A stretch of DNA of 51,720 bases from Octopus bimaculoides (taxonomy: Eukaryota): contig NC_068983.1 of NCBI RefSeq assembly GCF_001194135.2, positions 33,487,569-33,539,288 of the forward strand, in the 5' to 3' direction. Below the pieces are notes generated by a model. It did not search any database. It was not told the DNA's origin and was given only the letters and a program-made list of their open reading frames with translations. A program made the position numbers and the translations under genes. The number at the start of each line of letters is the position of its first letter. Within the stretch, counting starts at the first letter, position 1. Shown in pieces: positions 1-51,720 of the stretch.

Positions 1-12639: not shown

Positions 12640-12882
12640 ACAACCCTTATTCAGGGACCATTTAAGCGGGATGGGCTACTCGATCTGAAAAAATTTCTAA
12701 CTGCGCCCCACCTGCAAGGTCATGCGCTGTTTATCTTGATTTAAGATCACCGTGTCGCACACATAGTTGTCATGCATGTGCCTTAGACGGGTTGCCAATA
12801 AGGTCATATTAGGCTTTTTATATTTGCACATCAGTGTCACGTTGAGGCTTGCATTGCTCTCTCAGTCAATGATAATAATAGT
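12640..12882 (+). mobile_element. Probable retroposon 3' end with (AAT)-like tail
   Basis: GC-richer block ending ctctcagtcaatgataataata; family recalled from octopus repeats, not verified. Confidence 0.45.
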
Positions 12883-15165
12883 TTTAATACGCCACAATGT
12901 TACAAATATTTCAGGTGGTATATTTAACGTTCTTATTATGAGTATATTTCATTACACTGATGGTGCTATCGCCCTTCAAAATGCATCAATGTTTCACTTT
13001 CGGTTTTACCTTTCTCAAATTATATATCTTTGTGCTTGTATGAAATTACAAGTTACAAGTCTCAAAATATGCATTCACGTAGAGCAGTGTGTCTTATTAT
13101 TTACTGGTTTAACTTAACGTCTAAATAATAATGATTATATATCTAATCCATAGTCACTGACAACCATATTCTACCCTCTAATTCAGAATCTTTAAAAATA
13201 CTTGGGGAATTGCTTTAAGCAGAAATCTAATCCAAATAGTGGAGTTGTACACTGGGAATATTGCTGTTCTATTATGACCTTCACTACAGAAAAAGGGATC
13301 GTAAAACTGTGGCAATTATCATATTCGGCAATGCTAAAAATAATCCTAGAGGTTTTATGTCGGATATGATCTTGCGATATGATGTTTAACCAGCTACAGA
13401 GTGTATAATATTATCACAGCTCTCTTTTCTCTTCAGAGAAATGTTCCTTTTATTTAAATAAAAAAGAAAAGAAAACAATGAAACGAAAGAAAATAATAAA
13501 AATATATCGTAATTTACATTATTTATAACGAAGTATCACTAGCACTTTCATTTCAATATTGAAGGATGAAAGAGCAACATTAAACTTTAATTGATGTAAT
13601 TAGATTCAACACAATGTTAATATGATAGATTTGGAGGGAGTGAGAGTCGAGAAGAAAGAAAGAGATGGGATGTATGGTGAGATCGAGGAGGTAATATAAA
13701 TTATGAAGCATTCGTTGTTTATTTAAATCCCATTATTGACACCATTACCAAACTAATTACTCCTTGCTCCTTGATGTTGAAATTTATTTATGAATTTCTT
13801 TTTTTTTTTCTGATTTGTTTACTGGATTTTTGATTTTTTGCTTCTAATTAAGTTTGTATTCATTATTTCATTAAAGAACTTAATCACGTAATTATAANNN
13901 NNNNNNNTGATGAGAGTGACGATAATTATGATGATTATGATGGTGATAATTTATTAGCGACAAAGGCTTACACATACATATATACATACAATATACATAT
14001 ATACATAATACAAGCTTAAAATGTTAAAATATGGCGGTTGCAAAACATGTGGGAACGGGCAAGACAAATTTATACAAAACGATGGGAGGAGTTATAATGT
14101 TTTACCCCGAACATATTAGATAAAGATTAAAGAGCATAGAATGATTACAAAAATTATATGAAACTCACAATAATTAAGACAACATGTAATTTGAAAATAA
14201 AGCAGAAATTAGGTTAGTCATCTACAAACGCGTTAGAGTACATCATTAGTTCTGGTAGGTCAACACCACAGTTCTACTTGACGGTCACTTGTGTTGAAAA
14301 GGGTTTCACCCAACGCCACTCGCGAGCAACTTTGGTGTTGACCACAATAAAAAGCATATATCTGATGTCACCGATTAATCTTTTAGTAAACGATTGATGT
14401 AGTTTTCATCAATATCATAACGTTTACCTGTCTTCTGTACATCGATTCTATTTCTCCTTCCTCGTGTAGCACATCATTTTTATTCGCTTCATACAAAATC
14501 AGCTTTCACCTTAGAGACATGTTGCTCCATCTTGTGATTCTAAAACTTCACAAAAAATTTCCCTTCAAAAACGTTTGCTCTATTATACACGAGTTTTATC
14601 CATTTTCTTTACTTGTTTTCATTCTGTGAAAGTGTAAAAGCTTTTGTTTGACGATAGTTTTTCTTTTCCGACATTTTGTGTTGGATATTAGCGTACATGA
14701 TTTTGTTTGAAACGCACTGTTGAGAAAAATGATAACGAGCTTCTCACCTTTCTTGGAAACAACTTAAACGAATAGACAGTGAACAAGTTATCGAAGTTTG
14801 ATACGTGAATGTCCTATTAGAATATACTTTACTGCGATAGTTACCAATAGAGAAACCTTCATATAGGCATTTGGTGCAAAATGCACTCTTGTTCATGTCG
14901 CTAGTGGGGAGATAAATCCCTTTTGTCTCCAGCGTCAAAGCCATTGATCATGTAATTTGGGTCTTGTCAATGATCGGCGATTGACCGCTAGGGATAGCAA
15001 TGATTTATCTTCCGCCAGTGATATATAGAACAACAATTTCTGAAGGAGTGTTCTTGGCATCTGAGGTAACTTGTTTTAGCCCGATGTTAGGATTTTTACT
15101 TTTCCAAAACTCTAATCTACTGTGTGTATATGATGATGATGATGATGATGTTGATGATGATGATG

Positions 15166-15198
<33 letters not shown>

Positions 15199-16693
15199 TT
15201 GAATTTATTCACAGAACGACTTGAAGTTATTCACAAATAGTAAAGCAGAAATGAACAGCCGAGTGCAGTCTGTGCAGCTTTTCTTCAGTTATATTAAGAT
15301 GGAGTTTGGGCTCTCAGAATGTACTACGATGGTGATGAGACGAAGAAAGCTTGACAGAACAGAAGTCATATGGTTACCAAGTGGTGAAATGACGAAGGCT
15401 ATCGATATCTGGTAACACTTGAGGCAGATGGAATTGAGCCCAACGACGTGAAGGCGAAGACAAAAAGAGAGCACCTGCGGTGAGTAAGAAAAGTATTGAC
15501 TTTAAAGCCTAATGCCAGAAACATAATTTCGGCAATACGCTTAGTCGCAGTAGTTCGGTATGATGCTGGAATCTTGAAGTGAACAGAGGAGAAGCTAAAG
15601 GAGATGGATAAGAGGTCAAGAAAGCTCCTAATGATGCAGAGAGCCCATTATCCACGTGCAAACATCGCCTGTATATGAAGAGAAAAGATGGAAAAGGGGG
15701 ATTGATAAGTGTGAAAAACTACGTATGTATCAAACTCGAGAGCTTAATGAGGTAACTAGCCTAAAGTAAGGAAACCTTGCTAGTGACAGTTAGGAACGAG
15801 GGGATATTGAAAGCAGAGAAGAATGGAAAAAAAGTGGAATAGATATAAAAAGGACATGAAGCAGAATTACGCAACAAGAGATTGCATAATCAATTCCATG
15901 TAGTCACAACGGAAGTTGCTGGAAAACATAGGTGGCGTTGGCTGAAGAAAGGAACATTACTGGCAGCGCAAGACCAAGCTTTGGCTACGAACTAGAGGGT
16001 CAACATTTAGAATGAGCAAGTGTCTCTGCTCTATCTGCAATAGTGTGGACGAAACCATTGCCCATATCACGAACGAATGCCCTAGACTTGCTCAAAACCA
16101 GGACAAGTTGTGTTGACACGATTAGGTAACGAAAGGGTTCACTAGAAACTGTACGAAAAGTGGGGCATAGAGAAAGGTAAGACGTGGTATGAGCACAAAC
16201 CGCAGAGAGTGGCAGAGTTGGAGACTAGCAAAATCCTCTGGGATTTCCCAATCCAAACATCGAGTGCTAGAGCATAACAAACCGGGCCTTGTGGTGGTCG
16301 ACAAGATGCACCACATATGCTATATAGTTGATGTTGTATACTCTTTTGACCTACGAATAATCAAGAAGGAAGACGAAAAAATAGATAGATACAACACTGT
16401 TAAGTATGAAATAGCCCGGCTATAGAAAATAGTGCCAATTATTGTTGAGTCCTTGAAGACAGTATCAGAAAGCATCAAGGGGAATATCAAGGAAATTGGA
16501 ATAGAGTGCCCAGTAGAACTGTTACAAAAAGTTTGCCTCCTTGGTACGGTCAAAATAATCAGGAAAGTATTACATAGTTGAAAACAACGGATAGCATGGT
16601 ACCGTAGGCTGCAGGTAGCAAGCCCGCTACGCATGTAAGACTCTAGGAGCTCCAACAAAATCTGTGATAAAGAGAAATAACAATAATAATAAT
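15199..16693 (+). mobile_element. 5'-truncated RLE-type LINE (R4/Dong-like, second family) within an (AAT)n tract
   Basis: NDLKLF, MEFGLSEC, KRKDGKRGLISV, LAAQDQAL, KILWDFPIQT, NKPGLVVVDK...IVDV...KEDEKIDRY (PD-(D/E)xK RLE), and QKVCLLGTVKIIRKVLHS* (stop 16579-16581). Confidence 0.88.
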
Positions 16694-16822
16694 ATGGATT
16701 ATCAAGAGGGTCTTAAGCACTTGTAAGACTGCTGAAAACTTGTGGATATCTAAGGTCACAGGTAGTAACCCGCTACCTATAGAATTCCTACGAGGAATAT
16801 GACCGAACTTGAGACAAACCAA
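16694..16822 (+). mobile_element. Short 3' stub of a related RLE LINE stacked behind the previous element
   Basis: ggtcacaggtagtaacccgcta parallels ggctgcaggtagcaagcccgcta in the upstream 3' UTR; followed by (AAT)(GAT)(AAT). Confidence 0.5.
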
Positions 16823-17896
16823 AATAATAATAACAATGATGATGATGATGATGAGGATGATGATGATGGTGATAATAATAATAATAATAATAATAAATTC
16901 ATCTCAAACATAACTTAGAGAATATTAAAGTCTCATTTTCCCTCTTAAGAACCAAAAGACCATTAAGAGACTAAGGGACTACTTCATTAAATACCGGTAG
17001 TTCGGTTTTCCTTCTCGTCGTTTTCTTGCATCAGAATTTCTCAATATAAGCGTCTGTCTATGGAGAATAAACTTAACACCTCAGCCCACTAAGTTTCAAG
17101 TTTCCTTACATGTAGTTTATGATAAAATGTGCAGGAAGAAAACAAAGAGGGAAAGAGAGAGAGAAAGATAGAAGGAACAGCCAGAAATATAAATGAAAGA
17201 AATGGGAGATAGGATAATTTATGTGAGACACAGTGCCAACCGTTGAGAGGAAGACGTTAAAGTCTTTGACGATGGAGAATTCAACGTCAGTTCAATTACT
17301 GATGGCTGGCACCGTTGCCGAAGAGGGTAAATTTGTAGTGGGCTGAAGACACTAATTGAAACGATCTAGATTCTATTTTTACAGAAAGGAAATCCCTTAT
17401 ATTAAACTGCAAAAGATTTTTATATTCCTCCCCACTCACAAAAGATTTTTTAAGATCCTTTATGTCCTCTATAAATACTTAAGATCAGAGTCGTGACTGG
17501 TATATATTTTATTGATTATAGTAGAAACAGTTATCAACTGATGCGGATTCTGAACTACGAATGTTGGTGTGGATGAATTTATGCTGGTTGTTGTACTTGT
17601 GATCTTTAGAACTACAACTATAGGTTGACAGATATAGGATGATACACACATGAAGATGAATGGAATGAACCACAGCAAGATAACAGACAGTAAAACAACT
17701 AGTCGATAATATATTGTCCTATAGCATTTATGTTGCCTGTTTATAACTATTGATCCTTAAACTCCTTGATAGATTCCTAGCGAAATCATTGTAATATACA
17801 AAATATATTGGCCAATTTTAGACCTGTATATTTTGACGAGGATCGAATTTGTGAGTTAGTCTACATTAAAACTGATGGCTTTCATACTGTTTTAAA

Positions 17897-18012
17897 GGTA
17901 ATAATGACGCAAACGTGGACAGAAAGAATCGTTAGAGCGCCGGGTAAAATGGCTTGCAGTATTTAGTTATGACTTTTTATGTTCTGTGTTCAAATTACTC
18001 CGAGTTGGGCTA
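17897..18012 (+). mobile_element. SINE 5' fragment (10906-11457 family)
   Basis: gaatcgttagagcgccgggtaaaatg is the reverse complement of a close match to 11268-11291. Confidence 0.55.
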
Positions 18013-19544
18013 TAGATTCTTCCAGGGTTGTTAAATTTTGTAACATCTGTGAAAGAGATCTACATTTCTCTGCCACAAAATATGTGGCATTGTGCCTGTG
18101 TAAGAAATCAGAAATGATGCAAGCGATTATTAGTTCCAGTTCGGAACATCTAGAGCTAATTAGTCAAATCACATCTTTAAAAAAGAAATTACATATTGAA
18201 TAAACGACTGGGGTATGCTATATCTATAAGAATAACAGTTGAAGGTTATAACTGGAACGCTTTTTTATCATAAGTATGCACAATCAGGGTCATTTTAGCT
18301 TTACGCAACAACAACCACAACAGTAACAAATATGGTGGTTTAAAGAGACGAAAGTGGAGAGAGAATGTACAACAGCACAACAGAAACTCTTGTCTTACAA
18401 GTAAGAAAAAGAATGACCAGAAGAAATAAGTAAAAACGATATGCCTGAAGAAGTAATCATGATTATATAAAAATATAGCAAACACTTAGAGTTGATGACA
18501 TGCAAAAACACATGTTTCCCCATTCTCTAAATAAGATAGATGACAATATAATTGTATTGTTTGCTCCATTAGTTGTAAGCTAGTCCGGGTTTCATTTCTA
18601 GATTGTATCAGATATGAATTGCCAATTGTGCTAAACTAGACAAGTTAATCTAACGCAGGTAATGCAGTTTGCATAATTGAATAAATTTGTGTGTTGCAGA
18701 AAGGTGAATTCTTATGTTTCTAAGGCAGTAAAAGAGACATAAAAATTGTCAACTAACATATTTTTCGTCATTTTCTCTCTGATAAAGTGCCCAGACAAAA
18801 TATTAACATATAATGCCGGTCAAAGTTATGCAGTTTTGCCAACAATATCAGCAGACTTTTGCCGATGCAAACTATCTCTATCTATTTTAATGCTGCCTTC
18901 ATATAACAAATGATACTTTCTTGAGCATCTGATATATGCATATATACATCATATACATCCATATTTTATATGCAGACACACACACTGTATGTATGTACAT
19001 ATGTATACAGTATATATACATGTATTTATGTGAGTGTGCTTGTGTCTGTGTATGTGCATATGTATGTAGGTCTGTGCAAGCTTAGTAGTAAAAAAGAGAA
19101 GACAGAACTACGTACGTGAAAATACAGTGCTTCATTTTTAATCGGTAGAAATCTATAAAAATGCCTCATGGGTCGATTATTTCGCGCGTGGCACTTATCT
19201 GCGTGCACGAAAATTTCGGCCCTCGTGTCAGTTTTGTAACTTTCTGTTGATTAGCGACTTAGAAACTTATACCTACATACATGCCTACATAAATATGGAA
19301 CGTGATCTCGAAGAGGCTTGATAGTTGGCTATTCATACAAAAATTTCACATACTACAAGAAACCTTTCACGACCCTTTAAAAACAAAACAGAACATTGGA
19401 TGCGGAGCTAGATACAAACTGTACATAGTTTCTTTGAATGTGTTTCTCCAAGAGCACTACCAAAAAAATACAGTGATAATAGATGAACAGGAGGAGGAAA
19501 GAGAGGAGTTTTGGGCTGTGCTGAAATCTCTTCATCACTAAGGA

Positions 19545-20520
19545 TGCTAGACGATATCGGCGCAGTTTAATATGGATGATCTACATGAAGACATTTGATT
19601 CATTCCCTCACTCACAGATACTAGAATCACTACACCTTGCCAAAGTGCCAACTATTATAGTTAATGCATTGAAAGACTGACCACAGCATAGTCCACACAG
19701 TTATCACTAACAAACAAAGCAATATCTATAGCTGAAAACCAAATTAATGGTGCTTGTACCGGCACTAAAATCCTTGTTGTCAACCCTTTAAATGTAATGT
19801 CAAGACTATATTTTGGGATATGCATAAAAGAAGAGCAACGTCAGCACCAGACTTTTTGTTGATGACTTAAAGTTACACTCACGTAAAATGAACAACATTA
19901 ACAGAAACCTAGAACCTGTCATAACATTCTAACGAGACAGGGCGTTCGGGCAAGATAAATTCTTATGCATGAGAGTCAAAGATTGATTGTCAACCAGTCA
20001 GAGAACATCAATAGTTCTTCTGTTTTCCCTATCTCCTGTGATGAATATACTGAACACACTAATACTGAGAGGAAAGCCAGTCAGAAAAGAACACTTCTGC
20101 AGGCTCTGAAAGATATGGAACTCAATGCTATCTGCATTTAATTAGACCATGTCTCAACATATCTTGAGGTACCAGTGCAACAACAAGTTCTATCCAAACA
20201 GCCTTTGAATGTCTCATTGTATCACTCAGAAAACGGCTCTGAATAGGAAAGAAAGAAAGGCAATAAGAAATGAGAGTAACAGCGTCTTCGGTGTAAAGGC
20301 TAAATTCCTGAGCAGGTATTCAGAATAATCTAACTAAACAAAAGGAACAATGCATGAGTACATATCCCGCAAACCAGAGGATAACAATGGAATTGAAGAG
20401 AGAATAGCCTCTCCTGGACTTATGACAAATACATTACATCCCGCCTAGAAGGATATGCCTTCGCCACCCAGAAACTTGAGATCGCTCCCAAATACTTGAC
20501 AAGAGAAACAAAGTTACTAC
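19545..20520 (+). mobile_element. Degenerate RLE-type LINE RT fragment (related to 2402-4555)
   Basis: SLIWMIYMKTFDSFPHSQILESLHLAKVP, RLFVDDLKLH, GQDKF and [28 protein letters not shown]. Confidence 0.8.
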
Positions 20521-20565
20521 TAAACCTCAATGTTGTAACAGAAAATGTCAGTGATGCTGAACCTT

Positions 20566-20566
<1 letters not shown>

Positions 20567-20645
<79 letters not shown>

Positions 20646-20702
20646 CCTACTTACCTACCTACCTACATACCTACCTACCTACCTACCTACCTACCTACCA
20701 AC

Positions 20703-20775
<73 letters not shown>
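20567..20775. repeat. (TATC)n(TACC)n(TATC)n microsatellite
   Basis: Direct reading. Confidence 0.97.
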
Positions 20776-20776
<1 letters not shown>

Positions 20777-21074
20777 GTTTATCTGCACTTCTGTTTGTCT
20801 GTATTTATTTATGAATATAGACAAACAGAAGGAAGTAGAAATAAATGGTTTTCTCTTAATACACAAACGACAAGCCGAGAGCAGATATGTGTTTGAATGG
20901 CTCAGACGATTTCAATTAAAATCCACATCGTTGCTAATTATTGAGAAAGTGAGAAGTAATAAAAAGATTAACGACCTTAGCTGTAGCTGATGTATTACTT
21001 GTCGTTCCAAACAGTAAGAACAAAGATAAGGTTTGAATCGTTCGACTAACACTAAACACTTCTCGTTAATTCAT

Positions 21075-22400
21075 GTAAATTTCGAAATGTGAGAGATTCT
21101 AACCGAAGCCATACCAATGTTTGATCTATTCGGAACTTGATTTTTTTTTATTTCCTCATCATTCCCCGACTTTGACTGCTGAGAAATAAGTCCTGAAGAT
21201 TTCCTTGACAAATACTGAGTACTTTCCAACAAAGGTGACGAGAGATGGAAAGACAATTGGGTGGGAATGCCTGGCTAGTGGAGGTACGAAGCTAGCGATG
21301 TCCAAGATGTAGAGCAAATTATATTCGCAGTATAAAGACGACAAAAAGAAGAGGCATCACGCTTGTAGAGCAGAGGCTGGAGTGTGTCCATGAGTGAAGG
21401 AATGCCAATCGGCCGGAAAGCTCTTTGGATGTGATCTAGAATGTTTACGTGCATGGTATCAGTTCAGTCTAGATGTGGACGCCGTAGTCTGTTGCAGTAT
21501 TACTTGAACCTTCCGGAGTGTCAGCAGCTATGAAGGGCTAATCTTTTGCATGTGATTCAAGTTATGCTAAATATGCACTTTCGCAAGGAGAGCACTTCAA
21601 TGATAGGGTGGTCTAGTGTTTGCAGCAAATATGAGGGCTCTAAGTGTGTAGAATTTCCGTTTAGAGGAAGCACCGTGGACAAGCATTTTCTGGATGTGAT
21701 TTTTGCCTGAGATTTCTTCCTGTTAATTAGCATTGTCCCACGGTCTCTGTTTATGGAATCAATGTGGGCTTGATGTGCAGTGTCGAGATGGTGTATGCGT
21801 GATGCATGGTTAGAGAAGGTTACAAAGGAATGAATGGTTGTATCTTTTGCATAACAGTGGGCGTGTTGGATGTGGTAACAGTTAAGTCATTGATTTATAG
21901 AAGGAAGACAGCAGTGGGACAGAACTGAACAGTGGAGACACCATATTATGAATGGGAGTGAAAAATCTCCGTCAACATGTGCTGCAATCGTACAGTCCAA
22001 GTGTATCGATTCAAGAGAGAAATGTAGTGAGACCGTGGGTAAGAAGGTTTTATAAAAGATTTGCATGTCTGGCATGGACAAAGGCCATGCTGATATCGAG
22101 AGCAACGATATTGTTTTCACCAGACTCCTCTAAAGCGACAGCGCACTGTCGTATCATATCAGAGCGCAGGTCATTTCAAGTACCGTCTGAGGGGAGAGAG
22201 AATTAATGCGATGGAAAACATATTTGATAATGGCTGCCTTCAATATCTTGATAATGTAAAATTCGAAGGCAATGAAGTGGTTAGTGGCTGGGTCGGAGAG
22301 TATGCTTTTCTTTAAGATAGGACACAAAGAGACTTACTTCCAAATGGTTCCCCATAGCGAGTATGAGATTAAAAATGTTGTGAATATAGGACAATTTTAG
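21075..22400 (-). mobile_element. Jockey/I-group-like LINE, RT to 3' end, degenerate
   Basis: ESGENNIVALDISMAF, FLL*INDL, HCYAKDTTIH (YADD remnant) and GIPSLMDTLQPLLYKRD. Confidence 0.8.
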
Positions 22401-22879
22401 GGTTCAGCGTTTGAGTGTAACAGAAGAGACATTGTCAACAATACACATCTTCCTTCTTTATCTTCCGCAAACAAACGTACTTTATATGCAACTTACCCAC
22501 TCCATGTCAAACTTGCGCTGACTCCCTGAACAGTGACTTTGGAAGCATACTTCAATGGCGATAAAGTATCTTACCTCTTTCAACAGTATAAAGACGCAGT
22601 CACTGACCTTATCAAAATATTGTACTTCTCTTTATATAGTCTTCGATCACCAAATAGTTAAACCCACCAAAGCAGCTGCAAATATAAGGATTTTCACTCA
22701 CTGGTGACCTCTCTTCGCGATCTCACATTCATAACCTACCACAAACAGCTTCTGAAAGTTTGGCATTCCTCTTTAGTGCTCAGAACAACTATTGATCCTT
22801 TACAAAAGTGAGGTGGTCCCTAATGGAATACTGTTTTTTACATACAAGAAAACATTGTAAGTACACTCAAACATATCAA

Positions 22880-23215
22880 AAATAAGTACGGTCGGCTAAC
22901 AGGAAATTTTGACTTTTTCAAGCTCGCAGGTGTAGTCTTCTCATTCTGTTTGTTATACCAGAACTATAAGAGCCACTTCTTTACCCCCATCCCCCAAGCT
23001 TGCTAGCTGCATATCATTTCCAACTGAACTAATACCTGAACACATCCACCTTTCTTTCTATACGTCATTCATTTTCGTTTTCCTTCCTCCACCAGAGTTT
23101 GCAGCATCCGAAATCCCAAATCTTTCTCCTCAGAATATCGATGCTCTGGAATTCTCTTCCCACACACAGAGCACCTAATACACCCAACCTTGAAGGTCCT
23201 GTAAAGGATGTGAGT
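22880..23215 (+). mobile_element. 3' fragment of a Jockey-like LINE, opposite orientation to the previous copy
   Basis: SFCLLYQNYKSH, KLASCI and FLLRISMLWNSLPTH motifs. Confidence 0.55.
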
Positions 23216-24836
23216 ACAATCATTCCGTCTTAACTAAAACTATTAAACTAAAAATAATAAATATAAACGTGAAAATAGAAGTAATGGAAAAATGAAAAAC
23301 CAAAGAAAACAAACAAACAAAAAACAAACTGTAAACGAAAAAAAATAATTGTCTTCCAAATCTATAATCGAATTTCTTCTCTAGAGCTGGCAACCTATTT
23401 AGTTGCCTGACTTTGATAAACTACATGATTGCCTGTTGAAACATCAAAGAAAAAAAAATGTTTGTTCTGCAAATTGATGGTAAATAGTTTTCTTTGCAGC
23501 TATTTGCTATCGAATTACATTTGGAGAAATGAAACGATAACAAAATACTAAAAATAATAAAAATAAAGCAACAAAGAAAATCAGACATGAGTCGTTGTCA
23601 TTTGTAACACAATCTCTGCCGTCAAAACTATACCCTAAAGGATAACAAAATTGACTTGTTGGATAATGGAGGCATTACAGTGGATCTAAGTGATTTTACT
23701 CGAAAAGAAATTCACTCGTCGAGAATTTAGAAACGGACAGGACAACGTAATTACATAATTGTTTTTCTCCAGTCAACCAAATTTTTCCTTTAACATTACC
23801 CGAGGTTCATTTTACAATATCTTCACGAATATTCAATCAACAATGGTTTGTTTACTTTAAGCATAAATATCCAATGCAAAATTCAGTTTATTTAATTATA
23901 TATTAATTACTTATAGTGAATATCTATTTTTCTTCTTTTTGTGCACATGTTAATAAATTTTGCGAAAATAGTAATTCTGATATGTTTTTTTTTACCCAAC
24001 TTTATATATATCATTTGCTCCAGGGAAAGACAAAACATCTTTTCAAGAAAGTATGATTTTTTTCTAATTTTATGTTCTATTCCAGATTATGATAGAGGCT
24101 TATATTATGACTTCGGATTCATAAAAACGTAGAACGGGTGCGAAACCCGTTTGGCTTTGCTGTCTAGTTTGAAGTATAGCCTAGATTTCTCTCAGATGGA
24201 AAAGAGATATTTTATCCTAAACCATTACTGATAATGTAGGTAATGTAGGCCAAAATAAATAGTTAAATCGTTTAATATCCATTATAAGAACTTTAGTTAA
24301 AATAAAGGAAGGTATATGCGATGTTATCAAATTTTTGTTATTCGGAGATTCATGAGGAACAAAAAAATAATCGACATGGTATACATTCAATCTCATTAAG
24401 TAAGAGTCTTTTGAGGAATAACGAAGATAACAATCGTCTAAATGAATATGTAGTTTTCCTAAGAAGACCACTGCTCAATAGACAGCTTGCAGTCTTTCAG
24501 TTGAAAAACCTTTCAATATCGTCTTAGCCAATAGAATTTAATCAGACGAATGCAAGCGTAAATTTCGAATAAACAACACAAACAATAAAAAAAAACCCAA
24601 ACAATGGAAACAAAAACAGCAGAAACAAAGAATTTCTTTTTGCATGACGTATATAGAAGTGAAGAGGAAAAGGTCACATCTTTCAATACATAGATTCATC
24701 AAATTCTTTTCCATTGATGTAAGAGATTCCTTGAGGCACACTGATTTAACTAATCGGAACTATCAAGCGCTTACACACACAAACACACATACACACAAAC
24801 ATAATTGTGTATACACATATGTACATGTATGTATTA

Positions 24837-24867
<31 letters not shown>

Positions 24868-24996
24868 AGGGCATTACTATACAATAACGCCTCGCGCCAT
24901 GAGGGACTCTAAGGTCAGACTACTATAAAAAAAGCACATTTTTACCGAATGCGAGGAAATGCAACTCTCAAAGCCAATCCCTTAAAAACGAACTAA

Positions 24997-25057
24997 ATTA
25001 TAGATCATGATTTCGTAGTTATTGTAGTATTATACAACTTCTACTCGTCAGTATAAT
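24997..25057 (-). ncRNA. Canonical type I hammerhead ribozyme motif
   Basis: Stem I ATTATA/TATAAT, core CTGACGA (25051-25045), stem II GTAG/CTAC plus GTTGTA/TACAAT, GAAA (25014-25011), palindromic stem III ATCATGAT, AUC triplet with C17 at 25003. Confidence 0.85.
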
Positions 25058-25525
25058 ATGGTCAAGAAAAATAGAAATAAACAGTGAATCAACATACCAA
25101 ACGAACACCATGTATCCAGCATAGCATNNNNNNNNNNNNNNNNNNNNNNNNNNNNNNNNNNNNNNNNNNNNNNNNNNNNNNNNNNNNNNNNNNNNNNNNN
25201 NNNNNNNNNNNNNNNNNNNNNNNNNNNNNNNNNNNNNNNNNNNNNNNNNNNNNNNNNNNNNNNNNNNNNNNNNNNNNNNNNNNNNNNNNNNNNNNNNNNN
25301 NNNNNNNNNNNNNNNNNNNNNNNNNNNNNNNNNNNNNNNNNNNNNNNNNNNNNNNNNNNNNNNNNNNNNNNNNNNNNNNNNNNNNNNNNNNNNNNNNNNN
25401 NNNNNNNNNNNNNNNNNNNNNNNNNNNNNNNNNNNNNNNNNNNNNNNNNNNNNNNNNNNNNNNNNNNNNNNNNNNNNNNNNNNNNNNNNNNNNNNNNNNN
25501 NNNNNNNNNNNNNNNNNNNNNNNNN

Positions 25526-25574
<49 letters not shown>

Positions 25575-25741
25575 GTATATATGTGTGTATATATATATAT
25601 GTGTGTGTATATATATGTATATGTATATTATATATACGTAACTACATATACATATATTCATAAATACACACACACACACACACGCATACACACACACATA
25701 CACACACACATATACATACATATATATTATATCTCTATATA

Positions 25742-26660
25742 TTGGGTTGGCAACTAAGTTCCCGCGTTTTTTTTTTAATTTTGGAATTTATTGCGTTTTT
25801 ACATTTTGGAATCTATTTTTATCGAGAATTCTATTTTTGAATCATTTTGGAATCTCATTTTTTTTTTCTAGTTAAATGTCTTTAATTTTTGTTTATTTTC
25901 AGATCATTAGAATAGAATGTCAAGTTAGGAAAAACGAGCATTTTCGACACCTCCTTCTTTTTGCTTTTAATCAAGGTTCTAAGGCCGCAGAACTGCTCCC
26001 GACATTTGTGCTGTGTATGGAGAGAGTGCCATAGCTGAAAGAACCGCTGGTGATTGGTATGCCAAGTTCAAAAATGGAAATTTTGATCTCAAATGCGCAC
26101 CTCGTTCTGGCTGTCCAGTTGAGTTTGATGAAGAGCGATTAAACCAACTTTTGCATGAAAATTCTCGTCAAACGACAAGGTAAGTGGCAGAGAAAATGGA
26201 ATGCTCCCACACTGCTAGAGAGAAGCATCTTCACTCGATGGGAAAGATTCAGAAGTATGGAGCATGGGTTTCGCATGCTTTAAGTGACAACAGCAAAAAT
26301 CAACGAGGCACAATCTCCGCTGGTTTCCTTGCTCCTCACCGCTCAACTCATGGATACAAGCAACGATTTCTTTACCGAATCGTTACTGGCAACGAAAAAT
26401 GGTGCCTGTACATCAATATGAAGCAGCGTAAGGAATGGCTTAGCCCCGGTAAACAAGCGACACCGCACGTGAAACAAGATCTTCATCCGCGTAAAACAAT
26501 GTTGTGCATATGGTGGGACTGGGAAGGGATTATCCATTACGAATTGCTTGAATGGAACCAAACGGCCAAACCGAAACCCTATGTTCAACAGATGGTACGT
26601 CTCAACACGGCTATTCAAGAGAAAAGACCTAATCGGCAGCATGAAGTTCTTCTGCTGCAC
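25742..26660 (+). mobile_element. Mariner transposon, 5' TIR present, 3' part lost
   Basis: TA followed by TIR ttgggttggcaactaag. Homology ends at VLLLH, just before the second catalytic Asp. Confidence 0.92.
25912..26660 (+). pseudogene. Mariner transposase pseudogene
   Basis: Start is ATA instead of ATG; frameshift near 25990; stop at 26181-26183. Motifs PRSGCP, WVSHAL, VTGNEKW (catalytic D changed to N) and MLCIWWD. Confidence 0.92.
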
Positions 26661-26717
26661 TCCTACGATATGACAACGAGGATCTCAGCTGGGATCCTCT
26701 TCGTCTTAATCGTAGGA
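26661..26717. repeat. 57-bp imperfect palindrome at the mariner breakpoint
   Basis: tcctacgat..gaggatc.cag|ctg.gatcctc..atcgtagga. Confidence 0.8.
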
Positions 26718-27314
26718 CTGCTCCTATTATTATTATATAGGCACCTAAAGCAATCAGTAAAGCATAGCACATGCTACCAGGTCATACGTACGGCTGACAT
26801 ACAATCACATACACACATAAAAGGTCAAGAAAAGTGTGAAGCTAGAGTATTTCTAGAGAAGCACTCGACACGAATACTGAGCTATCAATCACTGTCGGTT
26901 TCTAGGCCAAAGCGAGAATTCCTCAGGTGTAGAAAACTCAAGTTTCATGACGCTTATACCGTAAAGTGGGTGTGGCAAAGAGTAAATAAACCAATGAAAA
27001 GAAGACAAAGAAAATCATTTAACACATCCTTGATGATTCGCTACAATTGTTTCTGTACCAATTCTCTTTGCAACGCTGATTTACGTAAAAATTCGAAATG
27101 AAAATTTACGTAATACTTGCGGTTTTAGACATTAGAAAGGCGTTCCATCAGACTTGCATCAAAGGTATGTTGTCACATTGTGTGTCTTCCAGACGTTGTG
27201 TTTTGGCTTAGATCAGGATGAAACAGAAGAAGGAAGAAAGTAAAAGTGTCGATATACGATAAGTAAGTGAGGTAGAGATCATGAAGGGGGCGGGGATTTA
27301 AGCGCAAGGTTACG

Positions 27315-27770
27315 CAGAAGGAGAAGGAGAAGAAGGAGGAGGAAAAACGAGCAGAAAGTGAAGGAGAAGAAGAAGGCGGAGGAAGAAGAGGGGAGGGGGA
27401 AGGGAGAGGGGGGAAAGCGAGCAGATGACGAAAGTGAAGGAGAAGAAGAGGGAGAAAAAGAAGAGGAAAAGGGAAGAAGGCGGAGGAAGATGAAAGGAGG
27501 AGAGGAGGAAAACGAGCAAAAGACGAAAGTGAAGGAGAAGAGGGAGAAGAACAAAAAGAAAACGAAGAAGAAGAAGGAGAAGAAGAAGAAGAAGAAGAAG
27601 AAGAAGAAGAAGAAGAAGAAGAAGAAGATGAAGAAGAAGAAGAAAAAGAAAAAGAAGAAGAAGAAGAAAAGAGAGAAGGAGAAAGAAGAAGAGAGAAGAA
27701 AAGGAAGGAAGAAGAGAGAAGAAAAAAAAGAAGTAGAGAGAAGAGCGAGAAGAACAAGAAGAAGAAGTAA
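27315..27770. repeat. GA-rich low-complexity tract, (GAA)n with three cryptic acgagca..gaaagtgaaggagaag units
   Basis: Direct reading; it explains the K/E-rich and S/F/L-rich ORFs. Confidence 0.9.
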
Positions 27771-27984
27771 TTATATACATATACTTTTCTTTTGATTTCT
27801 ATTAGTTTTTAGATGTATTTTCTGATACATATTATTTATATATGATTTCGTAGGCGCTATTTACATATCATATCATATACCCAGGCCAATTCCCCATTTT
27901 TTCGGAGGGGGTAGTCACAACAAGACACACACCAGGCATTCCATTCATTTCCCAGCTAATTCCAGCAGAAACTTATTGGATAAT

Positions 27985-28620
27985 ATTTTTTTAATTACCG
28001 AAGCAACATATTAAATAAGTATCATTCCACAATTGTTGCATTTTGGCAGATTAAAAAGCATTGGTAAGGAAATCGCATTAGGTTATTATTTGAATGTATA
28101 TGGTCTAATCTAAGATACATGAAGCATTTTACTTCAATTCTCCTCCTTAAAACATAAGAGAATTACCCGGGGGTGAACAAGAACATTTTCAGAAAATACT
28201 ACAGTAGCAAGACTAATTTACGTTGGCATTATCTCACTGCAGATAATTGAGATTCCATTAACTGCTGATGAGATAATTAACACTGCTATATTTCAACATG
28301 ATGGCACTTATTGTCAACATGCCACAAATATTCAGAATTACCTGCTTGAACCGGCTCCAAATATGTTAATTAAACATCGGATTAGCAAAACGTCTCCATC
28401 TTGATGTCATATCTAAACCTTCTGGATTAATCTCCTTGGAGATTTATGAAATGGTCAATCTTGCAAATAAGGATTACAGCACTAGACATTTATGTGAGCA
28501 TAAATAAATTACTACAAATATCATAGTGCGGCAGATTTTGTAGGACGTACATGGAAACGTTGCAGAACGATTTGAACTGTGGTGGGATCGTTAAGGCCAT
28601 CATGTCGAAGGCTGTTCTTG
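27985..28620 (+). mobile_element. Highly degenerate Tc1/mariner-superfamily transposase remnant (maT/DD37D-like)
   Basis: DNIFLITEATY (cf. FSDEA), AIFQHDGTYCQH (cf. FQQDGA..H), SYLNLLD*SPWRFMK (cf. SPDLxPLDFxLWG) and GHHVE, in the correct order. Confidence 0.5.
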
Positions 28621-28749
28621 AAACTTCTAACAATGTTATTTATCTTTCAATAGTTAATTTTATGTATATTTTTTATATTATTGCTGCATTTTATTAATAC
28701 AAAGAGACACCTTATGGTTATACTGCACGTACACATATATGTATATAAA

Positions 28750-28843
<94 letters not shown>

Positions 28844-29469
28844 TTGTTTGTCTGTCTGTTTGCCTGTCAGTCTGTCTATCAATCCATATATACAAATAAA
28901 ATGAGTAAGACTATGTGTTAAGGAGTAGACAGACAATAAACAGTATATGAACTTAAAACTACTAAAAAATTGTGGTACGAAAATTACCCCACTATAGACG
29001 CAGACACAGACACACACATAACACACGTGTACACACACACACACGCACACACGCACACACACACATACTCACACATACACACACACACTCATAATCACCC
29101 ACACACATGCAGCATGCATATAATTGTGGTCGGTCTCTTGTGTAATATATCGTCAGACGGCTCGGCAATTGCTTTTTTCTCCGTCATGTCTTGTTCAAGT
29201 CTATTTGTCAAGCTTTAAACACAAATGGATTAACGCGATTAACGATCAGCATGATTAGAGCTATCAAAGCAATCATGCACCACATAATGATCTCGTTTCT
29301 TATAATGAACAACATAATAGGTAATTAGCGAACAAAACTCTTTAGTATAAACTGGATTGTCAAGTATAAAGCGAATTAAATAATTATTCAGATTTATTTA
29401 TTCGTGTCTCGTTAAAAATAACTATATTACGCCCAGTCATAATTTAATACATAACATTTATATATATGC

Positions 29470-29843
29470 AATAATAAATCTCTGAATGAGGTATAAACAG
29501 TAGCTGCACGTCAACGTGAAGTATATTTGCCACTTAAATGCGGCTAACCCCTAAGGGTGAATGCTACTGTAGCTTGTAGAACATCTCCTCCAGCTAGCTA
29601 TTGACAAACCTTCTGTGCCCTGTCAGTATTTGCAAAGGGAAGTCATCCTTCCCATCGTCGATCTGACGTGATACGCACGGACCTGGGTTTCTGGGTATTT
29701 AGCCTTCGTCAGCGCACGACAATCACCGATCTTCAATGCGAAGGGCTCCCAATGAAAATACATATATCTTTTTTGCAGTGACGAAAATTCACAGATCTCA
29801 AACAAGTGTAAACAAGCAATAATAAATCTCTGAACGAGATAAG
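29470..29843 (-). mobile_element. Retrozyme-like or solo-pLTR retroposed element with terminal direct repeat and 15-bp TSD
   Basis: TSD catttatatatatgc at 29455-29469 and 29844-29858. Repeat gcaataataaatctctgaa(t/c)gag at 29468-29490 and 29816-29838 (period 348). Internal hammerhead-like motif. Confidence 0.75.
29674..29718 (-). ncRNA. Type I hammerhead-like motif with irregular stem II junction
   Basis: CGTGCG-CTGACGA-AGGCTAAATACCCA-GAAA-CCCAGG-TC-CGTGCG. GUC triplet with C17 at 29680; stem I is 6 bp with two G-U pairs. Confidence 0.65.
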
Positions 29844-29949
29844 CATTTATATATATGCTTTTACTAGTATGATTTTCAGCATTATTTATGGGTTCTAAAT
29901 CTTAATGTGTTGACGTAGCCTACTACTTCCCATTCAGAAAGTAGGGAGA

Positions 29950-30291
29950 GTGACCCCCTTCGGTCATGAATGAATATGAGATTGCACCTAGAAAGTTACC
30001 TTCCAAGGCAAAAATCCGAGCAAGGTTGTTTATGGAAGACCAGCAGTCGCCCATGCATAACAGCCTCCCATCTCCACACCAACGATGTTATCCAAGGGAA
30101 AGGCAAAGACTGGGACAGCTTGGCTCCAGTGACATCGCAGCTCATTTCTACGTCCAGAGTGAAGTGGAGCAACGTGAAATAAAGTGTCTTGCTCAACAAC
30201 ACAACACGCAGCCCGGTCCGGAAATCGAACTCACAGCTTCACGATCGTAAACTCGACGCGTCGATGCGTTAACCACTGAGCCATGCGCCTT
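29950..30291 (-). mobile_element. tRNA-derived SINE
   Basis: A-box TGGCTCAGTGG and B-box GAGTTCGATTTCC; core shared with 11510-11815, different tail. Confidence 0.85.
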
Positions 30292-30419
30292 GACACCAGA
30301 AAGTAGTAGGCTACCTCTATCAACAGTGCATTTCTTTAGAAATATACAGTCTTGTACTAATTTAAGAAAGCCATATTTAATTTAGTGGAACATTACTGGG
30401 GCAAATGGAAATGTTAATA

Positions 30420-31055
30420 TATCTCGAAGCTGTATTCACAAATGATGGAAGGCAGGAGGCCGAGTTGGGGGGTCAGTATTGCAGGTGCTGGCGCAGTGAT
30501 GCACCGGTTACGACATTCGGTTCCCAGAAAAGGGGAGGTTGGTAACAAACACAAAATATAAAAAACAAACAAAACAAAAATTCGCTATCTTGAATTTTGT
30601 TTCGTGCCTATCCTCACTCTGGTCATGAATGTTTGGTTAAGGGTCGAAAGAGTACGGTCGTGAATAGAAGTGACCGAGCCAGGGTTACTCCGAAGCATTT
30701 CTAGAGTAACATCATTCAACGGATGTTCGGACATCAGAGTGTCTCGTTAGGTCAAGTAGCTACTTTTCCGTGTTAAGACGTCACGGTCCTGGTACTATCG
30801 ATATGTGCTTAGAATGTTGCAAGAAATTATCGTAAGATGAAGCTTTTCAGCTGAGTCATTCGACAGGAGACCTAGGGGTGTATTAAGAAAGAAATGGTTC
30901 GATGATACCCACAGCTTCAGTTAGTCTTGCCTGGGAGTCCAACCGGAAAATCTATCGGCTGTTGTTTTTGATAGAGGCCTATAAAGAAGGTCCTTGGGAA
31001 CTACCCACTGCACAAGCATCTCAGGAGTAGAAGGTAGAGAGGATGGTTGGATGGA
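30420..31055 (+). mobile_element. RTE-clade (Rex3/Expander-like) LINE 3' fragment
   Basis: YLEAVFTNDGRQ, FVPILT, RRPRG...KWFDD, LGVQPE, and a GGATGGTTGGATGGA-type tail. Confidence 0.75.
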
Positions 31056-31974
31056 CTTATTTAATCTATAACTCATGGTTATACGACACAGAGAGCTACA
31101 AATAAGTAGAGGCGCCACAACATATCCGTCTCTCTCTATATATAGTTATAAACCCAATAATGTCGTCGTTATTTTTTTATCCATCCATGATTGATAAAAT
31201 TCGTACATAATATTATCGTCTTTTGATGGTATAGCAAAATCAATAATATTTTTCACCACGCTATTTCTAAGTTATAAGATAAACGTCTTGAGAATGGTAA
31301 GTTAGTTTGTTTATTTTCTTTTAATGTTTTCGTAAGTAGTCCGAAGAAAAGTTACGGCTTCATATATAATGATAAGCAATGTTAGAATAGAAGTAATTAC
31401 CTTCGACTTACCAATAGCAAAATTTTCTCTTTGAATGCTTCTAAGTAAATACATTATTAATATTCCGGGAGTAACTAAAGTGGTAGCTGCACATATTAGC
31501 AATTCTGTTTAGTGAGTCAAGAAGCGGAGAATGGGAGGAGTCACAGAACATATATGTTAAATTTCTTCAGTATGCAAAACTCTATGCAGTACAGATGCTA
31601 TATATAATTTACAAATATATATACCGTTTCCAAAAGTGGCAAATACATATGTAAATGGCTATGCAGAAGCAAAATTCATGGACCTATAGTTGCACTGTAT
31701 AGAAACACAACTTCCTAGACACACAAGCGCACACATACATACACAGGCATGTATCTATATATACAAATATACCTACCTTCCTTCCTACCTACCTACATAT
31801 ATACATACTCATATATATAGGCGCAGTCGTGACTGTGTGATAAGAATTTTGCGTCCCAACAACATGGCTTCGAGTTCAGTCGCACTGCGTTGCAGCTTGG
31901 GCAAGAATAAATGAACAAAAGAATACATTCACACACACATGAATATACACATTCACACAATCTGTGTCTGTCTG

Positions 31975-32041
<67 letters not shown>

Positions 32042-32521
32042 CTTTCTCTCTTCCTGTATACGTATGCAATGCATGTGTGTATATTATATATNNNNNNNNN
32101 NNNNNNNNNNNNNNNNNNNNNNNNNNNNNNNNNNNNNNNNNNNNNNNNNNNNNNNNNNNNNNNNNNNNNNNNNNNNNNNNNNNNNNNNNNNNNNNNNNNN
32201 NNNNNNNNNNNNNNNNNNNNNNNNNNNNNNNNNNNNNNNNNNNNNNNNNNNNNNNNNNNNNNNNNNNNNNNNNNNNNNNNNNNNNNNNNNNNNNNNNNNN
32301 NNNNNNNNNNNNNNNNNNNNNNNNNNNNNNNNNNNNNNNNNNNNNNNNNNNNNNNNNNNNNNNNNNNNNNNNNNNNNNNNNNNNNATGCCTGCTAACTCA
32401 GAAGCCTACTACGTACCTATTTGTTCAGATAACCAGTGAACTAAACCTCTCATATTCTCTCTCTCCCCCTTCTCTCTCTCTCCCCTTCTCTCCCTCTCCC
32501 CCTCTCTCTCTGTATATATAT

Positions 32522-32556
<35 letters not shown>

Positions 32557-34679
32557 CAGAAAGACCGCTTCCCGGGTTGTTTTCTGCTTGTTGCTAAATT
32601 AATAATCATACCTTTGATTTCCAATTTGTGTAATTTTTGGTAATATTATATCTAATTTTCTTTTCAATCCTTTATTCACTTAATAATACTCGCTCATTCA
32701 ACTACGCAAATGCGTTGAGCCGTGTTTGTTTCCTCATAACTCCCTGCAAAATCGATATTTATTAATGAAAAAGTTTCTATAAATACCTTTCAGAGTATGT
32801 AGATTATGATTATATCGAAATTTATGCCGAAAATATTTTGGGAAAAGAATTTCGGATAATTCACAGGCCTCAAATTTGTTTCCCCATAGCTTTTAAAAAA
32901 AGGATATTTTTGTATGAAAATTTCTACAAATAACTTTCAAACAGTTTATATTACCATTATACAGGAACTGAATATGGGGAAGATGTGGAGGAGGGGGAAA
33001 TGGATATTTCATGCATCTCAAGTCTATTTCCTCATTGTTTTGATGATTTAGTAATTAGACTGAACAAATGCTTTTGAGTTCTATGTGAGCCCCGCTATTT
33101 ATAGCTTACTAAACGACCACGTGGGGATGAACCACCTTTGAGTTTATTTAAAAGAATGATTAAGATTACGATGAAATAATGAAATATGTATCAATAATTA
33201 GTGCTAGTATTGTATTCTACTTTCTCCAACGATTTCAGCCAGAGAATTTTCGGCAAAGGGTGGCATAGTCACCAACAGAACATGTTTTGAAAATAATTGT
33301 AATGAAATTATGAAAATGTATGAGAATAACAAAGTCCATGCAAACACGCACGCGCACACACATGTATAAATGAAAAGTTTTTAATATAGGTATGCATGAG
33401 ATTTTAATATTTATATACTTCGTTACCAAATACAAGCAAACGCAAATGCGTTCTCATTTATCTACAGAAGAATAATATTTGTCACCCATTAGATTGATAT
33501 CTATTTAGTAATGAAATGTTGTACAAATACACACGCTTTTTTCACCGCGGTGTGGTTGAAGCTGAAAGCTATTTACTCTAAGCAAAATCTAACATGGCCG
33601 ATGTAATTTGCTTAAACATGCATTCGTTGGCAATGTGATTAAATTCATTATGTGCAACACAGTGAATATTAGATAAACGTAAATTTTGATATTATTATAC
33701 CAACGTAATTTAGAGAAGTGTAACATTGTTTACAAGTTTGTCAGCGGTTGTGTACAACTAGATTCTCATAAATGTTTTTTTCTAAAAAGCAACAGACAAA
33801 CAAACAATAAGTTCATATTCACTCCTGCTGTATTTCTTATGTTTGAAAGAGGAACATTGAAGAGCGCCAGTGCCCTGAAACTAACGATTCAGTATTTTCT
33901 TGTCCTCATTTGAGATGGGAAAGCAGAAACTTTGAAACTACCTCATAGCACCATGTTCATGAATTCGTACAGTTTTCAACACTAAAGTTTAGCTATTTTC
34001 TCTCCTCCTTAGGATATTGCTGATATAGATTATTGCATTTAGTTCACTTCTTGCTAAAAATGCATAACTTCAAAGTTTTCAAACACTCCAAATAGCTTAT
34101 GTAGCTCAGGAAATCATTGCTTTTTGATTACATCCTTTTCGCTGCCTAAACTTTAGTTGTGAACCTGGCTGCATGAAACGAATATAGCTCGACAAGAACG
34201 TCGAGTTGACTGATATCAAATATCTTCATGAAAATCAACATATCTTATGTTCTTGCTCACAAACTTCTTAGGCTCTACCCAATTAACGCTCTGGATGTTG
34301 GCATCGTTTTCTCAATATCTTTTTGCTGTGAAATTATAATTACAACAGCCAGTCCAACTTCTAACCCTGGAATTAAAACTTGCTACACTACGGTATATTA
34401 AGGATGTGATAAGTTGCAAAACTGAAAATGGAAACCCTCAAATTTTCCTATATTCTTACTTTTGATAATTGACATTTTTCAACCAATCTTTGCGCGGAAC
34501 TAAATCCATTTTGTTGAATTTTGAAATCCTGGTGAAGCTTTAATTCTTTGCAAATTTTAGTATTACCGGTAAAACTAGCATAGCTTTGGTGAATGACATT
34601 AAAATATGTCTCATGGAACTGTTAAGTATATCAATGTATGAATGAAAGTATGTGTGAATGTATGTAAGAATGTGTATAT

Positions 34680-34900
34680 ACAATTGCAGCGAGGAAGGTG
34701 CAGCACGGAATTTTGTCAGTGAACAGGTTGCGGTCTCAAAGTGACGAAAATATTTTGGCAAATTAAATTTAAGTGTTGAAGTGAATCTAACGGTTTTTGT
34801 GTGTTTCTTAACTGGCTTATAAACACCTTCCACGCTGCAATTGTTTTTGTTACAGCACACGATCTCAGACCAGGTCGCTTGCTATGCAAGTACATCCCCC

Positions 34901-34903
<3 letters not shown>
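34680..34903 (+). mobile_element. Probable Penelope-type pLTR fragment with a 21-bp inverted segment
   Basis: 34680-34700 is the reverse complement of 34824-34844 (one mismatch) and encloses a hammerhead-like motif. Ends in (TA)n; the right boundary is approximate. Confidence 0.55.
34712..34762 (+). ncRNA. Type I hammerhead-like motif with G3-C8 core swap
   Basis: Stem I TTTGTCA/TGGCAAA, core GTGAACA (34719-34725), one extra G, stem II GTTGC/GTGAC, GAAA, palindromic AATATT, U17 at 34755. Confidence 0.7.
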
Positions 34904-34931
<28 letters not shown>

Positions 34932-35366
34932 GGATGTATGTATGTGTGCTTGTAGAATAATAGTATGCACGTATAAATGCATGTGTATGTGTATATATAT
35001 ATGTACATATTGATACATCCTTGTAAATATGTAAATATGCGTGTCTGTGTGTTTATGCATGTGTGGCTATGTATGTGTGCATGCATGTATTGTTGTATGC
35101 ATAGTTAGTAAACAATGCATTATAGAGCGTTTGGGATAATTTGCAACATAATGAAAATGCTTTTTCGGTATGTACACAATTTTAATGGCACCGTGGCAAA
35201 AGGTAAACAAGATAATGAAACAGGTTTTCCTCCATCTTGTCTGAAAATCTGAGGTTTATTACAATTTTGCCAATGGAGAGACAGAAAAATACCTGTTACG
35301 TAGCCACTTTGTTTTACACACCAAAGACAAATCAAATTGCACATCCAAAGGTACATATTGAATCTC

Positions 35367-35400
<34 letters not shown>

Positions 35401-35410
35401 NNNNNNNNNN

Positions 35411-35448
<38 letters not shown>

Positions 35449-35859
35449 CTAAAATAAAACTGAACAATAACTGTGTGTATATCTATATATGTATGTGTCT
35501 GTTCCCATACATATATAGATATGCACACATAACACTTGTGTAAAGGGAATTTAAATAGTTTGTGTAATTGATCCAATGATCGAGGGACTGAAATACTGTT
35601 TATAGAGTAGCAATAATATTTGATATTAATTGCAAATTGTTAATTTCAAAGTTTTTCTGCTAAAACTGGCGAAGTTTAGAAGTAAACAGATACTACCCTG
35701 AACGTATGCGTTCTCACGTACACAGACAGACAGACAGGCAGACAGATAGACAGACAGTCGGATAGACATACATACATAAACACACGCACACACTGACACA
35801 CACACACAAATATATGCACATATGGTGTATGTACTCCTACAAATATCTATCCGTACAAA

Positions 35860-35908
<49 letters not shown>

Positions 35909-37725
35909 CCACACAAACACACACATACACACACACATAAACACACACTCAACACACACACACATATATACATGTATATATATATGTTTTATATATGTAT
36001 GTGTTTGTGTGTGAGTGTGTGTGTATATATATGACTATGTATATGTGTGTGTGTGTTTGAGTGTGTGTGTGTTTGAGTGTGCGTGTGTGCATTAAGGAGA
36101 GATCAAATGAGTAGGAAAATATTAAAGATATGCAATGAAATAAGGCAAATCACAAAATATGCATATACGAAGACGGATAGGAGGTGGAGTCGTTGATTAA
36201 GTACAATCGAAAATTTATGTTTATGTTTTTTTTTGTTTATATTCCGATGTATGTCCTTTGCAGCGTTATCTAGAAGATACATCACTTCTAAATTTCTTGA
36301 GCCCACCCTATCTCCCTGCTTCCTATGTATTTGAAGTGTTTCTTAGTACCACGCCATACCTCCATTATCAATTTCTTCATTGACCACTGATTATGATAGG
36401 GTCACACCCTATATAATCTGTACTTCTTTTTGAGCACTTCTTCCTTCTGTCTTATTCAGGAAACAGGTAATTTTTATTTACTGTAATTAGCCAACAGCTA
36501 AAAGCGCCTAATTAGATATCCTTAACGTAGTGCTAACAAATGAATTTACCCATAGTCAATAAATTAGTAAATCTTAATCTCTCTGTCCCTATCGATAATA
36601 AGTATAGTCAATTTGTTGTCAGCACAAAACACTAGATATCGAGCGGAAGATTATTTCTAATTCACACTTTCTTGCGATAAATGCGTATATATTTGTCCTT
36701 TTATTGAAAGTTGTATATTACGAAAGATGAAAAATTGTGTAAATTTTCATTAGTTGATGTCTGAAGTTAAATGACTTTCATCGTCAGGATGTTACAGTTT
36801 TTTGAGGTTTGCACTGTGATTGCTGGGATTATATCATTTACTTTATTTCAATAAGGTACGATGACCTGATAATGTAAATTAAGTGGAATAGGGATATGCG
36901 ACCATGCATGGGTTTTTATGATGTTACTGGGGTAAAATAGATTACTGAGCAACGCAATATGGTATGTTTTCTTCCTCGGTACACCACACAATAAAAAAAA
37001 AATGAAAAAAATACAGTTTTCTAACACAATCAGTTATATCAAACCTTAAGTAAGGGAAGAACTAGGAAGCATTGCATTTGACCGCCGAATTTAAAGGGGT
37101 GCAGTTAATATGAAATATTTTGTTCTGTTTTAATGATTATGCAATTGGAATACCCAAACATAAAAGAAATATTAATAACAAGTATTTTTACATTATGGGA
37201 ATCAGTTATGGGGCGGAAGAAATAACAAGTTTTAGTCTATTCACGCAACCAATGTTTCATCTTCGGAATAATGTTCAGCAAATAGCGAAAAAATAAAAAA
37301 TACTGATAACAGTCAACAACAATCTGTATGATGCAATATTTTATGACTTATCTAACAGCAAACGATAATAAAAGATGACGTAGAGATATTAAACAACAGA
37401 CATGCAATGAAATATAAACTGTACAAAGATTATCTGATAGCACAGGAGTACGGCTGAGGCATTGTATTGTGATCTTGGCCTCTGGCAGATCATTGCAGGA
37501 AGATATTCAGATATACGTCATGTGGGAGGGACCAAGAAAACCAAATATTCAACTACCAGCAAATTTGAAAGAAAATCTAAAAACCATGAATAATGGTGGT
37601 AAAATTAAACAAACAGTTTATATTATCTAGTCAACTGTTTTCGACTGAACAACTGAGAAGCCAATTTCTATAATGCCCACAAACAACGCAACACAGACAT
37701 ATCTGAATGTATATCTGTCAGCATG

Positions 37726-37758
<33 letters not shown>

Positions 37759-38199
37759 CGTTCGAGACATACACACTTCACGTCTGGCTGTACAGCCATT
37801 TTGTTTGTTTATTTTACCGTTTCGTTTTCTTGTCTTGTTTTCCGTCCGCCACTACCCTCCACGAAAACAATTTAATTTGTGTTCGTGGCAAGAACCATTT
37901 TAACGATGCATACTGCCTTAATTCTACGAAACGCCGGAGTTTTAATGGTGGCAGCTGATGAAGGGGATGTTTCTATGTGGCCTGCTTGTTTGTTGCACCT
38001 TGTTGACCATTTTTGTCCTTGTTCCTCAGTACTGCAGTGTATATACCTTTAGAAATTAAAATACATCAGAAACATATTTAACAGAACCTAAGCTTCGTCT
38101 ATTTTTCATCACGTTTGGGGGCCTTAAATTATTGCATTTGTGGTTGCCTTTCTTGTTTCTTTCCTCTTCTATTTCCTCTGTTCTAAGAGCACCAGAGAG

Positions 38200-38470
38200 A
38201 TTACCTTACTCTCTGCACCCACGATGTTGCACAAGTTCGGAATAACTCAACCATATGCTGTTGCATGTTAACTCTATCCAATATTAGCCTGCACTGTGCC
38301 AGAAAACTCACAAGTGATGGTGCTATGAATGTACCTATGTTCATAATCTCCATTACTTGTTTTGCCTCTCCCCATAAGCTATGGCACCAGCCTATGAGCA
38401 GGAGTGTGATCTACCGGTTCACGTATTTCCTGATCTATTACTCAATCTTAAAAATTACGCACACACTCCG
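38200..38470 (+). mobile_element. Jockey-like LINE 3' remnant
   Basis: HCARKLTS and CDLPVHVFPD resemble the HCSxELAS and WNSLPxxVFP motifs. Confidence 0.4.
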
Positions 38471-39023
38471 ATGCGCCATATTCTGATCAACTGGTAAGCA
38501 TCAGCTTTATTTTACTTTCACAACTCCTTCGAAATCGTAGAGAAACCTATACAGTTTTGTGAAAGGCAGTGTTATGTCATAGTCTTCTTATAATTTTGTT
38601 TGTGGAAATCATCGGGCAAGGTAGCATTACCGTATTTGACATATCCTTCATAGGTTTTTCTGTTGCAAACGACAAGCTGCTGTTACTGTTAGTTTCTTTC
38701 TTTCCTCTTTTGTGGGAGGTGGCAAATTTATGTTTTTACCCCTTGTGTATGGCAAAAAATTGATGAATTTATATATTTACAAACATGTCTGTCTCTGCAC
38801 TCGTCATTTTTCTGCCTATTATTTGTCATCTTTTTAAATCTGCTGCATTTTGTTAAAAAACATTGATAATGATTTTCGAGGCATGTGTTTGTTGTTATTA
38901 CGTTTAATCTCGAATACCTGGTAAATGCCTGCACAAATATAAGATATTTAAAATGTCCAAATAGAAATCGTATTTTCCTAAAAAAATAATTAAAAACATT
39001 GCTGCCAATATGAAGCATAAATT

Positions 39024-39067
39024 TTAGATTTACCATGTTTAGATAAATCTAAACATGGTAAATCTAA
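39024..39067. repeat. Perfect 21-bp inverted repeat with 2-nt spacer
   Basis: ttagatttaccatgtttagat-aa-atctaaacatggtaaatctaa. Confidence 0.95.
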
Positions 39068-39108
39068 TTTTCTTCCAAAACTGTTTTTAGAGACTTCCGT
39101 TCATCGCA

Positions 39109-39178
<70 letters not shown>

Positions 39179-39180
39179 TC

Positions 39181-39230
<50 letters not shown>

Positions 39231-39253
39231 TAATAATAATAATAATGATGATG

Positions 39254-39316
<63 letters not shown>
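39109..39316. repeat. (AAT)n microsatellite, about 200 bp
   Basis: Direct reading. Confidence 0.97.
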
Positions 39317-39317
<1 letters not shown>

Positions 39318-39421
39318 CCTAGGCATAACACCTACATGAAATTCTAACTTGTTGTCTCTTGAGGTCTCTGGGTGAGACTTGGATCCAACTTGTACAAATG
39401 CAAAACAAAAGTCAAACATAA
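39317..39421 (+). mobile_element. About 105-bp 3' stub of an RLE-type LINE inside (AAT)n
   Basis: Non-repetitive block with (AAT)n on both sides; family assignment is from recall. Confidence 0.5.
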
Positions 39422-42400
39422 AATAATAATAATAATAACTATAAATAGAAAAACAACATCAACAGCAAACAAACCCACGCAAACAAAGTCTAACAACTGA
39501 AAAGAAGTTAGTTTTGGGGAATAAACACGTGATTCTTATAATAACGCTGAGTAATTAGATGTCCTCACGACGAACAAGACAGTTCATCTATTTTTATATC
39601 GAAATTTTATTACAGCTTTGCGAAAACATATAAGGTATTCTTTAGCTCTAACGAAAACTGATATTAGCTTATTGTAGGCTTCAACGAATATGAAAATATG
39701 GAGGATATAATGAAACTCATAAGATTGACACTGTAGGTCAATACAATCGATCAGTTATTGAATATTATTGGATGTATAATCGAATAGCCAATAAACAGCA
39801 ATAGGATGTTTTTAAACGCAAGGAAATTCTATTTGTTGACATTGTGGCGCTAATCTCTAGTTGGAACGTTTGGAATAGCGCAGTATTGTGCTATAGAGCT
39901 TAGCCAACACAATTGAAACATCATCTTAAATAAGAAGGATATTTTGATTAATCTCAGTAACGAAGGATAAATAGAAAGAAAGAAAAAAAGATCAGGCACC
40001 TCCTGCATTGAACATATGCAAACAGACATACTTATAAGTTTGTGACCTAGTTTCAATTTCCGGTCGAAAGCAAGCCTTTTCACCTATAGCTGTGTGTATA
40101 TATATATAAACACACACACACACGTTTGTGTGCGTTTGTGTGTGTGTACACATATATATGTATATAGATACATATATATGTACATATAATGTTTGTAAGC
40201 AAACGCGGAGGGCTTTGTAAGTGCTACTGAGAGAAAGCTACTATAAAATGCTCATAGTATAATAGTAACTGTATAACATATCGTAATGATATTTTATTCT
40301 CCGATTTGAAGTGACAATATATAAATACAAATAAATGACTGAAATAGGATGAGCTAATCCCAGTCAGAATCGAACACACAAATCAATGGTATTACTATAC
40401 TATGAGGCTTCCATAGTAGCTTCCTCTCCACAACTTACAAGGCCTTCCACGTTTGTTTACAAATATATGTAGTATTATAGATTTAAAGTGTATATTAGCG
40501 AAATTTGGCTAAAATTGATGGAGGAGCTTTTGGCCCAATGGGATGCACCAGGAGCTGTGTTAGCGTACATTTGTGTGTTCAATTCTGGCTGGAGTTGGCT
40601 CATAATTTTTCAATAATTTATTTGTATTTCTAAATTGTCGCTTCAACTCGGATAATAAATTATTATTATGATTTATTATCATACAGTTATTATATATAAA
40701 TATGGAAAGTAAAGATAGGAGAACAAATAAAACAACATAGTGACATAATAATGTATGTATACCGACTCTCTTCAGTTTCTTTATATTACAATATTTAAAT
40801 CGTTACATGTTTTGCAGTATTTCGCCCATCTATAAATTTTGAGTTCAAATTCCGCCAAGGTCACTTTTTGCTTTTCATCCTTTCGGTACCAGTTGACCGA
40901 AATTATTGCCCTATGCAATATTTATATGCATATGATGCACTGTAACTTTTAAGCGAATAAAGGTGCAATCCTAGGGCGAATTTAGAAATTTGGTTGCCGG
41001 AATTGTAGCATTAACAAACACGCTGACCGAACTTTCTATAAAACCATAGTAATAAAAACTATAAATAATGATTTTTTTGAAAGACACTCTTGCATAAATC
41101 TAATTAGGGAAAATTTAATATAATTAAATAGTCTTGCAGTAATTCTGGTACTTATTTTGCCGACTCCGAAGACGAATCGATACAGAGGTATTTGAATCAC
41201 TCAGAATGCGAAACAAAATGTTGTAAATAATTGTCTAAGATACAAGGATAGCAATTTGAGGATTTCTGAATTAAACTGATGTGGCAAATGATTATGTCCT
41301 GCAAGTAATATAAATACGAGTACGTATATGGATCACAAGTCCATATGGCAAGTCCTCTCATGGTAAATATTGCAGGATTCTGTGTTCTAACACATCTACT
41401 TGTACAGATGAATACTAATTTTTGGTATTAATACTGCTTCTGTCGCTATTAGTTATATAATTAGTTATATATGTACACACACACACAAAACACCCGCCTC
41501 CCACACACATGTAAATGTGTATTTATGTAATCGATCGCTGAATAAAAAGCAATGATGCTTTGAACGTAAAGAACAAAGAGAGATCCACGTAAAGCTAGCG
41601 CTCTAACAACTCTGCCCACGCAGCAAAGAGATGTTAAGAATGTATAACGTCAGGTATTTTATTCGGCATTTAAGAAAGGCAATTCATCATGCATGTCAAA
41701 TTAGGAAAATATTCTATTATCTATCTATTTGATTTAAAATCTGATTTGTAGAAGGTTTTCAGAATAATTCAGACTTCTTACAATAAAATATCTGCATTAA
41801 GAAGCAAACTTGTTACAATTTCCGAAGGGGAATATTCAATATTATTCGATTTCAGTCATTAATCATCTTTCTCGGTCTTTCATACCACTTGGAAATAATC
41901 TAATCACGTCTATTATACAATTACTGTTTAGGGTTTATTGAAAACGAAATATTGAAGAGACATATATATAATCTTATACATTATTTTTTAAACTCGATCT
42001 GCTGTTACTACAATCAGTACAAGAAATGTATTTTTAACACAATACTTCGAAGCTCTTAATTCTATTATCTGAATTGCTTCAAGCCATCTAAAATATTTCA
42101 TTACAAGTACAATGCCGCGCAGATTCTGTTGGTAGTGTTTAAATAATAGTATTTAAATAATAGTTGCCTCAATCGTGAGACAACTTTAACTGTCACTATG
42201 AGTTTCTTTTCAGTGATACAGCTCATTGTCCAGGACACATTATTCGTACCTTCAGGTATTTCGCTTCATTATGTTTCAAAGAAGTGTCATTTTTCTTCAA
42301 ATGCAAGCTGAGCAAAAATCAATTGCTGTGATAAGTGAGAGATCACGTTTAGATGCACATACCCAGTCTAGTCCAGAGGAGATTTTGTTGGTGTGTCTGA

Positions 42401-42579
42401 TTATTCTAGGAAACTAGTCTGTTTTAACTTCTACACATAGTTCCAGAATAGGCACAGGTGTATGTTAAGAAGCTTACTTCTCATCCACGTGGTTCAGAGT
42501 TCAATGTTACTGCGTGAGAGGTTGTCTTCTACTGTACCCTGTGATGGCTAAAACAAAATGAAATAAGATAAATATATTT

Positions 42580-42775
42580 TGATTCTTTCAGTCACTGGAT
42601 TGCACTCACGAGGGGGTACTGCCTTGATGGGCCTTCTAGTCGGAAGACTCTATTCTAGTCTTTTTCTTAAACCTGGCGCTTACCTAGTATCAGTATCTTT
42701 TGCCAAACTACTAGGTTTTGGGGATGTAAACAAACTAACACCCATTATTAAGCAGTCATGGGAGACAAACGTAAA
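42580..42775 (+). mobile_element. SINE-like repeat; related copies at 44800-44905 and 47522-47712
   Basis: Shared ..aagcctggtacttattct..ttttgccgaac.gctaagttacggg.ac.taaac.. module in three places. Confidence 0.55.
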
Positions 42776-42801
42776 AAACATACATACACATATAGTTTTG
42801 G

Positions 42802-42855
<54 letters not shown>

Positions 42856-43260
42856 TATACATATATATATATACATACATACACGCATATATACATATGT
42901 ATATATATNNNNNNNNNNNNNNNNNNNNNNNNNNNNNNNNNNNNNNNNNNNNNNNNNNNNNNNNNNNNNNNNNNNNNNNNNNNNNNNNNNNNNNNNNNNN
43001 NNNNNNNNNNNNNNNNNNNNNNNNNNNNNNNNNNNNNNNNNNNNNNNNNNNNNNNNNNNNNNNNNNNNNNNNNNNNNNNNNNNNNNNNNNNNNNNNNNNN
43101 NNNNNNNNNNNNNNNNNNNNNNNNNNNNNNNNNNNNNNNNNNNNNNNNNNNNNNNNNNNNNNNNNNNNNNNNNNNNNNNNNNNNNNNNNNNNNNNNNNNN
43201 NNNNNNNNNNNNNNNNNNNNNNNNNNNNNNNNNNNNNNNNNNNNNNNNNNNNNNNNNNNC

Positions 43261-43611
43261 CTCACCGGCACCCATCATCGACCCTATCATATCGACTCCT
43301 TCACCTGCACTTCTACCAATGTCATCTACTACATCTCCTGCTCTCTCTGCCCTTCTCTGTACATCGGGCAAACGGGACGCCGCTTGGCTGACCGGTTCGC
43401 GGAACACCTCCGAGACATCCGACTCGGCAATGACACTCCGGTCACGCGCCATTTCCGCTCAACCGGTCACTCTTTGCAACACCTGTCTGTGTTCGAATTG
43501 TCCTTGCACACCGACCATCCGGACTCCCGTTTGCGCCGTGAACAGAAGTTAATCTTCTCTCTTCGCTCCTTTGCGCTACATGGGCTCAACTCTCTTCCCC
43601 TCTTCATCTAA
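43261..43611 (+). CDS. GIY-YIG endonuclease domain of a Penelope-like element (5'-partial)
   Basis: Uninterrupted frame ...FTCTSTNVIYYISCSLCPSLYIGQTGRRLADRFAEHLRDIR...REQKLIF...GLN...*. Confidence 0.88.
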   Translation, partial: LTGTHHRPYHIDSFTCTSTNVIYYISCSLCPSLYIGQTGRRLADRFAEHLRDIRLGNDTPVTRHFRSTGHSLQHLSVFELSLHTDHPDSRLRREQKLIFSLRSFALHGLNSLPLFI

Positions 43612-44381
43612 CCTCCTCTCCTCTCTCCATCTCATACCTACTTCCTCCCACCCACCTTCTCCTCTCTCCCTCTCACATCTACTTCCTCCCACCCATCTCT
43701 CCTCTCTTGCTCAAACTTCTACTTCTCTTCACTCCTACTCTCCTTCTCTCTTTTCTTCACACCCACTCCCCTTTTCCCATTCCGCTCTCCCTTCATCGTC
43801 ACCCCTCCTTCGTAATCCTTTCACCACACAATCAAACCCCACCTTCCCTATCCATCCCATCCCACCCCACCTCATCCCTTACACCCACTCCCACATACCC
43901 CAACGCTACCCGCACCATCAGCCTACCCACATTCCCCACTTCTACCCGCACCCTCAACCTACCCACATACTCCACCTCTACCTCCACCCTTGCTTTCCCC
44001 ACTCTCACCTCCCCCACATCCCAACACCATCACACTACGCACCACTACACCATACACCACCATACCACACAACACTACCCACATCACATCAAACCACCCA
44101 CATCACATCAAACCACCATGCACACACTAACACTGACCACTTCCCAGCCCCACATCCACACACCTACACATACACACACGCACACCTTAAGGTCACTCTC
44201 TTCCACACGCACATGCTCTCTTATGCACACGCACGCGCACTTTTGTTTTGGGATCACCACTACTTTATTATCTCCCCTTCTTCCTAGCTCTCCTGTGTGA
44301 CCCCTCTGTCCGGCATTCGCCATGATAGATCGCTAACCACTACACATTCTTTATTTTCTCTCCTTGTTTCTTTCTGTGTTC

Positions 44382-44417
44382 CTTTCTGTGGAAGAGCGTA
44401 GGCTCGAAACGTTAAAG
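44382..44417 (+). ncRNA. Minimal hammerhead-like motif in the pLTR (core CTGTGGA)
   Basis: CTTT-CTGTGGA-A-GAGC(GTAG)GCTC-GAA-ACGT-T-AAAG; conserved A6 is replaced by U. Confidence 0.6.
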
Positions 44418-44603
44418 ACTTTTTCATTTTCTGAGCGCTAAACTAATACATCGGTTTGTTGTCTACATCACCTGTCTTCGTCTTTTGTTCTTTTGTGAAT
44501 TCTCCCCGTGTATATAAATATGTATGTATATATGTATGTATTTATATACGCTTGTATAGAAAGCGACATAAACAAATACATAGATCCTGCACATATATAT
44601 ATA

Positions 44604-44707
44604 TGTTGAAATATCAATGAAGGAGCCTTGGATATTGGTTAGAAATCGACTCTTTCTCTATTGGCAAGAAATCTTGAAATAAACTGAATAAGAACATACA
44701 TACATAC
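44604..44707 (+). mobile_element. 3' UTR stub of the 2402-4555 LINE family, ending in (CATA)n
   Basis: Matches the reverse complement of 2402-2490 (ctattggcaagaaatcttgaaataaa..ctgaata). Confidence 0.8.
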
Positions 44708-45084
44708 TTCGTATATGATTAAGTGATACAAGACATGAGTATATAATATAGATTATGTATATGCATCTTGTTTACATGTTTCGGTAACAGATACTGAATG
44801 AAGGGTTTTAATCGAAGAAATCGAGCCTAAGGTTTATTTCTTTTTAAGCTTAGTACTAATTCAGTCGGTTTTTTTCTATGGAGTCGCTAGGTTACAGGGA
44901 CAGGCATTCCGTCAGATTACATATCAAAGTCACTGATGTAGAACCAGATGACTCTAAATAAATGACAGATATGATAGGTTCATATGCATATGTCCGTAAT
45001 CAAAGAAATGACTTTCTCTCATTGCCTATATATATACATGTATATGTATCTGTGTGTTTGCGTTTGTGTGTGTATGTATACATA

Positions 45085-45132
<48 letters not shown>

Positions 45133-46593
45133 CACACATACACATACATATATATATATAATCTGCTTCAAAATGGTAGTATCGTAACTACTAAACTTAG
45201 CAATATTAATGGATATGACAACTTCTTGCTTGCTTTTCTTTCGCCATTCCCTCTCTCTCTCTTACTTTTTTCTCTGAATTTCTCCTCCTTTTTTTCCATT
45301 TCTTTTATCTTTAATTACACCTCTGTCTTTATCTCTCACCTTTTTTCCTATATTAACTCTCCTTTATCTTCTTTAGCTTTTCGTTTGTGTTTTTTTTCTC
45401 CCTCTCCCTGTTTCTCTCAACCTTTTGCTGTCTATTTACTTGCCTCTGAACATCCTTATAAAATGTCTTGCCAGCTGGCTAACTTCAGGCGTTTAAACAA
45501 GTGTGCCTTTGATGATCTTTTAATCGTTAAGCATACGATTGATTAGCAGCATCCACTGTAGATGTTACAAATAACCACAGCAGTGAAAGATACACACGGA
45601 ACACATGGTGTAAATTTATGTCAACCATGCTTTCTCCTACCCACGCCCACACACACTCACCCATACACATGGAGGTCCCACCCGTTCTGCTCACACCCGA
45701 GGTTGATTCCAGGCGAGGAAAAGGCCATCCTGTATTTCTGATTGTCTCAGTCTGTCTCTGTCTGTCTCTCAGTTTGTCTCTGTCTGTCTCTGTCTATGTC
45801 TCTGTCTGTCTCTGTCTATGTCTCTGTCTGTACGTATGTGTGCATGTTTGTATGTGTGTATTTGTATATATAATATATATATATCACATAATATAAAATA
45901 ACATATATGTATATATGTACTCACACACGTATATGTATGCATGTACGTACATACGTACATACATACGTACGTACGTATGTATGTATGTATGTATGTATGT
46001 ATGTATATATGTATGTATATATGTATGTATATATGTATGTATGTATGTACTGCCACTTACATTTCATATATACATTATCCAAAGGTTATATAAGATTGAC
46101 GTAATAAGATATACATAATAGATTCATTGTATTATGGGTAGATTACAGTTCGTAAATCAGATTATGATTTTCAACCATATGAATGTGAATTTTCGAAACC
46201 TTCAAGCTCAATGATTCTTAAAAATCTTCCCACTAATTGTGCAAATATAAAGAACGACTCATCGAGGATATACATTTAATAAGCTTGATAAATCACTGAT
46301 GGGATTAACTGCATTATTTCTGACTAGTTGCTTCGATTCCAACACAGAACATTGAACGTTAACGTGTTTGATGAAGGGATGATATTATTCATCGTTTATT
46401 TAAAAAAAGTTGATATGGAAATAAATAAATATATTGAATATCTAATATAGTTTGATTTCTTATGATTCTGTCGAAACCACAATATACTAGTCGGAGATGT
46501 GAAGTGAATGGGTTTCTCTGGACTATACATACATATGTAACTACACACGTGCTGTTGGTGAATTTTTTCCTTCTTGGACATCTTCCTTTTTCC

Positions 46594-46626
46594 TTTCCGA
46601 CGAAGAGCAATGCTCGAAACGTAAAA
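46594..46626 (+). ncRNA. Minimal hammerhead-like motif (core CCGACGA) in a solo pLTR fragment at about 46560-46690
   Basis: TTT-CCGACGA-A-GAGC(AAT)GCTC-GAA-ACGT-A-AAA. The downstream tgagcgc.aaactaatacat is shared with the 44430-44450 pLTR. Confidence 0.6.
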
Positions 46627-46689
46627 ACATCTCCCTTTTTAGTGAGCGCCAAACTAATACATTCCTTATGCACGTCCTCTTCTTGTTTG

Positions 46690-47051
46690 TTACCACTGCC
46701 TTAGCGAAGGCGGAGGTATTGTTTTCAGTCGTGTTTGTTTGTCCGTGGACACGAAATCTCAAGAACCGCTGGATAGATTCAGATGAAACTTTCAGGGATA
46801 TTTGGCCTCGTAACGGGCACGAATTGATTAGATTTGAGATAGATCCGGTACCGGACAAGGATTCTGGATTATTTTTCCTGTTATTTTTTACCTAATTTTT
46901 GAGAGCGGTCGGGTTCATTTTTAGTATTCTCGTTTGTGAGAGCAGTCGAGTTTATTTAAGATATTCTCATTTTAAAGTCATCTCTGGTTAATCGTTGGGA
47001 AGACGTTAGTGTTACCTCGGCGGAAGTTTGCGCTCTCTCAGTGCTCTCGTT
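46690..47051 (+). mobile_element. Helentron-associated non-autonomous element (HINE/DINE-1-like)
   Basis: 5' acc..gccttagcgaaggcggaggt, GTTT-type microsatellite near the 5' end, 3' subTIR cctcggcggaagt followed by hairpin gcgct-ctctc-agtgc; T-rich flanks. Confidence 0.7.
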
Positions 47052-47197
47052 ATTGTTAATTTTATTGTTCGTTTATTTGATTTGACAATATATGTGTATG
47101 TATGCATGTATGTATATATGTATATGTACACATATATACATAGGATACACGCACACATATACCTATACATAAGTATGCAATGTATATATATATAATT

Positions 47198-47262
<65 letters not shown>

Positions 47263-47724
47263 GTGAGGAAGTGTGAGAAAACAGAGAGCACATCGACCGT
47301 GTAATTGCTCGGTGCTTTATGTATTGACCACGGTATAGTGAGAGACAGTTATCATTTGGTGAGATTTGAACTGAATGCAAACACGAACAGCAAAGAACCC
47401 AAATGATTCATTTTGACATCCTAACGACTCCGCTAACTCACCGCACCAACGCTGGAAGTATGTTTAAGCATATACACATATGAACTTATGTGTAGGTTTA
47501 AATATGCAAGAATCTTGTTTTGCTTCTGTCATTAGTCATCAGTCATGCTGGTGCAACACCTTGAAAAACTTCAGTGGAACGAATCGACTCCAATAATTAG
47601 TTTTCATGTTTTTTTAAGCCTGGTACTTATTCTATCCGTGTCTTTTGTCGAACTGCCAAGTTACGGGCACATAAACACATCAACATCGGTTGTCAAGAGA
47701 TCTGAGACAAATGGTAATGAGTGT

Positions 47725-47768
47725 ATATGCCATATTTCGTGGGGTCTTGCCCCTTCATCAGTAAAACA
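47725..47768 (-). ncRNA. Partial hammerhead-like motif
   Basis: CTGATGA-A-GGGG(CAAGA)CCCC-AC-GAAA-TATG; stem I is not formed and position 17 is G. Confidence 0.35.
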
Positions 47769-49836
47769 ATGAGATCGGAGAAAAAATGTCGAGGTTGAGT
47801 CAATGTGACACTATGTATTTCAAATGAGAGTCCTCTGCTCACAATGACAGTCAGTCTTACAGTGTTCCTCGCAGAATCTGTAAACCCTATTTTATTGAAA
47901 ATCTTGGGTTGATCCGAGGCTATAGAAGATAAACTTGTCCGATGAAAGTAAACGAAGAACTGTATGACTGAGAAAGTAGTTTTAGACGCATGCGTGCGTA
48001 CGTATATTTATACATACATATAAACATGCATACAAACACACAAAATTATATATGTTCCGAATTCAATCAATTAGATTTCCGCCCCCGTATATATATGACG
48101 AGTAATCGGACATACACTTGTATTAAAAAATTATTCACATGCATTACATGGATACAGATATACACACACACATTCACTTAAATATGCAAAAATCACTCTA
48201 ATTATCTTGACCGGTTTCCTTTGTGTAAAAATTAATTGAAATAAATCTCAAAGAAATATGCTTGCATAAATACATAATACTATATACATTGATCTAAATC
48301 ACTGCCCATTTAACACCGTTTTCTGTTCGGCCACACTTTCGTTCTAGACATTTTCAGTATTTTAAGGGTGCTTGCGAAAGTGATGGGCGCTGAACCATCT
48401 TTCTCCTTTGATTAACTTACAAAAATGAAAGCAAACAAACAAACAAAAAAGAAAACAAAACAAAACGTAACAAAAATCAGAATCAAGCAAAAACAGTGCA
48501 CTGATATGTTTTCAGTCACATGTAGCAGAAACCATTACAACAGGTATGCAGAAGCCAGACTAATTGGCGTCCCTCAGTGGAGAGTGTATTGCATTCTCTT
48601 GAATGTCACTGCAACCTTCATGATCTTAACTACCCAAAGAAGATCAGAAAAATCTGAAATGCATCGAGATGATTGAGTTAAAAAAAAATGATGCTGTATA
48701 AGATTCTAGCTGATAGAGAAAGCCGCCTCTGATAGCAATTATATCAGCAGAATATACAAGAAGAGTGAAATGCATTTTTTCTTTCTCGTAACATTGCTGA
48801 TATTTCATTTTACTACTATCACAAAATTCGATTCTCATACAGCGATGCGAGTTAATTCTATTTGAAGACACATATGTCGTGTTCCATAGAAACTTATTGT
48901 TATGGTTTACTTCTTGTTGCAGACCAAAATCATGTGATAAAACAACGATGAAGAGAAATTCAACATTTACTGTGAGCAAAACCTACTTTTATCTATAAAT
49001 GTTGCCAAAAACATCATTTCGAATCGATCCACATCATTTACCTAACACTAAAATCTTATCAACTTTTATAGAATACTAATTCCATACGAATGTTTAGTCC
49101 CAAGTTCTACTTTATTGTAAGAGATACACTGAAAATTTCCACTTCACATAGCATATCAGCCACATCATCTCCGCCCCCTCTTTCTCTCGTTCTTTTGTGT
49201 TAGAAGATAAAGAATACTCTAAGTGCTGTCGTTGTTTGCAGCGTTGAGTGGTTTTACTTTCAGGTGCACTTTTACAATTACTAAAATGTGCGGTTTGATG
49301 ACTAAGGATATTGGCTTCGTGCGCAAGACAGAATACAAGCATCAAGATGCCAACCACTAATCATGATGATGATATATTATCGAATCATTTAATTGTTCTG
49401 TTGTTGGAAGGAAAACTATATGTTACTCACGATGCAACTCCGTCCAGCACCGATTGTCTCCATCGCAACCCCAAGAGAATCTCCTTATCATATTGATAAG
49501 CTCCATTTTAATGAACATTCAGCCTCTGACTCTCGAAGTCTTTATTCACAAAGTCCAAACCTTTCTGGAAAAGTTTGAGAAAATAAGTACAGAGCAGAAT
49601 CACGTGACTGTAAAACGTTGTAGACTTTAAATAATGTGATAGTTATTTTAGTAATTGTGGATTAGCAAAATCGTAGAACCATCGGGAATTTGCCTTGCAG
49701 TATTTTGTGATATCGTTTTACGTTCATAGATCAAATCCCGCAGGTGCCAACTTTGTATTTCCGGTTTCCCATTATAACGGTATACAAAAACATACTTGTC
49801 GACATTTATTAATGACTTGTAGGCACGTGGTATTTC

Positions 49837-50958
49837 GTTTTGTCCGAATTTTGAATAAAGAAAACAAGTGATCAAATGTTATATTTAATTGGAATTTAAT
49901 CATCAATATACTTTCCCTGATTATCTATGACTTCCTTTTCAAAGCGAAGAACTCTGAAATGTCAGTTTCGATCTCCTCCTGGCTTGTGAAAGTTATGTCC
50001 CCCCAAATGATTCTGTAAACTACGAAACAAATGGTAGTCTGAAGCAGCTAGGTCGGGAGAATAAAGTGGATGAGGAATTCTTTCCCAACCAAGCTTTTCG
50101 ATCTTCTGTGATGTGATCTTTGCACTGTGGGGTCACGCATTGTCCTGATGAAACATCACTCCTTTTCGATTCATTAAAGCGGGTCTTCTTTTCTTTAAAG
50201 CTTGGTTCAAACACCCTAATTGCTGACAGTAGATTTTTGCATTGATTGTTGCATTAGGTGGTAACAATTCAAAGTGAATTACTCCTTTGCAATCCCACTA
50301 GATAGAGAGAAGAACCTTTTTCCCATGAAGTTCCCTTCTCGGTTGTGGTTGAGCTTTTTCCCTTTTACCAAGCCACTGTTTACGACGTTTAACATTTCGA
50401 TAGAAGATCCATTTTTCGTCACTAGTCACAAGTCTAACCAAAATGGGTGAAATGAGTTCGCGAGAATGGAGAGAAGAGCAGATGTCAACTCAGGATTTGC
50501 GGTTGCTTTCGGACAATTTATGAGGCACCCATTTTCAAGGAGTTTATTATCAAACTGAACTGGACGTCCTGTTCGATCTTCATCTTTAAGGCTGAAATCT
50601 CCACTTCTGAATTTTGCAAACCATCTTCTGCAAGTTCTTTCATTCAAGCATTCTTTTCCATACACTGAATGTATGTTTCGAGTCGCTTTTGCTGCAGAGT
50701 TTCCTTTTTTGTATTCATAAAGCATTATGTGCCACAAATGTTCTTTGGATATTTCCATGTTAGAAAAGGTTTTAATCAAAGAAATTTTAATTCTATTATT
50801 CTGTTATTCTATTATTCTGTAAAATAATATAAAATTAGTTTAAATGTACCCAAATGCATAAAAATAAGTTTTAATTCCATTAGGCATTCTAAAATACTAT
50901 TAAATTTCATTCAATTTTAACGAAGGTAAAATCGGACAGAACTTATGGGATGACTTGA
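49837..50958 (-). mobile_element. Mariner transposon (second family), 5' TIR intact, 3' TIR partial
   Basis: TA plus TIR tcaagtcatcccataagttctgtccgatttt at 50958; only the inner aaaattcggacaaaac remains at 49852-49837. Confidence 0.92.
49896..50758 (-). pseudogene. DD34D mariner transposase pseudogene with internal deletions
   Basis: MEISKEHLWHIML..., WVPHKL, VTSDEKW, HQDNA*PH and YSPDLAASDYHLF. The second HTH is deleted near 50535 and there are three in-frame stops. Confidence 0.92.
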
Positions 50959-51720
50959 TAGTTACTAATGTCAAAATGATTGCATGCAAGATTACGCAGC
51001 CCTAGCGTCACTTCTTCATAGCCAGTCTGTGAATGTTTTTGCCCTCTGTTTTAGTCTTCACGTTGGTTAAAATGCCTCGCGACATTTATTCAACATTTTG
51101 CATTCTGTGTTAAAATTTCGCTAAAGCTACATTTCACTTCCATTTTTCGAGGATATATAAAAACGTACTAAAACCAAGGTGATAGATAAGTGAAACTATA
51201 ATATCGTCACCGTGGCTTCACTTGCATAACACAAGATATCATATCCGCATCCCCCTTACCGTTTCTGAAACCATTATGTGACTCAGGCTGAATCTCATCA
51301 GCATTATTATTGAGAAGCCTGTCCAGCACGTTCCTACACAACAGGAGGGAAGAGATATGCCACTGTAATTACCACAGTCGCTCGACCAATTCCCCTTTAT
51401 AGAGAACGAACCTAAGCGCATAGAAACACGTACGCGCGAGCACACACAAGCACACGCAAACACACACACACGCATGCACACACACGCACACCCATACAGC
51501 CACGCTGTAATACATTATCCAAGAACATGTGTATATGAAAAGATAATCGAAGGCGCTTACACACTAGAAAGAAACTTCTTCCACAAAGGTTAGTGACGTT
51601 CTGATAAAAACAAAAAATAATAACTAAAAACCCCTTTTTCTTATACTTAGTAAAACAGTATCAAATGATTTTCACAACGACTTTAGTTAAGTAAATAAAT
51701 AAATAAATAAATACATGTAT

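What the first reader, a model, noticed from the sequence alone, without database searches (positions are those of the whole stretch)
29455..29858. Retrozyme-like element: 348-bp unit, terminal redundancy, hammerhead and perfect 15-bp TSD
Seen: a non-coding 374-bp insertion between two exact copies of catttatatatatgc, a 23-bp terminal direct repeat with period 348, and a central minus-strand hammerhead-like motif with a GUC site. Established: non-LTR retrozymes and Penelope pLTRs carry type I hammerheads, and retrozymes form 170-400 nt circular RNAs. Inference: this is what slightly more than one round of reverse transcription around a 348-nt circle, followed by target-primed integration, would leave. 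It would be a small ribozyme-driven parasite borrowing a LINE or Penelope enzyme. I do not know whether this family has been described.
Basis: partly seen in the sequence, partly recalled or inferred. Interest (0 to 1): 0.85.

Follow-up and report, generated by a model that had tools for sequence, protein, structure and literature searches.

The report
Retrozyme-like insertion with decayed hammerhead
A 374-bp non-coding retroelement sits in an octopus genome, copied slightly more than once around a 348-bp unit and carrying a worn hammerhead ribozyme motif; it looks like a probably dead single copy of a kind of element already described in other animals.

Summary
The sequence features are real. 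Exact 15-bp repeats (29455-69 and 29844-58) flank a 374-bp non-coding insert. The ends of the insert repeat each other with period 348 (24 bp, 22/24 identical; 26 bp if a shared GC is counted).

The minus strand carries every hammerhead core nucleotide: CUGACGA, GAAA and GUC, with cleavage predicted between 29680 and 29679. Helix I has 6 bp. The GAAAC-N4-GUC helix III has the same layout as the self-cleaving mussel and coral retrozyme ribozymes.

Helix II is defective: A10.1 faces A11.1 and only 2 bp can form. Rfam gives no hammerhead hit even when only 86 nt are searched. The hammerhead fold (-7.6 kcal/mol) loses to another fold (-15.9).

No second copy was found in about 115 kb of window plus fetched loci, about 94 kb of it octopus, or in any collection I could search. 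So circular permutation, tandem arrays and family conservation remain untested.

The window is octopus DNA, and octopus genomes hold Penelope-like elements.

Best reading: a monomeric non-LTR retrozyme or Penelope-dependent element, made from a longer-than-unit template (a circle or a tandem transcript). It is a new member of a known kind and of modest interest.

The parts
29455..29469 (.). Left copy of the 15-bp target-site duplication, CATTTATATATATGC. It contains a short (TA)n run.
   Evidence: Exact repeat; chance estimate.
29844..29858 (.). Right copy of the 15-bp target-site duplication.
   Evidence: Exact repeat.
29470..29843 (-). The 374-bp non-coding insertion: one full 348-bp unit plus 24 bp of the next unit plus 2 extra bases. 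The strand given is the sense of the hammerhead-like motif.
   Evidence: The 348-bp unit has 43.7% GC. No Pfam hit or homologue. No tRNA, 5S, 7SL or snRNA match.
29470..29493 (.). Left copy of the terminal redundancy, AATAATAAATCTCTGAATGAGGTA. The preceding GC (29468-69) belongs to the target-site duplication and also matches the unit, giving a 2-nt microhomology at the junction.
   Evidence: (family D3).
29818..29841 (.). Right copy of the terminal redundancy, AATAATAAATCTCTGAACGAGATA, 348 bp from the left copy. They are 22/24 identical. Both differences are transitions, one at a CpG.
29842..29843 (.). Two bases (AG) between the redundancy and the right target-site duplication that do not match the unit. 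They are either untemplated junction bases or diverged unit sequence.
   Evidence: Read directly.
29668..29726 (-). Hammerhead-like motif (type I layout). Helix I outer part: GUGA 29726-23 with UCAC 29671-68. Helix I: CGUGCG 29718-13 with CGUGCG 29679-74 (6 bp, 2 of them G.U). Core CUGACGA 29712-06. Helix II and loop AGGC-UAAAUA-CCCA 29705-29692 (only 2 bp; A10.1 faces A11.1). GAA 29691-89. Helix III ACCCAGGU 29688-81. C17 at 29680, with predicted cleavage between 29680 and 29679.
   Evidence: descriptor scan, simulations, published positive controls; no Rfam hammerhead hit; hammerhead fold -7.6 kcal/mol against a minimum free energy of -15.9.

Best explanation
This is a retrotransposed, non-autonomous, non-coding element of the metazoan non-LTR retrozyme type, a relative of the pLTR of Penelope-like elements (PLEs), in an octopus genome.

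Proposed steps:
1. An RNA of minus-strand sense carrying a type I hammerhead was reverse-transcribed at a nicked (TA)n-containing target. Priming may have used a 2-nt GC microhomology.
2. The reverse transcriptase copied 348 + 24 nt of a template longer than one unit. That template was either a circularised monomer or a head-to-tail multimeric transcript.
3. Second-strand repair produced the 15-bp target-site duplication.

The enzyme was supplied in trans, most likely by a PLE and possibly by a LINE.

The result holds a single ribozyme. In this copy helix II is broken, so the insertion is most likely a dead monomeric offspring copy and not an active source of circular RNA.

Shown: the insertion anatomy, the redundancy, the presence of all hammerhead core nucleotides and the helix I and III layout, and the absence of coding capacity and of a pol III SINE head.

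Inferred: the RNA sense, target-primed reverse transcription, the PLE partner, a circle versus a multimer, and loss of activity.
For: Anatomy:
- Exact 15-bp target-site duplication and nested terminal redundancy of period 348.
- Unit GC of 43.7% against 35.6% for the 2-kb bin that contains it.

Hammerhead:
- A motif with this core, a 6-bp helix I and a helix III like this one is expected 0.003 times per 50 kb in simulations. The window has it inside the insertion.
- It has the same helix I length and the same GAAAC-N4-GUC layout as the self-cleaving mussel Mg353 retrozyme hammerhead. Its 14-nt helix II plus loop spans the same length as the Rfam consensus.
- Helix III (ACCCAGGU) is one CG-to-CA transition away from a perfect palindrome. 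Canonical metazoan hammerheads have such a palindrome (PMC4209133).

Class features from PMC7229834: units of 150-450 bp (mussel 350-390), low GC, no LTR/PBS/PPT, and target-site duplications longer than 4 bp.

Known precedents:
- Monomeric derivative copies are a recognised category (bioRxiv 10.64898/2026.07.22.740005).
- PLE insertions form partial tandems and 30-40-bp tails, and in Naiads prefer (TA)n targets (PMC8557442).

Genome context:
- The window is octopus DNA.
- Octopus genomes contain Penelope-like elements, some recently active (PMC13282606, PMC8967140).
- A second motif in the window, at 25057-24997(-), scores 24.8 bits, E 1.9e-4, full length against Rfam Hammerhead_1. Hammerhead-bearing elements therefore exist in this genome.

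Not a classical SINE: no tRNA, 5S, 7SL or snRNA-like head.
Against: - Rfam finds no hammerhead at the site, even at E<=10 on 86 nt.
- The conserved G10.1-C11.1 pair is replaced by A.A, and helix II has only 2 bp.
- The hammerhead fold is 8 kcal/mol worse than the minimum free energy fold.
- The local fold is no more stable than shuffles (z +1.1). The circular unit is only weakly structured (z -1.4), whereas published retrozyme circles are described as highly self-paired.
- Only 1.07 units and one ribozyme are present, not the tandem that defines active retrozymes.
- Only one copy was seen in about 115 kb of window plus fetched loci (about 94 kb of it octopus), so family membership, conservation of the ribozyme and permuted ends are untested.
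- No reverse transcriptase or GIY-YIG ORF is in the window.
- My relaxed hammerhead descriptor was fitted after seeing the motif.
Confidence: 0.55

Rival explanations
1. It is an ordinary SINE-like or otherwise non-autonomous retroposon, or a heavily truncated piece of a longer element, mobilised by a LINE (RTE, CR1, Dong-R4) or a PLE. In this reading the hammerhead-like motif is fortuitous or a long-dead relic with no role. The 24-bp redundancy is a template-switch product or a PLE-type 'tail' with fixed ends, and no circular RNA is involved.
For: - There is no Rfam hammerhead hit, helix II is broken, and the hammerhead fold is not favoured.
- The minus-sense 3' end, ...GATTTATTATT, resembles the short-repeat tails of LINE-dependent SINEs (my own knowledge, a lead only).
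- A 15-bp target-site duplication fits any target-primed reverse transcription.
- Octopus genomes hold about 900 unclassified SINE families (PMC13282606).
- PLE tails of 30-40 bp at one end are routine (PMC8557442).
- The insertion ends lie 210 nt from the predicted cleavage site.
Against: - A chance hammerhead motif of this quality within 374 bp has a probability of about 2e-5 to 6e-4.
- There is no tRNA, 5S or 7SL head.
- The helix I and III layout matches proven retrozyme ribozymes.
- The redundancy spans the whole unit period, as in head-to-tail copies.
Confidence: 0.33
2. It is not a mobile element. The arrangement would then be templated filler DNA captured during double-strand-break repair, a local duplication, or an assembly artefact of a draft genome that happens to create the flanking and terminal repeats.
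For: - The assembly is a draft with many N gaps.
- Only one copy was seen.
- The flanking repeat is AT-rich with a (TA)n core.
Against: - There is no gap or N next to the element.
- The two nested, abutting exact repeats are far beyond chance.
- The insert has foreign base composition and contains a hammerhead-like core.
- This anatomy is the classic signature of target-primed insertion.
Confidence: 0.07

Closest known systems
Metazoan non-LTR retrozymes (Cervera & de la Pena 2020, PMC7229834), for example mussel Mg353 and coral Amil224
   Same: - Non-coding unit of about 350 bp (mussel 350-390 bp) with GC below 45%.
- No LTR, PBS or PPT, and a target-site duplication longer than 4 bp.
- Type I hammerhead layout with a 6-bp helix I and GAAAC-N4-GUC.
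- Head-to-tail redundancy that implies a longer-than-unit template.
- Co-occurrence with PLEs in the host genome.
   Different: - Only 1.07 units and one ribozyme are present, not dimers or multimers.
- Helix II lacks the 10.1-11.1 pair and has 2 bp instead of 4.
- Rfam gives no match.
- Predicted self-pairing of the circle is weak (z -1.4).
- There is no sequence similarity to the mussel or coral units beyond the core.
- Expression as a circle is not known.
pLTRs, partial tandems and 'tails' of Penelope-like elements with minimal hammerheads (PMC4209133, PMC8557442)
   Same: - A full copy preceded by a truncated copy.
- A short terminal extension.
- Insertion at a (TA)n-containing target, with a variable and fairly long target-site duplication.
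- A type I hammerhead with a short, near-palindromic helix III.
   Different: - The unit is 348 bp with no RT or GIY-YIG ORF, so it is not a PLE itself.
- The redundancy is 24-26 bp, just under the 30-40 bp quoted for tails.
- PLE minimal hammerheads keep G10.1-C11.1 and usually have a long helix II (6-8 bp). This motif has neither.
Monomeric retrozyme derivatives in vertebrates (Li, Clavereau & Pollet 2026, bioRxiv 10.64898/2026.07.22.740005)
   Same: Dispersed single-unit copies of retrozyme families, interpreted as offspring that can no longer transpose, with an origin in PLE pLTRs.
   Different: - Those were described for vertebrates plus a few outgroups, not cephalopods.
- There, family membership was established from many copies. 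Here only one copy is available.
Classical SINEs (tRNA-Core and tRNA-Deu SINEs dominate octopus genomes, PMC8967140)
   Same: Short, non-coding, with a target-site duplication of 10-20 bp, and mobilised in trans by a retrotransposon enzyme.
   Different: - No pol III head: ARAGORN and Rfam are negative.
- No A-rich or clear microsatellite tail.
- Terminal redundancy and a hammerhead-like core are present.

Membership tests
Hammerhead ribozyme, type I (Rfam RF00163; canonical metazoan form) | Conserved catalytic core: C3-U4-G5-A6-N7-G8-A9, G12-A13-A14, the A15.1-U16.1 pair, and H17 at the cleavage site | tested here: met
   CUGACGA at 29712-06, GAA at 29691-89, A15.1 at 29688 paired with U16.1 at 29681, and C17 at 29680.
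Hammerhead ribozyme, type I (Rfam RF00163; canonical metazoan form) | Helix I of about 6 bp, closing directly on the core and open-ended (type I) | tested here: met
   CGUGCG pairs with CGUGCG for 6 bp (2 of them G.U). After an internal loop, GUGA pairs with UCAC. By chance, 6 contiguous pairs in this register have a probability of about 0.003.
Hammerhead ribozyme, type I (Rfam RF00163; canonical metazoan form) | Helix II of about 4 bp, closed by the highly conserved G10.1-C11.1 pair | tested here: not met
   The segment is AGGC-UAAAUA-CCCA. A10.1 faces A11.1, and only G10.2-C11.2 and G10.3-C11.3 can pair. The mussel and coral controls have 4 bp.
Hammerhead ribozyme, type I (Rfam RF00163; canonical metazoan form) | Short helix III with a palindromic loop, which allows the dimeric active form | tested here: inconclusive
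   ACCCAGGU has the right length and position (as in mussel ACGCGCGU) but is not a palindrome. It is one CG-to-CA change away from ACCCGGGU.
Hammerhead ribozyme, type I (Rfam RF00163; canonical metazoan form) | Match to the Rfam covariance model | tested here: not met
   There is no hammerhead hit at E<=10 on 701 nt or on 86 nt. With the same kind of search, the motif at 25057-24997(-) scores 24.8 bits.
Hammerhead ribozyme, type I (Rfam RF00163; canonical metazoan form) | Self-cleavage | not testable with these tools
   This needs in vitro transcription of monomer and dimer constructs.
Metazoan non-LTR retrozyme (PMC7229834) | Tandem head-to-tail repeats (dimer or larger) of a 150-450-bp unit, each with a hammerhead | tested here: not met
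   Only 1.07 units and one hammerhead-like motif are present. No other copy is in the window or in L001-L003. The unit length of 348 bp is in range.
Metazoan non-LTR retrozyme (PMC7229834) | Non-coding, low GC (below 45-50%), and no LTR, PBS or PPT | tested here: met
   GC is 43.7%. The ORFs have no family or homologue. There are no long terminal repeats.
Metazoan non-LTR retrozyme (PMC7229834) | Target-site duplication longer than the 4 bp of plant retrozymes, when one is present | tested here: met
   An exact 15-bp duplication.
Metazoan non-LTR retrozyme (PMC7229834) | Expressed as abundant, highly self-paired circular RNA | tested here: inconclusive
   Expression cannot be tested here. The predicted circular fold is -93.5 kcal/mol, only z = -1.4 against shuffles.
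Metazoan non-LTR retrozyme (PMC7229834) | Multicopy family in a genome that also carries PLEs | tested here: inconclusive
   PLEs are reported in octopus genomes. No other copy of this unit could be retrieved: searches gave no hits, searches found no homologues, and the two hits proved spurious.
Penelope-like element insertion style (PMC8557442) | Partial tandem or short terminal 'tail', target-site duplication, and (in Naiads) (TA)n target preference | tested here: met
   There is a 24-26-bp terminal redundancy, and the 15-bp duplication contains (TA)4-5. The quoted tail length is 30-40 bp, so the fit is approximate.
Penelope-like element insertion style (PMC8557442) | RT plus GIY-YIG endonuclease ORF (an autonomous element) | tested here: not met
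   No such domain is in the element or anywhere in the window. Of 147 ORFs, only mariner domains and one marginal REC102 hit (E 4e-4) were found.
Classical SINE | Pol III head derived from tRNA, 5S or 7SL | tested here: not met
   ARAGORN finds no tRNA. Rfam at E<=10 finds no tRNA, 5S, 7SL or snRNA in 29300-30000.

The most novel reading that the evidence does not exclude
This copy may be a relic of a so far undescribed cephalopod retrozyme family. Elsewhere in octopus genomes that family would exist as tandem arrays with an intact type I hammerhead, perhaps an unusual one with an A-U pair at 10.1-11.1, as the related-looking motif at 858-806(-) hints. It would be expressed as roughly 348-nt circular RNAs mobilised by the Penelope-like elements that are still active in octopus, and it would currently be hidden among the roughly 900 'unclassified SINE' families.
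Probability: 0.25. Interest if true: 0.45.

Novelty: new member of a known kind. Interest (0 to 1): 0.3.

Why it matters
If the family proves real, it would extend non-LTR retrozymes (circular-RNA-forming, ribozyme-bearing parasites of Penelope-like elements) to cephalopods. Cephalopod genomes are unusually rich in unclassified short retroelements. The family would also give a handle for reclassifying some of the 'unclassified SINEs'.

A single insertion with clean junctions has its own use. The 2-nt microhomology at one junction, 2 extra bases at the other, and a copy 1.07 units long illustrate how such templates are primed and copied.

As it stands, this is one decayed copy of a published class. 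It does not open a new question.

Tried and rejected
1. Rfam. The whole window at gathering thresholds gave nothing. The permissive search returned only microsatellite-driven miRNA noise. The weak snoR66 match at 29745-29823 (20.7 bits against a threshold of 43) was dismissed.

2. Other copies of the unit.
- blastn within the window and against fetched loci and nhmmer found none.
- A transition-tolerant hammerhead pattern gave 0 hits in JGI metagenome contigs and in IMG/VR.
- A back-translated search of metagenome contigs gave no confirmed hit.

3. ORF trick. I searched the element's 60-aa and 58-aa reading frames in the protein collections, hoping to catch ORFs called on other copies.
- No candidates were found.
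- The exhaustive HMMER search gave two hits, P0121 and P0122. They looked like tandem arrays but are unrelated repeat proteins whose scores add up over repeats.
- Their DNA (L004, L005) has no similarity to the unit and no hammerhead-core motif within the repeat ORFs.

4. Autonomous partner in the window. Pfam on 147 stop-to-stop ORFs found only mariner domains plus one marginal REC102 hit (E 4e-4).

5. Homology to published retrozymes. Local alignment to mussel Mg353 and coral Amil224 showed nothing beyond the ribozyme core.

6. Homology to the other hammerhead-like sites in the window. The site at 858 gave a marginal alignment (z 1.9; 11 of 200 shuffles reached it). The sites at 25051 and 47761 gave none.

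7. tRNA-derived SINE. Rejected.

8. The CUGAUGA site at 47761(-). It lies next to a repeat shared with Octopus bimaculoides locus L001, which I recognise from memory as a common octopus SINE. It fails the helix criteria.

9. The 15-mer repeat pair at 23247 and 23547. It is A-rich low complexity and was not pursued.

Full report
**Observation**

- CATTTATATATATGC occurs at 29455-29469 and again at 29844-29858, with 374 bp (29470-29843) between the copies.
- The two ends of the 374 bp repeat each other with a period of 348 bp. GCAATAATAAATCTCTGAA(T/C)GAG(G/A)TA lies at 29468-29493 and 29816-29841. It has a 19-bp exact core and is 24/26 identical. Inside the insert proper it is 24 bp, 22/24 identical.
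- The leading GC of the left copy belongs to the flanking repeat. This makes a 2-nt microhomology between target and element at that junction.
- At the other junction, two bases (AG, 29842-43) match neither the unit nor the target.

Chance does not explain this.
- In 200 first-order Markov simulations of the window, an exact 15-mer pair 100-1000 bp apart is expected 0.115 times per 50 kb, and a 19-mer pair 0.005 times.
- Here the two repeats are nested and abut. They are among only about four non-low-complexity repeat loci of this kind in the real window.

The unit has 43.7% GC, against 35.6% for the 2-kb bin that contains it. This is a bona fide insertion with a 15-bp target-site duplication. 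It contains 1.07 copies of a 348-bp unit.

**Coding capacity and RNA families**

- The longest ORF is 60 aa. It has no Pfam hit and no homologue.
- ARAGORN finds no tRNA.
- Rfam at E<=10 on 29300-30000 finds no tRNA, 5S, 7SL or snRNA, and no ribozyme.
- The element is therefore not a classical pol III SINE.

**The hammerhead-like motif**

On the minus strand the sequence is:

GUGA-UUGU-CGUGCG-CUGACGA-AGGC-UAAAUA-CCCA-GAA-ACCCAGGU-C^CGUGCG-UA-UCAC (29726 to 29668)

What is present:
- All invariant core nucleotides are there.
- Helix I has 6 contiguous pairs (two are G.U), followed by an internal loop and 4 more pairs.
- Helix III is A-U and C-G around a 4-nt loop.

I wrote a descriptor scan and ran it on the window and on simulations.
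- A motif at least as good as this one is expected 0.003 times per 50 kb on both strands. 'As good' means the core, helix I of 6 bp or more, helix III of 3 positions or more, and helix II of 2 bp or more allowing a mismatched closing pair.
- That is about 2e-5 for a 374-bp insert. A laxer descriptor gives 0.08 per window.
- The criteria were fitted after seeing the motif. Even so, the 6-bp helix I in the exact register (probability about 0.003) is an independent confirmation.

Positive controls came from the supplement of PMC7229834. They are the self-cleaving mussel Mg353 and coral Amil224 retrozyme hammerheads.
- Both have helix I of 6 bp, helix II of 4 bp, and GAAAC-N4 or N6-GUC.
- The octopus motif shares the helix I length and the mussel-type GAAAC-N4-GUC.
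- Its 14-nt helix II plus loop is the same length as in the Rfam consensus shown.

What is wrong is helix II.
- A10.1 faces A11.1 where G-C is highly conserved (PMC4209133).
- Only two internal G-C pairs can form.

Consequences:
- Rfam reports no hammerhead, even when only 86 nt are searched.
- The same kind of search gives 24.8 bits, E 1.9e-4, full length, for another motif in the window at 25057-24997(-).
- The hammerhead fold of the focal motif is -7.6 kcal/mol, against -15.9 for the minimum free energy fold. In that fold the CUGACG box pairs with a downstream CGUCAG.
- The local region is no more stable than shuffles (z +1.1).

I conclude that the motif derives from a hammerhead, but in this copy it is probably inactive or very weak.

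Helix III (ACCCAGGU) is one CpG-decay step from the perfect palindrome ACCCGGGU. That is the form expected for hammerheads that act as dimers.

**Age (inference)**

- The two redundant ends differ by two transitions in 24 bp, one at a CpG. The 15-bp flanks are identical.
- This suggests modest post-insertion decay, a few percent, or very roughly a few to about 25 million years on the scale used in PMC13282606.
- That predicts only one or two substitutions in the 59-nt ribozyme region. So some of the helix II defects may already have been present in the source copy, or they may be native to the family.

**Genomic context**

The window is eukaryotic. It is rich in microsatellites and has assembly gaps.
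- Its mariner remnant (about 25730-27100) is 88% identical over 930 bp to a copy in Octopus bimaculoides GCA_001194135.2.
- Several short repeat families are shared with two O. bimaculoides loci. The window therefore comes from this or a closely related octopus.
- Pfam on 147 ORFs finds only mariner domains plus one marginal REC102 hit (E 4e-4). There is no reverse transcriptase or GIY-YIG nuclease in the window.

The literature places Penelope-like elements in octopus genomes, with 30 Penelope families recently active in O. vulgaris, alongside about 900 unclassified SINE families. None of the octopus repeat papers I read mentions hammerheads or retrozymes. The retrozyme papers do not mention cephalopods.

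**Search for other copies**

None was found.
- There is no second copy in the window or in about 63 kb of fetched loci, about 43 kb of it octopus.
- There are none in JGI metagenome contigs or IMG/VR.
- The element's ORFs have no relatives in the protein collections.
- The two HMMER hits were unrelated tandem-repeat proteins.

The tools here hold no cephalopod genome that can be searched by DNA. The decisive family-level tests (permuted ends, arrays, covariation) therefore could not be run.

**Mechanism**

Insertion by target-primed reverse transcription of a template longer than one unit explains every feature:
- a target-site duplication of LINE or PLE length at a (TA)n-containing site;
- GC microhomology at one junction and two extra bases at the other;
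- a copy length of 348 + 24 nt.

The insertion ends lie 210 nt from the predicted cleavage site. The template was therefore not the linear self-cleaved monomer. It was a circularised monomer, an uncleaved head-to-tail transcript, or a linear element with fixed ends plus a PLE-type tail.

PLE insertions routinely show a full copy preceded by a truncated one, 30-40-bp tails and, in Naiads, (TA)n targets (PMC8557442). Animal retrozymes have been argued to be non-autonomous derivatives of PLE pLTRs, with dispersed monomers as dead offspring.

The data cannot separate a circle from a multimer. The two differences between the redundant ends are compatible with either.

**Comparison and verdict**

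- In how it works, the element resembles a metazoan non-LTR retrozyme or PLE-dependent element.
- As for membership, it meets the unit size, GC, non-coding nature, target-site duplication and hammerhead-core criteria.
- It fails the tandem-array criterion, the helix II criterion and the Rfam criterion. Expression and family criteria are untested.
- The fair label is a monomeric, probably dead, retrozyme-like insertion, a new member of a known kind if a family is confirmed.
- Interest is modest.

Noticed in passing
window 24997-25057 (-), context 24830-25127: A much better hammerhead: AUUAUA-CUGACGA-GUAG...CUAC-GAAA-UCAUGAU-C^UAUAAU. It has a 6-bp helix I, a canonical G10.1-C11.1 pair, and a perfectly palindromic helix III (AUCAUGAU). 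It scores 24.8 bits, E 1.9e-4, full length against Rfam Hammerhead_1, below the gathering score of 34. It lies about 130 nt upstream of the end of a repeat (24848-24989) that also occurs, 5'-truncated and without the ribozyme, in Octopus bimaculoides locus L002. The whole stretch sits between (TA)n tracts and next to an assembly gap (25128 onwards). It looks like the 3' end or pLTR of a Penelope-like element.
   Followed up: partly
window 806-858 (-): A third, weaker hammerhead-like motif: CUGAUGA-AGU-CUAAAUAAU-ACU-GAAA, with a 4-bp helix I. Its 5' half resembles the focal motif, sharing CUGAYGAAGKCUAAAUA and the upstream UGAAG..GUGAU. The alignment is marginal (z 1.9; 11 of 200 shuffles reached it). 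It has an A-U pair at 10.1-11.1, which hints that A10.1 may be native to a local hammerhead lineage. All three motifs are on the minus strand.
   Followed up: partly
window about 25730-27101 (+) and 50426-50803 (-): Decayed mariner/Mos1 transposase remnants with HTH_48 and Transposase_1 domains. The first is 88% identical in DNA to copies in Octopus bimaculoides chromosomes, which identifies the window as octopus.
   Followed up: yes
window 47611-47701, 5515-5721, 11158-11299, 7266-7423: Short interspersed repeats shared at 72-88% identity with O. bimaculoides loci L001 and L002. The one at 47611-47701 looks, from memory, like the abundant tRNA-related octopus SINE. A CUGAUGA...GAAA string directly upstream of it (47761-47704, -) fails the helix criteria and is not a hammerhead.
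   Followed up: partly
window 29387-29404 and 29875-29889: Both flanks of the insertion carry AT-rich strings that resemble the reverse complement of the element's terminal motif (TTCAGAGATTTATTATT): TTCAGATTTATTTATT upstream and TTCAGCATTATTTAT downstream. This is probably AT-rich coincidence. It could conceivably be a trace of an older inverted fragment, as seen next to Penelope-like insertions (families D5 and I1).
   Followed up: no
loci L004 (3501-5180) and L005 (10001-18520): Two unrelated metagenome contigs carry long ORFs that run through tandem DNA repeats of about 243 bp and about 97 bp. They surfaced as false positives because HMMER sums scores over repeated stretches.
   Followed up: yes
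window 16171-16422 (+): A 78-aa ORF contains ...NKPGLVVVDK...IVDVV..FD.RI.KKE.EK..RY...KYEI. From memory this resembles the C-terminal tail seen in some invertebrate retrotransposon proteins. It has no Pfam hit.
   Followed up: no
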